DNA of 32,000 bases from Synechocystis sp. PCC 6803 substr. PCC-P (GCF_000284455.1 NC_017039.1:1830001-1862000), one strand, 5' to 3'; shown: positions 1 through 32,000, numbered from the stretch's first letter. Numbers and translations: made by a program. Notes: generated by a model not told the origin, from the letters alone.

Positions 1-519
1 TCGGTCGTAGGCAAAACCCGTCACCAGTAAACTTTTATCCAAGCTGGCGGTGGTGGATACTTGGATGGGCCGGCGATTTAATGTGGCTCCTAAACTGGTG
101 GCAGCCCGAAATAATTCCTGGCGAAAGGGATTGTAAACTACGCCCACTGTGGGAATGTCTTGGATCAGTAATCCAATGGAAACACAGGACACAGGATAGC
201 TATGGGCAAAGTTGGTGGTGCCATCGAGGGGATCAATGGCCCAACAAAAAGGATTGTCAACCTGTCCTAACTGCCCTGATTCTTCGGCCAAAATGGCATG
301 GTCTGGGCAACGGCGTTTAATGATTTCCAAAATAATCGCTTCCGCTTGGCGATCGGCTTCCGTAACCAAATCTCCGGCCCGGCCTTTTTCCTGTATCTGT
401 TGCACCTTACCCCAGAGGGAAAAAATTTCCGCCCCCGCCGCCAGCACCGCCTCCGTTGCAATTTCTAACCAAGTTTGTAGATCAGATGGGGAAAAAACGG
501 GTTTTTGGGCAGAAGTCAT
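1..519 (-). CDS. Inositol monophosphatase (IMPase/SuhB) family protein, N-terminal 173 codons; the 3' end runs off the left edge
   Basis: Absent from the ORF track because it is open at the window edge. Reverse-strand translation from the ATG (complement of 517-519) gives MTSAQKPVFSPSDLQTWLEIATEAVLAAG...GDLVTEADRQAE...FCWAIDPLDGTTNFAHSYP...VTGFAYDR. DLVTxADR and WxIDPxDGTxNF are the IMPase family signature motifs. Probably sll1383 (from memory). Confidence 0.85.
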   Translation of the reverse strand, partial: MTSAQKPVFSPSDLQTWLEIATEAVLAAGAEIFSLWGKVQQIQEKGRAGDLVTEADRQAEAIILEIIKRRCPDHAILAEESGQLGQVDNPFCWAIDPLDGTTNFAHSYPVSCVSIGLLIQDIPTVGVVYNPFRQELFRAATSLGATLNRRPIQVSTTASLDKSLLVTGFAYDR

Positions 520-588
520 TACAAAAATTCTCAATTTGGCCAAACGAAAGGTTGCAACTAGGAAAATCAGGTTGTAGTTGTAGCCTAC

Positions 589-957
589 CTAGTCCTCATC
601 TAAAGGCAAACCTAATCGCACCCGACCAGCCCCAAAGTAGCGGCCAAACTGTAACTCATAAACCTCGTCCTCATCTTGGGTTTCCACTTCCAAATCCGAT
701 TGGGCATAACTAACACAGAGAAGAGCATAACCTTGCCGTTGTAGGTCCGGGGATAGTCCCATGGCCTCCGGTTGATGGATTTGCCCAGAAATAACCCGCA
801 CCGCACAGGCCGTACAGGCCCCATTACGACAGGAAAACGGTAACTCAAAACCTTGGTCTTCCGCCTGGTGGAGAATGTAACGGTCGTCGGAGACAATCAC
901 GCTGTAGTCTTTTTCGTTTTGGCGATCGTGGATCAGAACTCGGTGGGAACGGGACAT
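589..957 (-). CDS. fed2: Plant-type [2Fe-2S] ferredoxin with C-terminal extension (FdC2-type, Fed2)
   Basis: The track ORF 589..978 begins at a TTG. The first ATG (complement of 955-957) gives a 122-aa protein, MSRSHRVLIHDRQ.... It has the Cys ligand pattern SCRNGACTACAV (C-x4-C-x2-C) plus LLCVS. About 20 residues (ELQFGRYFGAGRVRLGLPLDED) extend past the usual ferredoxin C-terminus. I recall Fed2 = sll1382. Confidence 0.85.
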   Translation of the reverse strand: MSRSHRVLIHDRQNEKDYSVIVSDDRYILHQAEDQGFELPFSCRNGACTACAVRVISGQIHQPEAMGLSPDLQRQGYALLCVSYAQSDLEVETQDEDEVYELQFGRYFGAGRVRLGLPLDED

Positions 958-1003
958 TATGGGCTGGTTTGAATCCAAATTAGGTTTGTGTCTTCCACTA
1001 TTG

Positions 1004-1009
1004 TATAAT
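1004..1009 (+). promoter_or_regulatory. Putative -10 box (TATAAT) for tRNA-Ser(GGA)
   Basis: A perfect TATAAT ends 19 nt upstream of the mature tRNA 5' end (1029). No convincing -35 hexamer was seen. Confidence 0.3.
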
Positions 1010-1028
1010 CATTTCTTGTGACCAAATT

Positions 1029-1115
1029 GGAGAGGTGGCCGAGCGGTTGAAGGCGCAGCACTGGAAATGCTGTTTGGGGGTAACTTCAACGAGGGTTCGA
1101 ATCCCTCCCTCTCCG
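1029..1115 (+). tRNA. tRNA-Ser (anticodon GGA), class II with long variable arm, no encoded CCA
   Basis: Hand-folded cloverleaf. Acceptor GGAGAGG/CCTCTCC plus discriminator G. D arm GCC..GGC. Anticodon stem CAGCA/TGCTG with loop CTGGAAA. Long variable arm. T arm GAGGG-TTCGAAT-CCCTC. Total 87 nt. Confidence 0.9.
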
Positions 1116-1139
1116 TTGAGAACAATAGTGACAACTAAG

Positions 1140-1187
1140 ACCAGATAGGGAAATGCAGTTGAAATGCCGCTACCTTGTCTGGTTTTA
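1140..1187 (+). terminator. Putative intrinsic terminator downstream of tRNA-Ser
   Basis: An 11-bp stem, accagataggg (1140-1150) with ccttgtctggt (1173-1183), including two G-U pairs. The loop is 22 nt. It is followed by a short T-run (tttat). The large loop and short U-tract make it only moderately convincing. Confidence 0.4.
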
Positions 1188-1246
1188 TCGTTCCAGGGCT
1201 TGGGCAGTGGGTAGGTCGGAATATGAGAGCAAGGCGACGGAAAGTG

Positions 1247-1255
1247 TGATAGGTT
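1247..1255 (+). promoter_or_regulatory. Extended -10-like element (TGaTAGGTT) upstream of the SRP RNA
   Basis: It fits TGnTAnnnT and ends 7 nt before the predicted 5' end of the SRP RNA helix at about 1262. Confidence 0.3.
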
Positions 1256-1261
1256 AGAAAT

Positions 1262-1365
1262 GGCTCGGACTCATGCGATTACAACGCCCAAATCTTGTCA
1301 GGACCGGAAGGTAGCAGCAATAAGGGATGCTTGTGGTAGGCGTGAACTCCGGGCTTCCGGCTTTT
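1262..1365 (+). ncRNA. ffs: Signal recognition particle RNA (4.5S-type, ffs)
   Basis: Contains GTCAGGACCGGAAGGTAGCAGC, which matches the universally conserved SRP RNA domain IV motif (E. coli 4.5S: GUCAGGUCCGGAAGGAAGCAGC) including the GGAA tetraloop. The flanks form a long imperfect hairpin: gctcgga 1263-1269 pairs with tccgggc 1348-1354, and acgcc pairs with ggcgt. A small ccgg/ccgg hairpin plus ctttt lies at the 3' end. The ends are approximate. Confidence 0.75.
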
Positions 1366-1387
1366 CTGGAGGAAAATAGAGGAGTTT

Positions 1388-2197
1388 ATGGCGAGTGGAA
1401 ATAAGTTTCAGTCGATGTTGCCGGTATCTCCCACAGGCCAATTCATTTGCCAACAGGATTTAAATTTTTACGACAGTAGCGATCACCAGGAATTAGCTAC
1501 CCAAGCAAAACAGGGACGATATTTGCGCCTAACAGAGAAGATTGAACGGTCAGCAGTGTTGGTGGAACAGGCGGAAGACCGTTACCAAGGTTGGCTAGCG
1601 GAGGACGATTTACAAAATTTGACCCCGGCCGTTCATGCTTATCAACCAGTGACAGTAACCAGAGCCGAAATTGAACAGCGAATTTCCCAGGTAATTGACT
1701 ATTTGCTGGAAGCGAAGCAAAGGGAAAATTACTATCTTTGGGGAGGTAATATCGGCCCCAACTACGACTGTTCCGGTTTAATGCAAGCCGCTTTTGCTAG
1801 TCAAGGTATTTGGCTACCCAGGGATTCCTATCAACAGGCCGCCTTTTGTCAGCAAGTAGTTGATGTGAGGCCCCAACGGCGATCGGGAGAATTAAACCAA
1901 GTAATGGTGGAGGCGATCGCCAAGGAATTTTTACCGGGGGATTTAATTTTTTTTGGCAATCAACGGGTGGATCATGTGGGAATGTATCTGGGGGAAGGAA
2001 AATATATCCACAGTTCTGGCAAAACCCATGGCCGCAACGGTATTGGCATCGATTCCCTCACCGATTTAACGGATCCCATTAGCCATAAATATTTTCAAAA
2101 ATGGTGGTTCTGTGGCCGGGTTATAAAAAGTTTTAATCCGGTTGAAGATGAGCTCGCTAGCACGAGCATTGCCGTTGATGCCAGCTTGCTTAAATAA
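1388..2197 (+). CDS. NlpC/P60 family peptidoglycan endopeptidase
   Basis: 269 aa with a GGAGG SD about 10 nt upstream. NlpC/P60 catalytic core: YYLWGGNIGPNYDCSGLMQAAF (Cys), GDLIFFG...VDHVGMYLGEGKYIHSSG (His). Confidence 0.85.
   Translation: MASGNKFQSMLPVSPTGQFICQQDLNFYDSSDHQELATQAKQGRYLRLTEKIERSAVLVEQAEDRYQGWLAEDDLQNLTPAVHAYQPVTVTRAEIEQRISQVIDYLLEAKQRENYYLWGGNIGPNYDCSGLMQAAFASQGIWLPRDSYQQAAFCQQVVDVRPQRRSGELNQVMVEAIAKEFLPGDLIFFGNQRVDHVGMYLGEGKYIHSSGKTHGRNGIGIDSLTDLTDPISHKYFQKWWFCGRVIKSFNPVEDELASTSIAVDASLLK
1913..1920. repeat. HIP1 (highly iterated palindrome GCGATCGC); representative copy of about 31 dispersed perfect copies
   Basis: Hand count of perfect GCGATCGC start positions: 1913, 2325, 3456, 6188, 6464, 6742, 7568, 8110, 8888, 9173, 10979, 11342, 13108, 15478, 16274, 16833, 17678, 19589, 20503, 22466, 22691, 23172, 26147, 27138, 28098, 28381, 28943, 29162, 29796, 30602, 31226. 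There are many additional 7/8 variants. Confidence 0.9.
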
Positions 2198-2203
2198 AAT
2201 AAT

Positions 2204-2617
2204 TCATCCGGCAGACTGTTCTGGATTTTTGATTCTCTGTTCCAATTCATCAATGGTTTTCAGAAGTAACCTTTTAGCCTGTAATTTCCAGCCCCACTGT
2301 TGAATTTTGACCGCTATGGGTAAGGCGATCGCCGGAGCCAGAAAGTCCAACGGTTGTTGCAGGGAAATACCAAATAATAAGCCCAAGCCTGCAATACCCC
2401 AAAAAGGTAGGGCAGCCGTTTGACGATTATCTTCCACTAACCGAGGCAAAAATCCCTGGGGCATAATTTCTAGCACCTCAGCTTTTAACTCCTGCTGTTG
2501 TTTGTAGTTGAGAGATAAAGCCATCTTGCGACGAATTTTTTCTATTTTGCGGGCCTCACTGCTGTATTCCGTCAGTTCATCCTCCGCCATCCGCACATAG
2601 GTTTCTAAATTGGCCAT
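2204..2617 (-). CDS. Hypothetical protein with a charged coiled-coil N-terminus and two predicted TM helices
   Basis: 137-aa ORF with an ATG start. It lies 65 bp downstream of, and co-directional with, the GUN4-domain gene. There is a hydrophobic stretch, ALPFWGIAGLGLLFGISL...LAPAIALPIAV. I recognise no family. Confidence 0.55.
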   Translation of the reverse strand: MANLETYVRMAEDELTEYSSEARKIEKIRRKMALSLNYKQQQELKAEVLEIMPQGFLPRLVEDNRQTAALPFWGIAGLGLLFGISLQQPLDFLAPAIALPIAVKIQQWGWKLQAKRLLLKTIDELEQRIKNPEQSAG

Positions 2618-2682
2618 GGGCTTACCTGTTACTGTTACCTTTTTAATTAATTGCTCAAGACTCTTCGGCAGAGGCTTTTTTT

Positions 2683-3327
2683 CTAGGAGCCAAAGGGGGT
2701 AAAGCGCACTGGAGCAGTGGGTACTTGTCCCGATTGACAGACTTGGAAACGACCCATGAGGGCAGTGTATTCTAAGCGCCCACCATTAATTTGGTACTCA
2801 TCCCTGGGGCTAGGTAGATGGCCCGCCGGGGCGTTAAGGGTGAAGTCCAAATTTTTCTTGAAAATGACCCACTGGTTCTCTTTACGCCAGCCAATGCGAT
2901 CACCAAATTGGTCGTAGGACTCCGGTGACATTAATCTACCGGGGCGATTCCCCGTGGCCAAAAACGCTTCCAATTGGGGAGTGAAGCCAAAACGATTGTT
3001 GGAATGTTGTAACCATAACTGATCAATGGTTTTCAGATCCTGGCAGGGAATTTGCTCAATAGTGTCGGTGGTCAACCAACCCTGGAGTGTCCGATTGGTA
3101 GCGGCCAACAGCAGGCGGCGGGTAATTTCATTGGCCTGACTAAACTGCTGGGATGCTAAGGCCGTTTCCAAGGGCTGGAAATTTAGTTCCACCTTGGGGA
3201 TCGGGGTGGAAGTATTATTCTGGGGAGCCGGGGCTGTGAACTGGGCCCTAACTAATGGGGCCGTTGTCACCAAGCTTCCTAATAGAACTGTCGCGGCAAG
3301 TTTCAGCAAATGGGTTGCGGTGGTCAT
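2683..3327 (-). CDS. GUN4-domain protein with N-terminal signal peptide (periplasmic or lumenal GUN4-like)
   Basis: The track ORF starts at a TTG (3333). The first ATG (3327) gives MTTATHLLKLAATVLLGSLVTTAPLVRAQ, a signal-peptide-like sequence with an A-x-A-type site. The C-terminal part, LWLQHSNNRFGFTPQ...IGWRKENQW...LDFTLNAPAGHLPS, matches the GUN4 porphyrin-binding domain pattern (FGFS.Q ... GW ... GHLP). Probably sll1380 (from memory). Confidence 0.8.
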   Translation of the reverse strand: MTTATHLLKLAATVLLGSLVTTAPLVRAQFTAPAPQNNTSTPIPKVELNFQPLETALASQQFSQANEITRRLLLAATNRTLQGWLTTDTIEQIPCQDLKTIDQLWLQHSNNRFGFTPQLEAFLATGNRPGRLMSPESYDQFGDRIGWRKENQWVIFKKNLDFTLNAPAGHLPSPRDEYQINGGRLEYTALMGRFQVCQSGQVPTAPVRFTPFGS

Positions 3328-3505
3328 AGTCAAAGGCAGTCAAATTAGGGCAAAAGCTAAACACCGTTGGCGCATTTCAGAATACCACGGACTTTTAGCT
3401 AAATACATGGGAACGTTCCTCCCTAGTGTAGCGAGGAAAAGACTTGCATTAACTGGCGATCGCCCCCAATATGGATCCCTGGGGACTACCGCCTGCCCCA
3501 TATCT

Positions 3506-3535
3506 ATCTAAGGCAATCTAAGGCAATCTAAGGCA
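3506..3535 (+). repeat. Three perfect tandem copies of the 10-mer ATCTAAGGCA, ending at the pyrB ATG
   Basis: Read directly: atctaaggca|atctaaggca|atctaaggca|ATGacc. A partial copy (tatct) precedes the array. Each unit carries a TAA stop and an SD-like AAGG. Confidence 0.95.
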
Positions 3536-4531
3536 ATGACCATGGTGGCCAGTTGGACTCGAAACCACATTTTAGACCTAACCGATTGGCGGGGCGAAGA
3601 ATTAGACATTGTGCTACAGACCGCCACCACATTCCAGCAAGTACTGAGTGGACAAACAAAAAAAGTACCTGCCCTCCAGGGACAAGTAGTCACCAATCTT
3701 TTTTTTGAGCCATCTACCCGCACCCGCAGCAGCTTTGAGTTAGCGGCCAAGCGCCTTTCCGCTGATGTGATGAATTTTTCCCCTGGTACTTCTTCCCTTA
3801 CCAAGGGAGAGACTATTTTGGACACCGCCAAAACTTACCTTGCCATGGGGTCTGACATTTTTGTTATCCGCCACCAACAGGCCGGGGTGCCCCATTTCAT
3901 TGCTTCCCAAATGGACCGGCTCCAAACCGGAGTCAAGGTACTCAATGCGGGGGATGGGCAACATGAGCATCCTTCCCAAGGATTACTGGATTTATTTACT
4001 ATCTGCTCCCAATTTGCGCCGGACAATCCTGCCATTCAATGCCTCCAGGGAAAGAAGATCGCGGTGGTAGGAGACATTTTACATTCCCGGGTGGCGCGTT
4101 CTAATCTGTGGAGTCTAACTACCGCCGGGGCTGACGTGCATTTAGCGGGGCCTCCCACCCTGTTACCAAAGGAATTTCAACAATTAACCCTAGCGCCGGG
4201 ATCGGGTAAACTCCATTGTCATTGGCAGTTGCAGCCAGCCTTGGAAGGGGCGGATATAGTTATGACTTTGCGGTTGCAAAAAGAACGGATGACAGCCCAT
4301 CTTTTACCCAGTTTGCGGGAATACCACCATTATTTCGGCATTACCCACGATCGCCTAAAGGTGTGTCAACCAGGGGTAAAAGTGCTGCATCCGGGGCCGG
4401 TGAATCGGGGGGTAGAAATTAGCTCCGAACTGATGGATGACCCGGACATTAGCTTGATCCAAGACCAAGTAACCAGTGGAGTAGCCATCCGCATGGCTCT
4501 ACTTTATTTGCTAGGCACTGTTCAGGAATAG
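3536..4531 (+). CDS. pyrB: Aspartate carbamoyltransferase catalytic subunit
   Basis: 331 aa. Canonical ATCase motifs are present: [13 protein letters not shown] (carbamoyl-phosphate site), HPSQGLLD and HPGPVNRG. The alternative start ATG at 3542 has better spacing to the last AAGG of the repeat. Confidence 0.95.
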
Positions 4532-4538
4532 GAGTAAA

Positions 4539-4628
4539 CGGAGAGAGAGGGATTCGAACCCTCGATGGAGCTATAAACCCCATAACTCCTTAGCAGGGAG
4601 CCGCTTTCAACCGCTCAGCCATCTCTCC
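4539..4628 (-). tRNA. tRNA-Ser (anticodon GCU), class II, no encoded CCA
   Basis: The reverse complement folds as follows. Acceptor GGAGAGA/TCTCTCC plus G. D arm GCT..AGC. Anticodon stem GCTCC/GGAGT with loop CTGCTAA. A 21-nt variable arm. T arm GAGGG-TTCGAAT-CCCTC. Total 90 nt. Confidence 0.9.
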
Positions 4629-4774
4629 AGACTGACAGTTCCATATCATAGCAAACAATGACGTCTTCCGCCTTTTTCAACCGGCAATTTCTACTCCCTT
4701 TGATGCGGAGGATAATTCGGAGACTTGACGTTGGTGTTAAAAAATCCAACGTTGAATACCAAAGTAGTTCCCAG

Positions 4775-5677
4775 TTACTGATTTTTACCACTTTCTAAGA
4801 GTTGCCGGAATGAACTCCAACTGGTTTCGTTGGGACGCTGGTCAGATAAGGGTGGCGGTTCAACGTACTCGGGAAAGTTAGTGGTAATTTCCTTCTGCAT
4901 TACTGCCGACAAATCATCGAAGCTGGCTAATTTACGCCCAGCGGTGTTGAAGTATAACAACCCAACTCGATCGCCCATTTCCATCCAAGGTAACCAGTTG
5001 GAAAGCCTAGCCCAACCAACGGAGGCCGGGGCTGAGGTCCCCTGGGGATCCGTCAAAGCGTCGACATCACCAAAGAAGTTGAACATCTCCGTGGCGTGAT
5101 AGGTTCCCCCCACATAGCGCTGAAATTTCCCTCCCAAGGGATTGGGGTAAAACAGGGGCACGGTTACGTTCATCCACCATTGGTTTCCTAACACCGTAAG
5201 TTCCCTGGCGATCGGACTGCCGTCATTGTCCTTTAAGCGATAGCTAAAATTCACCGGATCGTTGGCCACATGAAAGACTTCGACTGTTTTGCCAGTCCAG
5301 GGATTTTCCCACTGACGTAACACTTCTCCGGTAACGGGATCTTTGTAGAGTAAAATCTCCCGGCTCACCATGCGAAAATCTTCGTCATCATGGCCATCTG
5401 CCAGGGGGCCACATTGGCGGATATTCATGCCCTCCACCAGAAAAAGCAAACGGTCTGGCTCTCCTGGAATCCGACTATAGGTTTTACCTTCCCACCAGTA
5501 GATTATCGGTTGACCATCTTCCGTCGAGCAGAAAACCTTCCGGAGGGCTTGCAGTTGACCTTCTGGTTCACCCAGTTCCAAAGCTTGGACAGCAGGGAAT
5601 CCCATACCAGCCACCAGAAGCACTACGGATAAGGGGGAAAGGAAAGCAGAAAAAAATCGTGGCATGGTTAATGCCAT
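4775..5677 (-). CDS. Secreted or periplasmic protein of unknown function (possibly DUF1838-like)
   Basis: 300 aa. The N-terminus MALTMPRFFSAFLSPLSVVLLVAGMGFPAVQALE looks like a signal peptide. The start lies 41 bp downstream of the mgdA stop on the same strand. The family assignment is from memory only. Confidence 0.7.
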   Translation of the reverse strand: MALTMPRFFSAFLSPLSVVLLVAGMGFPAVQALELGEPEGQLQALRKVFCSTEDGQPIIYWWEGKTYSRIPGEPDRLLFLVEGMNIRQCGPLADGHDDEDFRMVSREILLYKDPVTGEVLRQWENPWTGKTVEVFHVANDPVNFSYRLKDNDGSPIARELTVLGNQWWMNVTVPLFYPNPLGGKFQRYVGGTYHATEMFNFFGDVDALTDPQGTSAPASVGWARLSNWLPWMEMGDRVGLLYFNTAGRKLASFDDLSAVMQKEITTNFPEYVEPPPLSDQRPNETSWSSFRQLLESGKNQ

Positions 5678-5718
5678 AGTTTGTGCCTCAATAACAATTA
5701 ATAATTAACGCTTGGTTC

Positions 5719-7158
5719 TTAACTTTGTTTCAGCTCAAGGGCATCCTCCGTAGCAGCACCGTGGACCGTTTTCACCCACTTGAGTCGTTTGGGGCGAAAA
5801 GCCATGCGGGCGGTGACGGCGGGCATAATGATCAGCCAGTGGAACATATAAATGGTGCCACCGATGGTGCGAGCTAGTAGGGCCGGCATTTGTTGCCAAG
5901 GAGATTCGCCTTCGCTGGGAGTTAAGCGCTTTAGTCCGTAGTACATGCCCCAACAGGAAAAACCGATCGCCAGATAACTGAGGGGAGTGAGCAGGGGAAA
6001 ACGTCTTTGCCACAGGGCCATGAGTAAATCCGGTACAGCGGCGGTGGGTAAAAGATATTGCATTAATAGAAAGGAAAACAAATCCAACTTTTTCTTCCAG
6101 CCCATGGGTTGGGTGCAAATCCAGCGCCAATAGTCGAGGTATCGTTGGTAGCCGCCTTCCGCCCAGCGATTACGTTGGTGCCAAAGGGCGATCGCCGTGG
6201 TGACTCCCTCTTCTTCCACCGGGGGATTGACTAAAATACCCACTTTCCACTGGTGGAGATGTAAGCGAATGGTTAAGTCTAAATCATCGGTGATGGTCTG
6301 CTCATTCCAGCCGCCCACCGCATCTAGGGCTTGGCGGGCCACAAATTGACCATTACCCCGCAGTTCTCCAATGCCGCCGGTAACGATTCTCTGCTGTTGA
6401 AAATAGGCATCTAGGGCCATTTCCGCCCCCTGGCCCCTGGTCCAAAAATTGACAGCTTCGTTGGCGATCGCTTTGCGTACTTGTAGAGCCCCAAAAGTCG
6501 GTGAAGCAAAATAGGGCACCACCCGCCGCAGTAAATCTTTGGGCACATTGGCATCGGCATCAAATACGCCAACGATGTCCCCTTGGGTTTGGGCTAACAC
6601 TTCATTTAAAGCCCCTGATTTACCGCCACTGGCCCCCGCGCCTCTCCTTACTACTTTTAACTGGGGATACTGCTGACGTAGTTGGTCCAAGATGGCCGGA
6701 GTCCGGTCAGTGCTGTTATCGTCCACAATCCAAACTTCATGGCGATCGCCGGGATAGTCCAAAGAGCATAACTGCTGCACAATTTTGCCAATTACCGCCT
6801 CTTCATTTTTGGCGGCCACCATTAAACAAACCTGGGGATAGGGCACCGTGGATGCATCTCCAGTAAGCAGGGGGGGGGCTTCTTCTGGGGTTGCTTTCAT
6901 TAACCTGAGAGCCTGCAAAGAGAGGGCACCGGTGAGGGCCCACACCAGCCAACTGCCCCAAACCCAGTAATGGAGAGTGATGACGACTGTCCAAATGGCC
7001 ATAAGCATTACCGCTGCTTTTTTGCGCCGCCCCTCCGATCCCCGGAAGAAATCGTTGCGAAAATCCTCCTCCTCCGCTTCGGGATCATCCCATTCGGCTA
7101 GGAAGGCTTCTAAGGGGGACAGCTCGGCATCGTTATCTTTCCACGGAAATTGGGGCAT
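5719..7158 (-). CDS. mgdA: Membrane-bound family 2 glycosyltransferase; monoglucosyl-diacylglycerol synthase
   Basis: 479 aa with N- and C-terminal TM segments. GT2 motifs are present: VWIVDDNSTDRT, VGVFDADA and QRNRWAEG (the Q-x-x-R-W motif of processive GT2 enzymes). Its position in the sll1376-sll1383 neighbourhood fits sll1377, which I recall as MgdA. Confidence 0.8.
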   Translation of the reverse strand: MPQFPWKDNDAELSPLEAFLAEWDDPEAEEEDFRNDFFRGSEGRRKKAAVMLMAIWTVVITLHYWVWGSWLVWALTGALSLQALRLMKATPEEAPPLLTGDASTVPYPQVCLMVAAKNEEAVIGKIVQQLCSLDYPGDRHEVWIVDDNSTDRTPAILDQLRQQYPQLKVVRRGAGASGGKSGALNEVLAQTQGDIVGVFDADANVPKDLLRRVVPYFASPTFGALQVRKAIANEAVNFWTRGQGAEMALDAYFQQQRIVTGGIGELRGNGQFVARQALDAVGGWNEQTITDDLDLTIRLHLHQWKVGILVNPPVEEEGVTTAIALWHQRNRWAEGGYQRYLDYWRWICTQPMGWKKKLDLFSFLLMQYLLPTAAVPDLLMALWQRRFPLLTPLSYLAIGFSCWGMYYGLKRLTPSEGESPWQQMPALLARTIGGTIYMFHWLIIMPAVTARMAFRPKRLKWVKTVHGAATEDALELKQS

Positions 7159-7326
7159 AGGTACCTAGGATGTGGTCAGGAAAACTAGACATTGCCCTCC
7201 ATTCTAGCGATTGCTTGCGATATTTTCGGGGAGTGGCATCTATCCAGGGAAAATCCTTGCCGTTCACTTAGGGGTCGAGGGCTGGAACTTAGGTGCCAAA
7301 ATAGTTTATTTGTTAGGTTTTCTCCC

Positions 7327-8280
7327 ATGGATTTTCGTCGCTGGATTGCCCGCCGTGACCAAGATTGGCAGACTCTGGACCAAATTTTGACCCGTATGGA
7401 AACCAAGGGGATCAAGTTCCTGGCCACGGAGGACATTCAACAGTTGGCTAGTTTATACCGGGCTACTTCCGCCGACCTGGCCCGAGCCCAAACCCATAAT
7501 CTCAATCCCCGCCTGAGGCAAAACTTACAAGCTTTAATCACTAGGGCCTACAGCCAGATTTACCAAGGCGATCGCCGACAGGAATGGGGCAAAGTAAAAG
7601 AATTTTACCTGTGGCAGTTGCCGTTAGTGTTGCGACAAACGGGGATTTACACCATGGCGGCCTTTGGTATTTTTTGCTTCGCCAGTGCCATTGCCTGGTG
7701 GTATAGCTGGCGGGATCCCGCTTTTCTAGAATTGGTGGTGCCAGGGGATTTAATCAGCACTGTTCGGGACGAAGGCCAGCTCTGGATGGGGTCAATTTTA
7801 ACGATGAAGCCGGTGGCGGCCAGTGGCATTATGATCAACAATCTCTCTGTGGCCTTTGGCATGGTGGCCGGAGGAGTGGTGGTGGGACTATGGACTATTT
7901 ACGCTCTGTTTTACAACGGTTTACTGCTGGGGGCGGTGGGAACATTGGTAGCCCAACATAATTTAGCCATTCCCTTTTGGGGCTTTGTTTTTCCCCACGG
8001 TTCCCTGGAATTACCGGCAATTTTTCTGGCAGGGGCAGCGGGATTACTCATTGCTAAGGGCATTGTTTGGCCAGGGCCCTACCGTCGAAGTTACGCCATC
8101 AAACAACAGGCGATCGCCGCCGCTCAATTGGTATTTGGCATTGTGCCCCTGCTGATCGTTGCGGGCATTATTGAAGGGTTTATTTCCCCGGCCCCTTGGA
8201 TTCCCGATGGTTTGAAATATCTTTTGGGAACGGCATTCTTTTTGCTTTTACTCAGCTATGCATCCCGGCAAAGGCCGTAA
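7327..8280 (+). CDS. SpoIIM/DUF95-family integral membrane protein
   Basis: The track ORF begins at a TTG (7192). The first ATG (7327) gives MDFRRWIARRDQDWQ.... Family-like motifs: IMINNLSVAFGMVAGG...YNGLLLG and FPHGSLELPAIFLAGAAG. There are multiple TM helices. Confidence 0.75.
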   Translation: MDFRRWIARRDQDWQTLDQILTRMETKGIKFLATEDIQQLASLYRATSADLARAQTHNLNPRLRQNLQALITRAYSQIYQGDRRQEWGKVKEFYLWQLPLVLRQTGIYTMAAFGIFCFASAIAWWYSWRDPAFLELVVPGDLISTVRDEGQLWMGSILTMKPVAASGIMINNLSVAFGMVAGGVVVGLWTIYALFYNGLLLGAVGTLVAQHNLAIPFWGFVFPHGSLELPAIFLAGAAGLLIAKGIVWPGPYRRSYAIKQQAIAAAQLVFGIVPLLIVAGIIEGFISPAPWIPDGLKYLLGTAFFLLLLSYASRQRP

Positions 8281-8286
8281 CACCAA

Positions 8287-9519
8287 CTAGGACTTTTTGG
8301 TGAAGCAACGGAAGTAAAGGGAGACAAAAAATTCCTTGACAGGAAAAGCAATAAATGTGATCGGGTTGATGGTGACGATGATATTGCGGCTATCCCGTTT
8401 TACCCCCTTCACCACTTGCCGAGCCACCCAGGCTGCACTCATAATCCCCACCGGATTAAGTTTGCTTTTGAACGGTCCTAAAATCAGCTTACGGATCACA
8501 CAGGGGGAATCCAAGCGCTTCAAGGTAACTACATCTCCCAACGCCCGCTTGCTCAGTTCATACAAAGGACTAAAGGCCGGGTTCACCTCCGCTTCAGAGG
8601 TATTGACCCAAATTTCCTTGGTGGCGATGTGGCGGTTAGTTTTCACCGTGGCTAGGAATAATTCCATCAGCCGTAGGGCAGAAAAAGTGTTGACTTCATA
8701 GGCTTCCTGAATTGCCTGGCCATCGCGCCTTTGGTGGACGTTTACCCCATGGTTGATAACTAAAACATCAATTTCCGCCAGTAAATCCTTCAGTTGATCT
8801 TCCTGGCCAATGCACCATTGTTCGGTTCTGATGGGAATAGTTTTCTCTGCTCCGATAACAGTTACTTCCTGACCACAGGACGTAATGGCGATCGCCTTAG
8901 CTCCTTGTTGATGGAGTTCCTGCAACAGGGCTTGGCCAAAACCACCGGAAGCTCCGGTCACTGCAATTTTTTTACCTTTTAGGGACAAAGCGGTGCCCAA
9001 CATTTTATCCACCAAAGTTAAAGTTCCACAGAAGTAAGCATTAGGATCGTCAAAATGATGCCGCCAATGATAAGTCCGGTTCACCATCCACGGGGCCGGT
9101 GGTGTTAAAAATGGCCCGGGGCGATGGGTTAAATCCGTAATTTCGTCTGCATTGGGCAACCCCACTCCCCTGGCGATCGCCGATAGTAAAAAACCTAGGG
9201 TGTAGACCATTCCAGCGCTAGCGGCCAGGATTAGAGGCCACTGACTGAAACCCTGCCACATCCAAGTCAACAGCGGGGGCCAAATACCAAAAGCTAACAT
9301 TACCAATGCTTCCGGTACATCATTGTACCAGTGGGCCTTTTGATAAATTTCCGTACTCACCACCGACAAATCCGACCGAAACACCCGATGGTGCCAACCA
9401 TGGAGACGATAAAGGGGCGACCACACATGGGCCAGGGCATGGTAGCAGTCCCGCACCAGTTCCACCCACAGCACCGAAGCCAGGGCCAAACCCAACCCCA
9501 TTAACCAAGCCATTGCCAT
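8287..9519 (-). CDS. Bifunctional fatty-acid hydroxylase/sterol-desaturase-like domain fused to a short-chain dehydrogenase (SDR)
   Basis: 410 aa. The N-terminal membrane domain has three His boxes: HALAH, HGWHHRVF and HWRHHFD. The C-terminal Rossmann domain has KKIAVTGASGGFGQAL (TGxxxGxG) and YELSK (YxxxK). Probably sll1376 (from memory). Confidence 0.85.
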   Translation of the reverse strand: MAMAWLMGLGLALASVLWVELVRDCYHALAHVWSPLYRLHGWHHRVFRSDLSVVSTEIYQKAHWYNDVPEALVMLAFGIWPPLLTWMWQGFSQWPLILAASAGMVYTLGFLLSAIARGVGLPNADEITDLTHRPGPFLTPPAPWMVNRTYHWRHHFDDPNAYFCGTLTLVDKMLGTALSLKGKKIAVTGASGGFGQALLQELHQQGAKAIAITSCGQEVTVIGAEKTIPIRTEQWCIGQEDQLKDLLAEIDVLVINHGVNVHQRRDGQAIQEAYEVNTFSALRLMELFLATVKTNRHIATKEIWVNTSEAEVNPAFSPLYELSKRALGDVVTLKRLDSPCVIRKLILGPFKSKLNPVGIMSAAWVARQVVKGVKRDSRNIIVTINPITFIAFPVKEFFVSLYFRCFTKKS

Positions 9520-9818
9520 ACGTTAAAAATTTTTACTGGTATGTTAAGTTTTGTTCTATCGATGGTAACGGTTTACGGTCCGGGCAGATCCATTTGCTCA
9601 GATATTTTTCAAAAAAAACAACATGTGCAGTACTTTTGTTGGGTTTGACATGAACTACATCTATTTTATATGTGAAACCTATACTTTAAAATTCCGCTAC
9701 TTTCGTCTATTTCTACGGTAGCCAATTTTCCTGACTGTGCTTTCTTGAGAAGATTGTCAGTAGTTTGGATATTAATTTTTAATCCTTGCATGATTTGGTA
9801 GTGTCATCTATGTAGTGA

Positions 9819-10045
9819 ATGCCCAAAAAAGACCAAAGTCGGGGCGAAATAGCACTTCCGAACTTTAGACCAAATGAAGACAGAGCTTAAAAACACTTTT
9901 GATCGAGACATTGACCTGATTACCCGTGAGAGCATCCACACTAGTCTTAACTAGTTACGCCGTCACCAAATCATTTCTTCAGCCCAGGTGATTTATGCAA
10001 CGGGGCCTTCAATTTTTACTTGATACGCTTTATCCGCAGCGCTGA
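9819..10045 (+). pseudogene. Decayed MNT-type nucleotidyltransferase (antitoxin) gene with a possible stub of its HepT/DUF86 partner
   Basis: One frame reads MKTELKNTFDRDIDLITRESIHTSLN*LRRHQIISSAQVIYA (9874-10020). This matches the conserved C-terminus of MNT antitoxins (..VDLV.....NW[IL]RR..I...A..IY), with TAG (9952-9954) where Trp TGG is expected. Upstream, ..SRGE.. lies in a different frame (9819-9890) and the usual SDxDxLV segment is missing. FLLDTLYPQR* (10013-10045) overlaps the 3' end and resembles a HepT N-terminus. Confidence 0.45.
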
Positions 10046-10083
10046 TCCTGACCTATACTACTCAATGCTCAATGGCGGAAAGA

Positions 10084-11718
10084 TCAAATATGGTTATTTT
10101 GCTGCCGAGCTTGTAATTGTTGACGAATGTCGGTATGAACTGCCCTGGTTATGGGATAGAAAATAGCTAGTATCAATCCGCCCAGTAAAAAGAAAGCTGG
10201 CAGGGGAGCAACGGCAAAACGAATGGCCCAGAGAGCACTGTCCGGTTGAATGGGAATTGGTTCCCCAGGAATGCGGGCAATAAAGCCGGACGCTTCCAGA
10301 GTTAGCCCCACCAAAAATAAGCCAAGGGCTAAACCTACTTTTTGCAATAGCACCATAAAGGCGTAGAAAAATCCTTCTCTGCGTTTGCCGGTGTTTAATT
10401 CGTCTAGATCCACCACATCGGGAATCATAGACCAGGGAATTAAATAGGCTACGGACACTCCCACTCCAGCAAAAATAGCTAGGGTGTACAGTAAAGCAAC
10501 CTGTCCTGGTTGCACTAACCAAAGCCCAGCTTCTGCCCCCATCCACACCATGGAGCCGAGAAAATAGATCACTTTTTTATCTAAAAACTGAGCCAAAGCT
10601 TGCCAAACAAATAGCATCACGAGGGCGGTGCCCTGGACAGCTAGGGCAATGGTGCCGGATTGTTGCTCATTTAAGCCCATCCAACTAACCACGAAATAAA
10701 CCAGAATTGATGCGGTCAATTGGACGGCCAACCAGGAACAGAGGTAAATACCAATGACAAATAGAAAAGCCCGGTTACTGAAGGCAATTTTGAGTTGTTT
10801 CAGCAGAGGCAAATTTTCTGTAACTCCGGGACTGGGGGAATTTTCAAGCTTTTGTAGATGTTCTTCTACAGCGCTGTCCCGCAGTGTAAAACCAAATCCA
10901 CCCCAAATTAACCCCAGTAGAATGAGGAAAAAGCTGATGTAATCAAAACCGCTGCCCCCCAACAAGTTAAAACTTTTGGCGATCGCCAATAAGATTAGGG
11001 TAATGCCGGCGGCCATTAACAGAGGCGCTAAACGTCGGCGTAGACTGGGCGAAAGGATTGGTTCTTTACCCTTTTCTTGTAGCCTTAACGCACTCCACAG
11101 TAGAGCCGAGATGGAGAGCACGGAAATCATTACTCCCAATTCACCAAACTGCTGCTGGGGGCGATCGGGCAAACCGGCGGCGATGAGGATGTAGAGAATG
11201 AGGGAAAGAATACTGCCGCCAATGGAAAAAGCAAAACGAAAACTATTTAGCCTAGTGCGCTCATTGTAGTTCTGGGTCAGCTCCGGTGTTAGGGCCGTGT
11301 AGGGCAAATTAACCGTGGTGTAACACAAATTAAATGCCATGGCGATCGCCACATAGTAAATAAACAATCCCCATTGATTAGTCAGGCGATCGTCGCTGAA
11401 ATGGGGAATTAACCACTGGGCAGTGTAAAAAAGAGCGAAGGGAATCATTCCTCCCAACATCCAAGGCAAACGCCGGCCCCATCGACTGCGGGTGCGATCA
11501 CTTAACAAGCCAATGATCGGGTCATTGATGGCATCAAAAATTTTGCCAATCATCAACACACTACCCGCCAGGGCCGCCGGTATTCCCGCCACATCGGTGA
11601 GGAAAAACAGCAGGTAAAACACCAAAATGTTGGCAGTTATAGCCGGGCCAAAGTCCCCTGCTCCATAGGCCAATTTAGTGGTGAAGTGAAGTTTTTCGGC
11701 GGAAAGGGATTGGCTCAT
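10084..11718 (-). CDS. Glycoside-pentoside-hexuronide (GPH) family sugar:cation symporter (MelB-like MFS)
   Basis: 544 aa with about 12 TM segments. The GPH signature DPIIGLLSDRTRSRWGRRLPWML follows TM2. Probably sll1374 (from memory). Confidence 0.9.
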   Translation of the reverse strand: MSQSLSAEKLHFTTKLAYGAGDFGPAITANILVFYLLFFLTDVAGIPAALAGSVLMIGKIFDAINDPIIGLLSDRTRSRWGRRLPWMLGGMIPFALFYTAQWLIPHFSDDRLTNQWGLFIYYVAIAMAFNLCYTTVNLPYTALTPELTQNYNERTRLNSFRFAFSIGGSILSLILYILIAAGLPDRPQQQFGELGVMISVLSISALLWSALRLQEKGKEPILSPSLRRRLAPLLMAAGITLILLAIAKSFNLLGGSGFDYISFFLILLGLIWGGFGFTLRDSAVEEHLQKLENSPSPGVTENLPLLKQLKIAFSNRAFLFVIGIYLCSWLAVQLTASILVYFVVSWMGLNEQQSGTIALAVQGTALVMLFVWQALAQFLDKKVIYFLGSMVWMGAEAGLWLVQPGQVALLYTLAIFAGVGVSVAYLIPWSMIPDVVDLDELNTGKRREGFFYAFMVLLQKVGLALGLFLVGLTLEASGFIARIPGEPIPIQPDSALWAIRFAVAPLPAFFLLGGLILAIFYPITRAVHTDIRQQLQARQQNNHI

Positions 11719-11743
11719 TAAGTTTGATGATGGCGGTAAGTTC

Positions 11744-11884
11744 CTAGCCCACAGCGTAGGCTACCCGTAGGGCCCAGATAATCAGGGCACCAATGCCCCC
11801 CAGGATTAACATTGCCGAAACAGCGACGAGGAAGGGCTTATCTGCCCCGTCGAATTTCATGATGCCACGGTTCAGGTCTGACAT
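11744..11884 (-). CDS. Small single-TM protein (46 aa), not in the supplied ORF track
   Basis: Hand translation: MSDLNRGIMKFDGADKPFLVAVSAMLILGGIGALIIWALRVAYAVG*. GGAGAG lies 8 nt upstream of the ATG. The TAG stop is 25 bp upstream of the GPH transporter ATG on the same strand. The protein has a polar N-terminus and one C-terminal TM helix. Confidence 0.5.
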   Translation of the reverse strand: MSDLNRGIMKFDGADKPFLVAVSAMLILGGIGALIIWALRVAYAVG

Positions 11885-12010
11885 AAAACCGACTCTCCAA
11901 AAGACTACATTGCAAAGGTTAGACGGACTTCCATGGTCTTAGTTTACTGTCTTGTCTGGAGCTTAACCTGTTCCCACGGACACTTTTTAGTCAGGTTTTG
12001 ATGGCATCAC

Positions 12011-12562
12011 TCACACCATGGCCCAAAGCAGGGAATCAAATATTTGTTGCCATCTTTGACCCAAAGTCTCAGCAACCTGGGGGAATTGTAGAAAGACAAA
12101 ATATGCCGTCAAGGAAATTCCCCCCACTAAAATGTAAATCCATTTGCCTAGATTGACTTCCACCACTAGGCAATAAAGCCAGTAGAAAACCAATGCTGCA
12201 AAAATCACCCCTGCGCTCCCCATCAATTGCAAGGCGATGACATAGATGTCCGTTTTGTCTAAAGTCGAATTATGTACTAAGTTTGCGGCGTAACCAGCGT
12301 ACCAAACTTGGATTATAATTCCTGGAATCCAGCCGATCCATTGAAATTTGAGTGAATTAATCACATCGACAATGGCACTTGTCCAATTGCCAAACCATTG
12401 CCATTCTTCATTCTTTCCTGTGATTTGATTCCACACTCCATTGATGAGTACAACTAATAGCAATGCCAATACCCAGGGAGCAATCAGCAGAAGCAGTAAA
12501 CCCCAGTACATAACGATACTACCGAGGGCATGGCCCATTAGTTTCAGAAATAGCAGGCCCAT
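12011..12562 (-). CDS. Hypothetical polytopic membrane protein
   Basis: 183 aa with an ATG start and 4-5 hydrophobic, Trp-rich segments. I recognise no family. It is co-directional with its neighbours. Confidence 0.65.
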   Translation of the reverse strand: MGLLFLKLMGHALGSIVMYWGLLLLLIAPWVLALLLVVLINGVWNQITGKNEEWQWFGNWTSAIVDVINSLKFQWIGWIPGIIIQVWYAGYAANLVHNSTLDKTDIYVIALQLMGSAGVIFAALVFYWLYCLVVEVNLGKWIYILVGGISLTAYFVFLQFPQVAETLGQRWQQIFDSLLWAMV

Positions 12563-12637
12563 AGTAGTGGATCACAAAAACGTTGGCATTTATCCTATCA
12601 CGGGGATAATTTGCCGTTTCCCATTAATTTACCAAGT

Positions 12638-13465
12638 CTAATAATCGTAATCTAAAATCACTTTTAGCCATTGGGGAGGCCGGGGAATGGGATTACCCAA
12701 ACGATCCAAAATCAAGAGCGCTGTTAAATGCACTGCCAGCATATAAATCAGACTGTTGAGGAAAACCATACCTACTGCCAAGAATTGTACTAGTAGCACG
12801 TCTGGCTGAGCCAAAATATTGAATTGTAAAAATAGCCAGTCAAGCAAATTGGTGATCTGTCCCATGACATATTGCCAAAGGTTTTCCCCCAACAGAAAGG
12901 AAAATAGCCAAAAGCGAAAGAAAAAGCCAAAGGTACCGATTAGTGCACCGGTAAAAATGGAAAAGCCCCAGGATGCATTTCTCACCCAGCAGAATCCCAA
13001 CTGCAAACTCATGAGCCCATAGGGAATGACAAAGACCACACTCCGGGTGGGGCCCATCAACACAGAAAGTAGCAACCCGGCGGCAATCATGCCCTTAATG
13101 GCGGCCGGCGATCGCCAACGCAGATAAACCAGAGCCAGGGGAATGGGAAACAGGATCCTTAATAGGGGGCCAATGGGAAAATAATAATTAATCAGCCAAA
13201 TAATGCTGACCATGCTAGCGAGAAAGGCGCTTTCCACCATGGCCAGGGTCTGGGGAGATTTCAACACCGGCTGTTGACGGCTCAAGGGTAATTCCTGTAG
13301 TGCTTTGCTTTCCTCTGTTTCTCCGTCCCCCGCATCCACCCAATTGTCTTCATCCATACTATTCACATCGACCATATCCGCCGTAGTCTCCTTGGGATCA
13401 CTAACAGAATTGGTAATCTCAGCTTTAATTCCGGTATTCGGCGATCGGTCAGCAGAAAAAGTCAT
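12638..13465 (-). CDS. Hypothetical polytopic membrane protein with an acidic N-terminal tail (possibly DUF2232-like)
   Basis: 275 aa. The first 60 or so residues are acidic and disordered (DMVDVNSMDEDNWVDAGDGETEES). About 6 TM helices follow. It lies 130 bp downstream of sycrp1 on the same strand. Confidence 0.65.
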   Translation of the reverse strand: MTFSADRSPNTGIKAEITNSVSDPKETTADMVDVNSMDEDNWVDAGDGETEESKALQELPLSRQQPVLKSPQTLAMVESAFLASMVSIIWLINYYFPIGPLLRILFPIPLALVYLRWRSPAAIKGMIAAGLLLSVLMGPTRSVVFVIPYGLMSLQLGFCWVRNASWGFSIFTGALIGTFGFFFRFWLFSFLLGENLWQYVMGQITNLLDWLFLQFNILAQPDVLLVQFLAVGMVFLNSLIYMLAVHLTALLILDRLGNPIPRPPQWLKVILDYDY

Positions 13466-13595
13466 GGAAAAAGTTTTTCAGTTATAACTTTGAACCCATC
13501 TAACACGGGATTCTGTGGCAACAAGCCCAACCCACCTAGTGTGACATACTATGTTTCGGCGATCGGCAATGGTGCCAGGGCAATATTTTCTATGT

Positions 13596-14294
13596 TCAGG
13601 AAATTAGATCTTCTAAATCCCTGAGATTGGCCACACTGATAAAATCCGGCTCTCGATGGATTAAGCCCCGTTTTTCCAGTTTAGTTAGGCAACGGGTGAC
13701 AGTTTCCCTGGCTAACCCACTAATACTACTCAATTCTCGGTGGGGCAAATTGGGAATAATTACCCCTTTGTCCGTATCTCGGCCCCGACCTTCCGCCAAA
13801 AATAGCAGGGTATCCGCCACCCGGGTTAAACTTTCTGCTTCCCTCAGCCGCAAACGACGGTTAAGTTGCCGCAGACGGCGAGCAATGATCTGGGCTAAAC
13901 GAATGCCCGCCATGGGCTCTGTTTGGAGAAAATTGTAAAATTCCGGAGCTGGTACACTGCACACTTCCGCCGGGGTAAGGGTGATGACGTCGGTGGAGCG
14001 GGGAGCCTCTTCGATCGCCGCCATTTCCCCGACAATCTCTCCCCGGCCGACAATGTTGAGGGTTACTTCCCGACCATCCACATTATGGGTGCGAATTTTG
14101 ACCCAGCCATCCATGACGAAATAAACTGAGCCGCCCCAGTCATGTTCGAGGAGAATAACTTGGTTGGCGGGATGACTGCGAACGGAAACATGGGCAATGG
14201 CCTCTTGCAATACTTCCAGCCTTAATCCCTCAAAAAAAGGTATTTCTTGGCTTAAACGCTCAGTAAACTCTGAATTTTGGGGACTAGTGCCCAT
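13596..14294 (-). CDS. sycrp1: CRP/FNR-family cAMP receptor protein
   Basis: 232 aa. The cNMP-binding domain has a canonical phosphate-binding cassette, GEMAAIEEAPRSTDV (G-E...R-S-T). The C-terminal HTH is RELSSISGLARETVTRCLTKLEKRGLI. Size and neighbourhood fit sll1371/SYCRP1. Confidence 0.9.
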   Translation of the reverse strand: MGTSPQNSEFTERLSQEIPFFEGLRLEVLQEAIAHVSVRSHPANQVILLEHDWGGSVYFVMDGWVKIRTHNVDGREVTLNIVGRGEIVGEMAAIEEAPRSTDVITLTPAEVCSVPAPEFYNFLQTEPMAGIRLAQIIARRLRQLNRRLRLREAESLTRVADTLLFLAEGRGRDTDKGVIIPNLPHRELSSISGLARETVTRCLTKLEKRGLIHREPDFISVANLRDLEDLIS

Positions 14295-14436
14295 AACCCT
14301 CCTCCCTAAACATTGATAGCCTCCCTAGGATGGCTCGGTCTTTTAATTCTGGCAAACAATGGTTGAAACATCTTGTTTACCTGGGTTTGAATTCCCTATA
14401 AGTAAACCTTAAATTGGTTGTGCCCCACTCCAGAGA

Positions 14437-14454
14437 AAGTGAGTTTTTTCACTT
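14437..14454. promoter_or_regulatory. CRP-type palindrome AAGTGA-N6-TCACTT upstream of sycrp1
   Basis: Read directly: aagtga gttttt tcactt. The GTGA-N6-TCAC core of the CRP/SYCRP1 consensus TGTGA-N6-TCACA is perfect. Only the outer T/A pair differs, and it differs symmetrically. The centre lies about 151 bp upstream of the sycrp1 ATG. It could equally be a weak hairpin. Confidence 0.35.
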
Positions 14455-14822
14455 GCTAGGGAGCATTTCTGGATTGGATTAAGACTTGTTACCATGAACC
14501 GAGTGGGCAAACCAAATCAAAATGGCACAAACAATGCCACTGGCAATAGCCTGTGGGTTCCAAGCTTGGGAATTTTTTTCCTCAACTAAATCCCCCCAAA
14601 TTAGAATCACATCGAGCAGAATGATCGCTTGTTAGAGAAGGGAAGATAGATATTCTAACGGGTAGTTGACAGTAATTTATTGAAAGACATTTATCACAGT
14701 CTAATTCTTTAGGATTTTCTACAGAAGAAACTAAAAAATTGTGTGCTGCCGATATCAATAACTTTTGATTTGTTAGCGGTACCCAGATTTTTTATAAAAT
14801 CAATTTTTTATGGCCGCTTATT

Positions 14823-15893
14823 CTACAGCAAATTTTCGTACTCCGGTTGAGATTGTAGTTGTTTAAGCAAATCCTTGATGTCCTGGGTATGGTCTTTGGG
14901 CACCACCAGGGTGACATTGCCTTCCCGCACAATTACCACGTCTTTCAAGCCAATGGTGGCAATTATCTGGTTCTCATCACTGGCGTAAACAATACAGCCC
15001 CGGCTATGCAAGTTGACATGGTTAGCCAAATCCACATTGGCTTCTGTTTCGGGAAAAAGTCGCTCCAAGGCATTCCAATCCCCCAAATCATCCCAACCAA
15101 AATTGGCCGGTAGAACGGCGGCTAATTGGGTTTTTTCCATCAATACATAGTCAATGCTTTTCTTTTCTAAAGCTGGGTAACCGGCTGCTCCCTTAGCCCT
15201 TAAAGTAGCTAATAATTCGGGGGCGTGCCGGTCTAATTCCCTTAGTACCACCCCGGCTCGGAAAATGAACATGCCACTATTCCAACTAAACTTACCGCTG
15301 TCCACAAAGGTTTGGGCCGTGGCTCGGTCGGGCTTTTCGGTAAAGCGGGTCACTTGATACACCGGTAAACCATCTATTTCCCGTTCCAATGTGCCCTGCT
15401 CGATGTAGCCATAACCAGTAGCGGGGCCATGGGGTTTAATCCCAAGGGTGACAATGGCGTCCTGTTCCTGGGCATAGGCGATCGCCGCTTTCAAAGTTTG
15501 CTCGTAGGCGCATTGGTCTTTAATCCAGTGGTCAGCGGGAAAAAAACCAATAATGGCATCGTCTCCATACTGTTGGGCGATTTCTAGGCTAGCCCAGGCC
15601 ACCGCAGGGGCCGTATCTTTTCCCTCTGGCTCCACTAGGCAATTTTCCTTGGGCAATGAAGGCAATTGCTCGAAAACACCTTCTGCAATGGGGGCCGCCG
15701 TAATCACCCACAAATTTTCCCAGTCCCCAGCCAAGGATAGTAGACGTTGGGCTGTGGCCTGCAATAGACTAACCCCGGAACCATCCAGGGACAAAAATTG
15801 TTTAGGTCGTTGCCTACGGCTTAGGGGCCAAAATCTTTCTCCTTTACCACCGGCAAGAATTACGGGAATGAAAACGGGGGATGATGTATTCAT
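14823..15893 (-). CDS. Mannose-1-phosphate guanylyltransferase (GDP-mannose pyrophosphorylase)
   Basis: The track ORF starts at a GTG (15926). The first ATG (15893) gives MNTSSPVFIPVILAGGKGERFWPLSR, the nucleotidyltransferase G-G-x-G-x-R-x-x-P-L-S motif. The remainder is ManC/CpsB-like without a C-terminal isomerase domain. Confidence 0.88.
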   Translation of the reverse strand: MNTSSPVFIPVILAGGKGERFWPLSRRQRPKQFLSLDGSGVSLLQATAQRLLSLAGDWENLWVITAAPIAEGVFEQLPSLPKENCLVEPEGKDTAPAVAWASLEIAQQYGDDAIIGFFPADHWIKDQCAYEQTLKAAIAYAQEQDAIVTLGIKPHGPATGYGYIEQGTLEREIDGLPVYQVTRFTEKPDRATAQTFVDSGKFSWNSGMFIFRAGVVLRELDRHAPELLATLRAKGAAGYPALEKKSIDYVLMEKTQLAAVLPANFGWDDLGDWNALERLFPETEANVDLANHVNLHSRGCIVYASDENQIIATIGLKDVVIVREGNVTLVVPKDHTQDIKDLLKQLQSQPEYENLL

Positions 15894-15976
15894 AGGGGGC
15901 AAAATTGACTGGCCAGGGATTTCCACCGCCTAGGATACAACGACAGGAATCCCAGGGGTCTGAAAATTCTTAATAA

Positions 15977-17269
15977 TCAAGATTCAGACGGTGGGGGAGT
16001 TAGGTTACGGGCCGGATCGCCTAATAAAACCTTATCCATGGGGCCAGCATTTAAATTTTCCGGTAACACCTGCCAATGTTCGGCGATTTGTTGTAACAGT
16101 CGGTCCTGCTCGACTCGCAGACGATCAAAATTGGGGCCATTATTGATGATGGCAAACCAAACAGTGCCCCGCTCCTGGGTAGGAATAGTACCCGCTAGGG
16201 CACTGACCGTATTTAATGTGCCAGTTTTTATCGTTAATCCCTGGGGCATACTGCGCCATTCCAATGTTCCCCGGCGATCGCGCCCCATGACGGGAAAAAT
16301 ATCGTCAATGCCTAGGCCATGGGGTTCCAGTTGCGCCGCTAAAACTTGATACATTTTGGTCACGGCCCTGGGGGAAAGCCGATTGTCCACCCCTAGGCCG
16401 GAGCCATTTTTTAGTTGAATTTCCGCCGCTGGAATTGCCCCCAAGCGCGAGGTGGTTTGGGCCACGATCGCCGCTCCGCCTATGGCCTGGGCCAACATCT
16501 CGGCCATATCGTTATTGCTGTAGATGTTCATCTGTTTGAGCAAGGCCGCTAGGGGAAGGGATTGATGCTCTAGTAACGGTTCTAAGTTGGCGGGTAAAAC
16601 AGCCTGGGTCTGGACAGCGCCAGCAATTTTTACTTGGGGCCGGGGAGTATTGGGAGGTAAATCCCCGAAGGCTTGGCTCACTGTGGCCGACCATTGGCTT
16701 TCATCCACGGCTTGTTGAAATAAAGCTCCGGCAATGGCAGGGTTGGCCTCAAAGTTCATAGCAAAATTGCCCACCGCCACCAAATCTCCGGTTACTTCCC
16801 GAATGCCTGCTTGGTTCAGGGCATTGCCCACGGCGATCGCCTCTTCCCAGACAAAGAGGGGATCATGGTCCCCAGCGACGAATAAATTCCCCTCTAAAAC
16901 CCCGTTATGGATGGGGCCATCGGTGTAAAAACGGGTGATAAAACGATGGTTGGGTGCCCATTTATCCAACGCCGCCACACTGGTGGCAATTTTGGTCAAA
17001 GAAGCCGCTGGAAAAGCACTTTCTCCCTGGTTGTAGCCCAAATAGGCCCATTCTGACTGTAACCAAATGCCCTGGCGCTGGCGATCGTAGCCCAAGGATT
17101 CCAGGCGATCGAGGTAATTATCTACAATTTTGTCGATGGCCGGATCCGCTTGGGTGGGTACAGCAAAAACCTTCGCTTCCTGCCAGGCCACTTCCTGGCC
17201 AACTAAGGGTTCCCCCGCGCCCCCCCAACTGAGCAGGGCCAACACCGTCGCCCCAAAGATTCTCACCAT
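15977..17269 (-). CDS. dacB: D-alanyl-D-alanine carboxypeptidase/endopeptidase, PBP4 (peptidase S13) family
   Basis: 430 aa with a signal-peptide-like N-terminus. The three penicillin-binding motifs appear in order: SLTK (SxxK), YSNND (SxN) and KTGTL (KTG). Confidence 0.85.
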   Translation of the reverse strand: MVRIFGATVLALLSWGGAGEPLVGQEVAWQEAKVFAVPTQADPAIDKIVDNYLDRLESLGYDRQRQGIWLQSEWAYLGYNQGESAFPAASLTKIATSVAALDKWAPNHRFITRFYTDGPIHNGVLEGNLFVAGDHDPLFVWEEAIAVGNALNQAGIREVTGDLVAVGNFAMNFEANPAIAGALFQQAVDESQWSATVSQAFGDLPPNTPRPQVKIAGAVQTQAVLPANLEPLLEHQSLPLAALLKQMNIYSNNDMAEMLAQAIGGAAIVAQTTSRLGAIPAAEIQLKNGSGLGVDNRLSPRAVTKMYQVLAAQLEPHGLGIDDIFPVMGRDRRGTLEWRSMPQGLTIKTGTLNTVSALAGTIPTQERGTVWFAIINNGPNFDRLRVEQDRLLQQIAEHWQVLPENLNAGPMDKVLLGDPARNLTPPPSES

Positions 17270-17328
17270 AACTTAGCTTTTTCCTCCCACCAATTATCCA
17301 AGCGGCTTTGAAAAACCTTGGGTGGCCC

Positions 17329-17730
17329 CTAGGCTTTGACCAGAATGTTGTTGCCGCTCACCTGGGTAGCATAGGTAGGTAAATCCCTGATGGCGGGCCC
17401 CTTCAGCACCTTGCCGGTGGCCGCAAATTCCGCTCCGTGGCAGGGACAGACAAATTTACCATTGGCTTTTTTCCAATTCACCTGACAGCCGTTGTGGGTA
17501 CAAGTGGGATTAACCGCACTAATCTGGCCACTATTACCATTGGGTACTACCGTCACCGGCCCCTTGGGAGTGTTCCCCTTCAACTCTCCCTTGGCCTTGA
17601 GGTCCGCCATGGTACCAACATTTACCGTTTGTCCTTGGCCGTTACTACTATTACCACCAAAACAACCAGTGATGACAGCGATCGCCGTACTGAAAGCAGT
17701 GTAAGAAATTAGCTTGCGTCGTTTGACCAT
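17329..17730 (-). CDS. petC3: Small Rieske [2Fe-2S] protein with Tat-like lipoprotein signal (PetC3-type)
   Basis: 133 aa. Rieske boxes CTHNGC and CPCHGAEF are present. The N-terminus MVKRRKLISYTAFSTAIAVITGC carries a twin-Arg followed by a lipobox-like ITGC. Size and neighbourhood fit sll1182 (from memory). Confidence 0.85.
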   Translation of the reverse strand: MVKRRKLISYTAFSTAIAVITGCFGGNSSNGQGQTVNVGTMADLKAKGELKGNTPKGPVTVVPNGNSGQISAVNPTCTHNGCQVNWKKANGKFVCPCHGAEFAATGKVLKGPAIRDLPTYATQVSGNNILVKA

Positions 17731-17826
17731 GGTGGTAGATAAAAAGAACTGCCCCCAGTTTAGCCAAAGTTTCGATGCGGTGGCAGTTGGAAGCAGTCTG
17801 ATTTTGAGGCAATAAAAGCAAGAACA

Positions 17827-19578
17827 CTAACGAACAGTTTCTAAGCTCTCAATTTTCTTGGTAAACAGCTCTGTGAAGATGCTCATCACCGTGCGTTTTT
17901 CACGGACACGGATGTTAGCTGTGACGGACATGCCCGATTGGAGGGGAATCTCCCGCCCATGACTAACTAATTCCTGGCTATCTAGCTTGATCCTGACGGG
18001 GAATCGATAAAATTGATAGGTTTGATCGGGGGGCAGGGCATCGGAGCCGACGTATTCCACTTCCCCATCGACTCCACCAAACTCACTGTAGGGGAAGGAA
18101 TCAATCCGTACGTCAACGGGCATACCAGTGCGCACGAAACCGATATCTTTATTTGTCACATCCACCTCGGCTACTAAGCTATCGGCGGGAATAATTTTGA
18201 GCAGAGGTTCAGTTTGGTTGGGGGGGGTAACGTAACCAGGGGTGGCCTTGAGGTCAAATACAACCCCATCCACCGGGGAAGTGATTTCTTGATAACCAAG
18301 GTTTACCTTTGCCCGTTCAATCTGTCCGTTTAATTCGGTCAGCCGTTTGTCGTTATCAACGATGATTTTGGTGATCTGACTATCAATTTCTGCCAGCCGC
18401 TTATTGTTGTCTGCAAGGCGATCATAGATGTCCTTATCAGTTACGGCGCTGGTGTTGGCCAGGCGGGCTTGGGCTTGGGAAATTAAAGACTGAAGGCGTG
18501 ATTGCTCCGTTTCTAAGCGCTGGATTTCTGCTTGGCGGGACTCAATTTGTTGTTTTTGGCGGTCTACTTCCACCACCGTGTTAACTTTTTGCTCGATTAA
18601 CTGCTGAGTCCTGTCATTGAGGGATTGTTGCTGTTTTTCTACCTGTAACCGTGCCAGGGCTCCCTCCTCTAGCAAGGGGGTCATACTATTAACGATGCCT
18701 GCTTCAATCGCTAAGCTTTTCTCTGCCTCCACGAGGGCCGCTTCGTTGCGCCCCAATAGCCCAGCCAAGATTTTCTGGTCTTCCTGGAGCTGACTCCTTT
18801 CCGCCCTCAATTGTAGGCTGGCCTGCTGTAATTGTTTTTCAATTTGGCGAATCTCCAATTCAGCAGCGGTCACACGACTGCCTAATTCAAAGCGGGCCAT
18901 TTCCAGTCGGGAAAGTTGTTCGGCACTGAGTTGGCCTTCACCACTGGCGTTTCTTAACCCCAATTGCTGACGATAAAGTTTATTTTCATTAATCAATTCA
19001 GCCCGGTTATTGGCCAAAGCCACTACTTCCCAGGGTAAGTTGAGCTGGCTGATCGCCCTCTGTAGGGTACTGCCCTCCAAACCGTTTTGCAGTAGGGTGC
19101 GATAGAAAGCATTTTCCTGGAGAACCTTAGAGCGAATATTTTGGGCGGCGGTCAATTCTGCCCGGGTACTGCTGGAATCCATGATTACCAGCACTTCACC
19201 TTTTTTGACCTTGCGGTTGTTTTCGACTAAAACTTCCTTAACCACCCCATTGAGGGGAGCATTGATGTCCTTAACTGTATCGAGGGGTTTCAGTTGTCCG
19301 GTGGCGGGGACCACCTGTTCAATGGTAGCGATGGAAGCCCAGGTCACAGCCACCACAGTCACCCCCATAATCGCAATGGCAATACCCCGGGCCCACATGG
19401 GGGACTGACGCATGACAATGGCTTGTTCCGGTTGGAATAGGGATGAGTTGGATGAGAGAGCAACGGGAGTTTTGGCAGCCTTTTCCTGTTCTTTTACGTC
19501 GGCCAAGGTGCCCGCATCCATGGTTTTGGAGCTGTGGCCGTTCCTTTGGGGAGCATGTTCCTGGGTGGGGCTATTCAT
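17827..19578 (-). CDS. HlyD-family type I secretion membrane fusion protein
   Basis: The track ORF starts at a TTG (19599). The first ATG (19578) gives a 583-aa protein. It has one TM helix (WARGIAIAIMGVTVVAVTW), a long Gln/Glu/Leu-rich coiled coil, and a C-terminal beta-barrel region (GMPVDVRIDSFPY...GMSVTANI). Probably sll1181. Confidence 0.85.
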   Translation of the reverse strand: MNSPTQEHAPQRNGHSSKTMDAGTLADVKEQEKAAKTPVALSSNSSLFQPEQAIVMRQSPMWARGIAIAIMGVTVVAVTWASIATIEQVVPATGQLKPLDTVKDINAPLNGVVKEVLVENNRKVKKGEVLVIMDSSSTRAELTAAQNIRSKVLQENAFYRTLLQNGLEGSTLQRAISQLNLPWEVVALANNRAELINENKLYRQQLGLRNASGEGQLSAEQLSRLEMARFELGSRVTAAELEIRQIEKQLQQASLQLRAERSQLQEDQKILAGLLGRNEAALVEAEKSLAIEAGIVNSMTPLLEEGALARLQVEKQQQSLNDRTQQLIEQKVNTVVEVDRQKQQIESRQAEIQRLETEQSRLQSLISQAQARLANTSAVTDKDIYDRLADNNKRLAEIDSQITKIIVDNDKRLTELNGQIERAKVNLGYQEITSPVDGVVFDLKATPGYVTPPNQTEPLLKIIPADSLVAEVDVTNKDIGFVRTGMPVDVRIDSFPYSEFGGVDGEVEYVGSDALPPDQTYQFYRFPVRIKLDSQELVSHGREIPLQSGMSVTANIRVREKRTVMSIFTELFTKKIESLETVR

Positions 19579-19734
19579 AATTCTGGGGGCGATCGCCAAA
19601 GATGATGGACAAAGAGTTGATTGGGCGAGGAAATTATTTAGGCTAATGGTAATGGTATAGACAAAGTTTTAAAACCCATGGGGGCACACTGTCTGGCTAG
19701 TTGATAAAAATTCACACAGTTTTAGGTGAGGGCA

Positions 19735-22700
19735 CTAAACATCGTCACCGCCGGCGCCCTGTTGTTGGTAAAGGTAATAGTAACGTCCCTTGAGGGCCAT
19801 TAATTCGTCATGGCTACCCTGCTCAACAACGGAACCTTGGTCCATCATAACGATTACGTCGGCGCTCCGGACAGAGCTAAGGCGGTGGGTGATGAAGAAG
19901 ACGGTGTGATCCTTGAAGGCATCCCCAAGGTTGATACATACTTGTTGTTCGGTTATGTAATCCAGGGCGCTGGTGGCCTCGTCCAACACCAAAATGCGTG
20001 GCCGCTGTAACACCGATCTGGCAATCGCAATTCGTTGCCGTTGTCCCCCGGAGAGAGTAGCTCCCCGTTCCCCTACCCTGGTGTTGTAACCGTTGGGCAA
20101 GGTCATAATGAATTCGTGGGCAGAGGCAACTTTAGCCGCCGAGATAATTTGTTCCGTGGTCGCGTCTGGGTTAGTCAGGGCAATATTTTCTTGCACTGTG
20201 CCTTCAAACAGGAGGGTTTCCTGGGGGACTACCCCCACCTGACGACGGAGGGAATAGAGTTCCACTTTGCCAATATCAAGGCCATCGACCAAAATCCGCC
20301 CCCCTTCGGGTTCATACAGTCGGGAAAGCAGTTTGGTCAGGGTACTTTTACCAGCACCACTCTGCCCAACCAAAGCCACAAAGGTGCCCGGGGGGAAGGA
20401 CAGGTTAATGTTGTTCAACTGTAATGGCCCCTGTTTTTTAAACCGGAAACTGACGTTTTCAAACTTCACTTCGCCGGCAATTTCGGGCATGGGAATGTTT
20501 TGGCGATCGCGCTCCGATTCCTGGGGCGTATCAACAATGTCCGCCAACCGTTCCAGGGACAGGGCGGTTTCCTGGAAGTTCTGCCAGAGTTGGGTCAAAC
20601 GCAGAATAGGGGAGGTAACGTAGCCGGCAATGATCCGAAAAGCGATTAACTGACCCAGGGTTAAATCCCCATCCAACACCAGGGATGCCCCCACCCAAAG
20701 TACGAGTAAACCGGATAACTGGTTGAGAAAATGACTGGAGGAGCTAGCTAGGGTAGAGGTAATGACAGTGTTGAAACCGGCCCCCACATAACGGGAATAT
20801 TTGTCCTGCCATTGCCAGCGGGAGCGCAACTCGATGTTTTGGGCTTTAACGGTCTGAATCCCTGACATTACCTCCACTAGATAGGACTGGGTTTGGGCGT
20901 TTCTTTCCGCTTTGAGCCGTAACTGCCTACGAATAAGGGGGGAAAATACCAGAGTCAAAATAACAAAAATGGGCACAATTCCCAGGGCCACCGCCGTCAG
21001 CAGAGGGCTGTAGATAATCATCACGACGATGTAGACCACAGAAAAAACGGAGTCCAACACCACCGTCAGGGCCGTACCTGTTAAAAATTGCCGAATATTT
21101 TCCAGTTCGTTAACCCTGGTGGAAATTTCCCCCACTGGGCGGTTCTCAAAATAGCGCAGGGGTAACCGCAGTAGGTGGTCGATGATCTCCGACCCCAAAC
21201 TCATGTCGATGCGATTGGTGGTATCTACAAATAAGTAGGTTCGTAGGGTGCTTAAGAGGGCCTCAAAAATGGCGATCGACACCAACGCAATACCCAGCAC
21301 CTGCAGGGTATCTTTGCTGTTTTGCACAATCACCTTGTCGATGATGATTTGGATCATCAAGGGATTGGCCAGACCAAATAGTTGGACAAAGAAGGATGCC
21401 ACAAAGACCAGCAGGAGAATGTAGCGGTACTTCACCAACGCTGGCCAAAACCAACTCAAGCCGAACCGTTGCTGGGGCGTATCTTTGGAAGGGTACATCA
21501 TCAGCACTTCCCCTTGCCCCTCTTCTCCCCAGGTTTCAAGAAACTCACTGGTGTCGCGTTTGACTAGACCCAATTCCGGTACGGCAATTTTTACTTCCCG
21601 ATCGCCAGCTTCGTAGACCAGGGCAAGGCTATCTTGCCAGCGGATGAGAAAAGGGACCTGCATTTGCCCAAAAACTCCCTTGGGGATGCGGACCAACTGA
21701 CTGGTCAAACCCATCAACTCCACAATGGCACCGCAAATGGGCAAAGAAAGGGCTTCACTGCGCTTAATTTCTTCGGTGACAATCCTTTGGATGATGTCCC
21801 GACGGAAAGGCATACCGAAATATTGACTAATCATCTGGAAGCAGGCTACCCCGGCATCGGTGGGATTTTGCCCCCGCACAACGGGATAACTTTTGCGCCC
21901 AGATTTGACCACGGTGGGCTCTGGTAGCGGCTCTCCCAATTGGTTGGGGTCAGCATAGGGAATATCATCCCAGGGGGAATCTTCTGGAGCGAGGCGGGTC
22001 ACCGTGGCCAGGGGCACTTCTCCATGGCCGTTACCATTGCCATTGGTTTTCGATCCAGAACTTCCCGGGAAAAACCGGGGTAAAGGAGGTAGCCCAATCA
22101 AACGGACAAGGGTTTGGGCCTTGAGCACCAAGGCAGAGTCTGGATCAGGCAAAGCGCTACCCCGGGGACATTGCTCCAATTCACCACTACTCACCAACCA
22201 AAGTCTTTCGGGATCGGGCAAATCACTGGGCAAACTGTGGCTACCGGGTTGCAACTCGTAAACCTGACTCTGGGGCAACATTTCCAGGGTTAGCTGGCGC
22301 AAATCCACATTGCCTTGGGCGGTGCGTTGTAGCTGTTCCCCTAATAAATCGAATAGTTCCACCCGACCGCATTGGTGGCGATAAACCCTGGCTAGTTCAG
22401 GATACTTATCTACCAAAGCTAAAAACTCGTCCCTAGTGAGGCTGGCGCAAATAGTTTCCGTAGAGGCGATCGCCGTTTCACAGGGGACATTTCTGATGGC
22501 GTTGTTATCCCCAATCACTGCCCCATTCTGGAGCAAAGCCATGGTGGCGGGGTAACCAGTGCCGGGGTCGTAACCGAGTAGTCTTGCTTGCCCACTGACT
22601 AAGAAATAAACATTATTGGCCAACTTTCCCCGGGCAAGAATTATCTGTCCCATGCGAAACCTTAGCGGCCTCAGTTTTGCCGCTATCTCGGCGATCGCCG

Positions 22701-22770
22701 GGGCAGGAAGTTGAGCAAAGGGTTCAATTTCCCGCAAGAAGGATTGATAATCGGCAATGGTCAGACTCAT
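19735..22770 (-). CDS. HlyB-type type I secretion ABC exporter with an N-terminal cNMP-binding-like domain and a C39-like domain
   Basis: 1011 aa. Residues about 1-140 look like a CAP-family beta-roll (RMGQIILARGKLANNVYFLVSGQARLLG...). An NGNGNGHG linker follows. The C39-like segment is NPTDAGVACFQMISQYFG. Next come 6 TM helices. The NBD has Walker A GQSGAGKST, signature LSGGQRQRIAIAR, Walker B ILVLDEATSALD and H-loop ITHRL. Probably sll1180. Confidence 0.9.
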   Translation of the reverse strand: MSLTIADYQSFLREIEPFAQLPAPAIAEIAAKLRPLRFRMGQIILARGKLANNVYFLVSGQARLLGYDPGTGYPATMALLQNGAVIGDNNAIRNVPCETAIASTETICASLTRDEFLALVDKYPELARVYRHQCGRVELFDLLGEQLQRTAQGNVDLRQLTLEMLPQSQVYELQPGSHSLPSDLPDPERLWLVSSGELEQCPRGSALPDPDSALVLKAQTLVRLIGLPPLPRFFPGSSGSKTNGNGNGHGEVPLATVTRLAPEDSPWDDIPYADPNQLGEPLPEPTVVKSGRKSYPVVRGQNPTDAGVACFQMISQYFGMPFRRDIIQRIVTEEIKRSEALSLPICGAIVELMGLTSQLVRIPKGVFGQMQVPFLIRWQDSLALVYEAGDREVKIAVPELGLVKRDTSEFLETWGEEGQGEVLMMYPSKDTPQQRFGLSWFWPALVKYRYILLLVFVASFFVQLFGLANPLMIQIIIDKVIVQNSKDTLQVLGIALVSIAIFEALLSTLRTYLFVDTTNRIDMSLGSEIIDHLLRLPLRYFENRPVGEISTRVNELENIRQFLTGTALTVVLDSVFSVVYIVVMIIYSPLLTAVALGIVPIFVILTLVFSPLIRRQLRLKAERNAQTQSYLVEVMSGIQTVKAQNIELRSRWQWQDKYSRYVGAGFNTVITSTLASSSSHFLNQLSGLLVLWVGASLVLDGDLTLGQLIAFRIIAGYVTSPILRLTQLWQNFQETALSLERLADIVDTPQESERDRQNIPMPEIAGEVKFENVSFRFKKQGPLQLNNINLSFPPGTFVALVGQSGAGKSTLTKLLSRLYEPEGGRILVDGLDIGKVELYSLRRQVGVVPQETLLFEGTVQENIALTNPDATTEQIISAAKVASAHEFIMTLPNGYNTRVGERGATLSGGQRQRIAIARSVLQRPRILVLDEATSALDYITEQQVCINLGDAFKDHTVFFITHRLSSVRSADVIVMMDQGSVVEQGSHDELMALKGRYYYLYQQQGAGGDDV

Positions 22771-23090
22771 AGCAACAGATAATTTAAAGACGGGAAAATT
22801 GATTTGGCAAATAGCTGCGCGACAACTAGCGACGGCTTTGGATATGTTGAAACATCTTCACCTTTCAACCAAGGTTTTAGACTACCGAAAAGCCAGGCAG
22901 TACCCCTAAGGGTCTCCACTTCCCCCCAGACATTACAACAGATCGGACTTTTTTCACCAGACCTAGTTCCAGATTCTCCTCCAAACAAGTTTGGCAAAAC
23001 ACCTGTTGTCCCACCGAAAAACTATTCCAAGTATAAGAAATTAGACCCATTGATTGACCCGGTTTCCCATCCAGGGGCCGATAAATATCG

Positions 23091-23096
23091 TACAAT
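23091..23096 (+). promoter_or_regulatory. Putative -10 box (TACAAT) for rpoC1
   Basis: TACAAT ends 33 nt upstream of the rpoC1 ATG. There is no good -35 at 17-bp spacing. The call is weak. Confidence 0.25.
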
Positions 23097-23129
23097 GAAG
23101 GGTCTGAAATTTTTTGTTCCTTGCCCAGC

Positions 23130-25010
23130 ATGAAAGCCCAATCAGAACCTCGGTTTGATTACGTCAAAATTGCGATCGCCTCCCCCGAAAGGATCCGCCA
23201 GTGGGGAGAACGCACCCTACCGAACGGCACCGTAGTGGGGGAAGTGACCAAACCCGAAACCATTAACTACCGGACGTTAAAGCCGGAAATGGACGGTCTG
23301 TTCTGTGAAAAAATCTTTGGTCCTTCCAAGGATTGGGAATGCTGGTGTGGCAAATATAAACGGGTACGGCACCGGGGCATTGTTTGTGAGCGCTGTGGCG
23401 TGGAAGTAACGGAATCTAGGGTTCGTCGTCACCGCATGGGCTACATCAAATTAGCCGCCCCCGTCACCCACGTTTGGTATCTCAAAGGCATCCCTAGCTA
23501 TCTCAGCATTCTTTTGGACATGGCCCTGCGGGATGTGGAGCAGATCGTTTACTTCAACGCCTACGTGGTGCTCAACCCCGGCAATGCCAGCAATCTGCAA
23601 TATAAGCAACTCCTGACTGAAGACCAGTGGGTAGAAATTGAAGACCAAATTTATGCTGAAGATTCTGAGCTAGAAGGTATCGAAGTGGGCATTGGTGCGG
23701 AAGCGGTGCAAAGGCTCTTAGCAGAATTGCAACTGGAAGAAGTGGCGGAAAAGCTCCGGGAAGAAATTCTGGCTAGTAAAGGACAAAAGCGGGCCAAGCT
23801 GATTAAACGTCTGCGGGTAATTGATAATTTCATCGCTACCCACTCCCAAGCGGAATGGATGACCTTGGATGTGATCCCTGTTATTCCGCCAGATTTACGT
23901 CCCATGGTGCAGTTGGATGGGGGGCGCTTTGCCACCTCTGACCTGAATGATCTCTATCGTCGGGTAATCAACCGTAATAACCGTCTGGCCCGTCTGCAGG
24001 AAATCCTCGCCCCGGAAATCATTGTCCGCAACGAAAAGCGGATGCTCCAGGAAGCAGTGGATGCCCTGATCGATAATGGTCGCCGGGGTCGCACCGTCGT
24101 GGGTGCCAATAACCGGGCGTTGAAATCCCTTTCCGACATCATTGAAGGTAAGCAGGGTCGTTTCCGTCAAAACCTCTTGGGTAAACGGGTGGACTACTCC
24201 GGTCGTTCCGTTATTGTGGTGGGCCCCAACCTCAAAATTTACCAATGCGGTCTGCCCCGGGAAATGGCGATCGAGCTATTCCAGCCCTTTGTGATTCACC
24301 GTCTGATCAAACTAGGCATTGTTAACAACATCAAAGCGGCCAAGAAATTGATTCTCAAGGGCGATCCGCAAATTTGGAGCGTATTGGAGGAAGTGATCAC
24401 TGGACACCCCGTTATGCTCAACCGGGCACCCACTCTGCACCGTTTGGGTATCCAAGCCTTTGAGCCAATTTTGGTGGAAGGGCGAGCCATCCAACTCCAT
24501 CCCCTGGTGTGTCCTGCTTTTAACGCTGACTTCGACGGGGACCAAATGGCTGTACACGTCCCCCTTTCCCTAGAGGCCCAATGTGAAGCCCGGCTGTTGA
24601 TGCTGGCTTGCCATAACGTTCTTTCCCCCGCTACAGGTAAACCCATTGTGGCTCCCTCCCAGGACATGGTATTGGGCTGTTATTACCTCACCGCAGAAAA
24701 TCCCAATGCCCAAAAGGGAGCAGGACGTTACTTTGCCGGGATCGAAGATGCCTTGCGGGCCTATGACCACGGCCAAGTGGATCTCCACTCCCAAATTTGG
24801 ATTCGCCATCTGGATGAAGATGTGGTGACGGAAAAACCAGACACAGAGGTCATCAAAACCGAGGATTTGGGGGATGGCACGGTGATGAAATATTACCGGG
24901 AACGGAAAATCCGTGAAGGAGTTGATGGGGAGATTATTACTCAGTACATTCAGACGACTCCGGGGCGGATCATTTACAACAAAACGATCGCCGAAGCGTT
25001 GGTGTTCTAA
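23130..25010 (+). CDS. rpoC1: DNA-directed RNA polymerase gamma subunit (N-terminal half of beta-prime)
   Basis: The track ORF starts at a TTG (23121). The ATG at 23130 gives 626 aa, [28 protein letters not shown].... It has the Zn-finger [23 protein letters not shown] and the catalytic NADFDGD motif. It ends after about 626 aa, as is typical of the cyanobacterial split beta-prime. Confidence 0.97.
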
Positions 25011-25038
25011 GCCTAGCTAAAGCCGTTAGTAGTTTATC

Positions 25039-25075
25039 CAGCCGTTTAACTTTTTGCAGTTGCGGCTGTTTTTTT
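25039..25075 (+). terminator. Rho-independent terminator of rpoC1
   Basis: A stem, cagccg (25039-25044) with cggctg (25063-25068), plus an inner aac/gtt extension. Seven T residues follow (25069-25075). It starts 29 bp after the rpoC1 stop. Confidence 0.6.
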
Positions 25076-25097
25076 GGAATAAACAGGATGAGAATGT

Positions 25098-26945
25098 TTA
25101 ATCTAGCTCAAATTCTTCCTGCCATTTTTGATCCTGCTCCCTTTGGGGTTGGGCGGTTTTAGCTAAAACAAAATTTTCCAACACCAAGTAATCCATTTCC
25201 GTCCGCATAAAGCAACGGTAGGCATCTTCTGGGGTGCAGACAATGGGTTCCCCGCGCACGTTGAAGGAAGTATTAACCAGTACTCCACAGTCTGTCAGGG
25301 CTTCAAATTGACGCAGTAGTTGATAGTAGCGGGGATTGGTTTCCGGATGAACGGTTTGAATTCGAGCAGAATTGTCCACATGGGTGATGGCAGGTAGTTG
25401 GGACCGGGGAATGTTTAATTTTTCAATGCCAAATAGTTGCTCTTGTTCAGGAGTCAATGGCAAACGCAATTCTTCCCTTACATCGGCCACAATAAGCATA
25501 TAGGGGCTGGGTTGGTCTAGCTCAAAATAATCACCCACTTTTTCGGCCAACACGGACGGGGCAAAGGGGCGAAAGGACTCCCGGTATTTGATTTTCAAAT
25601 TCATCACCGATTGCATGGTGGTGTTGCGGGGATCTCCTATGATGGAACGTCCACCCAGGGCCCGGGGTCCAAATTCCATCCTTCCTTGGAACCAACCCAC
25701 CACATTGCCTCCGGCGAGGATATGGGCCACTTTGCCAAATAAATCTTCATCGGAGTAATAGTCGTAAACTGCTTGTACAGCGGGACCTTTCAGATAAGTT
25801 TCAATTTCTTCGTTGGTAAACCTAGGGCCTAGGTAGGAACCGGCCATGGCATCGGGTTTTCGCACCATTCTTTCATTCTGTAAATACTGGTGCCATACTG
25901 ATAGGGCCGCTCCGATCGCCCCTCCCGCATCTCCAGCGGCCGGTTGAATCCAAATATTTTTAAATTTGCCTTCCCGTAGTAAGCGACCATTGGCCACACA
26001 GTTGAGGGCTACCCCCCCGGCCAAACAAAGATTTTCCAGCCCCAATTCTTCGTACACCGTATTGCCCAAGCGGAGCACGACTTTTTCCGTTACCACTTGA
26101 ATGGAAGCGGCAATGTCCATTTCCCTTTGGGTTAACGGACTTTCCGGCGATCGCCGGGGCGCACCAAACAGATCGGCAAACTTTTTATTGGTCATGGTGA
26201 GACCAGTGGCATAGTTAAAGTAAGCCATGTTGAGGCGAAACGTGCCGTCAGCCTTCAAATCCAACAGATTATCTAAAATTAAATCCACATATTTCGGTTC
26301 TCCGTAGGGGGCCAAACCCATCAGTTTATATTCGCCAGAATTAACCTTAAAACCCGTGTAGTAGGTAAAAGCGGAGTAGAGCAGACCCAAGGAATGGGGA
26401 AAATGAATTTCCCAATGGGGCGTTAACTGATTACCTTGGCCAGACCAAAGGGAAGTGGTGGCCCATTCCCCCACCCCATCCATACAGAGCACTGCCGCCT
26501 CATCAAAAGGACTGGGGAAAAAAGCTGAAGCGGCGTGGGATTGGTGATGTTCGTTAAATAACAAAGGAGGCAAATCTTTGGTCTTACAGTCGCCCAATTC
26601 TGCTAGGGCTTTTTTTAAGACAGTTTTGAGGTAAAGTTTTTCCTGCAACCAAGCGGACATGGCGGCAATGAAAGACCGCAATCCCCTGGGGGCAAAAGCC
26701 AGATAGGTTTCCAGTAACCGTTCAAAGGTCACTAAGGGCTTTTCGTAGAAAACAATATAATCCACTTCTTTTAAACTAATACCTGCTTCCCCAAGACAAT
26801 AATTAATGCCTTGGGTGGGAAAAGAAGCGTCGTGTTTTTTGCGGGTAAATCTTTCTTCCTGCACTGCCGCCACAATAACGCCATCTTTGACCAGGGCCGC
26901 CGCACTGTCGTGGTAGTAAGCAGAAATGCCAAGAATATGAGTCAC
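25098..26945 (-). CDS. NodU/CmcH-family carbamoyltransferase
   Basis: 615 aa. The N-terminus (M)THILGISAYYHDSAAALVKDG is the typical carbamoyltransferase start. The family length also fits. The only possible start is the GTG at 26945, because an in-frame TAG lies 3 codons upstream. Probably sll1178. Confidence 0.9.
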   Translation of the reverse strand: MTHILGISAYYHDSAAALVKDGVIVAAVQEERFTRKKHDASFPTQGINYCLGEAGISLKEVDYIVFYEKPLVTFERLLETYLAFAPRGLRSFIAAMSAWLQEKLYLKTVLKKALAELGDCKTKDLPPLLFNEHHQSHAASAFFPSPFDEAAVLCMDGVGEWATTSLWSGQGNQLTPHWEIHFPHSLGLLYSAFTYYTGFKVNSGEYKLMGLAPYGEPKYVDLILDNLLDLKADGTFRLNMAYFNYATGLTMTNKKFADLFGAPRRSPESPLTQREMDIAASIQVVTEKVVLRLGNTVYEELGLENLCLAGGVALNCVANGRLLREGKFKNIWIQPAAGDAGGAIGAALSVWHQYLQNERMVRKPDAMAGSYLGPRFTNEEIETYLKGPAVQAVYDYYSDEDLFGKVAHILAGGNVVGWFQGRMEFGPRALGGRSIIGDPRNTTMQSVMNLKIKYRESFRPFAPSVLAEKVGDYFELDQPSPYMLIVADVREELRLPLTPEQEQLFGIEKLNIPRSQLPAITHVDNSARIQTVHPETNPRYYQLLRQFEALTDCGVLVNTSFNVRGEPIVCTPEDAYRCFMRTEMDYLVLENFVLAKTAQPQREQDQKWQEEFELD

Positions 26946-27074
26946 GTTAAACTATCCTGACCAAAGGGAATGTTGGTGTCGCTGTCAATGGGTCGCCCCG
27001 TATAATAACTTGGGTTGGGAACTAGACCGATCGCCAATCCGTTTATCTTTCATAGAAGCCGGGATTTATCAGCT

Positions 27075-27632
27075 ATGTCGAAGAATTTTAACTTGCTATT
27101 GGGCACCCTGGTGGGGGTTAGTTTAGTTTTTCCCCAGGCGATCGCCGTCCAAGCCCAAACAGACCCTTTTCCCGCCAATGCCACCTTTTTTACCGGCACT
27201 CCCCCCAGTTTGGCCGATGTGGATGCGGACTTTAACGGCATTAATATCCCCAACAGCAGATATTTTTTTAGTGTTAGTCTGCCTGCGGGAGAAATTGAGC
27301 CCCTAGGCAAGGTAGTGCTGCACCAACAACCCAATCCCTCTCCTATTAGTCTGGATTTAAGTCAAACAGAAGTATTTTTGGGCCTGCCTTCCCAACGGGG
27401 TAACGACTTGGCCAGTTCTGCGGTTTCCACCAGCGGCGATTCCCAAACCATTGTGGTGCAGTTCAATCCCCCCATTGCTCCTGGTAACACCGTCACTATT
27501 GCTCTGCTAGCGGAGCAAAACCCAGAAGTGGCAGGGGTCTATCAGTTTCGAGTACAAGCCTTTCCCTCCGGGCCAGCCTCTGTTGGTCTAGATTTGGGCG
27601 TGGGACGGTTACAATTTTACGAAAATCGCTAG
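27075..27632 (+). CDS. Secreted protein of unknown function (possibly DUF2808-like)
   Basis: The track ORF starts at a TTG (27015). The ATG at 27075 gives MSKNFNLLLGTLVGVSLVFPQAIAVQAQ, a signal peptide. The stop is 4 bp before the ftsW ATG. Confidence 0.7.
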   Translation: MSKNFNLLLGTLVGVSLVFPQAIAVQAQTDPFPANATFFTGTPPSLADVDADFNGINIPNSRYFFSVSLPAGEIEPLGKVVLHQQPNPSPISLDLSQTEVFLGLPSQRGNDLASSAVSTSGDSQTIVVQFNPPIAPGNTVTIALLAEQNPEVAGVYQFRVQAFPSGPASVGLDLGVGRLQFYENR

Positions 27633-27636
27633 CTCC

Positions 27637-28818
27637 ATGATCACCGCCGCCAATTTGCTCCGAATCATTTTCCCCTTTTATGACCCTGAGGTACTGCGGT
27701 GGTCGGGGGAAGCCCGTTTGATGCGGACTTTGTTCTTCGCCTGGATGGCAATGGGCGTGGTGGTGCTATTTTCCGCTTCCTATGCGGAAAGTCTGGATAC
27801 CAGCGGCACAGGCCTGAGCATTATCCTCAAACAAATTGCCTATCTTTGGCTGGGGCTAAATATTTTTAATTTTCTGGTGCGTTTGCCCCTCCAGGTCTGC
27901 CTCAAGCTAGTGCCCTGGTTTTTGATTGTGGTTTTACTGCTGATTTTTTTGACCAAAAGCGGTTTGGGAGTGGAAGTAAATGGGGCCCGTCGTTGGATTA
28001 GTTTGGGACCAATCTTGATCCAGCCGTCAGAATTTATGAAGCCCTGTTTAGTGCTGCAGGCGGCTAATTTGTTCGGCAATTGGCATCGTTTCCCTTGGCG
28101 ATCGCGCCTCATTTGGTTGGGCATTTTTGCCCTAACCCTAGGTAGTATTTTGCTCCAGCCCAACTTGAGCACCACTGCCCTGTGCGGCATGGGGTTATGG
28201 TTAATTGCCCTAGCGTCCGGTCTTCCCTGGATTTATCTCATTTCCACTGCTCTGCTGGGGATAACCACTGCAGTGACAAGTATTTCCATCCGGGACTATC
28301 AACGGGCTCGGGTCACCTCTTTCCTCGACCCCTTTGCCGACCCGAGGGGCGATGGTTACCAGTTGGTGCAAAGTTTATACGCGATCGCCTCTGGGGGAGT
28401 TCTCGGGAGGGGATTTGGCATGTCCCAGCAAAAATTATTCTATTTGCCCATCCAAACCACGGATTTTATTTTTGCTGTCTTTGCGGAAGAATTTGGGCTA
28501 GTGGGCTGCATTACCTTTTTAGCGTTCCTCGGCCTATTTACCACCATGGGGCTGCGGGTGGCCATGCGTTGTCGCCATCGGGTCAAACGATTAATTGGTT
28601 TGGGAGTAGTGATATTTCTAGTGGGTCAATCTCTGCTCAACATTGGTGTGGCCAGTGGCGCTCTGCCCACCACCGGTTTACCTCTGCCATTTTTCAGCTA
28701 TGGTGGTAGTTCCTGTTTATCAAGTCTAGTCTTAGCAGGGCTTTTGGTGCGGGTGGCCAGGGAAAGCAATGAAGCAGAAGTGATTCCCCTAGGAACAAAA
28801 ACTGCTCCGGCGGTTTAA
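27637..28818 (+). CDS. ftsW: SEDS-family peptidoglycan glycosyltransferase (FtsW/RodA/SpoVE)
   Basis: 393 aa with about 10 TM helices. SEDS-typical segments: [56 protein letters not shown] and [12 protein letters not shown]. The ftsW versus rodA assignment comes from remembered synteny (slr1267). Confidence 0.85.
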
Positions 28819-28843
28819 TTTTCAATTGTTATCGAAACTTTCT

Positions 28844-30400
28844 ATGGCGGGTAAAACCACTGGGGTTGTGGCGGCGGGCCATGCCCAAACGGCAGAAGCG
28901 GGCAAATGTATGCTCGAAGAAGGGGGCAATGCCTTCGATGCGGCGATCGCCTCGGTGTTGGCGGCCTGCGTAGTGGAATCGAGTTTAACTTCCCTGGGGG
29001 GAGGGGGTTTTCTGCTGGCCCAGACGGCGGCGAAGAAGAGTTACCTGTTCGATTTTTTCTGCCAAACACCCCAAGTTAACCCAGGGGAAAAAGCAGTGGA
29101 CTTCTACCCCGTTGCCCTCAATTTTGGTGGAGCTTGGCAAACTTTTCACATTGGTAAAGGGGCGATCGCCGTGCCGGGGATGGTGGCGGGATTATTTGCG
29201 GCCCATAGGAAACTGGGGCAGCTACCTTTCAAAGTATTGATTGAACCAGCGGTGGCATATGCCCGCCAGGGATTTACCCTCAACCGTTTCAATGACTTTA
29301 CCAATGGTCTGCTGGAGCCAATTCTGACCCAACAAGAGGAAGGCAGAAAGTTTTACGCTCCCCAAGGAAAAATTCTCCGCCAAGGGGAAAAGGCCTATCT
29401 GCCCCAGTTTGCGGACGTGCTGGAACAATTGGCTCGCCATGGCCCGGATTGGTTTTACCGGGGAGAGTTAACCGAGTGGGTGCTGGAATCTTTGGGGGAA
29501 GCCAGTGCTCTGACCGCCAAGGACTGGGCCGACTATCAGGTGGAAATTCGTCTACCCCTGCGGGCCCAATATCGCCAACGGCAACTGTTAACCAATCCTC
29601 CCCCCAGTGCCGGAGGCATTCTCATTGCTTTTGCTTTGCAGTTGCTAGAAAAATACGATTTGAGCCAATATCCCCTGGGCAGTGCGGCACAAATTCAGCT
29701 TTTTAGCCAAGTGATGGCCCTGAGTAACCAAGCCCGTCGGCAATATTTAGATGGCAATCTCCACTGTGGGGACATTGAAGCAAAATTTCTCGGCGGCGAT
29801 CGCCTGGCCTCGGAACTAGGACAATCAAAATTTATCAATAAATTGGGTAGCACCACCCACATCAGTGTTTTAGACGGAGAGGGCAATGCCGCCAGCTTAA
29901 CCAGTTCCAATGGGGAGGGGTCTGGGCATTTTATTCCCGGCACGGGCATTATGCTGAACAACATGTTGGGGGAAGAAGACCTCAATCCCCAGGGCTTTTA
30001 CCAATGGCCACCGGGGCAACGCCTATCATCGATGATGGCCCCCACTATACTTTTAGACCAGGAACAACCCCGGCTAGTTTTGGGGTCAGGGGGATCAAAT
30101 CGCATTCGTAGTGCCATTTTGCAGGTGGTCTGTCATCACCTAGATTACCAATTACCCTTAGCCGAAGCGGTGGGGCGGGAACGTATTCATTGGGAGGCCC
30201 ATAAATTAGATTTGGAGCCAACCTCTGTAGCTGATATTCTGGCCCAGTTGCGATTTGACGACGGCACCCAGGGTACCCTTTGGACGGAACAAAATATGTT
30301 TTTTGGGGGAGTTCATGGGGTTGCCACCACCACTGCGGGGACCATGGAAGGGGTTGGAGATCCCCGGCGATCGGGGGCCGTGGCCTACAGTCTGGAATAA
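28844..30400 (+). CDS. ggt: Gamma-glutamyltranspeptidase
   Basis: The track ORF starts at a TTG (28826). The ATG at 28844 gives 518 aa. It has the GGT autoprocessing and nucleophile site [11 protein letters not shown] and [11 protein letters not shown] near the C-terminus. Confidence 0.88.
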
Positions 30401-30496
30401 CATTGGTTACAATTCTTAGGGCAATGCGGTAAGTTATTTAGCGAACAGCGTTTCCCCTTTTTGCGATTACGGCTGAGTTGTCTGGTCACATTCCCA

Positions 30497-32000
30497 ATGA
30501 AATCAATCCATCCGCTCAAATTTTGGTCTTCTTCCACTCTGTTGTTGCTACTCAGCACCAGCGTCGGTGTCTTTTTGCCCGGCTTCAGTGGCGGCCAGGG
30601 GGCGATCGCCGTGGCCCAAAGTGTTTCTCCTCCGGACAATGCACCATCGGCAGAAACAGGAAATAATGCTGATGACAGTGGGTTTCCTCTTCCCCAATTA
30701 CCGGACACAGCGCCCAACGAGCGCTTAAATCCCTCCGGTAACCCCCTCATGTTTCCCACCAAGCCCGACGAGGTGGACACCACAGTTCGGCAAGCTATTA
30801 CTTTGGACGAAGCCATTGATCTGGCCCTGAGAAATAATGAACAACTCCAGCAGGCCAAGCTATCCCTAGAGCAACAGGAAGCTGGTTTAATGGCGGCAAG
30901 GGCGGCCCTTTTCCCTAGCCTGGACACGGATTTTACCTTTAGTCGGGATAGTAGTGCGGCGGCCGAAGCCACCAATGCCCTCATTGCCAACCAGAATCAA
31001 ACCACTACCGTCAACCCAGAACTGCGTTCGGAAACTAGCACCAATGCAGTGGGTAACATCAACCTGACCTATAGTATTTATGCCGGGGGGGAAAGGAGCG
31101 CCCAAATTGCCAAAGCCGAGCAGTTGGTGCAAAACAGTCGCCTCCAGGTGGAAGTGGTGGCAGAACAAACCCGCTTTGAAGCCACAGATCGTTACTATGC
31201 TCTCCAGGGGGCCGATGCCCAGGTGGCGATCGCCCAAGCCTCCGTGGAAGATGCTTCCCAGAGTTTGCGGGATGCCCGTTTGTTAGAACAGGCCGGGTTG
31301 GGCACCCGCTTTGACGTGTTACGGGCGGAAGGAGATTTGGCCACCGCCAACGAAGCTTTAACCAGGTCGATCGCCGATCAACGCAATGCCCGCCGCCGTC
31401 TGGCCCAATTGTTGAGCGTGGGGCAACGGGTGGAATTAACCGCCGCCGATGAAATTGTGGAAGCCGGGGATTGGAGCTTACCCCTGGATGAAAGCATTGT
31501 TCAAGCCTATAAAAACCGGGCTGAACTGGAGCAACAATTGGTGCAAATTGAAGTGAGCGAACAGGACCGCTACATTGCCCTGGCAGCCATTAAACCCAGG
31601 GTGGATTTTCTGGCCAATTACACCTACCAAAATAATTTTGATAGCAGTGCCGGGTTAGTGGATGGTTATGCCTTTGCCGCTCGAGTACGGTGGAACTTTT
31701 TTGACGGGGGCCGGGCCTTTGCCGAAGCTCGCCGGGCTGATCGCCAGATGGACATTGCTAAAACTGCTTTTTCTGAGCAAAGAAACCAAATTCGTTTGGA
31801 AGTAGAGGAATCCTACTACACCCTAATTTCCAACAAGGAAAATATTGGCAGTACCCGCACCAACGTCATTCGTTTTGAAGAAGCCCTCCGTTTAGCTCGA
31901 CTACGGTTCCAGGCTGGGGTAGGCACCCAAACGGACGTTATTAACGCCCAGCGGGACTTAGCCAACGCCCGGGGAAGGTTCCTACAGGCGATTATTGGCT
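30497..32000 (+). CDS. tolC: TolC-like outer membrane efflux protein, 5' part (runs off the right edge)
   Basis: Absent from the track because it is open at the edge. Hand translation: MKSIHPLKFWSSSTLLLLLSTSVGVFLPGFSGG..., a signal peptide. Then LDEAIDLALRNNEQLQQAKLSLEQQEAGLMAARAALFPSL... and a second repeat, ...AYKNRAELEQQLVQIEVSEQDRYIALAAIKPRVDF..., which is the OEP-family tandem-repeat pattern. Probably slr1270. Confidence 0.85.
   Translation, partial: MKSIHPLKFWSSSTLLLLLSTSVGVFLPGFSGGQGAIAVAQSVSPPDNAPSAETGNNADDSGFPLPQLPDTAPNERLNPSGNPLMFPTKPDEVDTTVRQAITLDEAIDLALRNNEQLQQAKLSLEQQEAGLMAARAALFPSLDTDFTFSRDSSAAAEATNALIANQNQTTTVNPELRSETSTNAVGNINLTYSIYAGGERSAQIAKAEQLVQNSRLQVEVVAEQTRFEATDRYYALQGADAQVAIAQASVEDASQSLRDARLLEQAGLGTRFDVLRAEGDLATANEALTRSIADQRNARRRLAQLLSVGQRVELTAADEIVEAGDWSLPLDESIVQAYKNRAELEQQLVQIEVSEQDRYIALAAIKPRVDFLANYTYQNNFDSSAGLVDGYAFAARVRWNFFDGGRAFAEARRADRQMDIAKTAFSEQRNQIRLEVEESYYTLISNKENIGSTRTNVIRFEEALRLARLRFQAGVGTQTDVINAQRDLANARGRFLQAIIG

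What the first reader, a model, noticed from the sequence alone, without database searches (positions are those of the whole stretch)
19735..22770. Type I secretion ABC exporter with a degenerate cNMP-binding-like sensor domain and a catalytically dead C39-like domain
The 1011-aa HlyB-type exporter is about 300 residues longer than classical HlyB.

- By-eye alignment to CAP/PKA places a CAP-family beta-roll at residues about 1-140. Where the phosphate-binding cassette normally reads G-E-x...R-[ST]-A (the sycrp1 gene in this same window has GEM...RST), this domain reads IGDNNAIRNVPCETAIA. The Arg that clamps the cyclic phosphate therefore appears to be Glu.
- The following C39-like segment reads DAGVACFQMISQYFG. 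Active bacteriocin-processing C39 domains read D-C-G and HlyB reads D-Y-G. The downstream His/Asp positions (DSLALVYE...VP) are also not conserved. That makes it a non-proteolytic CLD of the RTX/HlyB type.

I recall that Sll1180/Sll1181 were reported as the exporter of the RTX S-layer protein Sll1951. I do not know of any description of what the extra N-terminal sensor-like module binds or does. A ligand-gated T1SS would be a new regulatory principle.
Basis: partly seen in the sequence, partly recalled or inferred. Interest (0 to 1): 0.7.

Follow-up and report, generated by a model that had tools for sequence, protein, structure and literature searches.

The report
Cyanobacterial secretion pump with rewired sensor domain
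This is the known Synechocystis S-layer secretion pump Sll1180; its extra N-terminal "cyclic-nucleotide sensor" cannot bind cAMP/cGMP in the usual way, yet its altered pocket is strictly conserved across cyanobacteria, so it is probably a repurposed regulatory module, not a decayed one.

Summary
ORF 19735-22770(-) is Sll1180 of Synechocystis PCC 6803 (1011 aa, 304 aa longer than E. coli HlyB). Pfam finds cNMP_binding, Peptidase_C39, ABC_membrane and ABC_tran above threshold, and NCBIfam files it as HlyB-type T1SS. HlyD (Sll1181) lies downstream.

The PBC lacks both cNMP-clamping residues: the Arg position is Cys97, followed by Glu98, and the G-E Glu is Asp (Trp in most relatives). The C39-like domain lacks Cys, His and Asp.

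"Degenerate" is wrong. R93...P-C97-E98-T-A-x-A-S103 is the most conserved segment of the domain in 47 orthologue clusters. At least 556 species genomes, nearly all cyanobacterial, encode the family.

New points:
- A second, vestigial CNB-like domain (157-227).
- Near-complete coupling of the C-E PBC with a dead C39, versus an Arg PBC with an active C39 in HetC-type paralogues.
- A conserved upstream parvulin gene in other genera.

Novelty is overstated. CAP_ED-C39-ABC "long-type" transporters were described in 2011, and HetC's cNMP domain was shown in 2024 to be essential and to bind ppGpp, not cAMP.

Verdict: a known gene and a new variant of a known architecture. The ligand is unknown. Moderate interest.

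The parts
19735..22770 (-). sll1180: 1011-aa HlyB-type T1SS ABC transporter (tandem CNB module, linker, C39-like domain, TMD, NBD)
   Evidence: ORF. Identical to BAA18265.1. Pfam domains. TIGR01846 scores 745.3 bits, above the 725.55 cut-off.
22321..22728 (-). CNB-A domain (residues ~15-150): a complete cyclic-nucleotide-binding fold
   Evidence: Pfam cNMP_binding at 37-123, E 5.7e-11. PDB phmmer hits to SthK, PKG and PKA-R CNBDs. AF2 pLDDT is about 90 here. Foldseek matches CNB proteins at E about 1e-10. hhalign to HetC-type CNB-A gives probability 99.5%, E 2.8e-22.
22456..22512 (-). Rewired phosphate-binding cassette and beta7 (residues 87-105): G87-D-N-N-A-I-R93-N-V-P96-C97-E98-T99-A100-I-A102-S103-T-E105. 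The canonical Glu and Arg are absent.
   Evidence: Alignments. Conservation: E98, G87 and S103 100%, R93 98%, C97 91%. Position 88 is Trp in 28 of 47 clusters and Glu in 2 of 47.
22090..22302 (-). Vestigial second CNB-like domain (residues ~157-227): one helix plus five strands, no PBC helix; W191 and R223 are invariant
   Evidence: AF2 models (pLDDT 90.1 when modelled alone). In Foldseek against the PDB, nearly all of the top 50 hits are CNB/CNBHD domains, with TMq about 0.5-0.6 and E of 8e-3 to 0.1. There is no Pfam hit and no significant hhalign match, so this assignment rests on structure only. HetC-type paralogues have an intact CNB-B at this position.
21886..22089 (-). Disordered Pro/Gly/Glu-rich linker (residues 228-295) with a semi-conserved IPYA motif at residues 270-274
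   Evidence: pLDDT is below 50 for residues 234-259 and 280-289. IPYA conservation: I 72%, P 80%, Y 59%, A 91%.
21481..21885 (-). C39-like domain (CLD, residues 296-430) without the catalytic triad: Ala306 for Cys, a gap for His, Val397 for Asp
   Evidence: Pfam Peptidase_C39 at 295-415. Alignment to PCAT1. No family member in the alignments has the catalytic Cys. The TIGR01846 profile matches from residue 307.
20608..21417 (-). Transmembrane domain (ABC_membrane, residues 452-721)
   Evidence: Aligned with HlyB (7SGR/8DCK).
19969..20418 (-). Nucleotide-binding domain (ABC_tran, residues 785-934) with intact Walker A (GQSGAGKS), signature (LSGGQ), Walker B (ILVLDE) and H-loop (FITHR)
17827..19599 (-). 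sll1181: HlyD-family membrane fusion protein, 135 nt downstream on the same strand
   Evidence: Pfam HlyD_3 and HlyD_D23; TIGR01843 hit. A homologue lies immediately downstream in 45 of 70 related loci.

Best explanation
SHOWN. sll1180 encodes the inner-membrane ABC engine of a HlyB/HlyD-type type I secretion system. Its core (TMD plus NBD, all ATPase motifs intact) is HlyB-like, and its HlyD partner is co-oriented directly downstream.

In front of the core sits a C39-like domain that has lost the Cys/His/Asp triad. By analogy with the HlyB CLD, it would tether the unfolded RTX substrate and not cleave it. Published work, cited second-hand, identifies the substrate as the S-layer protein Sll1951.

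The roughly 300 extra N-terminal residues are:
- a complete CNB-fold domain (CNB-A);
- a stripped-down second CNB-like domain;
- a ~65-residue disordered linker.

The CNB-A pocket cannot hold a cyclic phosphate in the canonical way, because the Arg position is Cys97, followed by Glu98, and the ribose-binding Glu is lost. The rewritten cassette R93...P-C97-E98-T-A-x-A-S103 is nevertheless the most conserved segment of the domain in a family found in at least 556 species genomes, nearly all cyanobacterial.

INFERRED. The tandem CNB module is a cytoplasmic allosteric regulator of the exporter. It has been retuned from nucleotide sensing to another cue. Candidates are an uncharged or cationic small molecule, a metal, or the thiol/redox state of Cys97. 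Its conformational state would be passed through the flexible linker to the CLD and NBDs to permit or block substrate engagement and ATP turnover.

The family is sister to the HetC / 'long-type' bacteriocin exporters, which keep tandem canonical CNB domains and an active C39 protease.
For: - Identity and architecture.
- Loss of the cNMP contacts. Position 88 is Trp in 28 of 47 clusters.
- Purifying selection on the rewritten PBC: E98, G87 and S103 100%, R93 98%, C97 91%; entropy 1.07 against 1.92 bits, Mann-Whitney p = 1.3e-4, in clusters selected by E-value only.
- Breadth: at least 556 species genomes, nearly all cyanobacterial; 298 representative clusters at E <= 1e-10.
- Class coupling: 94 sequences with a C-E PBC and a Cys-less CLD, 11 with an Arg PBC and D-C-G, and none mixed by motif.
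- Homology to HetC-type CNB-A: probability 99.5%.
- Functional precedent: deleting HetC's cNMP domain abolishes function; the HetC N-terminal domain does not respond to cAMP, 2-OG or c-di-GMP and binds ppGpp with Kd about 59 uM (PMC10986499).
- Precedent for PBC rewiring with a new ligand: cAMP-independent trypanosome PKA-R solved with guanosine or inosine appears among the Foldseek neighbours (6hyq, 6hyi).
- Confident two-domain N-terminal model followed by a disordered tether.
- Sll1180/Sll1181/Slr1270 export of the S-layer protein: Agarwal et al. 2018, as cited in PMC11594277.
Against: - No ligand is known and none can be inferred from sequence.
- Conservation of the PBC region would equally fit a protein-protein or interdomain interface.
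- I could not inspect model coordinates or PAE, so I do not know whether the pocket is open or filled by W191, R223 or the IPYA linker motif.
- The HetC ppGpp result was obtained with a construct containing cNMP plus C39 domains, its Kd is weak, and HetC has a canonical Arg PBC, so it transfers only loosely.
- The class coupling has at least one apparent exception (P0164).
- The assignment of domain 2 as CNB-like rests on individually weak Foldseek E-values (>= 8e-3) and has no sequence support.
- The primary Sll1180 paper could not be read.
Confidence: 0.5

Rival explanations
1. Ligand-independent pseudo-receptor or scaffold. The CNB module binds no small molecule. Like the CNB-homology domains of KCNH channels (from my own knowledge), its pocket would be permanently filled by an intrinsic element, such as W191/R223 of the vestigial CNB-B or the IPYA linker motif. 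It would then serve as a docking platform for the substrate, the NBDs, HlyD or the co-encoded parvulin-like chaperone.
For: - An invariant acidic E98 at the phosphate site with invariant R93, W191 and R223 nearby in sequence could form a self-satisfied salt-bridge and stacking network.
- CNB-B is reduced to a small beta-domain with no PBC.
- There is a semi-conserved IPYA motif in an otherwise disordered linker, with locally raised pLDDT.
- A parvulin gene is co-oriented and often overlapping upstream in 55 of 71 loci.
- CNBHD structures (zELK, SKOR) are among the fold neighbours.
Against: - There is no direct evidence that the pocket is occupied.
- The paralogue HetC does bind a nucleotide.
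- A near-invariant Cys next to an invariant Glu is more typical of a reactive or ligand site than of a simple interface.
- Synechocystis lacks the adjacent parvulin gene but keeps the module.
Confidence: 0.3
2. A (p)ppGpp/GTP sensor like HetC. The module couples secretion of S-layer and RTX proteins to the stringent response.
For: The HetC N-terminal domain binds ppGpp (Kd ~59 uM), GTP and GDP, and its cNMP domain is essential. Sll1180 CNB-A is clearly homologous to HetC-type CNB-A.
Against: HetC-type proteins keep G-E...P-R-S-A, twice, whereas Sll1180-type proteins replace the Arg with Cys-Glu and the Glu with Trp/Asp, and have lost the second PBC altogether. An invariant carboxylate at the phosphate site is unfavourable for a polyphosphate ligand. 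The HetC binding site was never mapped to the PBC.
Confidence: 0.1
3. A canonical cAMP/cGMP-gated exporter, functionally linked to the nearby sycrp1 gene.
For: The Pfam cNMP_binding hit is above threshold. A Crp-family gene with a canonical PBC lies 5.4 kb away.
Against: Both canonical cNMP contacts are missing across the whole family. Even HetC, with an intact PBC, did not respond to cAMp-type ligands: no response to cAMP. No Crp homologue lies near the gene in any of 80 related loci.
Confidence: 0.03
4. An evolutionary relic: a decaying, functionless remnant of an ancestral tandem-CNB PCAT.
For: CNB-B is clearly reduced, the C39 triad is lost, and the linker is disordered and variable in length.
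Against: The module is retained at full length, with invariant residues, across clusters only 25-46% identical over the N-terminal 440 residues. The PBC segment is the most conserved part. The module is kept in at least 556 species genomes.
Confidence: 0.05

Closest known systems
E. coli HlyB (haemolysin T1SS ABC transporter; PDB 7SGR/8DCK)
   Same: The TMD plus NBD core is 46.6% identical (571 bits) and is the best PDB match. TIGR01846 membership is met. There is a non-catalytic C39-like domain in front of the TMD, a HlyD partner is adjacent, and an RTX-type substrate is reported in the literature.
   Different: HlyB is 707 aa and starts with the CLD. Sll1180 has about 295 additional residues (CNB-A, vestigial CNB-B, linker). 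Its CLD aligns pairwise with the PCAT1 C39 domain but not with the HlyB CLD (the alignment starts after the CLD). Whether the triad was lost once or independently is unresolved.
HetC of Nostoc PCC 7120 and 'long-type' CAP_ED-C39-ABC bacteriocin exporters of cyanobacteria (PMC10986499; PMC3140520)
   Same: Same domain order: CNB module, C39-type domain, TMD, NBD. The CNB-A domains are homologous (probability 99.5%). Both are cyanobacterial. A regulatory role for the cNMP domain has been demonstrated (it is essential) and ligand binding has been proposed.
   Different: HetC-type proteins have two intact CNB domains with canonical G-E...P-R-S-A and an active Cys/His/Asp C39. Sll1180-type proteins have a C-E PBC, a vestigial CNB-B and a dead C39. 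The cores are only 34-45% identical. HetC has no adjacent membrane fusion protein according to the paper, whereas Sll1180 has HlyD.
PCAT1 (Clostridium thermocellum peptidase-containing ABC transporter; PDB 4RY2 and others)
   Same: It is the best pairwise PDB match for the C39-like domain (E 4.8e-5), and it aligns over the full C39-TMD-NBD length.
   Different: PCAT1 has the catalytic triad Cys21/His99/Asp115, no CNB module and no MFP/OMP partners.
CNB domains with rewired pockets: cAMP-independent trypanosome PKA-R (PDB 6HYQ, 6HYI, bound to guanosine or inosine) and KCNH-channel CNBHDs
   Same: They have a CNB fold in which the PBC has lost canonical cAMP recognition but the domain keeps a regulatory role. 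They are fold neighbours.
   Different: They are unrelated proteins in unrelated contexts with different substitutions. No C-E cassette has been reported for them, to my knowledge.

Membership tests
HlyB-type T1SS ABC transporter (NCBIfam TIGR01846) | Full-length profile score above the curated cut-off | tested here: met
   745.3 bits against a cut-off of 725.55, covering residues 307-1004 and model positions 1-692 of 694.
HlyB-type T1SS ABC transporter (NCBIfam TIGR01846) | Half-transporter TMD plus NBD with intact ATPase motifs | tested here: met
   ABC_membrane and ABC_tran hits. Walker A, signature, Walker B and H-loop are present. The core is 46.6% identical to E. coli HlyB.
HlyB-type T1SS ABC transporter (NCBIfam TIGR01846) | N-terminal C39-like domain without the catalytic Cys (CLD) | tested here: met
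   Ala306 is at the Cys position, and His and Asp are also absent.
HlyB-type T1SS ABC transporter (NCBIfam TIGR01846) | Adjacent HlyD-family membrane fusion protein | tested here: met
   ORF 17827-19599(-) has HlyD_3 and TIGR01843 hits. This arrangement is conserved in 45 of 70 loci.
HlyB-type T1SS ABC transporter (NCBIfam TIGR01846) | TolC-like outer-membrane partner and a C-terminal-signal (RTX) substrate | not testable with these tools
   Neither is in the window. The literature names Slr1270 and Sll1951 (PMC11594277, citing Agarwal 2018). The primary paper is not held.
Cyclic nucleotide-binding domain (Pfam PF00027), fold | HMM hit above the gathering score and a beta-roll plus helices fold | tested here: met
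   42.7 bits against GA 27.5. AF2 model and Foldseek hits to PKA/PKG/SthK-type CNBDs.
Cyclic nucleotide-binding domain, function (cAMP/cGMP receptor) | PBC Glu (ribose 2'-OH) and Arg (cyclic phosphate) | tested here: not met
   Asp88 replaces the Glu (Trp in most relatives), and Cys97-Glu98 stand at the Arg/Ser positions.
Cyclic nucleotide-binding domain, function (cAMP/cGMP receptor) | Measured cNMP binding | not testable with these tools
   This needs ITC or nanoDSF on the purified domain.
Peptidase C39 / PCAT (active bacteriocin-processing exporter) | Peptidase_C39 HMM hit | tested here: met
   32.5 bits against GA 22, residues 295-415.
Peptidase C39 / PCAT (active bacteriocin-processing exporter) | Catalytic Cys/His/Asp triad | tested here: not met
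   Ala306, a gap and Val397 against PCAT1 Cys21, His99 and Asp115. The catalytic Cys is absent in every family member in the alignments.
HetC / long-type CAP_ED-C39-ABC exporters | Domain order: CNB module, C39-type domain, ABC_membrane, ABC_tran | tested here: met
   The architecture is described in PMC3140520 and PMC10986499.
HetC / long-type CAP_ED-C39-ABC exporters | Canonical Arg-containing PBC(s) and an active C39 protease | tested here: not met
   HetC-type representatives have GE..PRSA and DCG/H/DP; Sll1180-type proteins do not.
HetC / long-type CAP_ED-C39-ABC exporters | ppGpp/GTP binding by the N-terminal domain | not testable with these tools
   A biochemical assay is required.

The most novel reading that the evidence does not exclude
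The cyanobacteria-wide R93...P-C97-E98-T-A cassette is a new sensory site built on the CNB fold. It would read a non-nucleotide cue, such as thiol or redox state, a metal, or an uncharged or cationic metabolite, and would allosterically gate a bona fide HlyB/HlyD type I secretion system. Deployment of S-layer and RTX proteins would then be controlled post-translationally from the cytoplasm. This switch would have co-evolved with the conversion of the C39 protease into a substrate-tethering CLD.
Probability: 0.25. Interest if true: 0.7.

Novelty: new variant of a known kind. Interest (0 to 1): 0.42.

Why it matters
Type I secretion is usually regarded as substrate-driven, with no allosteric control from the cytoplasm. 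This family attaches a conserved sensor-fold module to a true HlyB-type engine in at least 556 species genomes, nearly all cyanobacterial. One of them is a genetically tractable model organism with a known, easily scored substrate, the S-layer protein Sll1951.

If the rewritten pocket senses a signal, it would be a clean system for studying post-translational gating of a T1SS, and a further example of the CNB fold being retuned to a new ligand. It could also be used to control protein secretion in cyanobacterial biotechnology.

The coupling of PBC type with protease activity across paralogues gives a natural experiment on how the sensor and cargo-handling domains co-evolve.

If the module is only a scaffold, the finding is of modest, mainly structural interest.

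Tried and rejected
1. Sequence evidence that domain 2 (residues 151-232) is a CNB repeat. hhalign gave probability 16-28% (P ~3-6e-4) against the family's own CNB-A, and 0.4-2% against HetC-type CNB-A and CNB-B. Pfam finds nothing there even at E <= 1. I therefore rely only on the structure-based assignment and label it tentative.
2. A functional link to the nearby sycrp1-like gene. No Crp homologue lies near the ABC gene in any of 80 loci, so I treat the proximity as coincidental.
3. Promoter and terminator scan of 17200-23200. Counts were at or below the shuffle expectation, so it is uninformative.
4. A conserved disulfide partner for Cys97. From the sequences, Cys134 is present in only about 40% of members, so an obligatory C97-C134 disulfide is rejected. 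C108 is only a majority residue.
5. Reading the primary Sll1180/Sll1181 paper (PMID 29678468). It is not held, so the substrate assignment is second-hand.
6. Literature searches for an earlier description of the Sll1180 cNMP domain or of CNB-CLD T1SS exporters. Only the HetC paper and the 2011 genome-mining paper were relevant.
7. Using the 80 genome loci to estimate motif frequency. I rejected this because those loci were retrieved with the motif itself. I used the HMMER-only set instead.
8. Whether PCC 6803 encodes the parvulin partner elsewhere. It is not resolved: PCC 6803 is not among the 120 best hits listed.
9. Whether the core is closer to HlyB or to HetC-type paralogues. Pairwise scores are roughly equidistant (542 bits against 298-481). 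No rooted phylogeny was made, so whether the triad was lost independently stays open.


Full report
**1. What is at the coordinates.**
The minus-strand ORF 19735..22770 encodes 1011 aa. It is identical to BAA18265.1, 'HlyB family', of Synechocystis sp. PCC 6803, which is Sll1180.

Pfam finds four domains, all above their gathering scores:
- cNMP_binding, residues 37-123, E 5.7e-11
- Peptidase_C39, residues 295-415
- ABC_membrane, residues 452-721
- ABC_tran, residues 785-934

NCBIfam places the protein in TIGR01846 (type_I_sec_HlyB) at 745.3 bits, above the 725.55 cut-off. The bacteriocin/PCAT models fall well below theirs. E. coli HlyB (7SGR/8DCK, 707 aa) is by far the closest solved transporter: 571 bits against 397 for PCAT1, and 46.6% identity over the core. 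Walker A, signature, Walker B and H-loop are intact.

The next gene on the same strand, 17827..19599, is a HlyD-family adaptor (Sll1181). Flanking genes are unrelated housekeeping functions: a Rieske protein, an S13 carboxypeptidase, an NTP-transferase, divergent rpoC1 and a carbamoyltransferase.

**2. The residue-level observations hold.**
Against the SthK CNBD, 'GDNNAIRNVPCETA' pairs with 'GEMALILRAPR-TA'. Profile-profile alignment with HetC-type CNB-A and CNB-B puts Cys97 on the PBC Arg, with Glu98 at or next to the following Ser. The ribose-binding Glu of 'G-E' is Asp88 here, and in relatives it is mostly Trp (28 of 47 clusters; Glu in only 2). So both canonical cNMP contacts are gone.

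In the C39-like domain, PCAT1 Cys21 aligns to Ala306, His99 falls in a gap after A383, and Asp115 aligns to Val397. The window's Crp-family gene does carry a canonical GEMAAIEEAPRST.

**3. The pocket is rewritten, not degenerate.**
A word-indexed search returned 73 relatives, all cyanobacterial where named. In nearly all of them the cassette reads R-G-[VI]-[PA]-C-E-T-A-I-A-S-T.

To avoid ascertainment bias, I used the exhaustive HMMER search of 1.84 billion cluster representatives. It gave 1841 hits at E <= 1e-3, 298 at E <= 1e-10 and 52 at E <= 1e-30. I selected orthologues by E-value alone. In the 47 clusters that cover the domain:
- G87, E98 and S103 are 100% conserved, R93 98%, C97 91%;
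- the 87-105 segment has mean entropy 1.07 bits against 1.92 bits for the rest of the domain (Mann-Whitney p = 1.3e-4).

These clusters are only about 25-46% identical to Sll1180 over the N-terminal 440 residues. This is therefore strong purifying selection on a derived site.

Almost all are cyanobacteria spanning unicellular, pleurocapsalean, filamentous and heterocystous lineages.

**4. Anatomy of the extra 300 residues.**
AlphaFold2, run with the 54-sequence family alignment, gives a confident model (mean pLDDT 85.9):

| Residues | Element |
|---|---|
| ~1-150 | CNB-fold domain |
| 157-227 | Second compact unit: one helix plus five strands |
| 234-259 and 280-289 (within linker 228-295) | Disordered linker |
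| 296-430 | C39-like domain |

Foldseek's best PDB matches to the whole model are tandem-CNB proteins (PKG, PKA-R, Bcy1) aligned over about 240-260 columns. Residues 133-235 modelled alone reach pLDDT 90.1. Nearly all of their top 50 fold neighbours are CNB/CNBHD domains, with TMq about 0.5-0.6, although each E-value is weak, from 8e-3 to 0.1. Sequence methods do not detect this domain.

HetC-type paralogues have a full second CNB domain at this position. I therefore read domain 2 as a vestigial CNB-B that has lost its PBC. This is an inference with moderate support. W191 and R223 in it are invariant. The linker carries a semi-conserved IPYA motif.

**5. Two paralogous classes with coupled states.**
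Aligning the full-length representatives separates two classes:
- Sll1180-type: C-E PBC, with a CLD that lacks Cys, His and Asp.
- HetC-type: G-E...P-R-S-A, often twice, with D-C-G, H-W-x-G-x-H and A-D-P.

A motif count gives 94 sequences with C-E and CLD, 11 with Arg and D-C-G, and no mixed cases. The alignment does show one apparent exception, P0164, which has a C-E PBC with a plausible triad.

P0185 (1044 aa; C350, H423, Walker-B E972) matches the published HetC landmarks C347, H420 and E970 closely. Both classes occur in Nostoc-type cyanobacteria (PMC10986499), so they are paralogues and not lineage variants.

**6. Genomic context.**
Across the 80 fetched loci, the only gene shared with the Synechocystis window is HlyD, which lies directly downstream in 45 of 70 loci with enough sequence. 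In Pleurocapsales it is elsewhere.

Unexpectedly, a ~250-aa PpiC/parvulin-type PPIase gene lies directly upstream on the same strand in 55 of 71 loci, often 15 nt away or overlapping by 4 nt. It is absent from the Synechocystis window. That parvulin family is widespread and highly conserved. No Crp homologue is syntenic.

**7. What is already known.**
- Sll1180, Sll1181 and Slr1270 are described as the T1SS for the S-layer protein Sll1951 (Agarwal et al. 2018, cited in PMC11594277). The primary paper was not available.
- Wang et al. 2011 described 'long-type' cyanobacterial C39 ABC transporters with an extra N-terminal CAP_ED domain (PMC3140520).
- For Nostoc HetC, deleting the cNMP domain abolishes function. 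The N-terminal domain is not stabilised by cAMP, 2-OG or c-di-GMP, but it binds GTP, GDP and ppGpp (Kd ~59 uM), and regulation of export by ppGpp was proposed (PMC10986499).
- I found no description of the Sll1180-type C-E cassette, of its coupling to CLD status, of the vestigial CNB-B or of the parvulin synteny.

**8. Mechanism.**
Shown: this is a HlyB-type T1SS engine with a non-proteolytic C39-like domain and an N-terminal CNB module whose canonical cNMP site has been replaced by a conserved C-E cassette.

Inferred, with about 50% confidence: the module is an allosteric regulator retuned to a non-cNMP cue, and it is tethered to the CLD and NBDs by a flexible linker. An invariant carboxylate at the phosphate position argues against an anionic phosphate ligand. 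It fits better with an uncharged or cationic ligand, a metal, or a thiol-based switch at Cys97. Trypanosome PKA-R, whose CNB domains bind nucleosides instead of cAMP, shows that such retuning happens (PDB titles).

The main rival, at about 30%, is a ligand-independent, self-occupied pseudo-receptor that serves as a docking scaffold. Canonical cNMP gating (~3%) and a functionless relic (~5%) are disfavoured by the data above. HetC-like ppGpp sensing (~10%) is a specific sub-case, weakened by the different PBC chemistry.

**9. Verdict.**
It is a known gene and a new variant of a known architecture. It comes with several apparently undescribed family-level features that make a concrete, testable case in a model organism.

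Noticed in passing
L002 7501-8328; L004 9105-9896 (and 53 other loci); absent from the window: A ~250-aa PpiC/parvulin-type PPIase gene (Pfam Rotamase) lies immediately upstream of the Sll1180-type ABC gene on the same strand in 55 of 71 loci, often 15 nt away or overlapping by 4 nt. This suggests a parvulin-ABC-HlyD operon in most cyanobacteria. Synechocystis PCC 6803 has divergent rpoC1 there instead.
   Followed up: partly
window 21949-21963 (residues 270-274): A semi-conserved 'IPYA[PD]' motif (A273 in 91% of sequences) sits inside the otherwise disordered, length-variable linker between the CNB module and the C39-like domain, and pLDDT rises locally to about 70-77. It could be a docking motif or an intrinsic ligand.
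   Followed up: partly
protein P0164 (metagenomic, 765 aa): This is an apparent exception to the class coupling. It has a C-E-type PBC (PCEWVIAS) but Cys, His and Asp are present at the C39 catalytic positions (DDIDCTLAAC ... H ... ADP). It may be an evolutionary intermediate.
   Followed up: no
cluster of the window protein; WLT37244.1 (Synechocystis sp. B12, 246 aa): In one Synechocystis strain, a 246-aa 'cyclic nucleotide-binding domain-containing protein' belongs to the same 90%-identity cluster as Sll1180. The gene appears split or truncated just after the CNB module in that genome. P0011 and P0080, on one 585-kb contig, look like a similar split.
   Followed up: no
window 13596-14294 (-): This Crp-family regulator (cNMP_binding plus HTH_Crp_2) has a canonical PBC, GEMAAIEEAPRST. 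Its proximity to sll1180 (5.4 kb) is not conserved in any of the 80 related loci.
   Followed up: yes
L023 (labelled Candidatus Gracilibacteria) and L068 (labelled Candidatus Sericytochromatia): Two MAGs with non-cyanobacterial or basal labels carry typical members of this otherwise cyanobacterial family. A parvulin hit is also labelled Gracilibacteria. The Gracilibacteria case is probably a mis-binned cyanobacterial contig.
   Followed up: no
L017 7153-7557 (-), L024 8051-8455 (-) and 15 other loci: In 17 loci (examples seen in Xenococcaceae and Pleurocapsales MAGs), a conserved ~134-aa Gly-rich protein with a hydrophobic, signal-like N-terminus and no Pfam hit lies divergently about 1.5 kb upstream. 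ispF (YgbB) lies between it and the parvulin gene in 24 loci.
   Followed up: no
window 17329-17730 (-): A small Rieske [2Fe-2S] protein with a lipoprotein-like N-terminus lies 96 nt downstream of hlyD on the same strand. Homologues are present in only 2 of 80 related loci, so it is probably not part of the secretion system.
   Followed up: partly
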